A stretch of DNA of 64,000 nucleotides from an uncultured delta proteobacterium (GCA_963804165.1 CAWDPO010000003.1:64001-128000); one strand, 5' to 3'. Shown: positions 1 to 64,000, counted from the stretch's first letter. Notes: generated by a model not told the origin, from the sequence alone. Made by a program: numbers and translations.

Positions 1-711
1 ATGCTCATGGACAATGGCCCGCCGTGGGTCAACGATCCGGTTTACATCTATACCGGCTTACGGTGTGGCTGCTTCGCTTGCGGATCTCGGTGAGTCATAG
101 CCGACCGTACCATCCTCAGACCATGGGTAAAGACGAACGGTTTCACGGCACGCTTAGCCGCGAGCTTCTCGCTAAACGACAATGGCAAGACATCCCCGAT
201 CTCCAAGGAGCCTTTGACCCGTTCCGCCACCAGTACAATTTCATTCGTCCCCACGACTCTTTGGGACTGCAAGTGCCGGCCTCTCGCTATCAAATGAGTT
301 TGCGCTCGTTTCCAGAGAGCTTGCCGCCCATCGAGTATGACCCGGGAGTCATGGTGCGCAGAGTGCAACAAAAAGGAGAGATCTCGTTTAAAGGGAGAAC
401 TTTGAAAGTGGGTCAAGCTTTCTCGGTTATCCGTCGGGCTTAAACCGACCTCTACCGATGGACTCTTTGATGTGGTGTTCTGTCATCACACGATTCGCCA
501 GATCAATCTGAAAGAGCTTGAGACTGCGGATCTCCGTTCTTGAATGACGATGATGAAAAACGGCTTCACTTTGGCTTATAACCAACGATCGCGATCGGGT
601 TGGACTCTGAGTATCCCTCTCCAAACCACCTCCGAGCCCAATCCGATCCACCACCATGAAAACTGTTACCTATGTCCCCGGTACGTTTGTTACCCTTGTC
701 CCCAGTCTGTA
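1..711 (+). mobile_element. IS481-family element, 3' part (frameshifted transposase to 543 plus right end)
   Basis: MLMDNGPPW...HSRPYHPQTMGKDERFHGTL...YNFIRPH integrase core with frameshifts near 55 and 425-435. Right end has two direct repeats: TGTTACCTATGTCCCCGG (664-681) and TGTTACCCTTGTCCCCAG (688-705). Confidence 0.85.
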
Positions 712-783
712 TCCCTTTTTCAAAGGGGATTTTTCTCCGTGCGATTCTCACCCCTCTTTGCCAAAGAGGGGAAGGGGAGATTT
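712..783. repeat. REP-like palindromic intergenic repeat (second copy ~28897-28961)
   Basis: CCCTTTTTCAAAGGGG and TTCTCC.TGCGATTCTCACCCCTCTTT..GCCAAAGA.GGGAAGGGGAGATTT shared with the 28.9 kb copy. Confidence 0.75.
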
Positions 784-831
784 CCGACGGAATGACGCGA
801 GAATTATGTCGCGAACTTCTGGGACAGGACA

Positions 832-1914
832 CTAGTCTCCGACGAGCTTTTTCACTCGTTCGATTACTTCCGCAGGTTGATTCATCACTCTTTCGGTAAG
901 AGCCTGGAGGTCTTCACCCGAGGCGGGTTCAATTTCCAATTTCGCTTGTTTCGCCTCGGCCACGAGTTGCGGATCTTTGAGCGCCCTTGAGTAGGCCTCA
1001 CGCAAGGTTTTCACTCGATCCGCAGGAACCACCGGAGGTGCCACCATGGGACGGCCGTATTCGTTGCCGGCGAGTATCACCTGCGCGACTCTGCGACTGA
1101 CATCGGCGGTTTTGTATCGATCCATAAGTTCTCCGAGCGTGGGAACTTCGGCCATTCTGGGATCTCTTGTATGACCGCTCTGCGCCAGGTGACGATCAAA
1201 ACCCTTTTTGTGCCATGCGATAAAAGGCTCACGGCTGAAATGGCCGGTGACGATCATGCCGCGGCAAATGACCTCGCCTTTCTCCATCGCCAGATCGATG
1301 GCATTGCCGCTTTGATAACCGACGACTAGATTGAATTTAGCTTTGAGCGTTTCCTCGAATATTTTTGCCAGCAAGTAAGTGCCGTCGGTGGACCCGGTCG
1401 CGCCGCATCTAAGAGGCTCGCTCGATTTCACAACATCGTCGAAGGATTTATAAGGCGCGTCGGAACGGACAAAAAACATCACCTCGGTTTTTTCCATGGT
1501 GCCGATCCAGTTGAATTTTCTGAGATCGAATTTGACCTCTTCGAGACCGGTGAGCTGCTGCATGTAGCGGTGCGCCTGAAACATCCCCAACGTAAGTCCG
1601 TCCGCCTTGGTCATGCCGTAGAGGTAATTCGTCGCCGCGAGCCCGCCCGCGCCCGGCATATTCTGAACGATCATATTCGGATTGCCGGCAATGTGCTTCG
1701 GCATATGCTTGGCCAATAGCCGAGCCCAGAGGTCGTAAAGACCGCCGCTGTCGCTGCCGACGACGATCCGAATCGTCTTGCCTTGGTAAAAAGACGGACT
1801 CTGCGCATAGGCAAGCCCGGCAACCCGTTCCCGATTGCCCTGAAGCAAAGGCCCGATCGAAGCGCTCCACACCGCCAGCCAAATGAGCGCAAAAAGTGGA
1901 AGTGTTTTTCTCAT
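832..1914 (-). CDS. Tripartite tricarboxylate transporter (Bug/TctC family) substrate-binding protein
   Basis: Signal peptide, FYQGKTIRIVVG..GGLYD, NMPGAGG, DGLTLG motifs. Confidence 0.9.
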   Translation of the reverse strand: MRKTLPLFALIWLAVWSASIGPLLQGNRERVAGLAYAQSPSFYQGKTIRIVVGSDSGGLYDLWARLLAKHMPKHIAGNPNMIVQNMPGAGGLAATNYLYGMTKADGLTLGMFQAHRYMQQLTGLEEVKFDLRKFNWIGTMEKTEVMFFVRSDAPYKSFDDVVKSSEPLRCGATGSTDGTYLLAKIFEETLKAKFNLVVGYQSGNAIDLAMEKGEVICRGMIVTGHFSREPFIAWHKKGFDRHLAQSGHTRDPRMAEVPTLGELMDRYKTADVSRRVAQVILAGNEYGRPMVAPPVVPADRVKTLREAYSRALKDPQLVAEAKQAKLEIEPASGEDLQALTERVMNQPAEVIERVKKLVGD

Positions 1915-2176
1915 GTGCAACTCGCCGGCGTGCCTATACGAACGCGCGCCGAACCGGGCGCCTGGCCTCTGTCAGAAACTCTCTGAACGCGGGCCTCGCC
2001 GGCTATCGTTTAGATTCCGAAGCTAAAGAGTAGTACATAAACTCCGCCGCAAAAACCAGCAACTTTAGGCAAACGAAAAACCTCGGAATCGCTTCTCTCA
2101 CGGCGGTTTGACAGGTAGAAACATAGGTGTAATGAGTTAGCCAATATCTAAACTATCTTTACAGGAGGGCGGATTG

Positions 2177-2587
2177 ATGGAAAAGGAAACAGCTTCGACG
2201 ACGAAGAGCGATCCGATTATTATCGAGCAAGCGGGCATGCGCATGACCGTCGCGCACCGACAAGGCCTCGGCGGCACCGATGAAGGGCTGACGTTCGACA
2301 TCACGACCGTGGGCTCGGAGGACGAGGGAAAAAGAATTTTGCGCTTCGATTGCTTTTACAAAAACCCCCATTATCACGTCGGCGCCTCCGGCGGCGAACA
2401 GGCGGCTCACAAGATGAAAGACGAGGGCGTGGAAGACCCGGTCCGCTGGACTTTGGATCAGCTCAAGACTCGGTTTCCCGCGATGGTCAGACAAGCCGGC
2501 TACGAGGAAATCGCCGGGAGGATCGACCAGCAAGCGATTACCGATCAGCTCACCCAGTTGGAGCGGGAAATAATCGCCAAATATTAA
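2177..2587 (+). CDS. Conserved hypothetical protein (RFDCF..PHYH motif)
   Basis: AGGAGG RBS, upstream TTGACA, protein-like composition. Confidence 0.75.
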   Translation: MEKETASTTKSDPIIIEQAGMRMTVAHRQGLGGTDEGLTFDITTVGSEDEGKRILRFDCFYKNPHYHVGASGGEQAAHKMKDEGVEDPVRWTLDQLKTRFPAMVRQAGYEEIAGRIDQQAITDQLTQLEREIIAKY

Positions 2588-2764
2588 TCGGTGTCGGGCT
2601 GCAGCGGTGAGTCGGCAGTGATTTTCAGATGAGAGGCCGCCTGGATCTAACTAGATAAACGTCGGAGAACAGACGGTCTAGCGGTTAAAAAAAACCTCTA
2701 AACGAATTCGCGCGAGCGATTGAGCGCAAGCCTGCTTGACTGACCACGTGGAGGAGATTGTTTT

Positions 2765-3175
2765 ATGAAGATCGACGGCGCGTGCCATTGCGGCTACATC
2801 ACCTACGTCGCGGAAGTCGATCCCGACAAGGCCGGGCTATGCCATTGCACGGATTGTCAGACCTTATCGGGGTCCGCCTTTCGCATGAGTGTCCCCGCGG
2901 CAAAGGATGCGTTTAGCTTGCGCAGCGGACAACCAAAGATCTATGTAAAGACCGCCGAAAGCGGCGCCAAACGCGCCCAAGCGTTCTGCCCCGAGTGCGG
3001 CACGGCGATCTATGCGGCAGCTGTAACAGACCCACAGGTATTCAATCTCCGAATAGGCACAGCGCGGCAGCGAGCCGAGCTCCGGCCAAAGTCACAAGGC
3101 TGGTGTCGATCCGCGCACGACTGGGTTATGGATCTGCAGTCCATAAAACAGTTCGACAAGCAACGGTCCGGTTAG
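2765..3175 (+). CDS. GFA/CENP-V family zinc protein
   Basis: GACHCG, CHCTDCQ, FCPECGT motifs; GGAGG RBS. Confidence 0.92.
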   Translation: MKIDGACHCGYITYVAEVDPDKAGLCHCTDCQTLSGSAFRMSVPAAKDAFSLRSGQPKIYVKTAESGAKRAQAFCPECGTAIYAAAVTDPQVFNLRIGTARQRAELRPKSQGWCRSAHDWVMDLQSIKQFDKQRSG

Positions 3176-3394
3176 ACCAAGCTGGACAAATAAAAAGAGA
3201 AAACAGTAGCAGCTTTTCTGTTGTTGGTTTTTTCTAAAACCATGCGACGAAAATAAAATAATCAAAGCCTGGAATACTACTACCTGCGCTTTTTGCGTCT
3301 GAGCCGCTCGTCAGACTGAAAGAGAGTGAAACTCTGTAAAGAATGTTAGGACATTCATGTATGCAAGCCTGACTCTAAAAGCTCCCCCCGTGTA

Positions 3395-3883
3395 TTGCTC
3401 ATTAAGCCCGACAACACTTGCCTTGAAGTCGATCGCTTTCACGACAAGTTTCTGACGTATGACGACGAAGATCTCTCGAGGTGGTTTGGCCTGGGACTCG
3501 CCGAAATTGCCGTCGATGAGTTTCTACCGCCGGTGGCATATTATCTCAGGCCGATGGACGTTGGCTGGGCCGTCGACATCCTGCGCCGCGGTGCTGATGA
3601 GTGCAAAGTAAGAGAGATCCGTAGACCAAAGCTCTATGAAGCCCTCGACTTCCTCGAGCAGTCGATCGAGCCGGCATGGCTCATCAAACGATATCGGCGC
3701 GAGCTCAGAGGGGACCGGCGAAACGATCGGGAAAAAACAGAGCTCCGCGAAGCGCTGCGGGTCGCGACCCGGGGAATTCAGCAGGCATGTATCGTTCTCC
3801 TCGTGGACAAAATGAATGAGCTCGCCGCTGGCTTCCGAGAGAACAAGGCCGGATCGATAAACTGCGCCGGCAACTCGATATAG
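3395..3883 (+). CDS. Hypothetical protein
   Basis: 162-aa ORF, no family recognised; start and 3' end uncertain. Confidence 0.45.
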   Translation: MLIKPDNTCLEVDRFHDKFLTYDDEDLSRWFGLGLAEIAVDEFLPPVAYYLRPMDVGWAVDILRRGADECKVREIRRPKLYEALDFLEQSIEPAWLIKRYRRELRGDRRNDREKTELREALRVATRGIQQACIVLLVDKMNELAAGFRENKAGSINCAGNSI

Positions 3884-4440
3884 CGCGCCGGCCGGTTCTG
3901 CGCTGACTAGCCTTCGATCTCTCGCACACGGCCGGCGATAAAGAAAAGATGGCTAGAAATCAGTCGTTTGACCGCATTCACGGCAAGGGGGCATTGCACC
4001 GGCTACGCTCGATGCTCGATGATCCAAGGTTTCGCTTACCAGCAAATCGGTAGGAGTTTTGTTTGCTTTGTGATCCTATCAGGGGACCGGTGGACCCCCC
4101 CAGAGCCGGAGCTGAGGGCAACGGTCTTCATTCAGTAGCCAATTCCGACAATTTAACCTGATCCGTTCAGCCAGCTGCGTTTTGCAGGCGTATTTGCCGT
4201 CTAGTTTAGGAGCATTACGCTCTCACGCGTTGGTCTATTTCCTCGCTAGTTCTCAGATCCTCTTTTCACAAATCACGGTACGGAGGTTGCTGAAAGTCCC
4301 CTCGCCGCGGACGGGGAAACCACAACTCGATTCTACACCTCGTCAATCTCTTACCTCCGCACTAGCTGCATTTTACTGTCAGCTAGAAAATAGGGGCGCC
4401 GTTCCGCTCGTCTTGAGCTGTTCCGCGCTGGATTGCTCCC

Positions 4441-4674
4441 ATGAAGGTTTGGATCGAAATACCGATCGATCAGTACGATCAACTGCGCCAAGCGTGTGAC
4501 GAACACTCTGACGAGTTTCGGATTCTAATGGCTGCCTGTGTCGTGAAACGCCGGACTGACGGAAAATCCCAGCGCATAGTGGAAATCCTGTGCGACACTG
4601 AGGATGTAAAAAAAATATTTGAGCTCGCAAAACGGCTTTCCCCGGATGTAGCCAAGGCGTTGGTTCTACTCTGA
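4441..4674 (+). CDS. Small hypothetical protein
   Basis: 77-aa ATG ORF with protein-like composition. Confidence 0.55.
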   Translation: MKVWIEIPIDQYDQLRQACDEHSDEFRILMAACVVKRRTDGKSQRIVEILCDTEDVKKIFELAKRLSPDVAKALVLL

Positions 4675-4898
4675 ACCGGGACATGCGGAGAGTCTTTGCC
4701 ATCGGCTGGTTCTTTTGCTTTACGACCTTCTCCTAGCCGCCGTGATCCTGGTACTGGTCCTGCTTGTATACAAGTGGACTCAGCGATGAACCTCCAGAAC
4801 CGGAGACATTGGTGCAAGCGCGGGCTTAACTCTTGTCAGTCGCCTCACCGTAATCATAGAGGGGTCGTGAAACCCAAACAAAAAGAGACTTTCGGCTT

Positions 4899-5261
4899 AT
4901 GCAGATGATTCCATATTTGGTCTGGGGGGCGAAGGCTGTCCTTGGCGTGTTGGTGACTATCGCGGGCGTCTCATCTGATAATCATGCAGTCGGTCTGGTC
5001 TTAGCTTCGGTGGGGGCAATTCTTGTTTTCCGGATGCTTGCGAAGACCCGCGTGAAAGGGACGTTCATCTGTCCGCGTTGCTCCAAACGGATCAAGCTCG
5101 GGACGGCTGAATGCCCGCATTGCAGCGCCCGTCTTATCCTCCGACTCAAGTCGACATTCTATGACCGCAGTGCGAGGGAATTTACTGGCCGACACGGTCA
5201 ATCATCGACACCGCGAGTACGGCTCGTGGGCCGACAAAGATCCGGGAGCGATCGAAGGTAG
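4899..5261 (+). CDS. Membrane protein with zinc ribbon
   Basis: Two hydrophobic segments followed by CPRC...CPHC. Confidence 0.6.
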   Translation: MQMIPYLVWGAKAVLGVLVTIAGVSSDNHAVGLVLASVGAILVFRMLAKTRVKGTFICPRCSKRIKLGTAECPHCSARLILRLKSTFYDRSAREFTGRHGQSSTPRVRLVGRQRSGSDRR

Positions 5262-5263
5262 TT

Positions 5264-6236
5264 TCATTTATCCGGCTCCCGGACGACTTCCTCGGCGCGT
5301 TTATCGTCGCGCAATCCGCTAAAGCTCCCATGCCGAAGATGACCGTCCGGAGTCCATTCGGCAAATTCGATCTGCACCACAAGCTTGAGTTTTAACCACT
5401 GGCAGTTTTTCATATCTTCCTTCGTCAGCGCCCATTGGGTTCGTTTCTTCTCTGGTAAATTGGCAAAAGGGCAGGCGTCGGTTTTCAACGGCCGCATCTT
5501 ATCCATGATCTCTCTTCGGACATGCGGAACAAAACCGGCACGCACTTTTCCCGCATAAAGCAGCTCTTTTCCACTGAAATATCCGATGATGATCGCGTCG
5601 AAGGGATTGCCCGGCGTATAGCCGCCGATCACGAACTCCTGCCCTTTGTTGATCTTGTATTTAAGCCATGCACCACTGCGCTTGCCCGACTCATAAAATG
5701 AGTCCTGGCGTTTGGCGAGGACGCCCTCGAAAGCAAGCCCTGCCGCCGCATCTATCAAATCAGTGGCGGGTGCCGAGATGGCTTGCGAAATGTCGACAAC
5801 CGACGATGCTTTCGAATACGACGCAAACCGTCGGTGAGAGCATGACGCCTTTTTAAGAGGCTCTCGTTCATCATGTTGCGGCCGGATAATACAAGAACAT
5901 CAAAAATGTAAAAGCGAATGGCGGAAGCCTGAGAGCGATGATGCTGGAGCAAATTGAATGAGATTCGCCCTTCGGAGTCGATGGCTACGATCTCGCCGTC
6001 GACGAGCGTGTCGGCCGGGAGAGCTTCACACGCTTTGGCGATCGCGGGGAATTGAGACGTGAAATCGTTGTCTCTGCGTGACCATAGGCTCACGACTCCC
6101 GCGCCTTTCCCCGCGAGGCACCGATAGCCGTCAAACTTGATTTCGTAGAGCCAGTCCTCGCCCTCAGGGAGCTTGCGACCGCGAGCGCATACATCGGCTC
6201 AATGAAGGCAAGTTTGGCCGGCGGGGACTTCGGCAT
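5264..6236 (-). pseudogene. ligD: ATP-dependent DNA ligase (LigD ligase domain), frameshifted
   Basis: FIEPM, WLYEIKFDGYR (motif I), DGEIV, FDVL, EGVLAKR, WLKYK and LRHGSF motifs spread over several frames. Confidence 0.85.
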
Positions 6237-6552
6237 TCATAAATCGTAACGGCTGCGGACTGGTGTTGCTAGGGACAGCGCACACGCGCGGATCACCTTT
6301 GTCATGATCACGCCAAATATGGCATTTAATGTCATAAAATTGACTAAATTGGCGGAATCGATTTAGCGCATTCCATAGCCTATGTCAGCAATTTTAAAGG
6401 GGATTGTGGCCAAGTGGGACGTGGCCTTGGCATTGCTCTATGCAAGCCCGAGCCTAAAACTATGTAGTGAGGACAAACCGATGACCCGTAGCAGTTGGAA
6501 CAGTTGCAATAAACCGCGCCGCTGGAAGCGTTATCAACCAGGAAGACAACGT

Positions 6553-6921
6553 ATGCAATTCCTGCATAAAACGCATCGAATAATCTCTAGCCAGTTCAAG
6601 AAAACATTGATTCTCCTGCAGCAACTAACGCTAGCAGGGATGGTGGCAGTCCTGCTGCTTCCTATGAGTGCCATTGGTCAGAGCATTCCACCACGCGAAG
6701 GCGACCTCGACACGACCTTCGGGGACAACGGCAGGGTGTTCACTGACTTTAGCGAGCGCAGCGACGGCGCGCGTGATCGGGTGGCTCCGGAGGGAGTCAC
6801 GTTCGTGACGACCAATCTGGTGATTCGCGACGCGCGGGAGTCCAGCCAAGTCGAGGCTTCGTGGAAAAAATTCGACACCAAGTATAGCGCTGACGATCAA
6901 TTGCGCTGCATCAGCACATAG
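6553..6921 (+). pseudogene. Chimeric remnant: secreted delta-60-repeat N-terminus fused to an AMDase-fold gene fragment
   Basis: Signal-like segment plus GDLDTTFGDNGRV; 6776-6878 matches 8964-9066 at 95/103 nt. Confidence 0.7.
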
Positions 6922-7559
6922 CGATGACCCGAAAAGAAGCGAGAAATCCACGCCCATTGAATGACTTCGAAACCTTCGGCATGGCCGACCGTCTGGATTT
7001 CGTCGAATGTCAAAGTCCATTTCGCTCGTTTGTCGTGAAATCGCCTGCCAAATTCGTGCATCCGATTCTTGACGGAGCCGGCGTCGAAGTAGGTAAACAT
7101 TGCCCATTTTCGGCTGACGCGCAGGACCTCCCGTAAGTGTTGCAAGCGTTGTTCGTGCTCCCTGATATGATGTGAGAGTCTCACGGAAAGCACGAACTCG
7201 AAGGCGCCGCCGGCAAATGGCAGAGCGAGAGCCGTCGCGCGCACGTAGTTTTGCGATAGCTCCAGCCCGTAACGGCGACCATGAATTCGCCGCGCGGTTG
7301 CGAGCAAGGGAAAACTCCAATCCCCCTCCACCACGGGTATTCCCAGCTCGCGAACGATCGAATACAGACGTCCGTATCCGCACGGCAGGTCGAGCGCCAA
7401 ACCGTTGCGGTCTATCGGCGAGACCGAACGGAGAAAGCGCCGGATCAAACGCTGCTCATGCCAGTTGTTGACACGTTCCGTCCAGCGGCGTTCGAATTTA
7501 TGAAGATAATCATCTGCCCCCTCCGCGCTGTTATAACGAGCGAGTATGTTTTCATCCAT
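6897..7559 (-). CDS. Class I SAM-dependent methyltransferase
   Basis: ALDLPCGYGRL motif I, ALPFAGGAFEFV, RLSHH. Confidence 0.88.
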   Translation of the reverse strand: MDENILARYNSAEGADDYLHKFERRWTERVNNWHEQRLIRRFLRSVSPIDRNGLALDLPCGYGRLYSIVRELGIPVVEGDWSFPLLATARRIHGRRYGLELSQNYVRATALALPFAGGAFEFVLSVRLSHHIREHEQRLQHLREVLRVSRKWAMFTYFDAGSVKNRMHEFGRRFHDKRAKWTLTFDEIQTVGHAEGFEVIQWAWISRFFSGHRYVLMQRN

Positions 7560-8505
7560 ATGTGATTTCCGCGAGGATCAAGAAACGGATGACTTGGCTG
7601 GCTTTCCCGATTAAGGGGCGTTTGATGTTGTTTACCCATCGCGAGATCAAAGTCCGATTCTGCTTGACGCGCATTTGCCGCCGCGCATGACGCCTGACAT
7701 TTTTCGCAGGCATGCCCAGAGGATCCGGCAAATAGGTCTGGTAAAATGACTCTATTGCCGTATTCGATAGCGAGGCAGGGACATTGGCGAAGAGAACGCC
7801 GAGATCCCTCGCTTGTGCCCAATGGACAAGCAGCCGCCACTTGAGAGTTCGAGCATAAGGAATATCGATCAAGAATAATTCATCGGCTCGATCCAGGCCA
7901 CTACGAAGCAGAATGTTTTTTGACTTAGCCGTAAACAGAAAGAAATGCGCCTGGTGCAGACGACGGAACATCCGCCCCAGTTGGGTAAAAACCTGCTCTA
8001 CTCTTTTCGCATCGATCTTTTTCTGAAGTTCTAGTTCGGTATACCACTGCGATAGATTGATCGAGTCATCGACAAATCGAGTAATGATAAAACAGGATCG
8101 CACCAAGCCGAGCGAGTCTCGCTCTACACCATAGCCAACCGCGTGCGCCGCACCTATTCCCAATCCGTTCAGATACCGAAGACTGTCAAATTCCCGCTCA
8201 GCTTTTGAAATTTGAAATCCGGTCCGAATCCGTGGCAAAAAAGGATATCTGTAGATTTTAAGAACAAAGGACGAGACCCCGTCGTAGGGCGAGCCTTGGC
8301 GCGGGCGTTGAATAATTGTGACGAGGGTTCTTCGCTCTCGCTTCAAGGAACTCCCAAGCGCATTCAAAAAAGCGCCGTAATGAGGAAACTCAGCGACTGG
8401 GAAGTAACTCGCAAACGCATCGACGATCTGGTGGCGCGAACGAGGCAACATCATCGATCCAAAGGCAGTGAAAGGATACGACAGTATCACTGCTAGGGTT
8501 TTCAT
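7552..8505 (-). CDS. Lipopolysaccharide kinase (Kdo/WaaP/InaA)-like protein
   Basis: FVLKIY, SKAEREF, FRRLH, KNILL, FLID and RDL motifs; overlaps the methyltransferase start. Confidence 0.75.
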   Translation of the reverse strand: MKTLAVILSYPFTAFGSMMLPRSRHQIVDAFASYFPVAEFPHYGAFLNALGSSLKRERRTLVTIIQRPRQGSPYDGVSSFVLKIYRYPFLPRIRTGFQISKAEREFDSLRYLNGLGIGAAHAVGYGVERDSLGLVRSCFIITRFVDDSINLSQWYTELELQKKIDAKRVEQVFTQLGRMFRRLHQAHFFLFTAKSKNILLRSGLDRADELFLIDIPYARTLKWRLLVHWAQARDLGVLFANVPASLSNTAIESFYQTYLPDPLGMPAKNVRRHARRQMRVKQNRTLISRWVNNIKRPLIGKASQVIRFLILAEITYG

Positions 8506-8593
8506 TTATCGATCACCCCGGCGGATCCTGACTATAACACACGCCATGCTACCCTGTTTACGCTAAAACCAAATGAAGTGTCAATTATATATA

Positions 8594-8700
8594 AACACGC
8601 TGTTGAAAAACGAATTCCCGTGTTTCGATTGCTGCTCAGGGTGAGCGGTTAAGCCACAAGCTGTTCGTCGTGAGACTGTCAAGTATGAACGGCGAACGCT
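8594..8700. repeat. Degenerate MITE/REP remnant
   Basis: GCTGTTGAAAAA end plus degenerate TTCGA..GCTCAGGGTGAGCGG...GTTCGTCGTGAG, related to the repeats at 10653 and 14802. Confidence 0.5.
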
Positions 8701-8816
8701 ATCTAGCTGTTACCGTCCACTCGTCATTCTACATCAGGTATCAGCAGTTTGATGACCGCACGCCGTCCGGCCCATGTTCTAATTGACAGTCTCTTTAAGC
8801 ATGCAGAACAGTTAAA

Positions 8817-8880
8817 GTTGACAGCAAGCGCATCAACGAATAATTTCGGTGCAGAAGAATTAACGTTCACACCGGCAAAA
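8817..8880 (+). promoter_or_regulatory. Sigma70 promoter/operator cassette, copy 1
   Basis: TTGACA (8818)-17 bp-TAATTT (8841), then CGGTGCAGAA-N9-TTCACACCG. Confidence 0.8.
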
Positions 8881-8890
8881 TGGAGGGGTG

Positions 8891-9622
8891 ATGTACGGAT
8901 GGCGTGCCCGCATCGGCAATATTTCACCGACGGCTTGTGCGGAGATATTGCCGTATGAGTTTTATCGGGTGGCTCCCGAGGGAGTCACTTTCGTGTCGAC
9001 CAATCTGGTGATACGCGACGCGCGGGAGTCCAGCCAGGTGGAGGCTTCGTGGCAGAAATTCGACACTGCGTTTGAAGACCTTTTGCACACGCGGGTGGAC
9101 CATATCACTCTCAGCGGCGCGCCGATGGTCTTGGCCAACGGCGTCGAGCGGCACCGGGAGCTTTTGCAGAATTTCAGAAACCGCTATCCGGTACCCGTCG
9201 GGACCAGCCCGCAGTCGTTTGCCGACGCGCTAAAATATCTCGGCGCTGTCAAGTTGGCGGTTGCGACGTCGTTCATTCCTGCTCATAACGAATTGGTGAG
9301 GGCATTCTTGGCTTCGGAAGGGTTCGAAGTGTTAGGCATCGAATCGCTGGACACGGGCATGACGTCGCTGGAAAAAGCGATGCTTTCGCCGACGCAAGTG
9401 TTTCGCCATGTGCGCGCGGTCGGGAGAAAGTATCCAGCCTGCGATGCGGTGCTGATCACCTCGTCGGCGTGGCCGACGTTGACGGTGATCCAAGCACTCG
9501 AAGACGATCTGGGCAAGCCGGTGGTGAGCAGCTCCATGGGCCAGATCTGGTGGCCGCTGAAGGAGCTCGGGATAAGAGCGGATATTAAGGGGTACGGCAA
9601 ACTTCTTGGGACGCTGTCCTGA
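8891..9622 (+). CDS. Asp/Glu racemase-fold protein (maleate isomerase/arylmalonate decarboxylase family)
   Basis: MYGWRARIG, PEGVTF, LEDDLGKPVVSS, GYGKLL. Confidence 0.88.
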   Translation: MYGWRARIGNISPTACAEILPYEFYRVAPEGVTFVSTNLVIRDARESSQVEASWQKFDTAFEDLLHTRVDHITLSGAPMVLANGVERHRELLQNFRNRYPVPVGTSPQSFADALKYLGAVKLAVATSFIPAHNELVRAFLASEGFEVLGIESLDTGMTSLEKAMLSPTQVFRHVRAVGRKYPACDAVLITSSAWPTLTVIQALEDDLGKPVVSSSMGQIWWPLKELGIRADIKGYGKLLGTLS

Positions 9623-9635
9623 TGGAGGTCGTGTC

Positions 9636-10652
9636 ATGAGGAACCACGGCAGCATCCATCTGTTCATTGCCGGGATGATCGTTGGGTTTCTTGATTGTCA
9701 TGCTCCAAACATGTTGGCGGCGCAGGCAAAACCGCTCATCAAAGTCGTCGCCGGCTATGGTTCCACGGACGGCGCCATCGCGCCCTTGTGGTTTGCCAAG
9801 GAAACTAGACTATTCGAAAAGCGCGGCCTCGATGTGCGACTCGTCGGCATGGGGACTGGCGCGGTATCCTTGCGCGCCCTGATCGCCAACGATTTGGAAA
9901 TCGCGTCGCTCTCGGCTTCCGGCCTGGTGCAAGCCGCGCTGCAGGGCGCCGACACGGTCATTCTTTCCGCCGCCATCGACGGCTTTGTCTTCAAAGTTTT
10001 CGGCGCGCCGGAAATTTCCAGTCCGGCGCAGCTCAAAGGCAAGACACTGGGCGTCAGCCGCTACGGCGCCACGTCGGATTTCGCCGTCCGGCTGGCGCTA
10101 AAAAAATGGGGTCTGAATCCTGAACGTGACATTAGCATTCTGCAAATCGGCACAACCCAGGACACGCTCCGCGCCATGCAGACGAAAAGGCTCGACTCCG
10201 GCGTGCTGAGCGGAACGGCGTCGCTGATGGCGCGCAAGGCGGGATTCCGCGAGCTGGGAGATCTGGCGGAACTGGGACTGCACTATCCGATGGCGCCCAT
10301 CGGCACGACGAAATCTTATCTAAAGAAAAACGAAGCGCTCGTGAAGGAATTCATGCTTGCCTATATCGAAGCGATCCGCGATTTCAAGCGCAACAAAGAA
10401 GCCGCGCTCAGGGTTTTGAAAAAATACACGCGCAACGACGATCCCGAGGTGTTGGAAGATAGCTACACTAATTACGCCAACAAGTATTTGGCTTTGCCGA
10501 TTCCAACCGCCGACGGGATACGGACGATACTGGCGGAACTCTCAGCCACGGTACCGGCGGCGAAGAACGCCGATCCGGAACAATTCGTCGCCTACAAGAT
10601 CGCGCGGGAGATCGAAGCGAGCGGGTTTGTCAAGCGGCTTTACGAAAAGTAA
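9636..10652 (+). CDS. ABC transporter substrate-binding protein (NMT1/THI5/SsuA-like), paralog A
   Basis: Signal peptide, LFEKRGLDV, LKGKTLGVSRYGATSD. Confidence 0.9.
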   Translation: MRNHGSIHLFIAGMIVGFLDCHAPNMLAAQAKPLIKVVAGYGSTDGAIAPLWFAKETRLFEKRGLDVRLVGMGTGAVSLRALIANDLEIASLSASGLVQAALQGADTVILSAAIDGFVFKVFGAPEISSPAQLKGKTLGVSRYGATSDFAVRLALKKWGLNPERDISILQIGTTQDTLRAMQTKRLDSGVLSGTASLMARKAGFRELGDLAELGLHYPMAPIGTTKSYLKKNEALVKEFMLAYIEAIRDFKRNKEAALRVLKKYTRNDDPEVLEDSYTNYANKYLALPIPTADGIRTILAELSATVPAAKNADPEQFVAYKIAREIEASGFVKRLYEK

Positions 10653-10683
10653 CAGGCTGTTGAAAAAGGCCCACCTGCTTCGT

Positions 10684-12338
10684 CAGACTGTGTGAAAACT
10701 CCGTTTAGAACCATAGTGACAGAGAATATTGTTCATAAATGGATCGTTCGAATGTAGAATCATCCAACGTTGAGATCAAGGGGATGTTGGATGGGATACA
10801 TTGAGGGAGAAGATCGTAAGCAGACGGTGTTGTTTCCAGAGGTGCTGGACGACTACATCAGTGAGGAAAATCCGGTTCGGTTCATCGATGTATTTATCGA
10901 AGGACTGGACCTTTCGGGGATGGGATTTCAAAAGGCGATCCCGAAGGATACGGGACGGCCGCCGTATGATCCAGGAGATCTTTTACGGCTGTATGTGTAC
11001 GGGTATCTGAATCGGACGCGCTCGAGTCGGCGGTTAGAAACCGAAGCCGGGCGCAACGTGGAGGTGATGTGGCTGATGCGCAAGCTTAGGCCGGACTTTA
11101 AGACGATCGCGGACTTTCGCAAGGATAATGCTCAAGGGATCAAGAAGGTATGTCGAGAGTTCACGCTGTGGTGTAAGCGGCTAGAGCTGTTTGGGAGCGA
11201 GTTGGTGGCCATCGACGGCAGCAAATTTGGAGCGGTTAATAGTCCCAAGCGCAACTTCACAGAAAAAAAGCTTAGGCGGATGATAAAAGAGATCGACGGT
11301 AAGATCGATCAGTATCTTAAGCAATTGGATCAACAGGATAAGCAGGAAGCCGGGCAACGGGGTGTGAGCCCAGAACAGCTCAAGGAGAAGATCGAACAAT
11401 ACAAGGAGCGCCGAGCGCAGTATGAGCAGTTGAAGACCGATCTGGAAGGCAGTGCAGAGAGTCAAATATCATTGACAGATCCGCAGAGCCGCTCGATGCG
11501 TGTAGGGCACGGGGTGGAGGTCAGCTACAACGTGCAGATCGTGGTGGATCACAAGCACAAGTTGGTGGTGGAGCACGAGGTGACCAATGAAGTCACCGAC
11601 CAGGGGCAACTGTCCACGATGGCAAAGAAGGCCCAAGAGACGCTCGGCGTACAGAGTCTAGAGGTAGTGGCCGACCGGGGTTACTACAACGGGGAAGAAC
11701 TGAAAGTCTGCGAGCAGTCCGGGATGACGGTTTACGTGCCTAAGCCCAATAATTCATCGAACCTTAAGCGTGGACTGTTTACTAAAGAGGACTTTATCTA
11801 TGAGCCACAAAAGGACTGCTACAGGTGTCCTGCGGGAAAAGAGCTAAGCTACCGCTTTGACAGTGTGGAACAGGGTCGGGCGGTGCACTCCTACGAGATC
11901 TATGGCTGTAACAGCTGTGAGTTAAAGTCAAAGTGTAGCATCAACAAGAGAGGAAGACGGCGGATCACACGCTGGGTCGATGAAGCGATTTTGGAAGCGA
12001 TGGCCCGGCGAATGACGGAGCATCCCGAGAAGGCAGAGTTACGCAAGTGTCTAGTGGAGCATCCTTTTGGCACCATCAAACGGGCCATGAACCAGGGTTA
12101 CTTTCTGATGCGGGGATTAAGCAAGGTCGGAGCCGAGACGAGTCTGACAATACTGGCATACAACCTCAGGCGAGTGATGAATATTCTCGGAGTAAGGAAA
12201 ATGATGGAGGCCGTTATCTAAGAAGACGGGATCCTCAGCTGAGGAGTCGCGGTTTTAAAGGTGACAGGCGAATTCAATGAGCCGCTCAATCGTCGCCCAC
12301 GCATACGCCGAAAGCTCAAAGAGTTTTCACACAGTCTG
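10684..12338 (+). mobile_element. Complete IS1182-family insertion sequence
   Basis: Perfect 18-bp terminal inverted repeats CAGACTGTGTGAAAACTC (10684-10701 and 12321-12338); 4-bp target duplication TCGT on both sides. Confidence 0.95.
10791..12221 (+). CDS. IS1182-family DDE transposase
   Basis: GRPPYDP, SSRRLE, PDFKTIADFR, AIDGSK, ADRGY, VEHPFGTIK motifs. Confidence 0.95.
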   Translation: MGYIEGEDRKQTVLFPEVLDDYISEENPVRFIDVFIEGLDLSGMGFQKAIPKDTGRPPYDPGDLLRLYVYGYLNRTRSSRRLETEAGRNVEVMWLMRKLRPDFKTIADFRKDNAQGIKKVCREFTLWCKRLELFGSELVAIDGSKFGAVNSPKRNFTEKKLRRMIKEIDGKIDQYLKQLDQQDKQEAGQRGVSPEQLKEKIEQYKERRAQYEQLKTDLEGSAESQISLTDPQSRSMRVGHGVEVSYNVQIVVDHKHKLVVEHEVTNEVTDQGQLSTMAKKAQETLGVQSLEVVADRGYYNGEELKVCEQSGMTVYVPKPNNSSNLKRGLFTKEDFIYEPQKDCYRCPAGKELSYRFDSVEQGRAVHSYEIYGCNSCELKSKCSINKRGRRRITRWVDEAILEAMARRMTEHPEKAELRKCLVEHPFGTIKRAMNQGYFLMRGLSKVGAETSLTILAYNLRRVMNILGVRKMMEAVI

Positions 12339-12491
12339 TCGTTGCGCTCGATCGATTTCGCGTCAACGTACAAGAGTACGCCCGCTCATCGATCTTCGCG
12401 CGCCTCGCATCTGAACCTTTTTGAACAGCCTGGCGTCAGATTTTTTTTCACCTCAAACGGTTATCATCCCAGAAGGGCTCGGGCTCTGCGG

Positions 12492-12552
12492 ATTGACAGC
12501 GGCGGTATCAGCGAATAGTTTCGGCGCAGAAGATCCATGTTAATGCCGAAAA
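12492..12552 (+). promoter_or_regulatory. Sigma70 promoter/operator cassette, copy 2
   Basis: TTGACA (12493)-17 bp-TAGTTT (12516), then TTTCGGCGCAGAAG...TGCCGAAA. Confidence 0.78.
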
Positions 12553-12599
12553 CCTATTGCGATTCTCCTTGAAGTCTATTTCTCCATAATCGAGGAGCG

Positions 12600-13652
12600 A
12601 TGTCGATTCCAAAAATAATCTATCTTTTTAGCTTGGTCCTAATGTGGGCGGCCAACTCTTCTGCGCAGACGCCCAAACCCATGACCATCGCGGAGATCGC
12701 GACCTACATGGGGCCGGATCGCGAGCAACTGCTCTATGCCGGTGCAAAATCGGAAGGAGTGGTCACTTGGTACACGTCCCTCGCCGGCGACTCGTACAAA
12801 GCGCTGGCACGCGCTTTTGAAACGCAATATCCCGGTCTTCGCGTCGAGGCTTTTCGTTCCGGCGGCAACGAGCTCGTGGCGCGAATGTTCGAAGAAGCGA
12901 AGGCGCGCCGGCCGACTTTCGATGGCTTGGAAACCACTTACGATTTCATGATGGTTTCACGGGCGAACAACCTGACCCGCCCGTACAACTCGCCGCTACT
13001 CGCAGCTTACCCGAGCGAAGCGAAAGAGAAAGCGGACAAAGGCCTCATCTTTTGGACGATTTTTCGCGAGTCCTACATGGGCTTTGGCTACAACAAAAAC
13101 CAAGTCTCCTCTGACGCCGTACCGAAAGGCTTCGACGGCTTGCTGCATCCGCAACTCAGGGGGAAGATGGCGATCACGCTCAACGAAAGTTCGGCGCGCA
13201 TGATCGGTGCGATGATCAAGATCAAAGGCGAAGCGTTCGTCAAGAAACTCAAAGCGCAAGACATCCAGGTTTACACCGTGAGCAGCGCCGCACTGGTGGA
13301 TCTCATGGCGTCGGGCGAGCTCGGCGCGTCGCTGCACATCTATCGCAATCATGCGATGGTTTCGGCCGAACGGGGCTCGCCGGTCGGCTGGAGGCCGATG
13401 GAGCTGGTGCCGACCAATTCAGGCTGTATCGCTCTCGCCGCCCAGCCGCCCCATCCGCACGCGGCGGCGTTGTTCAACGATTTTCTGCTCAGTCCCGCGG
13501 CGCGCAAAATCCTCGATAAATTCCAGTACGGCCATCCGTCGAACGAGCTGCCGTTTCAGCGCTGGTATCCCGGCTTCGGCCGTTCCCTGGAACAGTTCGA
13601 GCGCGATAGCGAAAAATGGGCACGTCTCGCCAAGGAGATCAGCCGGCGCTGA
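12600..13652 (+). CDS. Extracellular solute-binding protein (iron/thiamine/polyamine-type ABC SBP)
   Basis: Signal peptide, GAKSEGVVTWYTS, PHPHAAALFNDFLLS. Confidence 0.9.
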   Translation: MSIPKIIYLFSLVLMWAANSSAQTPKPMTIAEIATYMGPDREQLLYAGAKSEGVVTWYTSLAGDSYKALARAFETQYPGLRVEAFRSGGNELVARMFEEAKARRPTFDGLETTYDFMMVSRANNLTRPYNSPLLAAYPSEAKEKADKGLIFWTIFRESYMGFGYNKNQVSSDAVPKGFDGLLHPQLRGKMAITLNESSARMIGAMIKIKGEAFVKKLKAQDIQVYTVSSAALVDLMASGELGASLHIYRNHAMVSAERGSPVGWRPMELVPTNSGCIALAAQPPHPHAAALFNDFLLSPAARKILDKFQYGHPSNELPFQRWYPGFGRSLEQFERDSEKWARLAKEISRR

Positions 13653-13666
13653 CTTGCTCGGTTCAA

Positions 13667-13728
13667 GTTGACAGCAACCGCGCCAGCGCATAGTTTCGGC
13701 GCAGAAGAGTAGTGTTCGCGCCGGCAAA
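13667..13728 (+). promoter_or_regulatory. Sigma70 promoter/operator cassette, copy 3
   Basis: TTGACA (13668)-17 bp-TAGTTT (13691), then CGGCGCAGAA-N8-TTCGCGCCG. Confidence 0.8.
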
Positions 13729-13744
13729 CCTATTCGCAAAATTT

Positions 13745-14799
13745 ATGACTGCGATTCGTCTTGGGCCGCATCTTTATCCGCCGCCGCTTTGTTTTGATGG
13801 CCGCAGTTTGCTGATTGCGGCGCTTGTCTTAATTTTTCTTAGTGCTCATGCTGCAAGCGCGTTAGCGGCGCAGGCAAAACCGCTCGTCAAAGTCGTCACC
13901 GGCTATGGTTCTGCCGACGGCGGGGTCGCGCTATTAGGGTTTGCCAAAGAAACCAAACTATTCGAGAAGCGCGGCCTCGATGTGGTGCTCGTCGGCATGG
14001 GCACCGGATCGGTCTCATTGCGGGCGCTGATTGCCAAAGATCTGGAAATTTCCTCGCTCTCCGGTTCCGGCTTGGTGCAAGCCGCATTGCAGGGGGCCGA
14101 CACAGTCATGATTTCCGCCGCTATCAACGGATTTGTTTTCAAGGTTTTCGGCGCGCCGGAAATTTCCAGCCCGGCGCAACTCAAAGGCAAAAAATTGGGC
14201 GTCAGCCGCTACGGCGCCACGTCGGATTTCGCCGTCCGGCTGGCGCTAAAAAAATGGGGTCTGAATCCCGAGCGCGACGTCAATATTCTGCAAATCGGCA
14301 CGACCCAGGACACGGTCCGCGCCATGCAGACCAAAATGCTCGACGCCGGGGTGCTGAGCGGCACCTCGTCGCTGATCGCGCGCAAAGCGGGATTCCGCGA
14401 ACTGGGAGACCTCGCCGATCTGGGGCTGGATTATCCGACGTCGGCCATCGGCACGACGAAATCCTATCTCCAGAAGAACGAAGGGATCGTGAAAGAATTC
14501 ATGCTCGCCTACATCGAAGCGATCCACGATTTCAAGCGCAATAAAGAAGCCGCGCTGACGGTGTTGAAGAAATATGCGCGCAACGACGACCGCGAGGTGT
14601 TGGAGGATAGCTACAGTAATTCCGCAGGCAAGTATCTGGCTTTGCCGATTCCGACAATCGAGGGGATTCGGACGATACTGACGGAACTTTCAACACGGTA
14701 CCGGCGGCGAAGAACGCCGATCCGGAGCAATTCGTCTCGTACAAGATCGCGCGGGAGATCGAAGCGAGCGGGTTTGTTAAACGGCTCTACGAGAAGTAA
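13745..14799 (+). CDS. ABC substrate-binding protein, paralog B (1-nt deletion near 14692 shifts the C-terminus)
   Basis: Highly similar to 9636-10652; homologous C-terminus TVPAAKNADPEQF...KRLYEK* continues in another frame. Confidence 0.85.
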
Positions 14800-14801
14800 A
14801 G

Positions 14802-15049
14802 TAGGCTGTTGAAAAAGGTTCATCTGCTTCGTCAGACTGTGTGAAAACACCGTCATGGTCGTAAGCTCACCACGAACGGTGGGGACAGGAATTAACTTAT
14901 CCGTTCGCCCTGAGCGTCGAGGACCAGTACCACGGTGTACTGCGTTAGTAAGTGGCCTGCCACTAGCACAGTCGAAGGATCGATTCTCTCGCGCCTCGCA
15001 TCTGAACCTTTTTGAACAGCCTGGTGTGAGGATTTTTCAATACACTGTT
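14802..15049. repeat. Second MITE copy containing a 16-bp IS1182 left end and a nested REP-like hairpin
   Basis: AGGCTGTTGAAAAAGG...CTGCTTCGT|CAGACTGTGTGAAAAC, then GCTCACCACGAACGG...CCGTTCGCCCTGAGC, then GCGCCTCGCATCTGAACCTTTTTGAACAGCCTG. Confidence 0.8.
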
Positions 15050-15138
15050 TACAAACCACTCTTGCCATTGTAAAAGCGCCCAACAACATGACTGGCAAAT
15101 CGTAATGACCGAGGTGTTGTCCGGCGATGGAGGCTAGC

Positions 15139-16212
15139 ATGACGCTTATCAGGCTATTTTCGCGGATTGCGTGCGTATTGGGTTTTTGCTTGTTCGCTTT
15201 GTCGGCGTGGGCTGCAGATTATCCTGCTCCGAATCAAGGTGAGTGGATAGTGCGGGACTTTCGCTTCCACACAGGCGAGGTGTTGCCCGAGTTGAAGTTG
15301 TATTATACGACCGTCGGTGCGCCGTCTGGGGAGCCCGTGCTGATCCTGCATGGATCGACGGGAGCGGGGACAAACATGCTCAACGCTGCCTTCGCCGGGG
15401 AACTTTTCGGGCCGGGACAGCCGCTTGATGCCAATCGCTACTTCATCATCTTGCCGGACGCCCTCGGCGCGGGAAAATCGTCCAAGCCGTCCGATGGCTT
15501 GCGCACGCGCTTCCCGAAATACACCTACGACGACATCGTGCAGGCGCAATATCGATTGGTGACCGAACATCTCGGCGTGCGCCGTCTGCGTCTGGTTCTA
15601 GGAAATTCCGCGGGCGGGATGCAAACGTGGCTGTGGGGCGTGACCTATCCAGACTTTGTGGACGCGCTGCTCCCGCTCGCAGCGCAGCCGGTCGAAGTTG
15701 CGGGACGGAACTGGATAACGCGCCGCATGCTCATCGATTCGATCCGCAACGACCCGGAGTGGAATGGCGGCAACTACACGAAACAGCCGCGCAGCCTGCA
15801 GGCAGCCCAGGTGTACTTCAGTATGGCGACCAGCGGAGGCACGCAGGCGATTTACAAGGCGGCGCCGACGCAGGAAAAGGCCGATCAACTCATCGATCAA
15901 CGCATGAAGGAGACTCGATCTGCCGATGCGAATGATGTTATCTATCAGTACGAAGCTTCCCGCGGCTATAATCCCGCGCCTAAACTGGAGAGCATCAAAG
16001 CTCGACTTCTTGCCATCAATTCAGCGGACGACGAGCGTAATCCTCCCGAGCTAGGAATCCTGGAACGGGAAATCAAGCGCGTTAAACAGAGCCGCTACGT
16101 GCTCATCCCCGGCAGCGAGGAAACGCGCGGCCACGGAACAACCGGGATGGCGAAGTTGTGGAAGCCTTATCTCGCGGAGTTGATGCAACCCGCCGTCCAA
16201 GCGGCAAAATAA
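15139..16212 (+). CDS. Secreted alpha/beta hydrolase of the homoserine O-acetyltransferase (MetX)-like family
   Basis: Signal peptide, LILHGST, LGNSAGG nucleophile elbow, INSADD, RGHGT. Confidence 0.85.
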   Translation: MTLIRLFSRIACVLGFCLFALSAWAADYPAPNQGEWIVRDFRFHTGEVLPELKLYYTTVGAPSGEPVLILHGSTGAGTNMLNAAFAGELFGPGQPLDANRYFIILPDALGAGKSSKPSDGLRTRFPKYTYDDIVQAQYRLVTEHLGVRRLRLVLGNSAGGMQTWLWGVTYPDFVDALLPLAAQPVEVAGRNWITRRMLIDSIRNDPEWNGGNYTKQPRSLQAAQVYFSMATSGGTQAIYKAAPTQEKADQLIDQRMKETRSADANDVIYQYEASRGYNPAPKLESIKARLLAINSADDERNPPELGILEREIKRVKQSRYVLIPGSEETRGHGTTGMAKLWKPYLAELMQPAVQAAK

Positions 16213-16436
16213 TCTCGTCGGTCCCCGATATACTCGTTTCTCTCGGGCACAAGGGCAGCCTTTTTTCCCAATTCGTGATCGTCGCGATCGGGGTCATGAT
16301 CGAGGCTGGATCTATTGCACGCCGTGAAAGCTTTCCGGAAGGGGGTTGTTAATCCGTTACGGATCTCGCAAAAGCTTCAGTAAATCCGCTCGCAGGCGTT
16401 GGTTCTCCGTGAACAGCGGGCTCGCTGCTGTTTCAT

Positions 16437-16496
16437 GTTGACAGCAAGCGCGTCAACGCATACTTTCGACACAGAACAACAATGTCTACGCCGGCA
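16437..16496 (+). promoter_or_regulatory. Sigma70 promoter/operator cassette, copy 4
   Basis: TTGACA (16438)-17 bp-TACTTT (16461); perfect GTTGAC-N9-GTCAAC inverted repeat. Confidence 0.78.
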
Positions 16497-16522
16497 CACT
16501 TGCCGGCGGTACAGGAGGCGCA

Positions 16523-18205
16523 ATGCCATACGACCTGATTCTCAAGAACGGCAAAGTGATTGACGGTTCCGGGCTGCCAGGCTTTCACGGCGACGTCGCC
16601 GTCAGCGGCGGGCGGATCGTCGAGATTGGCAAGGTGAGTGGAGAGGCGCGCCAGGTGCTGAATGCCGATGGCTTGGTGGTCGCTCCCGGTATCATCGACA
16701 ACCACACGCACTACGATGCCCAGGTCACCTGGGATCCGCTCTGTACCTACTCTTGCTATCACGGCATTACCACGGTCGTCATGGGCAACTGTTCTCTGGC
16801 GATGGCTCCGGCGCATAAGGAAGATCGTGAGATGCTTTCGGGGGTCTTGTCGCACGTGGAGGCGATTCCGTTGGAAGCGATCCAGGCGGGGGTCAAGTGG
16901 TCCTGGGAAACAATTCCCGAGTATCTCAACGCCCTGGACCAACGGTTAGGCATAAACGTCGCCGCCCTGATCGGCCACTCGGCGGTGCGTCGCTACGTGA
17001 TGGGCGAAGCGTCGCAGGAACGGCACGCGACCAATGATGAGGTAACAGCGATGAAGGCGATCGTCCGCGAAGGCTTAGAGGCCGGCGCCGTGGGCATTTC
17101 CTTCGAGCGCAATCTGCGCCATTTCGATTGGAATGGCCGGCTGGCGCCGACCAATCTCGCTTCGGATGAAGAGATTTTCGCCGTCGCGGGCGTGGCCGAC
17201 GAGGTGGGGCGCGGCGTGATCCAGTTTGGCGGTGACCGCAGTATCAGCACGAAGCTAGCCAAGGCCAGCCGCCGGCCGGTTTTCTACGGCAACATTACCC
17301 AGCAGGCGGTGGCGCCGGACAAGTGGCGTAAGCAGTTAGGAGAAGCCGAGAGCTTGATGCGGCAGGGACATCGCGGCTACCAGTTTGTCATGCCGCGGCC
17401 CGGCGACCTGCGTTACACGCTGAGGACCGCGCAACACTTCGACGCCATGGCTACCTGGAAAAACGTCATGTTGCTGCCTCACAACCTGCGCACACAAGCC
17501 TTCCGCGACCCGGAGACGCGCGCCAAATTGCATCGGGAGGCCGTCGAGACGCCGATGGATACCAACCGCGCCGGCGATTTTACGCGCCGATGGGATTTGC
17601 AGTTTGTATTCAAGCCGGCGCTGGCGAAGAACCAGCACCTCACGGGCAAGAGCGTGGCCGAGATCGCGCGAGAACAAAATAAAGATGTGCTCGACGCGTT
17701 CCTCGACCTGGCGCTGGAAGAAAATCTGGAAACCGAATTCGAACGGCGCGAAGTCAATAGCGACCAAGCGGCCATGACAGCTTTGCTCACCAGTCCGTAC
17801 ACCGTCATCGGGCAGTCGGACGGCGGCGCGCACGTGGTTTTTCGCACCGACTATAGTTATTCCACCTATCTGCTGTCGCACTGGGTGCGCGAGAAAGAAA
17901 TCATGTCACTGGAGGACGCCATCCGAAAGCTCACCTTCGTGCCGGCATCGCTCTTCGGGTTTTCCGACCGTGGACTGGTGCGGCCCGGCATGGCGGCAGA
18001 TCTGATGGTGTTCGATCCTGCGACCATCAGCCCGCTGGAACCGGGCGAGGCGCACGATTTGCCGGGCGGAGCCAAGCGCCGCAAACAACTCGCTCGGGGA
18101 ATCGAGTGGACCGTGGTGAACGGGCAAGTGCTGATGGAAAAGGGCGAGCACACCGGCGTTTATCCCGGCAAGGTGGCGCGCAGCAGCGGCGCCGCACAAC
18201 AATAG
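16523..18205 (+). CDS. N-acyl-D-amino-acid deacylase family amidohydrolase
   Basis: PGIIDNHTHYD, GNCS, IGHSAVR, SDGGAH, RGLVRPGMAADL. Confidence 0.9.
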   Translation: MPYDLILKNGKVIDGSGLPGFHGDVAVSGGRIVEIGKVSGEARQVLNADGLVVAPGIIDNHTHYDAQVTWDPLCTYSCYHGITTVVMGNCSLAMAPAHKEDREMLSGVLSHVEAIPLEAIQAGVKWSWETIPEYLNALDQRLGINVAALIGHSAVRRYVMGEASQERHATNDEVTAMKAIVREGLEAGAVGISFERNLRHFDWNGRLAPTNLASDEEIFAVAGVADEVGRGVIQFGGDRSISTKLAKASRRPVFYGNITQQAVAPDKWRKQLGEAESLMRQGHRGYQFVMPRPGDLRYTLRTAQHFDAMATWKNVMLLPHNLRTQAFRDPETRAKLHREAVETPMDTNRAGDFTRRWDLQFVFKPALAKNQHLTGKSVAEIAREQNKDVLDAFLDLALEENLETEFERREVNSDQAAMTALLTSPYTVIGQSDGGAHVVFRTDYSYSTYLLSHWVREKEIMSLEDAIRKLTFVPASLFGFSDRGLVRPGMAADLMVFDPATISPLEPGEAHDLPGGAKRRKQLARGIEWTVVNGQVLMEKGEHTGVYPGKVARSSGAAQQ

Positions 18206-18249
18206 CCGCAAGCAGGGTGGTCATTTTTGAATCAGCGCGGGTCTCATTT

Positions 18250-18480
18250 CCCGCAGCTTGCTGCGTAGAGAACTCTTCCAGACATCTTCACGTCCGTCAT
18301 TCCCGAATGCTTCTATCGGCGGTTCGACTGAGCTCACCACAGGCGAGAGCAGAATGGACCCCCGATTAAAACATTCGGGGGTGACGCCTCTGGGATGAAT
18401 GCTCGTCACTACTGATACCCCGCAGTTTGCTGCGGGGTAGTTCATTCACTGCGGCTCTTATTCCGCTCAGCTTGCTGCGA
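18250..18480. repeat. Cluster of nested palindromic repeats
   Basis: CGCAGCTTGCTGCG-type hairpins at 18250, 18416 and 18468 around GTCATTCCCGAATG...CATTCGGGGGTGAC. Confidence 0.7.
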
Positions 18481-18629
18481 ATTCACCACGAAGAACAGCG
18501 CGTAGCAGGGGCGTAACCGAAAACTGGAAGATCTCCTGCGCAAAGGTCGGATGAGAGGAAGTGAATTCGTTTGAATACTGTTATTGTTCTTCCGAACCTG
18601 CCGTGCTTTGCGTTCCCACGGCGACAGCG

Positions 18630-20432
18630 TTACTTTCCGAGTTTCTTTTCCTCCGCTAACCACTTGGCAAAGACGCGGAGCGATACGCTGTTGGACGTCC
18701 CGCCGTCGGGGGGGCCATTGTAGACCGTGATCTTGACGGTGCGGTCGCCGTAGATGCCGGGATGCTGCTCGGGGCCGGGATAGGCAAAGCGGTGCGGCGC
18801 GGCGCGGGCGACGACGTTGGCGGGCACGCGCGCTTTGAGCGTGCGAATGTCGACGAACGTCGTCGGTATCGGCAGGTCGTCGACGCGGACAATCGAGTTG
18901 GTGATAAATCCGCCGCCTTCGACGGTGACCTCGAAGGCCGCGGTGCCCTCGGCGACCGTGTTGGGCGTGATCGCGCTCAGTTCGGGCGCGGGCGTGCTCG
19001 GGATCGCGCCGCGGACTTCGACCTTGGCGGTGTAGTGCGGTGTGTAGCCCAGCTCGACGAAGCGGCCGCCTTTCATCACCCGTTCGATCTTACGGGTGTT
19101 CTCGATATTCGCCAGCGGACTGGCTGAGAGGATGACCAGATCGGCGTTGACGCCCTCGCCGACAAATCCGACGGGCGGCTTGGCGGGGGATTTCTTTCTC
19201 GCCGTGAGCATTTCGGCGCCCCACAAGCTCATGGCCTGCAGCGCCTGCATCGGCGTCAGGCCGGCTTCCACCAACATCGCCATCTCCATGTGCACGCTCA
19301 AACCGCAGGTGCCGATCGATGGATCGTCGGTGCCGCCGATGATCTTGCCGCCGAGCTCGACCCAGCGCTTGATGAATTCCTGGGAGAAGCGGAAGGCATC
19401 TTTGAATTCCTGCAGGTCCTTGGGCGCTAAGTTAGCCAGCGGTACAGGATTTTCATAACGGCTCGAAAAGGTCCGCACGGCGCGGAACTTCAAGAGCAGG
19501 CTATCGGCGAGATTGCGCGGATAGTAGGTCATCAGCGCGGCGTCGCGATAGACCTCATAAACGTCGTTTTCATGCTTGCGCGCGAGACGGCTCTGGGAGC
19601 CCAGCTCGTAAACCAGCGTGGGATTGAGATAGGCGCCGCGGCCGATCGATTCTTTGATCAGTAGATCGACGCGCGTTTTGTCTCTTAAGAACGTGCCCCA
19701 GTGCAGATGCTTGCCGGTCTGAAAGCCGTGCTGCTCCTCGGGCGTCATCAATGCCTGGGCGTAGCCCCACAGATGTTCGATGCCGTCTTGGCCGGCGCGG
19801 TTTGACGCCGGCGCATCTTCGGTGTGGCCGAAGACAAACAAGCCGGCCTCATGCATCAGCTCCGCCGCCCAGTGATAGGCTTGTTTGTTGCGCTCATTGT
19901 AGGAGGGCAGCACGGCGAAGTCCGGTTTCTTGGCGATCCACTCGTTGAACTGCTCGCGCACCTGCTCGCGGGTCATATTCGGCGCCAGCGGAAAGCGATC
20001 GGCGATGCCGAAAAAGCGCGGCGAGCGCACGGCGGGCTGTTGTGAAGCGCGCGCCAATTCGACGGTGTTGCCGTTCGTACCCCAGGGGTTGAGAATGAAA
20101 ATGCTCGTGACGCCATGGTTCAAGTACAGCTCACCGCAAAAGGCGCGGCTGTGAGTGTGGCTGTCGACCAGTCCTGGGATGACGAACTTGCCGGCGAGAT
20201 TGATGACGTTGGCGTTGGCCGGGTAACTCGTCCCTTTGCCGCCCGCGGCAGTGATCTTGTCGCCCTCGATGATGATCACCGAGTCGGGGATGGCCGCTCT
20301 CCCGGTGCCGTCGATCAACGTCGCGCCCGTCAAGACCGTCGTCGTGCTCTGCTGCGACAGGCCGTCGTGGTGCGGCGAGGCGAGAACCAGCAAAGTGACG
20401 ATGGCGATAATCAGCGGTAGTCTACTAGCCAT
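18630..20432 (-). CDS. Secreted amidohydrolase with C-terminal IPT/TIG-like domain
   Basis: Signal peptide, LIDGTG, PGLVDSHTH, IEHLWG, GGTDD; C-terminal PELSAITP...VTVEGGGF...VYNGPPDGGTSN. Confidence 0.85.
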   Translation of the reverse strand: MASRLPLIIAIVTLLVLASPHHDGLSQQSTTTVLTGATLIDGTGRAAIPDSVIIIEGDKITAAGGKGTSYPANANVINLAGKFVIPGLVDSHTHSRAFCGELYLNHGVTSIFILNPWGTNGNTVELARASQQPAVRSPRFFGIADRFPLAPNMTREQVREQFNEWIAKKPDFAVLPSYNERNKQAYHWAAELMHEAGLFVFGHTEDAPASNRAGQDGIEHLWGYAQALMTPEEQHGFQTGKHLHWGTFLRDKTRVDLLIKESIGRGAYLNPTLVYELGSQSRLARKHENDVYEVYRDAALMTYYPRNLADSLLLKFRAVRTFSSRYENPVPLANLAPKDLQEFKDAFRFSQEFIKRWVELGGKIIGGTDDPSIGTCGLSVHMEMAMLVEAGLTPMQALQAMSLWGAEMLTARKKSPAKPPVGFVGEGVNADLVILSASPLANIENTRKIERVMKGGRFVELGYTPHYTAKVEVRGAIPSTPAPELSAITPNTVAEGTAAFEVTVEGGGFITNSIVRVDDLPIPTTFVDIRTLKARVPANVVARAAPHRFAYPGPEQHPGIYGDRTVKITVYNGPPDGGTSNSVSLRVFAKWLAEEKKLGK

Positions 20433-20602
20433 TTTCCACCTCGGAGATCGGATTCCTTCCAAGGCCAAGCGCGTCAAGTTGAATCGGTCTTTTCTGCGAC
20501 CGTTATGTCTCTTCGGCTTTGCTCAGGACATGCTTTGCGCGAAATTTTCCGAGACGTTGCTGTGATTCGCAGCGCCAGGTTTTCGCGTCAAGCGAACGCG
20601 TC

Positions 20603-21580
20603 CTATTTGCAAAGCGCGCGAGCAACTTCGACGATGCGCTCCGCCGTCGGCGTTACGTAATCTTCCAGCGGCACTGCGAAGGGGACGGGCACGTGCGGGA
20701 TCGTCACGCGCTTAATCGGCGCGCGCAAATATCCAAACGCCTCGTCGGCCATGATCGCGGCGAGTCCCGATGCGACGCTGCAATTGTCGTGGCTCTCGTC
20801 GGTGACGACGAGCCGGCCGGTTTTTTTCACCGAGGTGATCAGCGTTTCTTTGTCTAATGGCTCTAACGTCCGCGGATCGACGACTTCCGCGGAAATTCCT
20901 TCCTTCGCCAACGTTTCCGCAGCGGCGAGGGCGCGCGGACCTTGAACGCCGGTGGCGATAATGGTCAGGTCGCGGCCTTCGCGTTTCACTTCGGCCTTGC
21001 CGAAGGGAATTTCATATTCGCCGTCGGGCACCGAGCCGCGCAGGTTCATCAGTCTTTCGTGAGCAAAAAAGATCGTCGGATCCTGACTCTTTAACAGCGC
21101 GGTACGCAACAAGCCTTTGGCATCGGCCGGGCTGGACGGCATGGCGACCTGCAGTCCCGGTGTGTTCCAATACCAGGGCTGCGGGCTTCCCGAATGTTGC
21201 ACGCCGCCGCCGCCGCGAATGCCGTAGCGCATGAAATAGGTCACCGGCACGTTGGTTTGGCCGCCGGAGTTTGAATACGCAATGGCGGCTTCGTTGACGA
21301 TCTGCGGAATTGCTTCGTAGGAAAAAGTCGCCGTGCCGATATCGACCAGCGGTCTCAGGCCCGCCATCGCCGCGCCCGCTGCGATGCCGCAGTAGCCAAG
21401 CTCGGCGATCGGCGGAGACTTCATACGGCTTGCAAACTTCTGACGTAGACGCGCGAATTGTGCCTGAGCGGGACCCGACCCGACCAAGCCGCCGCCGATC
21501 AATACCACGCGGCGATCTTGCTCAAGAACCTCGCCGAGCGCGCTCACCAAAGCTTCACCGAAAGTCATTTCTTGTGGCAT
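20603..21580 (-). CDS. 2-oxoacid/acetoin dehydrogenase E1 beta subunit
   Basis: PIAELG, GLRP, QHS, PSSPADAKGLL, DPRTLEPLD. Confidence 0.92.
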   Translation of the reverse strand: MPQEMTFGEALVSALGEVLEQDRRVVLIGGGLVGSGPAQAQFARLRQKFASRMKSPPIAELGYCGIAAGAAMAGLRPLVDIGTATFSYEAIPQIVNEAAIAYSNSGGQTNVPVTYFMRYGIRGGGGVQHSGSPQPWYWNTPGLQVAMPSSPADAKGLLRTALLKSQDPTIFFAHERLMNLRGSVPDGEYEIPFGKAEVKREGRDLTIIATGVQGPRALAAAETLAKEGISAEVVDPRTLEPLDKETLITSVKKTGRLVVTDESHDNCSVASGLAAIMADEAFGYLRAPIKRVTIPHVPVPFAVPLEDYVTPTAERIVEVARALCK

Positions 21581-21583
21581 GGC

Positions 21584-22606
21584 TCAATTACCTCTTCCCG
21601 CGTAGGCAAACTTGACCGCCGCTTTAGGATCAGGGAGCGGGCTTTCCAAGGCGAAGCGCGCGGCCTGGTCGGCTTGCTTTCGAACTTCCTCATCGAGCCG
21701 TTCAATTTCTTCACGGCTGACTCCGGCGCTTTTCACCAGCTCGCGCGCATAGATAAAAATCGGATCTCCTTCGGCATACCAGGAGCGGACGTTTTCGGAG
21801 ACCGGGCTGGGATCCCACGCCCATTGGATATCAGTTTTGCCGGCGACGAGCTTTGGATAGGTGGTGTCGTTGCCCGGCCAGGGATGAGTTTGCGCTTCGA
21901 CGAAAAATGGCCCTTCGCCGGCGCGAATGCGCTGGACGAGCTCGCTTGTGGTTTTATACATCGCGCCCACGTCGCCGCCGTCGACGACAGTGGTTTCGAC
22001 GTTGAGCGCGCGCGGAACGTTGGACAACTCCTTGGCGCTGTGGCTCGCGCCGGTGTGCCCGGCGCGCCGGTAATTATTTTCCATCAGGAAGATCAGCGGC
22101 AGCTGCCAGAGTTTCGCGATGTTCAATGCCTCGTAGAAAACGCCTTCTTCCATGGCGCCGTCTCCGAAAAAGACCACCGACACCGCGCCAGTTTGCTGCA
22201 CCTGCGAGGCGAACGCCGTCCCGGCGGCGAGCGCGAGACATCCACCCACGATGGCCGAGGTGTGAACGATTTTCAGATCAGGCGCAGCGACGTGAAACGT
22301 TCCCGCGCGACCGCGGCAGTAGCCGGTATCGCGCCCGATGATCTCCGCCAGAACTTTGCCTGGATCGCCGCCTTTGGCGATCACGTGGCCGTGATTTCGG
22401 TGCGTGCTGAATACATAGTCCTCCTTCGCCAGGGCTTCGCATACTCCGACGCCGGTGGCCTCCTGACCGATGTAGACATGAAAGTGACCGCGAATGAGAC
22501 CCTCGTAGTCTTCATTGAACCGAATGACATGCTCTTCGGCGCGCCGGATCATCAGCATCTTTTGCAGGACGTCAAGCTGCTTGTCTCGGGACATTTCAGG
22601 TAGCAT
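21584..22606 (-). CDS. ThDP-dependent dehydrogenase E1 alpha subunit
   Basis: GQEA, STHRNHGH, GDGA...ENN ThDP motif. Confidence 0.92.
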   Translation of the reverse strand: MLPEMSRDKQLDVLQKMLMIRRAEEHVIRFNEDYEGLIRGHFHVYIGQEATGVGVCEALAKEDYVFSTHRNHGHVIAKGGDPGKVLAEIIGRDTGYCRGRAGTFHVAAPDLKIVHTSAIVGGCLALAAGTAFASQVQQTGAVSVVFFGDGAMEEGVFYEALNIAKLWQLPLIFLMENNYRRAGHTGASHSAKELSNVPRALNVETTVVDGGDVGAMYKTTSELVQRIRAGEGPFFVEAQTHPWPGNDTTYPKLVAGKTDIQWAWDPSPVSENVRSWYAEGDPIFIYARELVKSAGVSREEIERLDEEVRKQADQAARFALESPLPDPKAAVKFAYAGRGN

Positions 22607-22705
22607 TTGTTTCCTCCCTCTGTTTCGTGTTCTCATCAATTGCGACGGGTCATCGACAATCAAACGTGGCGCGATGACCGGGCGCCGAGCGACCGCGTCG
22701 AATCC

Positions 22706-23134
22706 TCAGCTGGTAATGTAGCGCTCCAGCTGCTCGATAATAAATTTTTGATCGTCGATAATCGACTTCACCAGATCGCCGATGGAGATGATGCCGACCA
22801 ATTTTCCTTCTTCGATGACGGGCAGATGGCGCACGCGCTTGTCCGTCATGATGGCCATGCATTCCTCGATCGGTTGGTCCAAATGGGTGCACGCGACGTG
22901 AGTCGTCATGATTTCCTTGACCTTGGTCGTCGGAGAGGCGCGGCCCTGAAGAATGACTTTACGGGCGTAGTCGCGCTCGGAGATGATGCCGACGAGTTTT
23001 GGCCCGTCCGCGACCAGTAGGGCGCCGACTTCTTTTTCCGCCATGCGCCCCAGGGCTTCGAATACCGAGGCGTTGAGCTCTATGGTCCATACCTCGCGCC
23101 CTTTAACGGCTAGGATGTCTCTGACCGTCTTCAT
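22706..23134 (-). CDS. CBS domain protein
   Basis: GIISERDYARKV, RHLPV, ISIGDLVK. Confidence 0.92.
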   Translation of the reverse strand: MKTVRDILAVKGREVWTIELNASVFEALGRMAEKEVGALLVADGPKLVGIISERDYARKVILQGRASPTTKVKEIMTTHVACTHLDQPIEECMAIMTDKRVRHLPVIEEGKLVGIISIGDLVKSIIDDQKFIIEQLERYITS

Positions 23135-23302
23135 GGGAGACCTCCCTATGTGAAGTACAAATGCAGCCCGATGAGACTTATATAACCAATTCACTATTCA
23201 GTGAAAGGGGCGGGCCGGCATCTTCCCAATTCTATACTTGCGCCGCCTGAAGGATTCAATTAAATTTTTCGACCATCACTACAGGAGATCATTAAATCGA
23301 CT

Positions 23303-23641
23303 ATGAAGTGTCCAAAGTGCCAGACCGAAACCCTCGGTGAATTCTCAGTGCACGGAGTTGCCGTGGATCGCTGCACGTCCTGTGCCGGCCTATGGTTCGA
23401 CTCGCACGAGCTTGTCCAACTCCTCGCCGAAGAAGCGCGCCACGTCGCGTCGCTGCGCCGGGGCCATGTCAAAGAAGAGGTCGAAGGAAAAAGAGGTAAG
23501 TGTCCGCGCGAAGGATCAGAACTTCTGCGGGTCTATAGCAGTATCGAACCGTCGGTTGTTTTGGACGCCTGTCCTGACTGCCGCGGCATCTGGCTCGACG
23601 GCGGCGAATTCGACAAACTCTTCGCCGCACGCCCGCACTAG
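23303..23641 (+). CDS. zf-TFIIB-type double zinc-ribbon protein
   Basis: MKCPKC...CTSCAGLWFD and CPR...CPDCRGIWLDGGE. Confidence 0.85.
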   Translation: MKCPKCQTETLGEFSVHGVAVDRCTSCAGLWFDSHELVQLLAEEARHVASLRRGHVKEEVEGKRGKCPREGSELLRVYSSIEPSVVLDACPDCRGIWLDGGEFDKLFAARPH

Positions 23642-23695
23642 GCGGGTGCCCCGGGATGAAATAAAGGCGTCAGCTGCAAATCAAAGGAATGAACG

Positions 23696-24721
23696 ATGAA
23701 TGATCTCCTATCAGCACGTTGGAGCACGATCGTCCTGGCTGTACTCTGGTCGATCATGATGGCATGGAATTCCCAGAGCGCGGAACAAACACTTACCGCG
23801 AAGCCGGAAAAAACCCGCCTGGAAGTCGGCACGGCGGGCTCGGGCACCACGAGTCTGCCGCTCTTCGTTGCCCTCGAAGCCGGCTACTTTGCCAAGCGGG
23901 GTCTTAACGTCACGGTCAATCAAGTCGGCGCGACCATCGCGGTCCAGGGCGTTATTTCGGGAACCATCGATATTTATCAGGGCGGCACCGCCGCCATCGC
24001 GGCGAATTTGGCCGGCGCGGATATTATTTACGTCGCGGCGGCGGTGGACAAGAACTCGCTCAACTTGTTCGGACAAAAGGGAATCACCTCTTTCGAGAGC
24101 TTGCGCGGCAAATCGATCGCGACTACGTTTCCCGGCGCCTTCGGCGAAATCGCGATTCGCATGAGCGCCCGCAAACAAGGCATGGAGGTCGGCAAAGATT
24201 TGAAACTGCTCTATCATCGCTCGCCACCGGAGGCGCTCTCGACCTTTTTCTTGGGCAATGCCGATGCTCTCGTCATCACTCCACCGCAAACCGAGCTGGC
24301 CAAACAGCAGGGCTATCCAATCATTATCGACTACTACAAAGAAGGATTAAAAATCGTCGGTCCGGGCACTTCGGTGACGCGCGAGTTTTTACAAAAGCAT
24401 CCGAATACGATCAAGGCGTTTCTCATGAGTTATCTCGATGGTGTGAAAAGGGCCGTTGACGATGAAGAATTCGCCAAGAAGATCGAGTCGAAGTACACCA
24501 AGATTTCCGACCCTAAAATCTTGTCTGAAAACTACCAGCAAGGATTGCGGGTGTGGAACAAGGACATGACCGTGGATCCGGCGGCGATCCGGGTGGTATT
24601 GGATGAATCGTCGGATGCCAAGGCGAAAAGCGCCGACGCAAAGAAGTTTTACGACAATACTCTCATTCAGGCGGTCAACCGCGACTATGCGTCGAAGCTG
24701 TTTCCGGGGGAAGTAAAGTAA
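23696..24721 (+). CDS. ABC transporter substrate-binding protein (NMT1/THI5-like)
   Basis: Signal peptide, GYFAKRGL, LRGKSIA. Confidence 0.88.
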   Translation: MNDLLSARWSTIVLAVLWSIMMAWNSQSAEQTLTAKPEKTRLEVGTAGSGTTSLPLFVALEAGYFAKRGLNVTVNQVGATIAVQGVISGTIDIYQGGTAAIAANLAGADIIYVAAAVDKNSLNLFGQKGITSFESLRGKSIATTFPGAFGEIAIRMSARKQGMEVGKDLKLLYHRSPPEALSTFFLGNADALVITPPQTELAKQQGYPIIIDYYKEGLKIVGPGTSVTREFLQKHPNTIKAFLMSYLDGVKRAVDDEEFAKKIESKYTKISDPKILSENYQQGLRVWNKDMTVDPAAIRVVLDESSDAKAKSADAKKFYDNTLIQAVNRDYASKLFPGEVK

Positions 24722-24845
24722 ATCATAAGACGTGAGGGTGAAGGTAAGGCGTAAGGCGCAGGAAGCGCTTCACGGTCTCAAATCGTCGGCTCGGAAAGAC
24801 AAACGGGTTGATGAGAAAACTAGACTAGGTCAAACGGCGAGAAAT

Positions 24846-25511
24846 TTAGTGATGTCCCGGGCTTTCCCATACGGCCATAGCGGCGCGGCAGCACAGAACG
24901 TCTTGCTCCGGGCGGGTCGCGCCGGCGACGCCGATGGCGCCGACGATGGTGACGCCGTTGAGAATCGGCACCGCGCCGCTCACGGCCATCATCCGTCCGT
25001 GATGGGAAACCATCAGACTGCGCAGCCACGGTTGGCGCGCCTGCTGCGCCAGCTCCGCGGTCGGCACATGGAGTGCGGCGGCGGTGTAGGCTTTGTTGAA
25101 GGCTAGCTCCGTCGATCTCGGTTCCGCTTTGTCCATTTTTCCCACGGCAATGGGTGCGCCGGCTTCGTCGACGACAGCGGCGCTGACCGCGATGCCAAAC
25201 AGCTGCGCGTAATCCTGGGCGGCATGAATCATCTCCCACGCTATGTCGAATGGCACCGGTCCGACCGCTGCTTTGTTCTTGCGGAAGAAGGCTGCGTTTA
25301 CTTCGATCGATGGAACGTGCTCGGCGGGGATATCGATATCTTTGAAGATCGCGTCCACCGGGCAAACGATCTCGCATTGCTCGCAATCGATACAGACTTC
25401 AGGATCGATGTAGAACTGCGGCGCGCCGGGCGTAGTGTGAATGCACGCGACCGGGCAAACTTCGACGCAGGCGCCGTCGTTGGTGCACAGGCTGGTGATG
25501 ATGTACGGCAT
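24846..25511 (-). CDS. FdxA-type ferredoxin fused to a GlcG/HbpS (DUF336) domain
   Basis: N-terminal CTNDGACVEVCPVAC and CIDCEQCEIVCP; C-terminal VVDEAG, AFNKAYTA, GAVPI...VGAIGVAG. Confidence 0.88.
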   Translation of the reverse strand: MPYIITSLCTNDGACVEVCPVACIHTTPGAPQFYIDPEVCIDCEQCEIVCPVDAIFKDIDIPAEHVPSIEVNAAFFRKNKAAVGPVPFDIAWEMIHAAQDYAQLFGIAVSAAVVDEAGAPIAVGKMDKAEPRSTELAFNKAYTAAALHVPTAELAQQARQPWLRSLMVSHHGRMMAVSGAVPILNGVTIVGAIGVAGATRPEQDVLCCRAAMAVWESPGHH

Positions 25512-25534
25512 TCAAATGTCTCCCAGAATAAATG

Positions 25535-25650
25535 AGTTCAAGGTTCAAGTTCCAGCCCCCACCTCTTTCCTCCCCCGCGTCGCGGGGGAGGATGAAGGAG
25601 GGGGATTGAACAGAGCGGAGCGGTTGAACGGCTTGAACATTTTGAACTCT
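25535..25650. repeat. REP-like hairpin flanked by GTTCAA/TTGAAC repeats
   Basis: CCTCCCCCGCGTCGCGGGGGAGG hairpin plus periodic TTGAAC units. Confidence 0.65.
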
Positions 25651-25656
25651 CTTCAG

Positions 25657-26241
25657 TTAGCCGTCCGCCGCGAGCGGCAAATCGGTGCGGATTACGTTGG
25701 CCACGTGAGCGTTGGCGCCAAACCGTGGCGTTACCAATCTTCCTTCTTTATCCAGCGTGCCGAGACCGGCTCTGGCGGCCAACTTTTCAGCATCCGCGTC
25801 CGGAGCGGCGGTAGCACGATAACCCAGCTCCCTGATCCACGCGCTCAGCACGAAGCTGATGAAAAGCCCTTTTTGCACCGGCACCTGGCCGCCGATGCCT
25901 GGTGATTCGCGTGGATCGTAATCGGCATGCACCGCGCAAATGACCGCAAACGGATAGAATTCACCGTTGCGTGTATCTTCGGGAGTCAGTCTGGCGATGC
26001 CCGTCATCTCGGCGCCGAAGTACTCCGCCATTCCTTTTAGATGACCCGAGGTGATCTCGGGGGTGTGCAGCTCGGTTTTCGTTGGAAAAACGTTGCCCTC
26101 GGGGGCGTTGCGGATCATCTCGGTGACCGTATTCGCGAGATCCGCGGCGGGTGTTTTGATGAAAAAATCCCAGTAGGGATCGTCCTTGTGAGAGTTTTTC
26201 CCGAGCCAGGGTAACTTGAGCGGACCAAGTCGCAAGGCCAC
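25657..26241 (-). CDS. Short RdhA/QueG-like cobalamin-binding-domain protein without Fe-S motifs
   Basis: HLKGMAEYFGAEMTGIA, IRELGYRA, AGLGTL, FGANAH..IRTDLPL; stops where RdhA Fe-S motifs would begin; GTG start overlaps the upstream TAG. Confidence 0.8.
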   Translation of the reverse strand: MALRLGPLKLPWLGKNSHKDDPYWDFFIKTPAADLANTVTEMIRNAPEGNVFPTKTELHTPEITSGHLKGMAEYFGAEMTGIARLTPEDTRNGEFYPFAVICAVHADYDPRESPGIGGQVPVQKGLFISFVLSAWIRELGYRATAAPDADAEKLAARAGLGTLDKEGRLVTPRFGANAHVANVIRTDLPLAADG

Positions 26242-27581
26242 TAGGCGTCCCGTTTGACGAATCGATTCGTGTTCTCTTTGAGCGGCGCGTAGTAGCCGAC
26301 ATTTCCCGTGACGGCGCTTGCCGCACTCTTCTCGTGCGAGGCGTTACAGCCGGCGACGGTGCAAGCGTGCTCACCCGGCTTGACGCCGGAGTCGTAGCCG
26401 AGCCAGGTGACGCGGGCATTGCGCACGACGCCCCAGAAGCGGTCGTCGATCCATTTGAGAAAACGCACCAACGCCGGACGCGCGAAGTAAGGAAAAGCAT
26501 GAAGCATCGACACCGTCATCGTGTGCCACCAGACATTCGGTTTGGTAAACGGGCAGACGGTGGCGCAGGTGAGGCAGCTGCCCCAATGTTCGTGCACGTA
26601 CGGTCTGAGCTTGTAGCAAGTGAGCCAATTGATCTTGTATTTTTCGATACCGTTGAAGACCACCTTGTCGCCGAACGGAATGCTGTTGGTCGGACAAGTG
26701 TTGGCGCATTTGCGGCAAATTTTGCAAAAGTCATCGACGCCGATATCCACCGGCTCGTCTGCGACCAGCGGCAGGTCGGTTAAGATAGGGTCGGGCATAT
26801 GAATGCGGGCGCCGAAATTTTTGTTAATCACCAGTCCATTTCTGCCCAATTCGCCGATGCCTCCGGCCACGCCCGCCGCCTGCGGAGTCACTACGCCGCG
26901 GAGCGCCGTGTAGCCCAGTTCTTTGATGTAGCCTTCGAGCGCCTTCAGCACCATCACGCCTTTCATTTGCGACACGTGGTACGCGGCGTCGCCGATCTGA
27001 TGGCGGTGTGCCTGAAGTTTGTTGTAGTCCCACGCGGTCGTCGCTTGGATGACATAGGGAAACTTCCGCGCCAGATCTTCCGGCGAATTGCTTTGGAAGT
27101 CGTCCTTCGCCGTGCCGTCCTGGACGTAGCGGCCTCCGCCGGCGGCATAAAGATAAGAAGGGTGCGTCTTGGCGATGCCGACGACATCGGCTCCCATATA
27201 GAGGGCGACGGCTTTGATGTGGCGCGCCATCGCCGCGGGATCGTCCACCGCGACTTTTTGCGAATTGACTTTGCCGTTGCTCGACCGATTGATTACGTTG
27301 GTCAGAAAATGTCTGCGATCGGCGAAGTGGTTGGGAGCCGAGACGCGGGTCAAGGGATCTTTGGAGACGGTGTTGCGATACCAGTTGAACAGCGGTTTGC
27401 CGAGCTCGCCGCGCTGATTTTTCGGATGCGGCGACTGGTTCATGTCGACGTTGACATGCTCACCGACGATTTTGACCGACCGCCCAAGGTAAGGCGTCGG
27501 AAATTCTTCGCCGGCGTGTCCGCCGTTGGTGCCCGTAATTTCGCTGGGCTGTTGCGCTTTCTTCTCAACTGTCAGGGCCAT
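26241..27581 (-). CDS. Reductive dehalogenase (RdhA)/QueG superfamily B12- and 2x[4Fe-4S]-dependent enzyme
   Basis: HIKAVALYMGADVVGIA, GIGELGRNGLVI..FGAR..TDLPL..D.PVD.G, FCKICRKCANTCP, C-X13-CLTCATVCP; no TAT signal. Confidence 0.88.
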   Translation of the reverse strand: MALTVEKKAQQPSEITGTNGGHAGEEFPTPYLGRSVKIVGEHVNVDMNQSPHPKNQRGELGKPLFNWYRNTVSKDPLTRVSAPNHFADRRHFLTNVINRSSNGKVNSQKVAVDDPAAMARHIKAVALYMGADVVGIAKTHPSYLYAAGGGRYVQDGTAKDDFQSNSPEDLARKFPYVIQATTAWDYNKLQAHRHQIGDAAYHVSQMKGVMVLKALEGYIKELGYTALRGVVTPQAAGVAGGIGELGRNGLVINKNFGARIHMPDPILTDLPLVADEPVDIGVDDFCKICRKCANTCPTNSIPFGDKVVFNGIEKYKINWLTCYKLRPYVHEHWGSCLTCATVCPFTKPNVWWHTMTVSMLHAFPYFARPALVRFLKWIDDRFWGVVRNARVTWLGYDSGVKPGEHACTVAGCNASHEKSAASAVTGNVGYYAPLKENTNRFVKRDA

Positions 27582-27641
27582 AACACACTCCTTTTTAGAT
27601 CGGTGCGTAATCGGCTGTTCAATGGTTCAAGCCAAATAATG

Positions 27642-28040
27642 TCATGAATACGACGCCAGCGCCACTTCGGCACACTTCTGATCTTGATCGTCGGTGCCGC
27701 CCGCTACGGCAATGGCGCCGACGACGTTGCCGCCTTCGACGATCGGCAAGGCGCCGCCGCCGGGCATTATACGCCCGTTGCTGGACACCACCAGACTCTG
27801 AAACCAGGTCTGCGCCGCGACACCGGCCAACTCGTTCGTCGGTTGTTGAAAACTGGCCGCGGTGTAGGCCTTGTTGAGCGCTATTTCGACGGTGATCGGG
27901 CGCGCTTTGTCCATGCGGCCTAAAGCTATCATGCGGCCGCTCTGATCCACGACTACGGCGGTCACGGCAATATCAAGTTGGGCCGCCTGCCCGTGCGCGT
28001 TTCGAACCATCTGAATCGCCTTTTCTCCAGGGATAGCCAT
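27642..28040 (-). CDS. GlcG/HbpS family heme/cobalamin-binding protein
   Basis: VVDQSG, ALNKAYTAA, GGGALPI, VGAIAVAGG..DQD; GAGGAG RBS. Confidence 0.9.
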   Translation of the reverse strand: MAIPGEKAIQMVRNAHGQAAQLDIAVTAVVVDQSGRMIALGRMDKARPITVEIALNKAYTAASFQQPTNELAGVAAQTWFQSLVVSSNGRIMPGGGALPIVEGGNVVGAIAVAGGTDDQDQKCAEVALASYS

Positions 28041-28064
28041 TGTCTTGTGCGATCCTCCTCGTTG

Positions 28065-28112
28065 CTAAGTCAGTTTCTTAGTGTATCAGAGAAGTGGGAT
28101 GAGCAGTCAAGA
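28065..28112 (-). promoter_or_regulatory. Putative promoter and operator of the glcG/rdhA-like operon
   Basis: Minus strand: TTGACT...TGA-TACACT (extended -10) followed by palindrome CTAAG-N7-CTTAG (28065-28081). Confidence 0.45.
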
Positions 28113-28258
28113 CCTATCTTCGCTGGTGTGATCATGGATTCCGTCATCCATTCGCACTGGCCGGTGCTTCCCTGTTAGCATTGCAAGCCAGACCAAGATG
28201 TCGGGCGCCCAGTAGCTGTGGCATCTCGTGACAATAGGGCGCCCAAAGGGAGGTTATT

Positions 28259-28744
28259 GTGTATCTGCGTACGGTGATTATCGTGTCGGTACTCGGGATT
28301 CTTGTCATGTTCGCTCTTTTGAACTGGAACGCCTTTACCACGGCAATGCCCCTTTCCGTGGGATTTACCACAGTGGAAGCGCCGCTCGGGCTGTTCTTGC
28401 TCGCAGTTATCGCGCTACTCACGGTGCTGTTTCTTATTTATGTTGTTTATTTGCAGTCCTCGACGTTGGTCGAAAGCCGGCGTCAAACACGCGAGCTGCA
28501 GGTCCAACGCGAACTTGCCCAAAATGCGGAAGCATCGCGCTTCCATCAATTGAAGATCGCCGTGGAAACCGCGCTGCGCGAGCAGAACAACCAAACGCTC
28601 GAATTTAAAAACACCGTTCTCGCGCGCCTCGAAGAGCTCGAGCGCGATTTGCGTTCGACGGTGGAGCAGTCGGGCAATTCAATCGCCGCCTATCTCGGTG
28701 AAATCGAAGATCAGTTCAAACGCGTCGCCGGCGGAAATAAATAG
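28259..28744 (+). CDS. LapA (DUF1049)-family membrane protein with coiled coil
   Basis: Two TM segments with FALLNW...LSVG...APLGL; GGAGG RBS. Confidence 0.8.
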   Translation: MYLRTVIIVSVLGILVMFALLNWNAFTTAMPLSVGFTTVEAPLGLFLLAVIALLTVLFLIYVVYLQSSTLVESRRQTRELQVQRELAQNAEASRFHQLKIAVETALREQNNQTLEFKNTVLARLEELERDLRSTVEQSGNSIAAYLGEIEDQFKRVAGGNK

Positions 28745-29043
28745 ATTTCATTGCGGCGACTTTCGACGGTTAAGACGATGCGCGAAACCCCGCGTCATGC
28801 TTCGCTAAAATTTTACGTTCCAGTATTGGTCTATTGTGCTAATTTGTATGGCGTCCAAAAGTAGTTTTGTAGAGTCCAAACAGTGGCAGCAGCTGAAAGG
28901 GGACTTTTCTCCATGCGATTCTCACCCCTCTTTCTTTGCCAAAGAAGGGAAGGGGAGATTTTAGGGCAGAATGTCGCGGCAATTCCATAGCGAACTTTAG
29001 GGACAGGGGAAGCAACAACGTCGACGTGAGCCGGTAATTTTTC

Positions 29044-29778
29044 ATGAACAGACTCCAAGATCAGGTCGCGATCATAACCGGCGGCAGCCGGGGAATCGGC
29101 CGCGCGGTCGCGCGGGCATTTGCCCGCGAAGGGGCACGGGTGGCGATTGCCGCGGTGGAGGATCGCAATGAACTTGAAACCGCGCGCAGGGAAATCGCAG
29201 ATCTAGGCGGCGACGTTGTTGCGACGTTGGCCGACGTGGCGCGCCGCGGCGACGTCGATCGGATGGTTCAAGCGGTCGTCGCCAAGTGGGGGAGCATCGA
29301 TGTTCTAGTCAACAACGCCGGGATCCTTCGCCTGGCGCCATTGGAACAGATTTCCGAAGAGAGGTGGGACGAGACTGTCGCCGTGCATCTGAAGGGTACG
29401 TTTAACTGTACCCAAGCGGTGTTGCCGTTCATGAAACAACAGCGCAAAGGCAAGATTATTAACATCGCGGCGCCGTCGGCGCTGCGCGGCTCGTACGGCG
29501 TGGCCGACTACGCCGCCGCCAAAGGCGGCATTATTGCGTTTACCCGCAACGCCGCCAACGAATTAAAATCCTACAACATTCAAGTCAACTGCATCTCGCC
29601 GACGGCGAATACGCGTATGACCGAGGCGTTGACCCAGTTTCGCCGCGAGCAACTCGGTGTCGCGCGGCGCGAGCGAGCCTTCGTCGCGCCCGAAGCGATC
29701 GCGCCGGCATTTATCTTCTTTGCCAGCTCCGACTCCGACTATGTTTCCGGCCAATTGCTGGAAGTGGGACGAATATGA
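29044..29778 (+). CDS. SDR family oxidoreductase
   Basis: TGGSRGIG, NNAG, YAAAK. Confidence 0.93.
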   Translation: MNRLQDQVAIITGGSRGIGRAVARAFAREGARVAIAAVEDRNELETARREIADLGGDVVATLADVARRGDVDRMVQAVVAKWGSIDVLVNNAGILRLAPLEQISEERWDETVAVHLKGTFNCTQAVLPFMKQQRKGKIINIAAPSALRGSYGVADYAAAKGGIIAFTRNAANELKSYNIQVNCISPTANTRMTEALTQFRREQLGVARRERAFVAPEAIAPAFIFFASSDSDYVSGQLLEVGRI

Positions 29779-29829
29779 ACTGAAATCACGGACCGGCGAC
29801 GGAGTCGGAGGAACGTCCGGTCACGCGAT

Positions 29830-31095
29830 TTAGTTTTTTGCGCTCACTCGCCACACTTTGCCGGCGCCGTCGTCGGCGACGAGCAACGACCCGTCCGTCC
29901 ACTCCGCCACGCCTACCGGACGGCCATAGACTTGGCTGGCTTTCTGGTTGGCGATAAATCCCGTGAGAAAATCTTCGAGAGGGCCGCTCGGCTTGCCGTT
30001 TTGAAAAGGGACGAAGGCAACTTTGTAACCCACCAGATCGGAACGGTTCCACGAACCGTGCATGCCGATGAAGGCGCCGCCGTGATAGCGCGCCGGAAAT
30101 GATTTTCCCCGGTAGAAAGCCAAACCGAGCGGCGCCACGTGGGAGCCCAAAGCAAAATCTGGTTTGATCGTCTTGGCGACGAGATCGGGGCGCTGGCCTT
30201 TCTTGCGCGGGTCTTCGTTCTGGCCGAAATAGGCGTAGGGCCAGCCGTAAAAAGCGCCGTCGCGGACGCTCGTTAGATAGTCGGGTACGAGCTCGTCACC
30301 GAGCATGTCGCGCTCGTTGACGATCGTCCATAAAGTATTCGTCCGCGGTTCCCAGTCCATACCGACGGGATTGCGCATGCCGGCGGCGAAAACTCGCATG
30401 CCGCTGCCGTCCGGACTGACTTGCAGAATAGCGGCGCGGCGCGGGTCCTTTTCATCGACACGCTGCTCGTCGACGTTGGTCGCCGAGCCGACCGCGATGT
30501 AAATTTTCTTGCCCGAGGGATCCACGAGCACGTTTCTCGTGTAGTGGCCGCCTCCGGGCAGATCGAGGACCTTTTCGGGCTGCCGTTTAATCTGCGTATC
30601 GCCGGCGCGGTAAGGAAACACGACGAGTTCGTCCGTATTGCCGACGTAGAAGCGATTGCCGATGAGCGCCATGCCAAAGGCCATGTTCAACCGGCGCAGG
30701 AAAGACTGCCGCAGGTTGGGTTTGCCGCTTTTCGTGGTATCGCGCAGCAACACGATGCGGCTGGGAGATTGTTGCGGCAGCGATTGCATGACCAAGACAT
30801 CGCCGTTCGGCAGGACGTAGATCATCCGTGGATTGTCCAATTCGTCGGCAAAGAGGCTGACCTCAAAGTTTCCGGGGGCTATCGGCGTCTTTCCCTTCGG
30901 CCAGGGAATCACCGTAGCCGGATTCGCCACCGCGCGCGTCGCGTTGGGGGGCGGCAGCACCAACTGCTCCGACGGGCCGGTCTCGATGACCTGGCGGGAC
31001 GCCGGTTCGGCCGCGAAGAGCCGCGGCGATGAGCGAGAAGGATGATTAACCGCAAAGAACGCCAAGGTCGCAAAAACGACAGGAAAAATTTTCAT
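29830..31095 (-). CDS. L-sorbosone dehydrogenase-like (PQQ sugar dehydrogenase) protein
   Basis: GMRNPVG, NERDMLGD..PDY, FYGWPY, HGSWNR, GRPVGV. Confidence 0.9.
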   Translation of the reverse strand: MKIFPVVFATLAFFAVNHPSRSSPRLFAAEPASRQVIETGPSEQLVLPPPNATRAVANPATVIPWPKGKTPIAPGNFEVSLFADELDNPRMIYVLPNGDVLVMQSLPQQSPSRIVLLRDTTKSGKPNLRQSFLRRLNMAFGMALIGNRFYVGNTDELVVFPYRAGDTQIKRQPEKVLDLPGGGHYTRNVLVDPSGKKIYIAVGSATNVDEQRVDEKDPRRAAILQVSPDGSGMRVFAAGMRNPVGMDWEPRTNTLWTIVNERDMLGDELVPDYLTSVRDGAFYGWPYAYFGQNEDPRKKGQRPDLVAKTIKPDFALGSHVAPLGLAFYRGKSFPARYHGGAFIGMHGSWNRSDLVGYKVAFVPFQNGKPSGPLEDFLTGFIANQKASQVYGRPVGVAEWTDGSLLVADDGAGKVWRVSAKN

Positions 31096-31143
31096 GATCT
31101 TGTTTATGCGGTTTCTGCGTCCTTTGCGGCTAAATTTGCATTG

Positions 31144-32430
31144 TTATTTCTTCGCGGTGACGCGCCAGATCTTGCCGCCGCTGTCATCGGCGACTAGAAG
31201 AGAGCCGTCGGACGCGACGGTTACGCCCACCGGACGGCCATAGGCTTCGAACTTGCTCTCATCGGCGATGAAACCGGTGAGGATATCTTCCAGCGGACCG
31301 GTGGGCTTGCCGTTTTCAAAACGGAGGAAAGCAACTTTAAAGCCGACCATCTTTGACCGGTTCCACGAGCCATGCATGCCGATGAATGCGCCGCCGCGAT
31401 ATTTCTCGGGAAATGCCTTGCCCTGGTAAAAGGCCAGACCGAGGGCGGCTACGTGGGAGCCGAGAGCGTAGTCTGGTTTGACCGCTTTGGCGACCAGGTC
31501 CGGCCGCTGGCCTTTCTTGCGCGGATCCTCGATCTGGCCGAAGTATGAATACGGCCAGCCGTAGAAGGCGCTGTCTTTTACGCTCGTCAAATAATCGGGA
31601 ACCAAATCGTCGCCGAGAAGGTCGCGCTCATTGACCACGGTCCACAGAGTCTTGGTACGCGGCTCCCAGTCCATGCCGACGGCGTTGCGCAGCCCCTTGG
31701 CGAATATTCTCATGCCGCTGCCGTCGGGATTGATCTCTAAGATTCCGGCGCGCCGCTGATCTTTCTCCCAGCCGTTTTCCTCGTCCACATTGGACGCGGA
31801 GCCGACCGCGACGTAGATTTTCTTTCCCGCCGCATCGGCGAGAAGGTTACGCGTGTAGTGGCCGCCGGCAGGAAGGTCGAGAATCTTCTCACCCTTGCCG
31901 TCAATTTTCGTTTGGCCGGCTTTGTACGGATAGCGAACCACGCCGTCGGTGTTGCCCACATAAAACCAGTTTCCGAGCGCCGCCATGCCGTGCGGCATAT
32001 TGAGTCCGGTCAAGAAAACCTCGCGGACTTCGGGTTTCCCGTCGCCATTGGTGTCGCGGAAAAGCGTGATCCGATTGGCCGATTTCTCGGGCCGATCCGC
32101 GCGCCCGGGCCACTCGCGAATGGCTTCGACGACAAGAATATCTTTATTCGGGAGCACATAAGCCTGACGGGGATTATCAAAGTTGTCGGCGAACAAGCTC
32201 ACTTCGAATCCCGGCGCCGGCGTTGGCATTTTTCCTCTCGGCCAGCCGACGACTTTCGAATTATTCCGGGCCGACGGAGTGTCGAAAGGCGCGGGGAGCT
32301 TAAGTCGGTCCACCGGGCCGGTGCCCGCGGGGTATTCAACGCCGGCTCGATCATTTTGAGTGATCGCGCAAGAGAAGATGGCAGCAGCCCCGATGATTGC
32401 GGCGATCGTGATGACATAGCGATGGATCAT
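31144..32430 (-). CDS. L-sorbosone dehydrogenase-like lipoprotein (tandem paralog)
   Basis: Lipobox-like IFSC; same motifs as the neighbouring gene. Confidence 0.9.
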   Translation of the reverse strand: MIHRYVITIAAIIGAAAIFSCAITQNDRAGVEYPAGTGPVDRLKLPAPFDTPSARNNSKVVGWPRGKMPTPAPGFEVSLFADNFDNPRQAYVLPNKDILVVEAIREWPGRADRPEKSANRITLFRDTNGDGKPEVREVFLTGLNMPHGMAALGNWFYVGNTDGVVRYPYKAGQTKIDGKGEKILDLPAGGHYTRNLLADAAGKKIYVAVGSASNVDEENGWEKDQRRAGILEINPDGSGMRIFAKGLRNAVGMDWEPRTKTLWTVVNERDLLGDDLVPDYLTSVKDSAFYGWPYSYFGQIEDPRKKGQRPDLVAKAVKPDYALGSHVAALGLAFYQGKAFPEKYRGGAFIGMHGSWNRSKMVGFKVAFLRFENGKPTGPLEDILTGFIADESKFEAYGRPVGVTVASDGSLLVADDSGGKIWRVTAKK

Positions 32431-32586
32431 GACGCTTTCCTCCTTGGGAAATTTTTACCGTCAAGCCGAGGGCTCACGACGGGAGTAACATATACAATAA
32501 ACTTCGGTTGCGGCGAAAGCGAGATCGCATTGGTTGTGCGCCGGGGCTGGTCCGTTCTAATATCGGCCCGGACTGCAGGAGGGTAC

Positions 32587-34008
32587 ATGCACTATCGTGA
32601 TTTGCGCGGTTGGCTGGAGGGGGTGGACTCGTTCGGCGAACTGCGCGTTATCGAAGGCGCCGACTGGAATCAAGAGATCGGCGCCGTGGCGGAAGTTGCG
32701 GCGCAGTCTCAGCCGCCGCCGGCGGTACTCTTCGACAAGATTAAAGACTATCCGGCGGGCCGCCGCGTCCTGACCGGCATTCACAATCCGACGCTAAAGC
32801 GCCAATGCCTGACCAATCATCTGCCGCTCGATTACAGCCGCGATCAATTCATCGACGCCTGGAAAAAGCGTCTGGACAATCCCACGCTTATTCCGCCCCG
32901 AGTCGTCGACTCCGGGCCGCTGCTGGAAAATGTTTTCGAAGGGAATGACATCGATCTCCTGTCCTTGCCGGCGCCGCATTGGCACGAGGGCGACGGCGGA
33001 CGCTATATGGGTTCCCTCGACATCACGATCAGCCGCGACCCCGACGAAGACTGGATCAATCTTGGCTGTTATCGTGTCATGGTGCACGACCGTGACACGC
33101 TCGCGCTCTATATTTCTCCCGGACATCACGGCAACATTCACCGGCAAAAATATTTCGATAAAGGCATGCCGTTTCCGGTGGCGATCAGCTTCGGTCCCGA
33201 TCCGTTGCTGTGGTTCTTCGGCCAGATGGAAATTCCCGCAGGGCAGTCGGAGTACGATTATGCCGGCGGGGTGCGCGGCGAGCCCTATGAGGTGATCCCA
33301 GGCAAGCATACCGGGCTGCCGATTCCAGCTTACTCCGAGATAGCGATCGAAGGCGAAGTGATTCCCGGAACGAAAATTCCCGAGGGTCCTTTCGGCGAAT
33401 TCACCGGCTACTATGCGGGCGGGTTGCGCTCCGAGCCGATGCTCAAAGTGAAGCGGCTCATGTATCGCAACGATCCGATCATCACCGGCGCGCCGCCGTT
33501 CAAGCCGGCGCCCGGCGCGGAAAACAATCTGATCCGCGCCGCTTATATTTGGCATTACCTCGACAAGGCCGGCGTGCCGGAGGTGCGTGGGGTCGCCTAT
33601 TATCAGACGCGCATGTTGGTCGTCGTGGCGATCAAACAGCGCTATCCGGGACATGCGCGGCAGGCGGCGCTGATCGCGTCGCAATGCCGAGCCGCCGCGC
33701 TGCTCACGCGTTACGTCGTCGTGGTCGACGAAGACATTGATATCTGGGACAGCAATGAGATTCTGTGGGCGCTGTGCACGCGCACCGATCCGGCGAAAGA
33801 TATCGATATCGTGCGCCGCTGCTGGAGCAACCCGATAGATCCGATTATCCCGCCGAGCGAGCGCGGCTTTCAGTCGCGCGGCATTATAGACGCCTGCAAG
33901 CCCTACGAGTGGATGAATGAATTCCCAAAAGTTTCCGGCGCCAGTGAAGAATTAAAAAAGAAAGTTACCGCGAAGTTCGGCGCGAGCCTGGCGGGCAAGA
34001 AGAATTAA
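32587..34008 (+). CDS. UbiD family decarboxylase
   Basis: DLRGWL, DGGRY, NLGCYR, EGPFGEFTGYY, VVVDEDID; AGGAGG RBS before ATG 32587. Confidence 0.93.
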   Translation: MHYRDLRGWLEGVDSFGELRVIEGADWNQEIGAVAEVAAQSQPPPAVLFDKIKDYPAGRRVLTGIHNPTLKRQCLTNHLPLDYSRDQFIDAWKKRLDNPTLIPPRVVDSGPLLENVFEGNDIDLLSLPAPHWHEGDGGRYMGSLDITISRDPDEDWINLGCYRVMVHDRDTLALYISPGHHGNIHRQKYFDKGMPFPVAISFGPDPLLWFFGQMEIPAGQSEYDYAGGVRGEPYEVIPGKHTGLPIPAYSEIAIEGEVIPGTKIPEGPFGEFTGYYAGGLRSEPMLKVKRLMYRNDPIITGAPPFKPAPGAENNLIRAAYIWHYLDKAGVPEVRGVAYYQTRMLVVVAIKQRYPGHARQAALIASQCRAAALLTRYVVVVDEDIDIWDSNEILWALCTRTDPAKDIDIVRRCWSNPIDPIIPPSERGFQSRGIIDACKPYEWMNEFPKVSGASEELKKKVTAKFGASLAGKKN

Positions 34009-34043
34009 GAATTTCAAACACAAGGAACACAAAGAAAAGCAAG

Positions 34044-34069
34044 GTAGGGGCGGACCTGCGTGTCCGCCC
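34044..34069. repeat. GTAG-type REP hairpin
   Basis: GTAG-GGGCGGAC-CTGCGT-GTCCGCCC. Confidence 0.65.
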
Positions 34070-34143
34070 GCATCGGTCCTGTAGAGGCAACCCCATTCCT
34101 CGACGGATTTTTTACCACGAAGCAGACGAAGGGACACGAAGAT

Positions 34144-35097
34144 TTGATAAAGAAAATATTCATTCGAGCGGTTGCGTTGCTTGTTGTATTCCTCGGTGTG
34201 TCGCAGGACGCGCACGCCCAGCCGAAGCCGTTGGAGAAAGTTCGCCTCACCGTACCGGCGAAATCGCTCACTTTTCTGCCGTATTACTTCGGCAAAGCGC
34301 AGGGAATGTTTGCCAAGGAAGGCATCGATCTGGAAATCATCATCATGCGCCCGCCACTCGGCGTGACCGCACTGGTGGCAGGCGATCTCGACTACACGGC
34401 GGCAGGCGGCTTGTCGTTTCGCGCCGCGATGAAAGGCGCACCGATTCGTACCATCGCATTCATTCAGACCCGCTTGAGTTTCAGCCTCATCGGTCAGCCC
34501 GGCATGACTCCGGCGCGGATTCGCAACGTCGCAGTTAGCGGCATCGGCTCGCTGGCGCATTACGCCGCGATCACCCTGATGAAGAGACTGGCCAATGAAA
34601 AAGTCGCTTACATTTCCACCAACACGACGGCGAACAGCTACACGGCGTTACTGGGAAAAGCCGCTGACGCCGCCATCGTGACGCCGCCGTATACGTCGAT
34701 GGCGACCTTGGCCGGGCATCCGGACTTTGGCAATACTTTTGACGTGCGCGACTTGCAGGGCGGGTTGGTGGCGCGAGTGCAATACATTCACGATCATCGC
34801 GATCGGGTGAAAGCGATGATCCGCGCAACGCTACGGAGCATGGACGCGCTCGTCAGAACCGAATCAGAAGCGCGTCTTTATTTGCAGCGGGATTTTGCAT
34901 TGGAACCGACGATCGCCGCAGACACCTATAAAATTCTCCGCCAGATCGTCAATTCTGACGGTGATATCGAGGAGCCGGTATTGAAATCGATCGTCGACAA
35001 GATTAAGCAGGAATCCGGCATCGTCGGGGAAATGCCGGCCGACCGGCTCGTTGATCTATCGCTACTGCGCGAAGTCCGCGCGGAAATGCGCAAGTGA
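34144..35097 (+). CDS. ABC transporter substrate-binding protein (NMT1/THI5-like)
   Basis: Signal peptide, FAKEGIDLE, ALVAGDLDY; start uncertain (TTG). Confidence 0.85.
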   Translation: MIKKIFIRAVALLVVFLGVSQDAHAQPKPLEKVRLTVPAKSLTFLPYYFGKAQGMFAKEGIDLEIIIMRPPLGVTALVAGDLDYTAAGGLSFRAAMKGAPIRTIAFIQTRLSFSLIGQPGMTPARIRNVAVSGIGSLAHYAAITLMKRLANEKVAYISTNTTANSYTALLGKAADAAIVTPPYTSMATLAGHPDFGNTFDVRDLQGGLVARVQYIHDHRDRVKAMIRATLRSMDALVRTESEARLYLQRDFALEPTIAADTYKILRQIVNSDGDIEEPVLKSIVDKIKQESGIVGEMPADRLVDLSLLREVRAEMRK

Positions 35098-35171
35098 TAA
35101 CTCAAGTGTTGCGCGAATGGTGCCTGCTTGATTATGATCTTTACGTTAAGCCATTTTGAGGGAGGTTAGCG

Positions 35172-35639
35172 ATGAGAACCTTATTCAGCATCATGATGTT
35201 TGTGGTGACATTGATTTTCGGCCAGACGGTCGCGTTTGCAGATCTACCCGAGCCGAAAGGTAAATCAGAGAATCCTAACATCGTCGCCGGACGCAAAGCG
35301 ATCGAAACGAAAGATTTCAAAGGCGCGGTGGGACATCTGTCCAAGGCCGTGCAGGAAGAGCCGAAAAATGCCGACGCGCACAGCATGCTCGGCTACAGCT
35401 ACCGAAAGGTCGGCACCTTCGATAAATCGATGGAACATTACCAGGCCGCGCTGAAGATCGACTCCAACCACCGGAGCGCGCAAGAATATCTCGGCGAACT
35501 CTATCTCGATATGAACCAGCCCGACAATGCCGAGAAGCAACTGGTGACGTTCAAAAAGGCTTGCCCGTTTTTCGGCAAGTGCGAAGAGTTCGAAGATTTG
35601 AAAAAGGCGATCGACGCTTATAAGGCGAAGAAAAAATAA
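35172..35639 (+). CDS. Secreted tetratricopeptide repeat protein
   Basis: Signal peptide, PKNADAHSMLGYSYRK, AQEYLGELYL. Confidence 0.88.
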   Translation: MRTLFSIMMFVVTLIFGQTVAFADLPEPKGKSENPNIVAGRKAIETKDFKGAVGHLSKAVQEEPKNADAHSMLGYSYRKVGTFDKSMEHYQAALKIDSNHRSAQEYLGELYLDMNQPDNAEKQLVTFKKACPFFGKCEEFEDLKKAIDAYKAKKK

Positions 35640-35762
35640 ATATTCGGTTCAAGGTTCCGGGTTCAAAGTTCAAAGGCGGATTTTAGGTCCTAGACTCAAA
35701 CCTTGAACCTTGAACGTTGAACTTTGAACGGGCCCCGCAATCACAGCAGCAGAGGCGACATC

Positions 35763-36480
35763 ATGGCTGAAGGATGTAAAAACCCGGATCGGCTTTGTCA
35801 GCGGCGGCACGAGCTCGATGCCGCATTACAATAGTTTCTTGCCCATCGTTCCCAAAGATGTCGAGATCGAGTTTCAAGGATTGCAGCTCTACGGCAAATC
35901 GCTTTACGAGATCTCGGATAAAAAAGAAATTATTCTGCGCCGGGTCCAAGAGTTTATCGACGAAAGAAAGTGGAATGGACTGATCCTTACGGCAGCGCCG
36001 ACGGAAGTCCTGAATCCCGGTCTCTATGACGACCTTAAAGCGGCTATCTCGATTCCTTTCACAACCGCATTGAATGCTTGTGTTGCCGCGCTCCGTGTGT
36101 ACCGTGCGCCGAAGGTGCTGTTGCTCACTCCGTTCGACGCGCGTTTAAACGATTTGATCGTCGCTCATCTCGCCAAGGCCGGAGTGACCGCGCTCGCGCC
36201 GCAATCCTTCGACGAGCTGGCCGTGCCGAAACGCATGACACCTGATGAAGTCTTCGAGCTGACGAAAAAGAATCTCGCGGCGGTCGGTAAAGTCGATGCG
36301 ATTTATTTTCAAGGCGCCGTGCTCGATCCGATCAAGTGCCTGGAGCGGATCGAGTCCGAGCTCGAAGCGACGGTTATCGCCAGCAATCCAGCGATGCTTT
36401 GGTACGTGTTATCCAAGTTGAACTTGTCCTTTCCAATGAGCGGGTATGGCCGTTTGCTGCGCGAGTGGCCGGCGCTCTGA
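35763..36480 (+). CDS. Asp/Glu racemase-fold (maleate isomerase-like) protein; apparent 1-nt insertion just after the start
   Basis: KTRIGFVS in frame upstream of ATG 35818, LLTPF, VIASNPAMLW, GYGRLL. Confidence 0.75.
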
Positions 36481-36549
36481 TAAAGGTTCCAATCGTTCAA
36501 AAAGTTCAAATCGTTCCAGTCGTTCAGGTCGGGGAGGCGAACGGTTCTG

Positions 36550-37371
36550 CTAGCCGAGAGTTTGCTTTAGCCAGTCCGTCACAATCTTCGAGACCTTCTC
36601 TTCCGCGCCGACGTAGAAGTGGTCGCAGTTGGACACAATCGCGACTTCGCACGGGCCGGAGCAGTTTTCTTTGAAGCGTTCGGCGGGATAATTTTCTACC
36701 GGTTCCTGGTCGCCGCGGATGAAGAGGACGGGGCATTTGATCCGCTTGGCGTTCTCTACCAAATCTGGCGCGTTGGTGAGGCGGTCGAGGTAGGTTCGTG
36801 CTGAGATCACCCATCACCAAGCCGGGATGAGCATGAGTTGCCGCGGTTTGGCGGCGGCCATTAATGCCTTGGCTTCTTTGATCTGCTCGTCGGTATTTCC
36901 CGCCAGAGAAAAGTTGCGCGCTGCCGTCGGATTGGTCATTCGGTTCCCGCCTGCATGGGCGGATAGCAAGATTAGCGCTTTGGTCTCCCGGATGGTTCGC
37001 CACATGCTCACTGGCGAGCACGCCGCCGTTGCTGTGACCGATGACGATGGGGTTGGTGAAGCCTTTGCTCGCCAAATACTTTGCCGCCAGTTTATTGTCT
37101 TCCACGCCTTCGGCGACCGTTTGATAAGCGCCGCCGACGCACTCGCGGCTATCATAGGTGCTCACCGAATCGTGGCCGCGCCGATTGAACGGCATGAATC
37201 ATAGCCAAGCGCGGTGATGTGCGGCGCGAGAAAGCGCGCGGCGCACACGTAAAAGTTCATCTGATTGCCGTGGCAATACATCGCTGCGCCCTTGCTCGAA
37301 CCGTCCGGTGTGTAGTAGGCAGCGTCTAAGGGATGGGTCGGCGTCGGTATGCTGATAAGTTCGGTTTTCAC
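36550..37371 (-). pseudogene. Alpha/beta hydrolase, frameshifted
   Basis: CHGN, NRRGHD, GHSNGG, CPVLFIRGD and DHFY across several frames. Confidence 0.75.
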
Positions 37372-37480
37372 GTGAATCTCCTTGCTGATTTAATTGACAG
37401 AGTTTATCGCTAAATGGATTTCGAGTACAAAGACTGACAGGTGTGACAGTTTATCGACGTACGTCGAGGTCAACCTGAGC

Positions 37481-37558
37481 GTCATTCCGGACGAGCTGGC
37501 GATAGCTAGCGAGATCCGGAATCCAGGTAAGGCGGGGAGTCCGGATTCACGCCTGCGC
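37481..37558. repeat. REP-like repeat
   Basis: GTCATTCCGG...GATCCGGAATCCAG...GGATTCACGCCTGCG. Confidence 0.55.
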
Positions 37559-37640
37559 AAGTACGAAACGACTGATGCCCGCATTCAATTTCGAGCTAAA
37601 ACCAAAGTGGGTCATGCAGGAGATAAAATAGGAGAAGGTT

Positions 37641-38771
37641 ATGGTTGATGAAAAAAGAGCGCCGTTTCGCGCCAATCATGTCGGCAGTTTGTTGCGTCCG
37701 CCCGAGTTGCGCCAGGCGCGTGAGAAGCGCGAGAAGGGCGAGATCAGTGCGGCGCAGTTGCGGGAGGTCGAGGATCGCTGCATCCGCGATGCGGTAAAAA
37801 TGCAGGAAGACGTCGGTATGCAGGGCATCACCGACGGCGAATTTCGCCGGACTCTCTGGCATGCCGATTTTCTGAGCCAGATCGAAGGGGTGAAAGTTGT
37901 CGAAGGACTGCTGCCCGACTCGGCCAAACATTTTCAAAATCCCGATGCCGACGTGCAGCGTTCGCCGACTCAATTTGTCGTCACTGGCACGCTGCGTCAT
38001 TCGCATGGAATTGAAGTCGACAATTTCAAATTCCTCAATTCGCTGACTAAGCAGACGCCCAAGCAGTGTATCCCGTCGCCATCGCTGGTGCATTTTCGCA
38101 CCGGCCGGGCCGGCGTGGATAAGACGGCATATCCTAATATAGAGAATTTCTTCATCGACCTGGCGCGAGTTTATCGCGAGGAAATCGCTCAACTTGCCCA
38201 GGCAGGCTGCACCTATCTGGAGATCGATGATGTGAATTTTGCCTATCTCTGCGATCCCAAGATGCGCGAAGGGGCAAAGAAGATCGGCGAAGACCCGGAC
38301 CAACTGCCGGCGCTGTATGCCGAGCTGATCAACGAGTGCATCAAAGATCGCCCGGCGAACATGTCGGTATGCACGCACCTTTGCCGCGGTAATTTTCGCA
38401 GCTCCTGGGTCGCTGAAGGGGGTTACGATCCGGTCGCCGAAGTTTTGTTTAACGCATTGAAGGTCGACGGTTATTTTTTGGAATTCGATACGCCGCGAGC
38501 GGGAAACTTCGCGCCACTACGTTATTTGCCCAAAGATAAAAAGCTGATCCTCGGGCTGGTGACGTCCAAGACCGGCGCCTTGGAAAATCCTGACGACCTG
38601 AAACGGCGCATCGACGAGGCCAGCAAGCTAGTGCCCCTCGATCAACTCGGCATCAGCCCGCAGTGCGGTTTTTCCAGCACGGTGCTCGGCAACAAACTGA
38701 CGATCGACGATCAGATAGCGAAGCTAAGACTGATCGTCGAAGTTGCGCGGGATGTTTGGGGATCGGTGTGA
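37641..38771 (+). CDS. Cobalamin-independent methionine synthase catalytic-domain protein (YxjH/MetE-like)
   Basis: HVGSLLRP, TDGEFRR, HLCRGN, LEFD, SPQCGF zinc ligands. Confidence 0.92.
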   Translation: MVDEKRAPFRANHVGSLLRPPELRQAREKREKGEISAAQLREVEDRCIRDAVKMQEDVGMQGITDGEFRRTLWHADFLSQIEGVKVVEGLLPDSAKHFQNPDADVQRSPTQFVVTGTLRHSHGIEVDNFKFLNSLTKQTPKQCIPSPSLVHFRTGRAGVDKTAYPNIENFFIDLARVYREEIAQLAQAGCTYLEIDDVNFAYLCDPKMREGAKKIGEDPDQLPALYAELINECIKDRPANMSVCTHLCRGNFRSSWVAEGGYDPVAEVLFNALKVDGYFLEFDTPRAGNFAPLRYLPKDKKLILGLVTSKTGALENPDDLKRRIDEASKLVPLDQLGISPQCGFSSTVLGNKLTIDDQIAKLRLIVEVARDVWGSV

Positions 38772-38893
38772 GCCGATGCGACTATTTTCATCAGCGCTGC
38801 GCAACGTGGGCTAAAGTCCGGTTCTCTCTTGCGACGCCTGGTTGCGGAAGTTTTGCCCATTTGCTAATTCATGGACAAATTAAAGGGGGCATT

Positions 38894-39205
38894 ATGCTAC
38901 TACGAAAATTGCAAAGGGTCGTACTAGCGCTACTGTTGGTCGGCGCTGTTTCTGGTTGCCAAGCGCTTACCGGTGAGACTATGGGTGAACATATCGATGA
39001 CACCACGATCACGAGTACTGTTAAGACACGGCTCGCACAGGAGAAGGGGGCGAGCCTGACGCGCATCCAAGTCGACACCGACCGCGGCGTAGTCCAGCTA
39101 TCCGGCGTGGTCGAGACAGCCGCCGAAAAAGCGCGAGCCGAGCAGATCGCGCGCGGAGTGGGCGGCGTCAAGAGCGTAAGAAACAATCTGCAAGCCCAGC
39201 GGTAG
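38894..39205 (+). CDS. BON domain lipoprotein
   Basis: Lipobox VSGC, DDTTITSTVK, GVVQLSG, GVKSVRNNL. Confidence 0.9.
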   Translation: MLLRKLQRVVLALLLVGAVSGCQALTGETMGEHIDDTTITSTVKTRLAQEKGASLTRIQVDTDRGVVQLSGVVETAAEKARAEQIARGVGGVKSVRNNLQAQR

Positions 39206-39213
39206 GCACGCAG

Positions 39214-40221
39214 CTAAAAGTTGCAGCGGCCTTCTTTTTCAAGCTCCTGCACCAGGGCAGCGTCGGTTAGATCTTGCGGCTTCAGCGCTCGTGCCGCCGG
39301 AATCAACGACGCCGTCATTTGGACGGCGAGCTCGATACCTTCGCTCTTTAAATGGGGCCGGGCGGGAATCACATCGGTTATATAGAGCCGATAGAGGTAT
39401 TCGATTCCTGCGCCGTCCAGGTTCCGACCGCTCTTGGCGACAAACTCCAACGCTTTCGCTTTATCTTTTCTGGCCAAAGCGATGCCTTCGCAAATCCCGG
39501 CCATGAATTTCTTTGCGTCTTCCCTACGGTTATTCAAGACCGTCGAGGCGATAGCATAATCGGCGCCGCCGCCGGCGTAGATTTTTAGCTGCTTGTGGTC
39601 GGTCAGCCTGTTGAGACGGTTTAGCTTCCCTGTCCTCTCCAAATCATACATCGCCTCGGCGGTCACCATCATGCCGGCGACGTTTCCATCGAGTAGACTC
39701 TTGACTCGGTCCGTGTTGCGGCCTTCGTCGAAATGAACCAACGTCACATCCTTCTCAGGATCGATGCCGAGTTTTCTAAGCGCCAAACGAGTCAATTGAT
39801 CCGGCGTGCTGCCCGGTTCACCGGTGCCAACTCTTTTCCCCTTCAGATCGGTCGCGCTTTTAATTGACGCGTCGGCGAAGAAGGCCGAATAGTTGTATCC
39901 TGTGTTGCCGACCAAAAGCATCGGCGTGCCGCCGGAAGCATTGTTATGAACGATGTGATTGGCGCTGGCGACGGCGATATCGGCCTCGCCTTTTTTTAAT
40001 GCGGCGAGCAGTTTTTCATTCGAGCCGGGATTGGTCCACGTGATTTTCAAGCCGCTGCGCTCGAAGATCCCCGTGTCGCGCGCCAGATACATCGGTAGCT
40101 TGCTGATGTTCCAAGGCGGGTAATAGAGGACACGGAGGGGATCAGTTTGCGCCGTATCAGTCGTAGAAAGCAATGAGGCTAAAACTACCGCGATGCGGAT
40201 CAGCATGGCTCGAATCTTCAT
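39214..40221 (-). CDS. ABC transporter substrate-binding protein
   Basis: Signal peptide, GIFERSGL, DLKGKRVG. Confidence 0.88.
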   Translation of the reverse strand: MKIRAMLIRIAVVLASLLSTTDTAQTDPLRVLYYPPWNISKLPMYLARDTGIFERSGLKITWTNPGSNEKLLAALKKGEADIAVASANHIVHNNASGGTPMLLVGNTGYNYSAFFADASIKSATDLKGKRVGTGEPGSTPDQLTRLALRKLGIDPEKDVTLVHFDEGRNTDRVKSLLDGNVAGMMVTAEAMYDLERTGKLNRLNRLTDHKQLKIYAGGGADYAIASTVLNNRREDAKKFMAGICEGIALARKDKAKALEFVAKSGRNLDGAGIEYLYRLYITDVIPARPHLKSEGIELAVQMTASLIPAARALKPQDLTDAALVQELEKEGRCNF

Positions 40222-40233
40222 GTCACTGCACCC

Positions 40234-41952
40234 TTACTTCTTAAACGAGACAATGAAATAGGCCGGCGCCGACTTCGAGGCGGAATCACCTTGACCAACC
40301 ACGATGATTGGATAGGTCCCCACTTGTTTGGTCAGTGCGAGCGGAACCGTCGCTTCGAGCTCACCAGGGCCGACGAATCGGGTTTCCAGTTCGTTGCCGT
40401 TCAACGTGACGCGGTGAAAACGGTCGAAACCGCTTCGCGTGGTCACTTTGATGGTCGCAGGCCCGGACGCCCTGGGCAAGCGAGCGCGGCGAGATTTCAA
40501 TTTCTTGCGGTGTTGCGCGCCACGGCCGAACCGCTGCAATCGGGTTTTTGTAATTGGCATGAAATTCATGATCGACAATCTTGCCGCCGAGCACGACCAG
40601 TTTTACATTTTGTACTGCCCATATGTCTTTCAGAGGATCGCCATCGACGGCGATAATGTCGGCGATTTTTCCCGGCTCGAGCGTGCCGAAATCTTTGTCT
40701 TTGCGGAAAGCTTTGGCGACGTTGATGGTCGCTGACTGGATCGCCTGCATGGGCGTCATGCCCGCTTCGACGAACATGACCAGTCTCCTGGTGAAGACCG
40801 AGACCCGGCAAGCCGTTATTGGGATCGGAGCCGGCTCGAATGAGCCCGCCGGCCTGGCTGTAGCGCCGGATGAAATCTTCAATTTTCTTATAGCCCGTCG
40901 CGCGCATTGTTCGAGCCGCTCGGGAGCGAAACTTCGCGTAACGCTCGTATTGTCCAAGCGCTTGCTCGCGCAACACGCCGCGGCAGATAACCGGCGCTTT
41001 CTTGTCGAGGATGGAAAGCTCGCGTTCTTTGAAACGAGCGACGCTCGGCGACAGCGGCCGATACCAAGTTGCGATGGTCGGGCTCCAGGAGACGTTTTTT
41101 TCAGTCATGGCTTTGACGATCTTGTCGAAATTTTCCGGCTCGTAGTAGTACGACAGATCGGCCGTATTGATTTTGCCGGTCATGCGCCGTTCGTGGATCT
41201 CCCAGCGCTTTTTCACATCGCCGATGGATGTCATGCCCGGCGCCCAGTGATGTTCGACACCGGCAAATCCCGCTTCGGCGGCGAGAAACACGTCGAGACA
41301 GTGGCAGGTGACCGGCAGACCCAAGCGATTGGCTTCCGTCCGCGCCGGCTTTGATCGCTTCAGGCGCGACGTATTCGTTGAACTTGATGATCTCGATGCC
41401 TTCTGCTTTCTTTTTCCGCACGGCGGCGCTCGCTTCTTCCGGCGTTTTGATCAAATGGCCGCGTTCGCCGCGCAGCGCCCACGGCGGTGGCGGGCCGACC
41501 AAGCGCCCGCCGGTGGACCAAATACGCGGGCCGCGAATCTTGCCAAGCTGCGTTCCGTCGCGTTGCGCCAGGGTCCACTCGTCGTCGTTCTGGGTAATAT
41601 CGGGACAGGTCGTGATTCCCAGATGAAGATAAATCTCGCCGACAAAGTCGAGCAGGTGGCAGTGGCCGTCGATCAAGCCGGGGAGAAGGGTTTTGCCCTT
41701 CGACGTCGATGACGCGCGCGCCGCGAGGAATCGCGACTTCGCCGCGTTTGCCGACGGCTTTGATCCGCTCTCCTTCGACGAGGATGACTGCGTCTTCAAC
41801 GGCGGCCGGCCGGTGGCGTCGATCAGCGTGCCGCCGTGTAAGACCAGCAGGCGCGGATTTCGCTGGGCCGCGACATGACTGTCGGCAATGAGAGCACCGT
41901 TAGGACAAATCAGAATGAAAGCTATCAATCCTCGACGAGGCAGGGTTTGCAT
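40234..41952 (-). pseudogene. Secreted amidohydrolase with IPT/TIG-like tail, multiply frameshifted (paralog of 18630-20432)
   Basis: LIDATG, PGLIDGHCH, VEHHW, AGSDP, GTLEPGKIAD, LETRFVG across frames. Confidence 0.8.
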
Positions 41953-41978
41953 TAAATCGTTCTCCTCGACGTCACAAG

Positions 41979-42978
41979 TTACTTGTTTACAGAATCGATA
42001 AAGCCGCTCTTCTCCAATTGTTCGACGACCGAGAAGTCGACAAACTGCTCAGGTTTGGGCAGCGGCTTTTTCCCGGGAAACTGATTCTCGACTCATAAAC
42101 TGAATCGCTTTCAAAGACGGGCGCGGGGTTTTTTGCAGCGTCGGCGCATAGTCCTGCCAGGTGCCTTCCAAGATCTCCTCATCGTTGATTTTGCCGTATT
42201 TGCCGAGGACTTTCTTACTGTACTCTTTGTCGGTGCGATAGCGATGCATGCCGCGGGTGAAGCCGCGCAGGAAGCGAGACGCGGTGTCGCGCTGTTGAGT
42301 TGATAAAGGTTCTGCGTCGTGATCACGGTGCCGTTGATGTCTTCGACGCCGAGCGTCGGCAAAATTGACCAACTCCCGCATGCCCAGCTTGGCGGCTTTT
42401 GGATACAGCGGATAACTCAAAGCGGCGGCTTGTACGATACCGTTGTGCAGCGCGGCAAAAGCTTCCGGTTGGGCGCCGAAGGTTAGATAGCGCCACATCT
42501 TTGTTCGGTTCGAGGTTGAATTGCTTCAGCGCGATCCGGACGACTTGATCCGAGGTCGAGCCGAACGTCGTGATGCCGGCCTTTTTCCCCTTCAAGTCTG
42601 ATGGCTGCTTGATCTCCGGGCCGAACCATCAAACGAAAGGGCGAGACCGTTCCGGTGGCGCCGATAATCACAACATCGGCGCCGGCGGCGGTGGCGGCTA
42701 CTGCCGCCGCTGCACCCGCCTGAATGATCGGCGCGCTGCCGCCGAGCATGGCGGCGACCATGCGGTGCTTCCGCCGACACGAATCAATTCAACATCCAAA
42801 CCTTCGTCGAGAAAATAGCCGGCCTCCTTGGCAATCCATGCAGTGGCCCAGGAGCCGGCGAAGCTGGGGTAGAGAAGGCGCATCGGCGTCGGAGCCGACG
42901 CGGCGAAACTGACCGCCGGAAGTATAACAGAACGAGAGCTAACAATAGAGACAGTTGTTCGTAAGATCTTTTGAACAT
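41979..42978 (-). pseudogene. ABC substrate-binding protein, frameshifted
   Basis: WIAKEAGYFLDEGLDVE, LKGKKAGITTFGSTSD, QLEKSGFID across frames. Confidence 0.78.
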
Positions 42979-43009
42979 GCTTTCCTCCGTACCAGATATT
43001 TGAGATAAA

Positions 43010-44140
43010 ACCATTATCCAGCGCTTGCCGGCGACTTCGCGAAACAAGCGCATGAAGTTGCCGCCGAGGATTTTTCCACGACGTTTGCGGCATAGCCGCG
43101 CTGCAACAAAGCCGGCGGCGATCAAAGAAAATTCTTTATGGGTCGGGATCGCTGATGATCCATGTCGAGACCGAAGAGATCGGTGGCGACGCCGACATGG
43201 TCAGCGCCGATCAAGTTCTTCACATAGTCGATGTTTGTAAATAGTTGTCAAAGGTATTCGCGGCGGCGCAGGTAACGGCCAGATGCCGATGACACCGCCT
43301 TTCTTGGCGATGGCGAGGATGTCTTTATCGCCAAATGGCGCGCGAGCGTCCAACAGAATATGCACCCGTATGGGAGAAAATGACCGGATGTTGACTCTCG
43401 GCAAGAATGCCGGCCAAAGTTTCTGCGGAGCAATGGGCCGATGTCGATGACCATGCCGAGCTTATTCATCTCGCTCACGACTTCGCGGCCGAACGAGGTG
43501 AGACCATTATGCCGCGGGTCCTCGGTCTGAATATCGCCGATCTCATTGATGCGGTAATGCAGCAATTGCAAAACCCGCACGCCGCGGTCATAAAAGAGAT
43601 GACACGCGAGACAAATCGCCCTCCAGCGGATCGCTGCCCTCGATGGCCAGCACGGCGCAGGGCGTAGCCCTCTTTTTGGCTTCGACGATTTCCGCCGGGC
43701 GATCGGGCAGCGGCGATTTTTCCTTCTTTGGTGGCTTCAAGAACCTTGTCGAGTTGCTCCCGTGCTTCGGCGAAGCAATTCGCTCTTCTCTCGGTTTCCG
43801 GGATTCCGTAACGCCGGCCCGCGGGATCGCGTCTGATCGGCGGATGGTCACCGCGCGCCGCGAACAGTCGCCGAGATCCAGACCCCCGGCTCTCATGTTG
43901 GCAGGCACTTCGGGATCGAACCGCGGAAAGTGGCCCCGGCCAGAAGCGTTGGGATGGCAATGGAGATCTACGGTGATGGTTTCTTTCGAGATTTCCGCCG
44001 CCTCCGCGAGAAGAGTGTTGTCGCCGAGTATGGCACGCAGAAGAGCCGAATCGATGGACATCGCAACAGTGCCTGTCGAGAGCAGGCGCAAAAATCCGCG
44101 CCGCGAAATCGATGGATCGGCGCTGCCGGAGTTTTGCCAT
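43010..44140 (-). pseudogene. Membrane (renal) dipeptidase family protein with TAT signal, frameshifted
   Basis: SRRGFL, VDLHCH, LAIEG, GLTSFGREVVSEMNKLGMVID, KILGGNFMRLF. Confidence 0.78.
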
Positions 44141-44299
44141 TCAATTGGGTCGCCAGGGGCGATAGAAATCATTTGCGCGATGTTCCTCGCTCTTGAATCG
44201 GTGGCTGCCGTCGTTCGCTTCTGGCGCTTAGTGCATGTAAAGATTAAGACTCAGGGCGATCTCGCATGCAACGTGAAGATACATCAAAGCCGAGAGCAA

Positions 44300-45510
44300 T
44301 TGAAAAGTTCACCGGACGGCACAGTGGGGCCACGGCTTTCGGGGCGCAACTTGGCCCGCTTTATTTTCTCGTCGTCATCTTTCTCTGAATTTTGTTTCGC
44401 GAATTATCCTCTCGCCGCTCTTGCCGACGATCGAAAAAGAGTTGGCGATCAGCCATAGCCAAGCGGGATTTTTCTTCTTTTTGACTTCCGGCGGTTACCT
44501 GGTCGGGTTGTTATCCTCGGGTTTGCTGGCATCGCGAACGACACACCGATTGGCAATTGTGGTTTCGATCTCTGGCGTGGGCGTGGCCATGTTGACGCAT
44601 CGCCTTTGCCGCCAGAGCTGTGGCGTGATGCGCTGCGGGCTTTTTGGCGTTGGATTTGCCGCCGGGCTCTACATGCCGTCGGCGATCGCGACGATCACCT
44701 CGCTGGTCGATCGACGCGCACTGGGGCAAAGCCATCGCCGTGCACGAGGTGGCTCCAACTTGGCATTTTTTATCAGCCCGTTTATCGCCGAGCTGTTTCT
44801 TAAATGGTCAAGCTGGCGTTCCGCGCTGGGTACACTCGGCGCGCTGGCGTTAATCGCCGGCGCGTGTTAGTTTCGCCCGTTTCGGCCGCGGCGGCGAGTT
44901 TCCCGGAGAGTCGCCGCTATCGACGGCGTTTGGTACGCTGGCGCGAATGCCGGCATTCTGGCTGATGTATTTTGTTCGGTCTTGGGTGTCAGCTCCACAG
45001 TGGGTGTTTACGCGATGCTGCCGCTTTATCTCGTCGCGGAACGAAGACTTCGAACCGACCTGGGCGAACACGATTCTGGCCTTTTCCCGCGCGCATGGCC
45101 CGATTTTCGGGCTTCTCGGCGGCTGGGCGTCGGACAAGCTCGGAGCGAGACAAACGATCATGCATCAGCTTGGCATTCACCGGCGTAGTGACGTTACTGC
45201 TGGGTTTGCTGTCGGAGGCGTGGCCTGAGCGCTGCGGTGTTTTCCAGCCCTTGGTCGCCGTTTGGTTTTTCCCGGCGGCCTTTGCGGCGATCGCGATGAT
45301 CACGCCGCCAACGCGCGGAATCTCGCGGTGTCATTCTCGGTGCCGTTCGGAGTTCGTTATCGGCGGCGGCGTCAATTCCCACGTTCATCGGCGCCATGGG
45401 CGATGCCGGATCGTTTGCGATCGGATTCGCTTTCACCGGCGTCGTTGATCGCTGCGGGCGGCTCGATGGCGCTATTGCTCAGGTTGCCTCCGACCGGCGA
45501 CAAGAAGTGA
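44300..45510 (+). pseudogene. MFS transporter, frameshifted
   Basis: LPTIEKEL, GLYMPSAIATIT, WGKAIAVHE, GGWASDKLG across frames; start uncertain. Confidence 0.75.
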
Positions 45511-45554
45511 TCGGCGGTTGTTTTCGCCGCGGCCGCTGTTCTATAAATTGAATC

Positions 45555-46317
45555 ATGATGAACCTCAAGCGATTTCGCGGAAAAAATGCGCGAGAGCGAA
45601 CAGATACTGTGGTATTTACCGGCGCGGGAATCAGCACGGAATCCGGCATTCCGGATTTCCGCAGTCCAGGCGGCGTCTGGACGCGCTACCGGCCCGATCA
45701 CGTTTCAGGAGTACTTGAGCAGCGAAGTCGGCGCGCATCGAAGCTTGGAAACGGCGCCTCGACGGCTGGGAGCAATACAAAAACGCCAAACCGAACATCG
45801 GCCATTATTTTATCCACTCGTTGGATGCCAAAGGAAAACTCGTCGGGCTGATCACACAAAACGTCGACGGCTTGCACAGCGTGGCGGGACTGGCCGGACG
45901 AAAAGATCGTCGAGCTGCACGGCAGCAACGGCAAAGTTCTCTGTCTAAAGTGCGACCGGAGTTCGATCCCGACGAGGTTATCAAACGGCTGGTCGGGGGC
46001 TTCGAATCTCCCAAATGCGACGCGTGCGGCGGTATTCTCAAATCTGCGACGGTTTCCTTCGGCCAGGCGATGCCGGAGAAAGCGATGCGCGTCGGCGCAG
46101 GAGTGGACCGAGCAGGCGGAAATTTTCATCGTTATGGGCTCGTCGTTGCAGGTGCAGCCGGCGGCATCATTTCCGGTCGACCGCCAAACGCAACGGTGCG
46201 CTGCTGGCGATTATCAACCGCGAGCCGGGCCCGCTCGATGAAATCGCCGATTTCGTCCATCACGGTGCCATCGGCGAGTTTTGCGCGCGGTTCGGCGAAA
46301 TGATCGCGGACGGATAA
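45555..46317 (+). pseudogene. NAD-dependent deacylase (Sir2/CobB), frameshifted
   Basis: [48 protein letters not shown]. Confidence 0.85.
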
Positions 46318-46443
46318 ATCGGAAATCTCCCGTCAAAGACGCAAAGTTCGCAAAGAAAACAATAAAATAAATTCCGAACTTGGCGTCCTTAGCGCCTTGG
46401 CGCGAGGAATATCCGAGTCGATGTATGGCAACGGAGGTTCAAA

Positions 46444-47452
46444 ATGATCGATTGGAAAATGATCGACGCGGACGGTCATATCCGCGAAGTGGAGAGCGAC
46501 GTTTTCGAGTACCTACCGGAACACTACAAAAACCGCCGCGAGGCGGTGCTGTATTTTCCGCTGCTGCCGCACCATGGCTGGCATCGCCAGGCGGGCCACG
46601 GCGGCATGGGCGGCATCGTTTCTCATTCCTACTCTGCAGGATTGGCGCATGGCGCTGGAGCAAGGCAATATCGAAGCGGCGGTGGTTTATCCCACGCGCT
46701 TCATGCACATCGGCCAAGTCGGCATGACCGAGTTCGCCGTCGATTTGAGCAGCGCCTACAACGATTATCTATACGACCGCTTTCTGCGCGACGAGAACGC
46801 GCTTGAAGGGCATTGCGGTGTTGCCGCTGCAAGACGTTCCCGCTGCGGTGATCGAGTTGCGCCGCGCCGTGAAAGACTACGGCATGGTCGGCGGGGTGTT
46901 GCCGGCGGATGGCTTGCCGAGGCCCCTGGGTCATCCTGAGTTCCATCCACTCTACGAAGAGGCGAATCGTTTGGGCTGCATGCTCGCGGTGCACTCGCAG
47001 AATTCGCTGCGCAACAACGATCTTTTCATGTGGCGCGGTGAAGCGGCGACGCTGGCCCACGTCTGGCCGCAAATGCGCCAGTTCACCAACTTCATGTTTT
47101 CCGGGGTGCTCGGGAGATTTCCCGACTTGAAAATAGCTTTTCTCGAGGCGGGTTGCGGCTGGGTGCCTTATCTAATGAGCAAGATGGAAGCGCGCATGGG
47201 CGAAGCTGCCTGCGCCCGTCGAAACTGATCGAACGTGGGCAAATTTATTTTCAGTGTGGCGAAGAGATGACGACCAGCCGGGATCTGGAGCTGATCGGCG
47301 ACGAATGCCTGTTTTGGGCGTCGGACTTTCCCCACGAAGGGATCGTCGATATGAGCAAGGCGGTGAATGAATTCTTGAGCCGAGAGGATATTCCCGAAGC
47401 GGCAAAAAGAAAAATCAGCTACGACAATCCGAAAACGGCTTTACGGCAATTT
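46444..47452 (+). pseudogene. Amidohydrolase_2 family protein, frameshifted
   Basis: IDADGH, VYPT, AYND, LEAGCGW, WASDFPH. Confidence 0.8.
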
Positions 47453-47566
47453 AGAAATTCGCGTTTCAATTGTTCCAATCGTTCCAGCCGTTCCAATTGT
47501 TTAGCGGAATCGGGTTCCGGGCATTGGAACGACTGGAACGTATGAAACTATTGGAACTTTTGAGGT

Positions 47567-47956
47567 TCAGCCGTCGCTGACTTCCGCCGGAACCTGTTGC
47601 CGCATGTCTTTGCGCGTGACGTAGTCGATGATTTGGATCTTTTCTGCCGGGCCGGAGCGGTTGCCCATCATGATCATCGGGCCGTCGCCGGTGTTTTCCA
47701 AAGTATAAAACGAACCGCCGGTGATCAGCGCGGCCTGACCGGATGTAAGCCGCACTTTACCGCCGTCGGGAAAGCTCATCGTGCATTCGCCGTCGAGGAC
47801 GACGAACGTCTGGTCGGCGTTGTGGCAGTGCATGGCGTCTTTTTGTCCCGGCTGATAGTAGTGCATCCAGGAGTGGAAGCGCGGCGTGTTAAAGATGTTC
47901 TTGCGCCGTTTTTCCTTGTGCGCCATATCGACGAGATCGACGACTTCGATGCCCAT
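47567..47956 (-). CDS. Cupin domain protein
   Basis: MHCHNADQTFVVLDGE motif. Confidence 0.85.
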   Translation of the reverse strand: MGIEVVDLVDMAHKEKRRKNIFNTPRFHSWMHYYQPGQKDAMHCHNADQTFVVLDGECTMSFPDGGKVRLTSGQAALITGGSFYTLENTGDGPMIMMGNRSGPAEKIQIIDYVTRKDMRQQVPAEVSDG

Positions 47957-47985
47957 TGAAAATTCCTCCTCGTTGTTATTTTTCG

Positions 47986-48366
47986 CTATAAAACTGCGAT
48001 CACTTCAATTTGAAACAGGTTGTCGCCGCGCAGCTCGACTTTCGTCGCGTGGCGCGCCGGACGATCGTGCTCGTCCGGGAACATCTTGAGCCAGGCCTTG
48101 TTGACCGAGTCGCGGAGCTTTTCTTCTTTGAGGTACACCTTCATGTAAGCGATATTATCGGGCGCGCCGCCGGCGTTTTCCATGAACAAGCGCAGGTTGC
48201 GAAACATCGCTTCCGCCTGTTCGTCGGGGTCGGGCGACAACACGCCGGTCTTGGCGTCTTTGCCGGATATCGCAGAGGAAAAAATCAGATTGCCGATTGT
48301 CACGCCGTTGGGAATCGGCGCGCCGTGCTCCATGCCCTTAACATGAATGCTTTTTCTCTTCGCCAT
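47986..48366 (-). CDS. RidA/YjgF family protein
   Basis: FSSAISG, VYL, RPAR, FQIEVIA. Confidence 0.88.
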   Translation of the reverse strand: MAKRKSIHVKGMEHGAPIPNGVTIGNLIFSSAISGKDAKTGVLSPDPDEQAEAMFRNLRLFMENAGGAPDNIAYMKVYLKEEKLRDSVNKAWLKMFPDEHDRPARHATKVELRGDNLFQIEVIAVL

Positions 48367-48428
48367 GGGATCTCTCCTGATTGATTTATTCGCTTGAGGT
48401 TTTCATAGCACGAGGCGCGAACCCCCGT

Positions 48429-49928
48429 CTAGCCCGGGACAGGGATCCTTTTACCAAGCTCCTGATCGACGTGCCACATCGCCCGGCAGTCGTCTTCATT
48501 GTAGATCAGCGCTGGGTCGATGGCGAAGAGATCCTTGTTCTCCAAATAATCCCAGTAGCAAACCATCGATTGATACGCGCCGATGTCTTTCTGGCGCCAG
48601 TGAAAACCGAGCGCCGGCGCCACCGACTTAATCGAGAAGGTCGGCACGGGCAAATAAACGGCGTCTTGAATCGCTACTTTCAGATCGAAACAGTGGGGAA
48701 TGATCTGCGCCAGCGATCCCGCTAACGGCGGCCAGCGGCGCGCCACGCGGCGCATCTGGTGGATCTCGAAATCGGTCCAATGATAGAGCCGGACGTCGCG
48801 CGGATCACCGACATAGTCGATAAACTCTTCGAATATCCGCCCTTCATCTTCGGCGCCGCGACTGAGAAATTTGACGAACTGATCGCGTGAGCCGTCGTAA
48901 CAACCGATCAGATAGGTATGTGGCGGTTCAGTGGGATAGACGGCGTCGGTCGTCTCGAAATCGAAGTAGAGCAGCCGCTTGGCGCGGGGAATCTTAAGTT
49001 CATGGCCCGGCTTTAAAATCGGACCGGTGATCCTATAGGCTCGCGCGACGTGGTGCGCGATGGCGCCGTAGTGTTCGCCGACCATTTCAATAATCTCTTC
49101 CTGGCGGAGCGGCCACAGCTGATCGATGCGAGCGATGCCCGCATTGCGCAGTTTGTCGCGTTCGCGCTTGGGAATTCCTCCGAGGAGCACTAAATCATTC
49201 GCTGTCTGCGCATGATGGTTACCGTAGAATCGCCATGGTGAGCTCGTCGCGTGGGGCGGACGTTTGGTTTCGGGAATCAGTTCGCCGTCGCGCAACGATT
49301 TCCACAAATGGCGAGTGGACGCGAGATCCGTCTCGCATCCGATGTACGGAACCGTGTCAGTGCCGTTTTTAAGCACGAGGGTGAGCTGAGTTGGAACGTA
49401 ACCTTGGAGCAGCGCGACGCTCTGATTATAAAAGGCGGCTTGTAGGACATGATACGACTGCAAGGAGTTCGACCGCTTGAGCTCGACGACGCGGTAGTGA
49501 AACGAGCCGAGATCGGATCGGGCGGAATCATCGCGCACCAGGAGATCCCCTTTGCCATAGCTCTCTTGTCCGAGATCCCATAACTGCGGCTGATAGATCG
49601 CCGGCGCGCCGTCGAGCATGGCGCGAAGAGTATTCTTGAGCGCGTCGAAGCCGAACGCGGGTTGGATTTCGAGCGCGTCTGGAAAATGGGCGTTGACCCA
49701 TTGCCGCTCATGCTCGATGCCGTGTTGCATGCGCAGCTCGTCATAGCGCGTCGTTTCATCGACGGCCGCTTCTTTGGGGGCGTGGTATTCGCACCAGATC
49801 CAGAACGGATCTTTGAGCAGATAATAGGCGAGCGAAGGACGGAAGAGTTGATGCCGATTGAATTTGCGCCCGGCCGTGGCACGCTGGATCAGCTCTTCGA
49901 GCCGTATCTTGCTTTGCGATTGAGCCAT
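48429..49928 (-). CDS. TM0106-family RecB-like nuclease with RNase H-like C-terminal domain
   Basis: GKGDLL..YRVVELK...LQAAFY; YFDFET, FSIKSVA, YNEDDC. Confidence 0.88.
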   Translation of the reverse strand: MAQSQSKIRLEELIQRATAGRKFNRHQLFRPSLAYYLLKDPFWIWCEYHAPKEAAVDETTRYDELRMQHGIEHERQWVNAHFPDALEIQPAFGFDALKNTLRAMLDGAPAIYQPQLWDLGQESYGKGDLLVRDDSARSDLGSFHYRVVELKRSNSLQSYHVLQAAFYNQSVALLQGYVPTQLTLVLKNGTDTVPYIGCETDLASTRHLWKSLRDGELIPETKRPPHATSSPWRFYGNHHAQTANDLVLLGGIPKRERDKLRNAGIARIDQLWPLRQEEIIEMVGEHYGAIAHHVARAYRITGPILKPGHELKIPRAKRLLYFDFETTDAVYPTEPPHTYLIGCYDGSRDQFVKFLSRGAEDEGRIFEEFIDYVGDPRDVRLYHWTDFEIHQMRRVARRWPPLAGSLAQIIPHCFDLKVAIQDAVYLPVPTFSIKSVAPALGFHWRQKDIGAYQSMVCYWDYLENKDLFAIDPALIYNEDDCRAMWHVDQELGKRIPVPG

Positions 49929-49929
49929 T

Positions 49930-50703
49930 TTAATCGGACGGCGGATTCAGAAAGTCGACCACGATCTCAGAAAACTCGTCCGGCGCGTCGATGTGAACCC
50001 AATGGCCGGCGCCGGCAATGGTCTTGAATTGTGCTTGTGGAAACCGCGATCGGATTGACGGCAAATCACTTTCTTCGAGAAGGTTCGACCGGCCGCCGCG
50101 GATGAAGCAGGCGGGTTTGTTGAAAGGTTGTTCCACGATAACCGCTCTGGTCAGCTCATCGTAATTTTGCATGATTGCGTCCAGCGGGATGCGCCAGCGA
50201 AATCCATGATCGCCGTCCCGCTTCAGATTCTTCATCAGGAATTGTCTGGTGGCCTGATCCGGGATAGCTTCGCTGAGGACAGTGTCAATATCTCCGAAAG
50301 TTTTAAAAGCCGGCAGATTGAGGCCGCGAAGCGCCGCGAGCAATATTCTCTGTGTTGGCGGATAAGCTTTCGGCGCGATGTCGACGGCGATAAGTTTGTC
50401 GACCCTACCGGGATATTGCGCCGCGAACTGAATGGCGACTTTGCCGCCCATGGAATGACCGAGGACGAAGGACGTCCCCAGATCCTGCGCTTCGATAAAT
50501 TCTCGCAGGTCTTCAGCCATAATCGGGTAATTCATCACATTGCTGTGCGGCGATTGGCCGTGATTGCGTAGATCGACGCAATACACTTTGAAGCGGGTGG
50601 CCAGGCGTTTGCTCATGGCGCGCCAGTTGTCCGACGAACCGAGAAATCCGTGGAGAATGACCAGCGGGTGCCCGTCACCCTGAAGGTAAAAGTAGAGTTG
50701 CAT
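49930..50703 (-). CDS. Alpha/beta hydrolase (YbfF/ABHD11-like esterase)
   Basis: LHGFLGSSDNW, DLRNHG, GHSMGGK, DIAP, AGHWVH. Confidence 0.9.
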   Translation of the reverse strand: MQLYFYLQGDGHPLVILHGFLGSSDNWRAMSKRLATRFKVYCVDLRNHGQSPHSNVMNYPIMAEDLREFIEAQDLGTSFVLGHSMGGKVAIQFAAQYPGRVDKLIAVDIAPKAYPPTQRILLAALRGLNLPAFKTFGDIDTVLSEAIPDQATRQFLMKNLKRDGDHGFRWRIPLDAIMQNYDELTRAVIVEQPFNKPACFIRGGRSNLLEESDLPSIRSRFPQAQFKTIAGAGHWVHIDAPDEFSEIVVDFLNPPSD

Positions 50704-50749
50704 AGTTTCCGGGGTTGCACGCCCCGCCTGCAACTCTTACAAGATTGCC

Positions 50750-51022
50750 ATGAAAAAGAAACAATTTCGAAGGCGGCGTTTCACGCTTCACTGGGGCGGC
50801 GGTTGGGTCACCGAAGAGGCGCGCTCGATTACGCAATATCACGAGCCGTCGATCCAGCTACTGTCCTTCGATTCGGGAGCGAAATCGCTGCGCTTTTGTT
50901 ACTACCACGACGGGGTCTTTCAAGGCGGGCCGCTGATCGTAAGCGAGTCCCAACTCGCCGGTTTGCGCCGGGAGATCCGCAAAAACAAAGCGCTCCATGC
51001 GTTGATGAAAAAATTGGTTTGA
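50750..51022 (+). CDS. Small hypothetical protein
   Basis: 90-aa ATG ORF filling the intergenic space. Confidence 0.6.
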   Translation: MKKKQFRRRRFTLHWGGGWVTEEARSITQYHEPSIQLLSFDSGAKSLRFCYYHDGVFQGGPLIVSESQLAGLRREIRKNKALHALMKKLV

Positions 51023-51177
51023 ATGGATCTTCGCAAAAACTTGTGTCGGGATCCGGGGGAGACTGCGCGCACCGTTGTGCAACGTCCCTTGACATTGCGC
51101 TGCAAAATTCGATGACCGAAAAGCTGTTCGTCCTAGTTGCTTGCTCTAGCTGGAGGAAGCGGGGGTGGGCCGTAAGC

Positions 51178-52728
51178 TCAGTTTTGCGCGGCGACGCGTG
51201 CGGCGACTTCGCTGCGAATGAATCCCGGCGGGCGGCCGTGTTTCGAGTGGATTTCCAGCCAGCCGTCGCGGCTGTTGACAACGTTGACTTTCAGGCCCGG
51301 TTCGATATCGCCGATCGACTGCGAGAATTCACTCGGCGCGGCATAGACTCGGCTCGCGCGGGTAATTTTATAGGTGGCTGCGACTCGTGATGGTGGCTTT
51401 ACCGGCAGGGCCAGGTTGGCGCTTTCGCGATTGTCCCTGACAGCGGGCCGGACCGCGTCTTTCACCGCGGAGGGCGCGGGTGCGGCCTCGGGTGCGACGG
51501 CGGTGGCCTGGATGCTGGCGGTTAATTCACGTTCGGGCTGCTTCGGCAGACCATCGTTACTGCTGGCAGTAACCGTCGGCACCGTCGATTCGGAGGAGTC
51601 CAAGTCAACGTACCAGGCTCCAAGTGCTCCCGCGGCCATCAACAAAACCACCACAGAAAAAATGCCAAACCGGCGCGCTCGTTTTGGTTCCGCTTGCGCA
51701 ACAGCCGCGGGTTGCTCCGGCTCCAGCGGGGCAGCACTTGGTGCCGCCGTCGACTGGCTGGCAATCCCGTTCGTGAGCGAAGTCGTTGCTTGCACCGCCT
51801 GGACGGGAGCGGCCATAAGCCGAGCAAAGGCTTCTAAATCGTCCTGAAGCTCGCGCTGTTTTTCGACGACTGAAACTTGTTTAGAGATCAGTTCGCTATA
51901 GGGCTTTTGTAGTGCGCTGATCTGCTGGCGATGCGCTTCCGCCTCCGCGATGCGCGCTTGCCACCGAGGAATCTCCTCGTCGCGGCGGCGGATCTCGTCG
52001 CACAGGGCCTGTTGAGCTTGCTCGGACTCAGCGCAACGGGCGCGCAGCGTGTCCAGTTCGTGAAGTTTTTCTCGGCCCGCTGAAATTTCGCTATCCATTT
52101 CGGTTATGCGCGCCTGCAAGCGTTGGCGTTCTTCGAGGTGTTTAGCTTCCAGCGCGTCGACGTTGACCACGTTCCGTTGAGCGGTTTCGAGCCCGCCAAG
52201 TTTTGCCTGGCTATCGTCGAGTTTCTGTCGCAGCTCGGCAATTTCGCTCTGTGCCTGAGCCAACAGTTGTTGGCTAACGTCTTGCTGAGCTGTGACCGAG
52301 CCTTGGGATTGTGTCTCGTTGACTTGCAGCCGGCTGCGCAGTTCGTTCAATTCCATTTTCAATTGCTCGTTGGACAAACGGAGTTGACGCGCTTCATCCT
52401 GATCACCGGCGTTGCTCTGCTGCGTCGCTTCCAACTCTGCGATGGTTCTCCGGCTTAATTCCAGCTTGCCGGAAAGCCCGGCCATTTGACTGTGGAGGTC
52501 CTGGTTAGCTGCGCGCAGCTCCGCCAATTGCGCGAAGTTGTCTTGCTGCGGCACAATCGCTTGTGGCGGCACATTTCCCTGCGGAGCATCTTCCAGTTTG
52601 GCGAGCAAGTTCTCGATCTCGCGCCGCTTATTTCTAAGCTCTCTTTCCGATGCGATCAAAAAGACACCCAGTAAAGCGATAGCTGCGCCGGCAAACATTA
52701 CGATCCAAACAAACAGGCTTTGCATCAT
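51178..52728 (-). CDS. Membrane-anchored coiled-coil protein with C-terminal SH3-like domain
   Basis: N-terminal TM, long Q/E/L heptads, second TM, VYAAPS...VNVVNSRDGWLEI...GFI. Confidence 0.8.
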   Translation of the reverse strand: MMQSLFVWIVMFAGAAIALLGVFLIASERELRNKRREIENLLAKLEDAPQGNVPPQAIVPQQDNFAQLAELRAANQDLHSQMAGLSGKLELSRRTIAELEATQQSNAGDQDEARQLRLSNEQLKMELNELRSRLQVNETQSQGSVTAQQDVSQQLLAQAQSEIAELRQKLDDSQAKLGGLETAQRNVVNVDALEAKHLEERQRLQARITEMDSEISAGREKLHELDTLRARCAESEQAQQALCDEIRRRDEEIPRWQARIAEAEAHRQQISALQKPYSELISKQVSVVEKQRELQDDLEAFARLMAAPVQAVQATTSLTNGIASQSTAAPSAAPLEPEQPAAVAQAEPKRARRFGIFSVVVLLMAAGALGAWYVDLDSSESTVPTVTASSNDGLPKQPERELTASIQATAVAPEAAPAPSAVKDAVRPAVRDNRESANLALPVKPPSRVAATYKITRASRVYAAPSEFSQSIGDIEPGLKVNVVNSRDGWLEIHSKHGRPPGFIRSEVAARVAAQN

Positions 52729-52771
52729 CGTCTCCTAATCTATATTTTTACACGGTTCATTATCCAACTTC

Positions 52772-52786
52772 GCCAAATATATGCCA
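52772..52786 (-). promoter_or_regulatory. Possible sigma54 promoter
   Basis: Minus strand TGGCAT-ATATT-TGGC with GG-N10-GC spacing, ~45 bp upstream of the 52728 start. Confidence 0.4.
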
Positions 52787-53031
52787 AGGTAAAAGAACGA
52801 CCCTTGATTACCCGCATTGCTTGCATCTCGGCTAGTTTTTACTTGGAAGGGCATAATTTGCAGCTTCGCCGAGGAAGATTACGAACAAATTCGTGAACTC
52901 TGAAGAATTTTGTAACTGCTTGACCAGTAACGATTTTCTGCTCCAGAGCCGTTCAATGAAAGGCGCCTCCGGACCCCGTCGCTCGCAACACCTCATAAAC
53001 TGGAAACTTGGAAAAGATCTTACGTGAGTGC

Positions 53032-54453
53032 ATGAACCGCGAAACGCTGATCCCCAGTTCTGTGCATTATTCGCGCAGCGAAGAGCGAGCCATACTAACG
53101 GTTACTTGTCTGGCGGCGTTTCTCTTTTTCAATAGTTTCGGCAGCATCGGTGTCGCCTTGCCGGCGATTCAAAAGCAGTTTGGCAACAGTTTATCGGAGA
53201 TACAGTGGGTCACATTGATGGGAGTGGTGACGATATCGAGTTTGTCGTTCTGCTTCGGGCGCGCCGGCGGGATCCTTGGCCAGAGGCTCCTTTACAAAAT
53301 CGGTGTGGCGCTCTACGCCGCGGGCGCGGGACTCGGCGCCATATCGGGTTCGTTTAGCGAGCTCTTCGTGGCGCGCGCGGTGATGGCCGTTGGACTTGCG
53401 ATGGCCTTGCCTATGTCGACGGCGATTCTTGCCGTCAGTTTCGACTCCAACCGGCGCGGTCAGGTCCTTGGCCTGTTCGCGTCGGCCGTCGCCGTCGGAC
53501 GAATGACCGGCCCTACGATCGGCGGTTTTCTCCGACACTTCGGTGACTGGCAGTGGATTTTTTGGATGAATTTTTTAGTCGGTTCCGCGGTTACGGCGGC
53601 GGTGATCAAAATTTTTCGCGGTGCCGGCGAGCGCCGTCGTGACCAATTTGATTTCTCCGGCGCCCTAGCGTTGCTGATCGGTTATCCGGCACTTTTGCTA
53701 GGATTGACGTTCGCCGCCAGCGAAGGCTGGACATCTTCGTTCGTCGTGAGCTCATTCGCCGTGGCGACGATCGGTCTCTTCAGCTTTGTGTGGATCGAAC
53801 TCCACACGACTGAGCCGCTCATCGACATTCGTATCTTCAAGCAGAGGATGCTCGCGGCCGCATTAGTCACCGTAGCGCTAAGTAACATGATCCATTATCC
53901 GATCGCGCTATGCGCGCCGCTTTATCTCCAAAACGTGCTCGGTTCATCGGCGGTGGCCGCCGGATTGATGCTTGCCGTGTTGCCGCTTGCTACGGCCCTC
54001 GCTTCGCCGCTCAGCGGTCGGCTGGCCGACCGCTTCGATGCTGCGACGGTGGCAAGCAGCGGATTGCTGCTGATCGTTGTGGGGATTGCTTGCTATTCCC
54101 GGCTCGCGGCAAATTCCGGCTATGCTATCGTCATTGTGGTGCTAATTTTCGTGGGAGCCGGAATCGGTGTCTTTACGCCGGCCAATCAAACGGTGGCCTT
54201 TGCCGCCGTGAAACAACAGGACTACGGCATCCTGGCAGCCATGCTCAGCTCCTTCGGAACGGCTGCCGGAACGATCGGTACGACGATCGCCGTGGCTTTG
54301 ATGGAGCTCGACGCCGGACAAAAGCTCTGGAGTAGGGCTGAAGCATTTGCCGGCGCGCAGCAATTTGCGTTTGCTTGTCTGGCGCCGATCGGGTTAGTAG
54401 CTCTGATCATTGCACTCATGACCCGGCGCGGCGATCAGCGGACGGTGTCATGA
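53032..54453 (+). CDS. MFS transporter (DHA2-like, 14 TM)
   Basis: ALPAIQ, GPTIGG, WIFWMN, EPLID, SGRLADR. Confidence 0.9.
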   Translation: MNRETLIPSSVHYSRSEERAILTVTCLAAFLFFNSFGSIGVALPAIQKQFGNSLSEIQWVTLMGVVTISSLSFCFGRAGGILGQRLLYKIGVALYAAGAGLGAISGSFSELFVARAVMAVGLAMALPMSTAILAVSFDSNRRGQVLGLFASAVAVGRMTGPTIGGFLRHFGDWQWIFWMNFLVGSAVTAAVIKIFRGAGERRRDQFDFSGALALLIGYPALLLGLTFAASEGWTSSFVVSSFAVATIGLFSFVWIELHTTEPLIDIRIFKQRMLAAALVTVALSNMIHYPIALCAPLYLQNVLGSSAVAAGLMLAVLPLATALASPLSGRLADRFDAATVASSGLLLIVVGIACYSRLAANSGYAIVIVVLIFVGAGIGVFTPANQTVAFAAVKQQDYGILAAMLSSFGTAAGTIGTTIAVALMELDAGQKLWSRAEAFAGAQQFAFACLAPIGLVALIIALMTRRGDQRTVS

Positions 54454-54489
54454 AGATTTGATGCCTAGGCTTCACTCAGAGGTACAGAA

Positions 54490-55458
54490 ATGGTTATCGA
54501 TTTTCAGCATCACTACATCCCAATAGAGTTGGCGAAAAAACGCGGCCTGTACTCGGCGACGGGCAGAACCATGCGGCAAGAGGGTGGCCTGCCGGCGACG
54601 ACCATGCATCAACGGCTCTATGATTTGGACCTGCAGCTCGACGATATGGCACAAGCCGGTATCGATGTCTCCGTTCTTTCTTGTCTTCTCGGCTGGTCCG
54701 CGCCGCTGGAAGAGTGCCGTTTCATCAACGATGATCTGGCGGCGGTCAAAAAAAAATACCCGCGCAGCTTCGTCGGCTTGGCCCAAGCGCCGATCCTGGA
54801 CGGCGAGCCGGCGCTGGATGAGCTGCGTCGGGCGATCAACGATCTGGGCCTGCGCGGCGTGACGATTACTTCTCAAGTCAGCGGCTTGTCGCTCGATTCC
54901 CACAGGCTCTACGATTTCTATGAAACCGTGTGCAAACTCGACGCTCTTGTGTTTGTTCATCCCGCTTTAGTGCCGACGGGCTACGAGCATTTGAAAGACT
55001 ATGATTTGCCGCGCGTGCTTGGCCGTGAGGTAGATCTGACGGTCGCGACGACGAGGTTGATCGCCGGCGGGATCTTCGATCGATTTCCCAATCTCAAGAT
55101 CGTCATGGCTCATTTTGGCGGCGGGATCGCGGCGGTCAAAGACCGTTTAGTCGGCAAAGGATACCGTTTCGGCTCGTTGCAAAAGCCCTTCGCGGAGTAT
55201 TTCGACGGGATCTATTTCGACATGGCAGGCTTCGAAGGCGGTCTCGCAGCGCTTCGATGCGCGCTGCAGGGGATCAAACCTGAACGCCTGATCTTCGCCA
55301 GCGACTATCCGCAGGACTTCACCGGCGTCAACACGGACACCGGCAAAGGTATGACGGAACTAAAAAATTACGTCGATACGGTCAGGAAACTTGCTATCAA
55401 CGCCGATAGCATCGAGCGGATACTCGGAGGCACGGCGGCCGAGCTATTGAGGCTTTGA
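54490..55458 (+). CDS. Amidohydrolase_2 (ACMSD-like decarboxylase/hydrolase)
   Basis: IDFQHH, FVHP, AHFGGG, FASDYP. Confidence 0.88.
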   Translation: MVIDFQHHYIPIELAKKRGLYSATGRTMRQEGGLPATTMHQRLYDLDLQLDDMAQAGIDVSVLSCLLGWSAPLEECRFINDDLAAVKKKYPRSFVGLAQAPILDGEPALDELRRAINDLGLRGVTITSQVSGLSLDSHRLYDFYETVCKLDALVFVHPALVPTGYEHLKDYDLPRVLGREVDLTVATTRLIAGGIFDRFPNLKIVMAHFGGGIAAVKDRLVGKGYRFGSLQKPFAEYFDGIYFDMAGFEGGLAALRCALQGIKPERLIFASDYPQDFTGVNTDTGKGMTELKNYVDTVRKLAINADSIERILGGTAAELLRL

Positions 55459-56010
55459 TCGCGCGCTTACAGGTCTCGCCAGATTTGCTTCGACATAGCC
55501 GGGCTTGTTGCCGCGTTTCGACTCGACTTTCAGCCAGCCGTTGTCTTCTTCGACGACATTGAGCTCGGTTCCCTTCGAGATGTCGGCGACGACTGGATAA
55601 TGCAATCCCGGCCCGCTCCTCACCTGAGTGTTCGTAAGCGCTTCGTACTTGCCGTCAAGCCGCGGGTTGAGAGCATCCTTAGCGTCGCCGGCCGCCGAAG
55701 GTCTTACCGCGGCCATTTCAATGAAGCCGGGTGCATTGCCTTTTTTGGAGACGATCAGCACCCAATCGCCGTCCCTGCCAACGACTGTCACTTTGGCGTC
55801 ACGGCCAATCTCGGCGATGGTGCGAAATTGCTGCCCGGGGCCAGTGCGCACTTTGGTATTTTCCGTGGTCACGTAGGGTCGAGCTTGTTCGTTGAGATCG
55901 GGGAGATCCTTCGGTTGCGGAGTTTTTTCCTCGTTTTTGCATCCGAACGAAGCCAACGCGATCAGCGCGACAAGAGCCCATGAAGTAACGCGAAACCCGA
56001 ATTGGATCAT
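55444..56010 (-). CDS. Tandem SH3 domain lipoprotein
   Basis: Lipobox SFGC; two VRxGPG...W repeats. Confidence 0.85.
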   Translation of the reverse strand: MIQFGFRVTSWALVALIALASFGCKNEEKTPQPKDLPDLNEQARPYVTTENTKVRTGPGQQFRTIAEIGRDAKVTVVGRDGDWVLIVSKKGNAPGFIEMAAVRPSAAGDAKDALNPRLDGKYEALTNTQVRSGPGLHYPVVADISKGTELNVVEEDNGWLKVESKRGNKPGYVEANLARPVSARSKPQ

Positions 56011-56140
56011 CTGTGGCCTCCTAAATACTACTCAGTCGCGATAAGTATAACATGCTTTGGATAAACGTTAATTATTCCGTGCGACGTCGGCCGGACCGGC
56101 AGCCGTAACGGAAGTTCGCGCTTTGGGGCAATAAATTTCA

Positions 56141-56557
56141 TCAGATTTCTTTCCAGACCTTCGCCAGGCTTTCCCCATAGACGCTCAAATCCCACTCGCA
56201 GAAGTAGCCGAACGGCGTCGTCCAAACCTGGTAACCGCTCTCGCTCAGCCGCTCCGCGACGACGCTGATGAATGCTTCGGCAAAGGCCGACTCGCCAGTG
56301 TTGCCGCCCAGATGAGTAAAAGAGTGCAAGACGATATTTTTGAACGATCGTTTGTTGGCCAGCCACTTGATGTGTTTTAGGGTTTGTCTAAAGACCGAAG
56401 CACGGCGCTCACCGAGCGCATCGGAAACTTCGCCGTGGATGAAAACGACGAGAGTGTCTTGAACCTCCCGGTCAATTTCTTGATCGGAAACATCGGCAAG
56501 GGTTTTTGAGTGGGTCTTCCAGCGAAAGCGCTTGGCCTGGAAACAGAGAAGCTTCAT
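56141..56557 (-). CDS. Free-standing archaeal-type threonyl-tRNA synthetase editing domain (DTD-like fold)
   Basis: VVFIH, IVLHSFTHL, TPFGY..W..SVYGESLA resemble archaeal ThrRS N-terminal motifs (V.YPFAHL, APFGYY...GHPLA). Confidence 0.8.
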   Translation of the reverse strand: MKLLCFQAKRFRWKTHSKTLADVSDQEIDREVQDTLVVFIHGEVSDALGERRASVFRQTLKHIKWLANKRSFKNIVLHSFTHLGGNTGESAFAEAFISVVAERLSESGYQVWTTPFGYFCEWDLSVYGESLAKVWKEI

Positions 56558-56571
56558 TGCCTGGGGCTCAC

Positions 56572-57134
<563 letters not shown>

Positions 57135-57138
<4 letters not shown>

Positions 57139-58622
57139 CGCTTTCTCCACCGTTCGGCGAGCTCGACGGCTTTGAACATGGCGCGCGCTTTGTTGAGCGT
57201 TTCCTGGTATTCCATTTTTGGATCTGAGTCGGCAACGATGCCTGCGCCGGCCGTGATATAGACTTTTTTCCCTTTCATCACGATGGTGCGGATGACGATG
57301 CAAGTATCCAGGTTTCCGTTGTAGCCGAAGTAGCCGATGGCGCCGGCATAAAGGCCGCGGTTTTGCGGCTCTAATTCGCCAATGATCTGCATGGCGCGAA
57401 TTTTCGGCGCTCCGGAAACCGTACCGGCCGGAAACGCGGACACAAAGAGATCGAAAGCCGTTTTGTCCGCGGCTAATTTGCCGCGCACGTTGGAGACGAT
57501 GTGAATGACATGAGAATAGCGTTCGATCTCCATTAATTCGTTGACTTCGACAGTGCCGATCTCGGCGACGCGACCGACATCGTTGCGCCCCAGGTCGACG
57601 AGCATGATATGTTCGGCGCGCTCTTTAGGATCTGCCAGCAAATCGGCTTCAAGCTCGCGTTCTTCTTCGGGCGTGGTGCCGCGGCGGCGCGTGCCGGCGA
57701 TGGGGCGCAACTCAATAGTGTCGCCGGTCAGACGAACCATCGTCTCCGGCGATGAGCCGATGACCCGGAGGTCCTCCAGCTCCAAATAGAACATATAGGG
57801 AGAGGGGTTGACGAAGCGTAGGGCGCGGTAAATTTCAAAAGGATCCGTGTTCGTCTCGGTTTCGAGCCGTTGGCTGAGCACGACTTGAATGACGTCGCCG
57901 GCCTTGATGTATTCCTTGGCTTTGTCTACGGCTTTTTCAAAACCGCTCTCGGTCAAATTCGAGCGAAATTTTCGGTTGGTTTTGCTTTGAGTTAAATCCC
58001 TGGGCTCGATCCCGCGTGGCTTCTTCTGCAGACTGGAAATCACCTTTCGGATTCGATTGACTGACGCGTCGTAGGCCCTGCGAAGGTTGGTCTGTTCTGT
58101 CAATTGAACGTTATCGATCACTTTGATCGTGTGTTTCAAATTATCAAATGCGACCAGAGTCTGGACAAAAACGAAAAAAATCTCGGGCATGCCGAGCGGA
58201 TCCTTCTTGCCGCCGGCGATATCGTGAAGTTGCTGCACGGCATTGTAAGAAACGTAACCGAGGGCGCCGCCAAAAAAAGGCGGAACCCCCGGCACCGCGA
58301 CAGGTTGGCAACCCTGCAGCAATCCCTCCAAGATTTTTAACGGAGCCGCGGAAGTCAACCTACGTGATTTGCTGCCGTCGAGTATTTCAACTTGATCGCC
58401 TTGGGCCTTAAAGACCCGGTACGGTCGCGTCCCTAAGAAGGAATAACGCGCCCAGCGCTCGCTGCCTTCGACGCTTTCAAGCAAGAATGAATATCTGTCG
58501 CGCTCGAGGCGCTTAAAAAAAGACAACGGTGTTTCAAGGTCCATCAGCAACTCTTGGTACACCGGTATCAAGTTGCCCTGCTTGGCGAGCGCGCAAAATT
58601 CTTTATAGGTCGGGTGGATCAT
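57135..58622 (-). CDS. trpE: Anthranilate synthase component I
   Basis: FLLESV, NPSPYM, PIAGT, EHIMLVDLGRND, PAGTVSGAPK. Confidence 0.95.
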
Positions 58623-58631
58623 CTGTCTAAG

Positions 58632-58670
58632 AAAACAAAAAGGGCCATAGGTTTACCACCTATGGCCCTT
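58632..58670 (-). terminator. trp attenuator terminator
   Basis: 13-bp perfect stem AAGGGCCATAGGT/ACCTATGGCCCTT followed by a U tract, ~10 nt before the trpE ATG. Confidence 0.9.
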
Positions 58671-58692
58671 GTACCATGCGATCGCTAGGGAA

Positions 58693-58770
58693 CTAGCCAC
58701 GGCGGAGACGCTGACTCGAGTGCCAGCGCCACCAACCCGAAGTTGTCTGTGCGATTCCTTGCCGAGGCAT
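58693..58770 (-). CDS. trpL: trp operon leader peptide MPRQGIAQTTSGWWRWHSSQRLRRG
   Basis: 25 codons including TGG TGG CGC TGG, directly upstream of the terminator and trpE. Confidence 0.88.
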   Translation of the reverse strand: MPRQGIAQTTSGWWRWHSSQRLRRG

Positions 58771-59137
58771 AGTGGGGCTATATTGCAATATTGAATGTCA
58801 GCGGTCAAGTGCGAGCTAACGTCACTTTCCGACGCTTTGTTGCAAATATGAGGATTTGACAAGTCAATAATGCCGTGATTATGCGACGGTTCACTGCTGA
58901 TGAGTTCTTTCGCGCATTTGTGACGAATGCGTTCTACCCAATATTCTCCCGATTGTATTTGACGAATTGAGTGCTCAATAGGACGTCCGAGCACTTCATT
59001 GCCGAGGGCAATTCGAGTGCTTAACGCCGTTTGACATCAAATAACCTCTGGGTTAGGTTAAAACGCTTTTTTGGAACGGCCATTCAGTTGTTCTAAATGG
59101 TGTTATAAATTTTTAGCAAAATTCAACCGGAGGAATC

Positions 59138-59917
59138 ATGGTGCGGCGTGAGAAGTCCAACTACGTCATTCAGTCTGTCTCCCATGCGCTCGACGTCTTG
59201 GAGCAGTTCAATGGTAATGTCGATGAAATCGGAGTCACCGAGCTGAGCAAACGGCTGAAGCTGCATAAAAACAATGTTTTTCGATTACTCGCTACGCTCG
59301 AAGCGCGCGGTTATATTGAACAAAATAAGGTGACGGAGAATTACCGTTTGGGTCTGAAGTGTCTCCAACTCGGTCAAACCTTCATCCATCAAATGGGCTT
59401 ACTGCTGCAATCAAGAGCGATACTGGAGGAGTTATCGAAAACCACCAAAGAAAGCGCATATGTTGCGATTCGCAAGGGGAGTGCGATTATTCCTCTCGAT
59501 TTCGTCGAGCCGGCGCGTACGGTACGCGTGGTCTCCTTTTTAGGCACCGTCTTGCCGCCGCATTGCACTGCGGCTGGCAAAGTGCATCTGGTCTTTGAGC
59601 TCGACGGAGCTGCGGGCCAGAATCTGCCGGAGCGCCTGGAGCGCTACACGGAAAGAACCATCGTCGATCGCAACGTCTTACGGGAGCAGATGACGATGAT
59701 CGGCGAGTCTGGGTATGCCGTGGAACGCGGCGAGTTCGCCGAGGAAGTGAATGCGGCTGCTGTGCCGATCCGGGACTATACTCGCTCGCTGGTCGGCACG
59801 CTGGCTGTCGTCGGTCCGGGATACCGCCTCAGCGACGAAACCATTAATGCTGAAATCGCACCTTTGTTACTGAAGGCCGGGACCGAATTGTCCAAGCGCC
59901 TCGGCTTTCCCGGTTAA
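59138..59917 (+). CDS. IclR family transcriptional regulator
   Basis: IQSVSHALDVL HTH, HCTAAGK, AVPIRD; GGAGG RBS. Confidence 0.95.
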   Translation: MVRREKSNYVIQSVSHALDVLEQFNGNVDEIGVTELSKRLKLHKNNVFRLLATLEARGYIEQNKVTENYRLGLKCLQLGQTFIHQMGLLLQSRAILEELSKTTKESAYVAIRKGSAIIPLDFVEPARTVRVVSFLGTVLPPHCTAAGKVHLVFELDGAAGQNLPERLERYTERTIVDRNVLREQMTMIGESGYAVERGEFAEEVNAAAVPIRDYTRSLVGTLAVVGPGYRLSDETINAEIAPLLLKAGTELSKRLGFPG

Positions 59918-60151
59918 GGCTGAGATTGTTGACGGTGCCCCGCTCAAACGTAATAAGTCCTACGCACGTACGGTTTGTGTCATTTTAAATCAACGTCGGT
60001 CTTGTCTCCCTCAACCAATCCGCGGGATAAAAATATTCGGTTAGGGGAACTGCACGAACCCGACTTTAGCGCTGCTTTACTGCGAACGATTTTGACAGAC
60101 CGCTCCCGGTAACGGTAAGAAAGGAGTGAAACGGAGGTCCGTGAGACCGCA

Positions 60152-62149
60152 ATGCTAACTACGACCGAAAAAATTCTATTCGTCTTACTCGCACTTGGAT
60201 CGATTTATTATGGCGGCCAGAAATTCTATGCCGTGTATCGCGCGATCGGCCGCGGCAAGGCCGACGCGCGCTTCGACCATCTCGTTGAGCGAATCCAGCG
60301 CGCGCTTTGGATCGTTCTGACACAACAATCGGTCTTTAAAAAGCGGCCAATCGTTTCGTTGCTGCACGCGTTTGTTTTTTACGGTTTCGTTTTTTATTTT
60401 CTGGTTAATTTAGTCGACCTGCTCGAAGGGTTCTTTGGTATCCACGCGCGCGGCGGAGGGTGGAATCTGTTCAATCTCGCCGCGGATGTTTTTACCGCCA
60501 GCGTTTTGACCGGGATTATTGGCCTGTTGATGCGCCGTTTGTTCGTGCAGCCCAAGGACTTTGAATTCCCGGCCAATGTTCCGGTGCAGCCAGAAGTTCG
60601 TGCGGGAATTTTTCGCGATTCGACACTGGTTGCGGGCTTCATCATTTTTCACGTCGGTTGCCGCCTATTGTTCAAAGCAACGCAACTGGCCCTTGAAGGG
60701 GCGGATGCCTACCAGCCGGTGAGTTCGACGTTGGGCGCTGCCTTTGTCGGGCTCGGGCCCGGCGGGCAGGAATTGTTAAATCATTGTTTTTGGTGGGGCG
60801 CGTTGGGATCGATTCTATTATTCATTCCTTATTTTCCGCGGTCCAAACACATCCACATATTTCTCGCGCCGGTTAAGCTGGCGTTGAAAAAGGAGAAACC
60901 TGGCGTTCTCCAGCCGATGGACTTCGAAAAGGAAGAAGTTTTCGGCGCGGTAAAGCTCGAAGACTTCACCTGGCCGAGGCTTTTGGATTCTTACAGCTGT
61001 ATTATGTGCAATCGCTGTCAGGATGTTTGCCCGGCGACCAATACCGGCAAAGCCCTCAGCCCGGCGGCGATTTTGATCAACGAGCGTTACGAGCTCAACA
61101 AAATTCTTTCCGAATTTTCGGCCGGCCGGGAGAGCCCGCGGCCTCTGCTGGATTTCGCGTTAAGCGAGGAAGCGGCGTGGGCGTGCACGACCTGCAATGC
61201 TTGCATCGAAGTCTGCCCGGTCGGCAACGAGCAAATGCTCCACATTATCGATGTGCGCCGCGAGCGCGTGCTCACTGCGGCGGAGTTTCCCAAAGGATTG
61301 CAGAACACCTTCAACCATATGGAGCGGGCCGGCAACCCTTGGGGCATGCCGGCCGGTGAGCGGCTTGATTGGGCCAAAGATCTGCCGTTTCCGGTGCCGA
61401 CGTTGGAACAGAAAGCGGATCCGGAAATTCTTTATTGGGTCGGTTGCGCGGTGGCCTTCGATCCGCGCGCACAAAAAATCGCCCGCAGCCTGGCGACGAT
61501 CTTAAATGCCGCTGGCGTGGATTGGGCCGTGCTGGGTAAGGAGGAAAAATGCACCGGCGACACGGCGCGGCGCACGGGCAACGAATATCTCTTCGCCCAA
61601 ATGGCCGAAGAAAACGTCAACGCGCTGAATGAAATCAAGCCGAAAACGATAGTGACGACTTGCCCGCACTGCTTTCATACCATCGCTAACGAGTACCCTC
61701 AGTTCGGCGGCAAGTTCGTCGTGAAGCACCACACGGAGTTCATCGACGAATTGATCCGCGCCGGAAGACTCAAGCTGGAAAACGCCGGCGACGGCTCAGT
61801 GACCTACCATGATCCGTGCTATCTCGGGCGGCATAACGGGATCTTCGATCAGCCTCGGACGCTGATCCAGTCGACGGGAGCAAAACTCACCGAACCCGCC
61901 CGGAATCGAAGCAATAGCTTTTGTTGCGGCGCCGGTGGCGGCCAATTTTGGAAGGAAGAGGAAAAAGGAACCGAACGGGTCAGTACGAACCGCTACCGTG
62001 AGCTAAAGCAGACGGGCGCGAAAACCGTAGCTACCGGCTGTCCTTTCTGCATGCGTATGATCACCGAAGAAACCGCCAAGGAAGAGCCTGAAACCGCGAT
62101 GCAAGTTTTGGATGTCGCCGAGCTGGTCGCGGCGCGGCTGCAAAAGTAA
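60152..62149 (+). CDS. Membrane Fe-S oxidoreductase (FadF/HdrD/GlpC-like)
   Basis: TM N-terminus, CIMCNRCQDVCP, CTTCNACIEVCP, CCG domains (YHDPC, CCGAGGG, GCPFC). Confidence 0.92.
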   Translation: MLTTTEKILFVLLALGSIYYGGQKFYAVYRAIGRGKADARFDHLVERIQRALWIVLTQQSVFKKRPIVSLLHAFVFYGFVFYFLVNLVDLLEGFFGIHARGGGWNLFNLAADVFTASVLTGIIGLLMRRLFVQPKDFEFPANVPVQPEVRAGIFRDSTLVAGFIIFHVGCRLLFKATQLALEGADAYQPVSSTLGAAFVGLGPGGQELLNHCFWWGALGSILLFIPYFPRSKHIHIFLAPVKLALKKEKPGVLQPMDFEKEEVFGAVKLEDFTWPRLLDSYSCIMCNRCQDVCPATNTGKALSPAAILINERYELNKILSEFSAGRESPRPLLDFALSEEAAWACTTCNACIEVCPVGNEQMLHIIDVRRERVLTAAEFPKGLQNTFNHMERAGNPWGMPAGERLDWAKDLPFPVPTLEQKADPEILYWVGCAVAFDPRAQKIARSLATILNAAGVDWAVLGKEEKCTGDTARRTGNEYLFAQMAEENVNALNEIKPKTIVTTCPHCFHTIANEYPQFGGKFVVKHHTEFIDELIRAGRLKLENAGDGSVTYHDPCYLGRHNGIFDQPRTLIQSTGAKLTEPARNRSNSFCCGAGGGQFWKEEEKGTERVSTNRYRELKQTGAKTVATGCPFCMRMITEETAKEEPETAMQVLDVAELVAARLQK

Positions 62150-62150
62150 T

Positions 62151-62615
62151 ATGCGGCGACATTACGCGTACTTTTTTTTTGTCGGATTCGTGCTGCTTCG
62201 CAGCGCGACCGCCTGTAAAGCGGAACCTAAGGTGACGATTATGACCAAACTGGGCCGCGACGTAGCCTTTCAGGTTGAGGTCGCCGATTCGCCGACGAAG
62301 CGAGAATTGGGGCTGCAGTTCCGGCGGGATCTCGCGGCCGACCGCGGCATGATCTTTTTGTTTCCGGCAGAGTCGCAACAGAGTTTCTGGATGAAAAACA
62401 CGCCGATTTCCTTGGACATGATTTTCATCAGTCGCGATATGAAGATTGTTGGTATCGTTGAACAGACAGTGCCGTTTTCTCTTGATTCCCGTTCGGTCGG
62501 AACGCCGAGCCAGTATGTGCTGGAGATCAACGGCGGCCTGGCCAAACGTCACGGGATTCAGGTGGGCGATAGGGTTCGGTTCGACTCCCTTTCATCCCAA
62601 GGCGTGCGCGAATAA
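62151..62615 (+). CDS. DUF192 family protein
   Basis: VEVAD...GLQFR, GMIF, FWMKNT..LDMIF, YVLEINGG. Confidence 0.92.
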   Translation: MRRHYAYFFFVGFVLLRSATACKAEPKVTIMTKLGRDVAFQVEVADSPTKRELGLQFRRDLAADRGMIFLFPAESQQSFWMKNTPISLDMIFISRDMKIVGIVEQTVPFSLDSRSVGTPSQYVLEINGGLAKRHGIQVGDRVRFDSLSSQGVRE

Positions 62616-62650
62616 AAAAAGGGTCAAAAGCCGTAAGCTTTTGACCCTTT
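62614..62650. terminator. Intrinsic terminator between convergent genes
   Basis: AAAGGGTCAAAAGC-CGTAA-GCTTTTGACCCTTT stem with an adjacent A tract. Confidence 0.85.
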
Positions 62651-62671
62651 GGGATTTTACGTATCCGCTTG

Positions 62672-63739
62672 TTATATCTCGCTGAAAAAATAGGGCTTCA
62701 CGGGGGTGAGCTTCTCTTCGTAAGAATCCGGGTACATGAACCAAAGTGTCGCGGCGATGCTGCTCAGCAGCGAATTACCATCCTGCGGCGTGAAGCAGGT
62801 GCCGACGATTTCCTTGTCGCCACGCATCGCCAGGCTCTGCGTGACGATCACTGTTTGATTGAGAATCCTGCCGAACATGCCGTGATCGCGCCCGAACGAG
62901 AACACGGAAGCGGATGACTTTTTGTTGGTCAGAGCGACTCTCAAGTTGCCCTGCAGTCGGCGCATCAATTCATCTTTATTGATTCCCCTGCGTAGTTTCA
63001 GATTGAAGTGAATCGTGTGCATGTATTGCGTATTCAGCTTCAACGCGGAGGAGTAAATATCCAGATCCAGGCCCAGAGTTTTGAATAGATAATGGGCGTC
63101 GCGGCCCTGATGCGTGCCAAACTTAGGGTCGTCGTGTTTACCGGCTTCGGGAGCCGGGATGAAATCACCTTCCTGGCTTAGATCGTTGGCGCGGCGCATG
63201 CAGACAAAGCGGCTTTCCGCGAGGTTGTCTTCCTTTTCCGGGCCCAACGCGATGGTATCGATCAGTACTGCCAAGTTGTGGGTATTGCAGCTGACGACCT
63301 GAACGAACTGATCTTTGCCTCTCTCCAGCGCCCTATCATTGATGCCGCGCGCGTACTTTTTGCCGAAGCCGTCTTCACTGCCTTGTGCGATGAAACCGCG
63401 GCCATTTCCGGCGTACTTGTTATAGAGCTTTTCCTTGTTTTCGTTGCCCACCGGCGTGCAATCGATGATCACGCTGGCTCGCTCGATCGCTTCTTCAGCC
63501 TCGAGGCTGGGATGCATGCCCATTTCGACGAACTTTTGCCAACGATCTTTGTCAACGGCGAGCTTTGCGCCTTGATTGCAGGACACCATGACCTTGGATC
63601 GGTCGGTCAAAAGCGGAGTGCGCTTGTGAAAGGTCACCTCATCGATCCCAAATGGTTCCTTGAAGGTTGATAAAATACCGACCAGCGGTTCGCCGATGGT
63701 TCCGGTACCGACGATGTGAACGATTTTTTTCTGGGCCAT
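62672..63739 (-). CDS. Archaeal (type II)-like glyceraldehyde-3-phosphate dehydrogenase homolog
   Basis: GTGTIG, DCTP, VVSCNT catalytic Cys, RRAND, MHTI. Confidence 0.78.
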   Translation of the reverse strand: MAQKKIVHIVGTGTIGEPLVGILSTFKEPFGIDEVTFHKRTPLLTDRSKVMVSCNQGAKLAVDKDRWQKFVEMGMHPSLEAEEAIERASVIIDCTPVGNENKEKLYNKYAGNGRGFIAQGSEDGFGKKYARGINDRALERGKDQFVQVVSCNTHNLAVLIDTIALGPEKEDNLAESRFVCMRRANDLSQEGDFIPAPEAGKHDDPKFGTHQGRDAHYLFKTLGLDLDIYSSALKLNTQYMHTIHFNLKLRRGINKDELMRRLQGNLRVALTNKKSSASVFSFGRDHGMFGRILNQTVIVTQSLAMRGDKEIVGTCFTPQDGNSLLSSIAATLWFMYPDSYEEKLTPVKPYFFSEI

Positions 63740-63902
63740 GGTCTTCCGCCTCGTACTTTTGATAGGCGGATATTAGCCCAATAGCCGCGGACGATCAATA
63801 GAATTTTGTCATCCTGTTTGGTGGCTAGAGAGCGATTAGTTAAAGTATAGAGAGCTTAATCATGAGTCACATATGTGTTAGAACTTCCGTGGAGGAATTG
63901 AC

Positions 63903-64000
63903 ATGGCCACTGCAAATCTACCGGCGGCGTTTTTCGGCGACAATTTTGGCGTTAAGAGCAATGATCTGGAAAAAGTTCTCGATACCGCTTTAGCCAAGAA
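63903..64000 (+). CDS. TldD-like metalloprotease, N-terminus (partial)
   Basis: GGAGG RBS; FFGDNFGV..DLEKVLDTAL; only 32 codons visible. Confidence 0.5.
   Translation, partial: MATANLPAAFFGDNFGVKSNDLEKVLDTALAK

Follow-up and report, generated by a model that had tools for sequence, protein, structure and literature searches.

Several described systems are close to the operon considered here. In catabolic RdhA enzymes the cobalamin core is duplicated, and the fused vestigial copy imitates the dimer interface of PceA; in NpRdhA this vestigial domain does not bind cobalamin (PMC10463259). In vitro turnover of NpRdhA is driven by a ferredoxin (PMC10463259, PMC7565698), and residues K488, R552 and S422 of this enzyme form hydrogen bonds with the substrate hydroxyl (PMC7565698). 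NpRdhA, BhbA and JtRdhA (4RAS, 6ZXU-6ZY1) are soluble and have neither a TAT signal nor RdhB, which is also the case for the enzyme described below. QueG (TIGR00276; 5D08, 5D6S) belongs to the same superfamily and likewise is cytoplasmic and contains B12 and two [4Fe-4S] clusters.

A 'simplified cytosolic' RdhA-like class has already been published for Desulfobacterota and Chloroflexota (Microbiome 2025, PMC12219181). It resembles the present enzyme in its length of approximately 400 aa, in its phylum labels and in having no fused vestigial domain, a feature in which the class is said to be like the respiratory enzymes. The family studied here probably belongs to this class or stands next to it. 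In the parts of that article drawn on here, no mention was found of a trans-encoded paralog, of a ferredoxin-DUF336 fusion or of the loss of the catalytic Tyr.

Layout and conservation of the cassette

The window, a stretch of 64,000 nucleotides of DNA analysed as a whole, contains on its minus strand a run of four co-oriented genes (24846-28040): GlcG1, an RdhA-like enzyme, an Fe-S-less paralog of this enzyme and a 7Fe-ferredoxin-GlcG fusion (Fd-GlcG). All four open reading frames described in the earlier note are present. The first gene of the operon (27642..28040) encodes GlcG1, a stand-alone DUF336/GlcG/HbpS-like protein of 132 aa. It is followed by a gene for a cytoplasmic RdhA-like cobalamin/2x[4Fe-4S] reductase of 446 aa (26241..27581), and then by the gene for the 194-aa paralog of the RdhA core, which has a GTG start and is probably non-catalytic (25657..26241). 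The stop codon of the former and the start codon of the latter overlap as TAGTG, read directly in the sequence, in agreement with the proposed translational coupling. The last gene (24846..25511) encodes Fd-GlcG, a protein of 221 aa with a 7Fe-type ferredoxin (residues 1-~80) and a DUF336/GlcG domain (residues 89-212). No transmembrane-like segment was seen in any of the four proteins, and the cassette has neither a fused reductase domain nor a membrane anchor.

The spacer between the paralog and Fd-GlcG measures 145 nt (25512-25656), with a folding energy of -61.1 kcal/mol (z -4.9), and contains a strong hairpin on the minus strand (25545..25610) with GTTCAA/TTGAAC repeats on both sides. Analogous but different repeat hairpins occupy this spacer in many Binatia loci, while the spacers of Rokubacteria are 21-24 nt long and the hairpin is absent from them. 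Comparison of the hairpin with Rfam gave only sub-threshold, miRNA-like matches.

A scan anchored on the RdhA gene covered 70 loci, which were split at 70% identity. At 70% identity or above, in loci labelled Binatia and Rokubacteria, GlcG1 and the paralog were each present in 41/41 and Fd-GlcG in 34/35. Below 70% identity, in Chloroflexota, the paralog and Fd-GlcG were each found in 23/23 loci and an upstream GlcG1 in 0/23. The co-occurrence of all four genes, which the earlier note put forward as a check, is seen in the close relatives; the trio of RdhA, paralog and Fd-GlcG extends to Chloroflexota, but GlcG1 does not. A second scan, anchored on Fd-GlcG and not independent of the first, with which it shares many contigs, found the other three genes all present in 41 of the 43 loci with enough upstream DNA. 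In two exceptional genomes the single copy of Fd-GlcG lies on another contig, and GlcG1, RdhA and the paralog are still together. The median identity to the window is highest for GlcG1 (91%) and lowest for the paralog (70%), that of RdhA being 82%. The surroundings contain no conserved ferredoxin reductase, regulator or transporter; the most frequent neighbour family occurs in 12/46 loci.

Contigs from four soil RNA libraries, each from a different study, are 88-99% alike over the RdhA gene and the paralog; they bridge the junction between the two in three of the four libraries and, in library X16, additionally reach part of Fd-GlcG. As contigs derived from relatives, with DNA carry-over possible, they are weak evidence of transcription. 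The cassette is a conserved four-gene unit of uncultured soil bacteria, and no description of it was found in the literature.

Family placement and active site of the RdhA-like enzyme

On the RDH model TIGR02486, the 446-aa enzyme scores 148.1 bits (144.3 in a second run), which is below the curated cut-off of 160.35, and PF13486 was not reported for it in the domain search. Among solved structures, its sequence matches NpRdhA best (E 1.6e-29), followed by PceA (5.2e-27) and QueG (1e-9). With the respiratory RdhA/RdhB systems (PceA of Sulfurospirillum, 4UQU; the Desulfitobacterium/Dehalobacter complex, 8Q4H) it shares the fold and the cofactor motifs (Foldseek 4e-14), and with the NpRdhA type a cobalamin core combined with two [4Fe-4S] clusters. 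Two [4Fe-4S] motifs follow the cobalamin core, as expected of an RdhA (C286xxC289xxC292xxxC296P and C322...C336xxC339xxxC343P). They lie in a dicluster Fer4 stretch at 286-345 (Fer4_7, 31.2 bits), and their eight ligands (C286/289/292/296 and C322/336/339/343) are invariant in 30/30 family members, which upholds the initial description of a superfamily enzyme with both Fe-S motifs. Homology shows that the protein is the catalytic subunit, in which a cobalamin core is joined to two [4Fe-4S] clusters. The AF2 model of the monomer is poor (pLDDT 58).

A twin-arginine or RRxF-type motif was found in 0/30 family N-termini, and no small, RdhB-like membrane gene recurs next to the operon. The enzyme lacks a TAT signal, an anchor gene and a fused reductase, as had been claimed; it differs from the respiratory RdhA/RdhB systems in the first two respects and from the NpRdhA type in having no PDOR reductase domain.

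In a quick IQ-TREE search with 37 rows, the enzyme's family forms a separate RdhA clade (SH-aLRT 100) on a long stem (1.19). It is distinct from the NpRdhA clade, which also has an SH-aLRT of 100, the mutual branching order of the two being not resolved in this tree, and QueG is a far outgroup. The possibility that the enzyme is itself a QueG was ruled out by this position on the RdhA side, by its score on TIGR00276 (only 58.5 bits, the cut-off being 200) and by the presence of a true QueG elsewhere in the same genome (G000:C46:180189-181184, 397.3 bits).

The column of the canonical proton-donor Tyr (NpRdhA Y426, PceA Y246) is occupied by Q205 in the window's enzyme. In an L-INS-i alignment of 37 rows, Tyr stands in this column in 9/9 NpRdhA-like sequences, 12/13 Dehalococcoidia RdhAs, the genome's own C41 paralog and the genome's QueG, and in 0/13 rows of the enzyme's family, which carry Gln, Leu or Ala. 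With hhalign, Y426 falls in an insertion missing from the family. The column of the basic partner (NpRdhA K488, PceA R305) holds His261 in 13/13 rows, an assignment on which L-INS-i, phmmer and hhalign agree. Invariant in 30/30 sequences are H261, R326, Y201 and the AHRH of residues 191-194, within a motif specific to the family, AHRHxIGDxAY. Y201 lies four residues upstream of the canonical Tyr column and occupies that of NpRdhA S422, and three methods align H261 with K488 and R326 with R552. As judged from these alignments, an invariant Tyr/His/Arg trio is located at the substrate-hydroxyl pocket positions of NpRdhA. Because the canonical Tyr is missing from all 13 rows and the Lys/Arg partner is a His, dehalogenase activity of this family is not assured; since the canonical proton donor is lacking, the proton donor and the substrate would differ from those of all characterised RdhAs.

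These replacements, together with the family's own invariant motif, the RDH score below the cut-off and the long stem, are also what would be expected if the same architecture served another chemistry. The enzyme would then add a third function to the RdhA/QueG superfamily, reducing a non-halogenated substrate (e.g. an epoxide, a hydroxyl, an N-oxide or another leaving group) that stems from soil and marine organic matter or belongs to a cofactor or nucleoside pathway. QueG shows that the fold is capable of non-halogen chemistry, and the hosts of the loci are, by their labels, not organohalide respirers. We regard this as an unlikely alternative, although one of some weight, because every score puts the family nearer to RdhAs than to QueG and invariant polar residues still occupy the positions of the NpRdhA substrate-hydroxyl pocket. 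The patchy spread of the cassette (7 of 151 genomes of the class) is moreover typical of catabolic traits, and a sister RdhA subfamily adjoins amidohydrolase_2 and cupin genes (Pfam names for neighbours in relatives).

The short paralog as a predicted partner

The 194-aa paralog aligns with residues 60-275 of the enzyme by BLASTP (27% identity, E 2e-17), and its C-terminal end, TDLPLAADG, coincides exactly with the border of the Fe-S domain. Its profile matches the family of its own partner in hhalign with an E of 3.7e-28, against 1.9e-11 for the NpRdhA family. On sequence grounds, the paralog arose by duplication of the N-terminal two-thirds of its own partner and is no orthologue of the N-terminal domain of NpRdhA. 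The earlier note had assigned to it only the corrinoid-binding core. The core fold is indeed there, but the family-specific N-terminal helices are present as well, and the label describes a fold only; the Fe-S domain and the invariant active-site motif of the partner (AHRH...Y201) are missing.

The AF2 model of the paralog (pLDDT 84) has structural matches to NpRdhA (Z 16.2), PceA (Z 13), QueG (Z 11.9) and CblD (Z 7.8). Prediction of its complex with the enzyme gave ipSAE values of 0.88/0.90/0.88, against 0.00 for the best control, with a partner pLDDT of 86 and at least 86% of contacts common to the runs. The mark applied is reached by 58/80 solved complexes and by 2/110 mismatched pairs, and the high values may owe something to a resemblance to the solved PceA dimer and the NpRdhA pseudo-dimer. 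At the predicted interface, the paralog contributes its invariant N-terminal residues D21, W24, D34 and N37. The paralog is therefore probably the pairing partner of the enzyme, and the heterodimer suggested at the outset is predicted with high confidence relative to the controls.

Such a heterodimer would share with respiratory RdhAs dimerisation through the cobalamin core, with a dead paralog rather than a second identical monomer. It would share with the NpRdhA type the pairing of a catalytic core with its own vestigial copy, which stands in for that monomer. The vestigial copy of the cassette is, however, a separate polypeptide encoded downstream, and the 446-aa enzyme has a single core. 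The claim that the layout matches neither rdhAB nor BhbA/NpRdhA holds only in part, since that gene appears to be the in-trans equivalent of the fused vestigial domain of NpRdhA. A related RdhA of 603 aa (P0291) carries an Fe-S-less domain fused at its N-terminus.

A nitroreductase-like fold of the same kind is found in CblC (MMACHC) and CblD (MMADHC) (Z 6.8-7.8), of which the latter is not known to process B12 itself. The title of PDB entry 9mrs names a complex of MMACHC with MMADHC and B12; both proteins are distant from the cassette, without Fe-S clusters and with another chemistry, so that the analogy is one of architecture only. The fold common to these B12 chaperones, and the full nitroreductase-like core modelled with high confidence, could nevertheless indicate that the paralog is no dead scaffold, but binds a second corrinoid for storage, regulation or a second active site, or acts as a chaperone in maturation only. 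Neither CobS nor CobQ turned up in the genome, which is 81% complete, so that salvage or hoarding of corrinoid could matter. We consider this very improbable, given that the paralog varies more than the other three proteins, has lost Y201 and the AHRH motif, and has its invariant residues at the predicted interface and not in a pocket; the analogous domain of NpRdhA binds no cobalamin (PMC10463259).

The GlcG proteins and the proposed reductase system

Two GlcG/HbpS domains surround the enzyme pair, one of them fused to a ferredoxin, as had been noted from the sequence: GlcG1 scores 100 bits on PF03928 (HbpS-like) and residues 89-212 of the fusion 98.8 bits, the cut-off being 25. The best solved relatives of GlcG1 are Klebsiella pneumoniae OrfY (2a2l, E 3.8e-19), NahX (9jth, E 4.5e-15), PduO-C (5cx7), EfgA and HbpS. 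At its N-terminus, the fusion matches Fer4 families, and it scores 69.8 on FdxA_Actino NF045480 (cut-off 125) and 52.6 on NF045490 (cut-off 135), models which span proteins of ~105 aa and match only the first ~80 residues of Fd-GlcG. The cysteines follow the pattern C9, C15, C19-P and C40xxC43xxC46xxxC50-P; we take C-x5/7-C-x3-C-P ... C-x2-C-x2-C-x3-C-P to denote a [3Fe-4S] and a [4Fe-4S] site, i.e. 7Fe. The best solved relatives of this domain are 7Fe ferredoxins, namely 1bc6 (6.5e-19), 2v2k, 1h98 and Azotobacter FdI. In a protein collection with 1139 related clusters at 90% identity, the ferredoxin-DUF336 fusion was found in 120/120 of the matches listed, and no description of it, or of its linkage to an RdhA-type enzyme, was found in the literature.

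PduO and OrfY likewise tie a DUF336 protein to a B12 enzyme system, and two characterised cases are oligomeric tetrapyrrole binders. PduO-C binds heme tightly, while the binding of aquocobalamin, known for HbpS, is 'extremely weak' in PduO-C (PMC4923194). The GlcG proteins of the cassette differ from these in the 7Fe-ferredoxin fusion and the link to an RdhA-type enzyme, and conservation of a heme-ligating His, such as the tetrapyrrole ligand His18 of PduO-C, is not demonstrable in them: the alignment contains no His, nor any other potential tetrapyrrole-ligating residue, that is invariant across both GlcG groups, and a His of the N-terminal helix is kept in GlcG1, whereas the fusion has either His or Gln there.

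The GlcG domains might instead be sensors or protectors of small-molecule or redox type, detecting a reactive product or scavenging oxygen or peroxide through heme, with the fused ferredoxin serving their own redox cycle and the enzyme reduced by another donor. The DUF336 protein EfgA senses formaldehyde, and what proteins of this kind do in catabolic clusters has been called elusive (PMC8153426); NahX, of unknown function, is encoded in an aromatic meta-cleavage operon (PMC5336314). The heme preference of PduO-C and the two genomes with an unlinked Fd-GlcG would also agree with such a role. It is nonetheless quite unlikely, as Fd-GlcG follows the enzyme pair in two or more phyla (34/35 and 23/23). 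In addition, a second RdhA subfamily (38-41% identity), which has no Fd-GlcG, is followed by a plain 7Fe-type ferredoxin of ~85 aa in 4/4 copies seen (one in G000, one in G002 and two in G003). Since this plain ferredoxin takes the place of Fd-GlcG, the ferredoxin part of the fusion is likely to be the partner of the enzyme.

On the whole, it is somewhat probable that the products of the operon make up a single B12-dependent reductase system of the RdhA superfamily, soluble and cytoplasmic, comprising a heterodimer and an Fd-GlcG donor. The 446-aa subunit would catalyse the reaction as part of a predicted obligate heterodimer with the translationally coupled paralog, which, devoid of Fe-S domain and active-site motif, would occupy the position that a second monomer has in PceA and a fused vestigial domain in NpRdhA. 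As in the ferredoxin-driven NpRdhA, electrons would pass from the 7Fe-ferredoxin domain of Fd-GlcG to the Fe-S clusters of the enzyme, and, because the cassette encodes no reductase, reduction of the ferredoxin presumably falls to a housekeeping enzyme. The fused GlcG domain, joined by GlcG1 in the soil lineages, may form an oligomeric accessory which holds the ferredoxin near the enzyme and/or binds a tetrapyrrole (corrinoid or heme), so that cobalamin is loaded, or stays reduced where cells are exposed to oxygen; this is the weakest step of the scheme. The reaction would most likely be one in which an organic substrate, hydroxylated or anionic, reductively loses a leaving group, probably a halogen; such a substrate is proposed because the Tyr/His/Arg trio is placed where NpRdhA contacts the substrate hydroxyl.

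Gene order, conservation and spread of the cassette

The minus strand of the window carries four open reading frames in tandem: a stand-alone GlcG/HbpS-like gene (GlcG1, 27642-28040, 132 aa), a gene encoding an RdhA-like protein (26241-27581, 446 aa), a short paralog holding an Fe-S-less copy of its core (25657-26241, 194 aa) and a ferredoxin-GlcG fusion (Fd-GlcG, 24846-25511, 221 aa), with successive spacings of 60 nt, a one-base overlap and 145 nt. Direct reading of the RdhA/paralog junction (GAC GCC TAG TG GCC) bore out the TAGTG overlap described in the earlier note. A Pfam search identified PF03928 (HbpS-like/DUF336) in GlcG1 (100 bits) and in Fd-GlcG (98.8 bits), and the first ~80 residues of the latter matched ferredoxin models of Pfam and NCBIfam. 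None of the four proteins contains a membrane-like segment, no twin-arginine motif was found in the first 70 residues of 30 family members, and Rfam returned no riboswitch across window 24400-28700. Existing automatic annotations name the enzyme a 'reductive dehalogenase' and the other cassette proteins 'heme-binding protein' or 'ferredoxin'.

An RdhA-anchored scan of species-representative genomes, with neighbours tallied by tblastn, yielded 70 loci. Of these, 46 share at least 70% identity and for the most part bear Binatia or 'delta proteobacterium' labels; among them GlcG1 lies upstream in all 41 with enough upstream DNA, the paralog lies downstream in 41 of 41 and Fd-GlcG in 34 of 35, the exception being L011. 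The 24 loci of 50-59% identity carry Chloroflexota, Dehalococcoidia and SAR202 labels; here the paralog and Fd-GlcG each follow in 23 of 23, and GlcG1 is upstream in none of 23. With Fd-GlcG as the anchor, a second scan returned 64 loci and brought in some labelled Rokubacteria/Methylomirabilota. GlcG1, RdhA and the paralog were found in 41 of its 43 loci having at least 3500 nt upstream, a count that is not independent of the first scan because many contigs are common to both. In the genomes of the two exceptions (L145 and L151), GlcG1, RdhA and the paralog stand together elsewhere, and the single Fd-GlcG copy is on a different contig. All genes are therefore present and Fd-GlcG is merely unlinked, so that the co-occurrence of all four genes, on which the earlier note had made its proposal depend, still holds. 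The relocated Fd-GlcG of L145 (G002:C16, 4001-4666) follows an ABC transporter (SBP_bac_5 and two permeases) and still faces NMT1-type binding-protein genes, as does its counterpart in the window; this setting suggests that the GlcG1-RdhA-paralog part shifted away from the ancestral site.

Outside the operon, no neighbour was conserved among the 46 loci by ORF calling that was crude and included antisense ORFs; the commonest was an NMT1-type binding protein (12/46). In the window, tandem secreted proteins (29830-31095 and 31144-32430) appear by eye to be glucose/sorbosone-dehydrogenase-like, and the neighbour gene of a relative scored on PF07995. A long ORF at 31858-34008 is UbiD-like by eye, with an apparently over-extended 5' end. 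The genes of 29830-34008, a few kb away, are not conserved together with the operon.

The RdhA family comprises 497 clusters (90% identity) at E<=1e-5, some of which hold hundreds of sequences. Of 151 genomes sampled from the class to which the window belongs, only seven (its own genome counted) carry the enzyme, and class-level matches are concentrated in the window's own family (5/8). GlcG1 is 86-98% identical among all close loci, including those labelled as other phyla. Few host genomes together with such GlcG1 identity across labels fit a horizontally spread cassette, and some odd phylum labels on short contigs may be binning errors. Two RdhA orthologs on MAG contigs (L010:1864-3177 and L030) contain an in-frame stop, near the C-terminus in L010; sequencing error or gene decay may account for the stops, and both orthologs were excluded from alignment A1.

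Between the paralog and Fd-GlcG, the spacer (25512-25656) contains a long hairpin of tandem short repeats (MFE -61 kcal/mol, z -4.9); in the window, four GTTCAA and two TTGAAC copies surround a GC-rich stem. Such a hairpin is also present in L001, L010, L013, L031, L036, L037, L040, L069, L158 and other loci. Other Binatia spacers follow the same palindromic plan with different repeat words, at z values between -3 and -6, and those of Rokubacteria measure 21-24 nt without a hairpin. Rfam gave sub-threshold miRNA-like matches only. The hairpin could set the enzyme:ferredoxin ratio, or could be a REP-like element. In four soil RNA libraries, each from a different study, contigs 88-99% alike span the genes of the enzyme and the paralog; they bridge the junction in three of the four, and in library X16 a portion of Fd-GlcG is covered too. 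These are assembled contigs from relatives, with DNA carry-over possible, and the parts that they leave uncovered, mostly GlcG1, are uninformative. All sequencing runs with cassette words had small word shares (<=0.16).

Placement and active site of the RdhA-like enzyme

The large protein scored 148.1 bits on TIGR02486 (reductive dehalogenase), slightly below the cut-off of 160.35, and 58.5 bits on the QueG model against a cut-off of 200; a genuine QueG (epoxyqueuosine reductase) elsewhere in the same genome reaches 397 bits. Its closest solved relatives by sequence are the catabolic NpRdhA (E 1.6e-29) and the respiratory PceA of Sulfurospirillum (E 5.2e-27), and it matches the PceA of 8q4h at E 7e-19 and QueG at only E 1e-9. 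The genome encodes two more RdhA-like genes with 38-41% identity to the enzyme. In a maximum-likelihood tree of 37 rows (quick IQ-TREE search), the enzyme family formed its own clade (100 SH-aLRT) on a long stem (1.19). NpRdhA-like proteins (100) and Dehalococcoidia RdhAs above the TIGR02486 cut-off (99) formed separate clades, the latter with RRxF signals in five of 13 proteins. The branching order of the three RdhA clades is not settled by this tree; QueG is a distant outgroup, and the large protein thus groups with RdhA and not with true QueG, the grouping that would have told against the proposal of the earlier note. A low-confidence AF2 model of the enzyme from a 30-row alignment (mean pLDDT 58) was used solely for Foldseek ranking and not for residue mapping. 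The enzyme lacks several membership features of each named RdhA subclass. The NpRdhA clade also contains a 448-aa protein of a Rhodospirillales MAG (L094:2983-4329) without the N-terminal vestigial domain, sister to full-length NpRdhA-like proteins; no paralog gene is visible within its 4.7-kb contig.

NpRdhA has a proton-donating dyad of Y426 and K488, its K488Q variant is inactive, and the substrate hydroxyl is hydrogen-bonded by K488, R552 and S422 (PMC7565698). In the cassette enzyme, H261 occupies the K488 column and R326 the R552 column, as three alignment methods (phmmer, hhalign and L-INS-i) concur, and neither residue varies among the 30 family sequences. An invariant Tyr201 stands in the S422 column, four residues upstream of the Y426 column, and the family has an invariant motif of its own, AHRHxIGDxAY. 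The Y426 column was surveyed in an L-INS-i alignment of the same 37 rows as the tree. Tyrosine was present in all nine NpRdhA-like proteins, in 12 of 13 Dehalococcoidia RdhAs, and in both the C41 paralog and the QueG of the window's own genome. It was present in none of the 13 members of the cassette family, which have Gln205 in the window and Leu or Ala in the others. By hhalign, Y426 falls inside a five-residue insertion that is absent from the cassette enzyme; phmmer places Y201 and Y426 one column apart, which hhalign and L-INS-i do not. Because the H261, R326 and Y201 columns are invariant and tyrosine is missing from the Y426 column, the positions of the NpRdhA substrate-hydroxyl pocket appear to be kept as Tyr/His/Arg, with the classical proton donor apparently gone. 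With the pocket kept but the proton-donor Tyr lost, the enzyme is likely, rather than certain, to be a dehalogenase.

The short paralog as a predicted partner

The paralog aligns with enzyme residues 60-275 (27% identity, E 2e-17), lacks Y201 and the AHRH motif, and ends in TDLPLAADG, precisely at the border of the Fe-S domain. Profile comparison gave E 3.7e-28 for the partner family (186 columns, family-specific N-terminal helices included) and only E 1.9e-11 for the NpRdhA family, where the paralog aligned to the real cobalamin core (317-502) and not to the N-terminal vestigial domain. The paralog is therefore an independent duplication of its own partner, analogous and not orthologous to the vestigial domain of NpRdhA. 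Orthology to that N-terminal domain was considered, as phmmer placed the paralog slightly nearer NpRdhA residues 76-219 (20.9 vs 16.6 bits), and was rejected, since the profiles favour the real core and, far more, its own partner. The paralog has the lowest median identity to the window of the four proteins (70%, compared with 79% for Fd-GlcG, 82% for RdhA and 91% for GlcG1). An AF2 model of the paralog (pLDDT 84) superposed on NpRdhA with Z 16.2 and rmsd 4.7 Å over 179 residues, followed by PceA (Z ~13), QueG (Z 11.9), the B12 chaperones CblD (Z 7.8) and CblC (Z 6.8), and nitroreductases.

Complex prediction for the enzyme and paralog pair gave ipSAE values of 0.88, 0.90 and 0.88, against 0.00 for the highest-scoring of three controls, with a partner pLDDT of 86 and at least 86% of contacts common to the runs; 58 of 80 solved complexes and two of 110 mismatched pairs attain the same mark. 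The predicted interface joins equivalent core helices (114-129 and 199-222 of the enzyme, 66-75 and 116-139 of the paralog) and includes the invariant paralog residues D21, W24, D34 and N37. This prediction supports binding of the paralog to the enzyme, and the solved PceA dimer and NpRdhA pseudo-dimer may contribute to the score. From 1.84 billion representatives, a paralog profile search recovered 60 clusters (E<=1e-30), most of them stand-alone proteins 180-215 aa long. The search likewise returned a fused relative of 603 aa (P0291), whose N-terminal Fe-S-less domain shares 33% identity with the paralog (E 9e-19) and whose C-terminal part shares 30% with the enzyme (376 columns, E 2e-47). 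This fusion independently supports the pairing. A word search for longer paralog-containing proteins gave three matches, among them a fragment of the P0291 type (P0122) and an artefactual read-through full of indels (P0121), which was discarded. A 685-aa protein (P0312) holds two complete RdhA-like units in tandem, with Fe-S motifs in each, and is another route to a two-core enzyme.

In catabolic RdhAs, the vestigial duplication mimics the monomer-monomer interface of PceA (PMC10463259). The RdhA-like proteins of the 'simplified cytosolic' class, from Desulfobacterota and Chloroflexota, are depicted without that duplication (PMC12219181), and the trans-encoded paralog would fill its place. The NpRdhA 'pseudo-dimer' is thereby seen as a convergent, recurrent solution, fused in NpRdhA and P0291 and split in the cassette. 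Expression of such an RdhA alone might fail because its predicted partner is encoded separately.

Proposed redox and GlcG partners and their significance

The ferredoxin part of Fd-GlcG is nearest to 7Fe ferredoxins (1bc6, E 6.5e-19; M. smegmatis, Thermus and Azotobacter types), and its Cys pattern agrees with the 7Fe type. Next to each copy of a second RdhA subfamily in these genomes (C45 of the window's genome, C16 of G002 and two copies in G003), a plain 7Fe-type ferredoxin of ~85 aa follows, which supports the view that the ferredoxin may be the electron donor of the enzyme. NpRdhA has been driven by a ferredoxin in vitro, and reconstitution of its native redox chain is given as not achieved in the relevant section of that report (PMC10463259). 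Compared with NpRdhA, the cassette would work like a split enzyme of the same type with a dedicated ferredoxin in addition. The second RdhA-like gene at G000:C45:170819-172321 (loci L072/L074; 41% identity) in the window's genome is apparently frameshifted (325 aa, then 71 aa in another frame). It precedes a plain 82-aa 7Fe-type ferredoxin, a pairing also seen in G002 and G003, and its flanking ORFs are amidohydrolase_2-like and cupin-like by eye.

The GlcG domains are nearest to K. pneumoniae OrfY, NahX, PduO-C, EfgA and HbpS. PduO-C binds heme tightly as an octamer and has an extremely weak affinity for aquocobalamin, which HbpS binds (PMC4923194). EfgA is a formaldehyde sensor, and what DUF336 proteins do in catabolic clusters has been termed elusive (PMC8153426). 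An alignment of both GlcG groups revealed no potential axial ligand invariant in both; a scaffold or cofactor-handling role, the weakest link in the scheme, is thus something we only infer. CobS (TIGR00317) and CobQ (TIGR00313) were not found in the window's genome, which is 81% complete, so that their absence is only a hint of corrinoid salvage by the host; six proteins with B12-binding domains are present.

The short cytosolic RdhA class is already in print (PMC12219181). A literature search that excluded supplementary data found no description of an obligate trio or quartet, although the neighbourhood tables of PMC12219181 may include the cassette, nor of a trans vestigial subunit, an Fd-DUF336 fusion or loss of the canonical Tyr. 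Literature searches found nothing that links a reductive dehalogenase to GlcG or to Binatia, and nothing relevant to the cassette in the SAR202 literature.

A far-reaching reading, which we regard as improbable in its entirety, is that the RdhA/QueG superfamily has a third functional branch, represented by the cassette. It would be an oxygen-exposed cytoplasmic B12 reductase with a Tyr/His/Arg pocket lacking the canonical Tyr, a non-classical and possibly non-halogenated substrate, an obligate dead-paralog heterodimer, and Fd-DUF336 together with GlcG1 dedicated to its reductive activation or to corrinoid loading. If true, this would be the first mechanistic role of the DUF336/GlcG family in B12 enzymology. 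The strictly linked Fd-DUF336 fusion offers a concrete, testable partner and possibly the first biochemical role of DUF336 beside a B12 enzyme, and a native ferredoxin partner would aid in-vitro work on oxygen-tolerant dehalogenase-like enzymes. Cytosolic RdhA-like genes are tallied as 'dehalogenases' in soil and ocean metagenomes, and the substrate of an abundant family without the canonical Tyr would alter how such counts are read.
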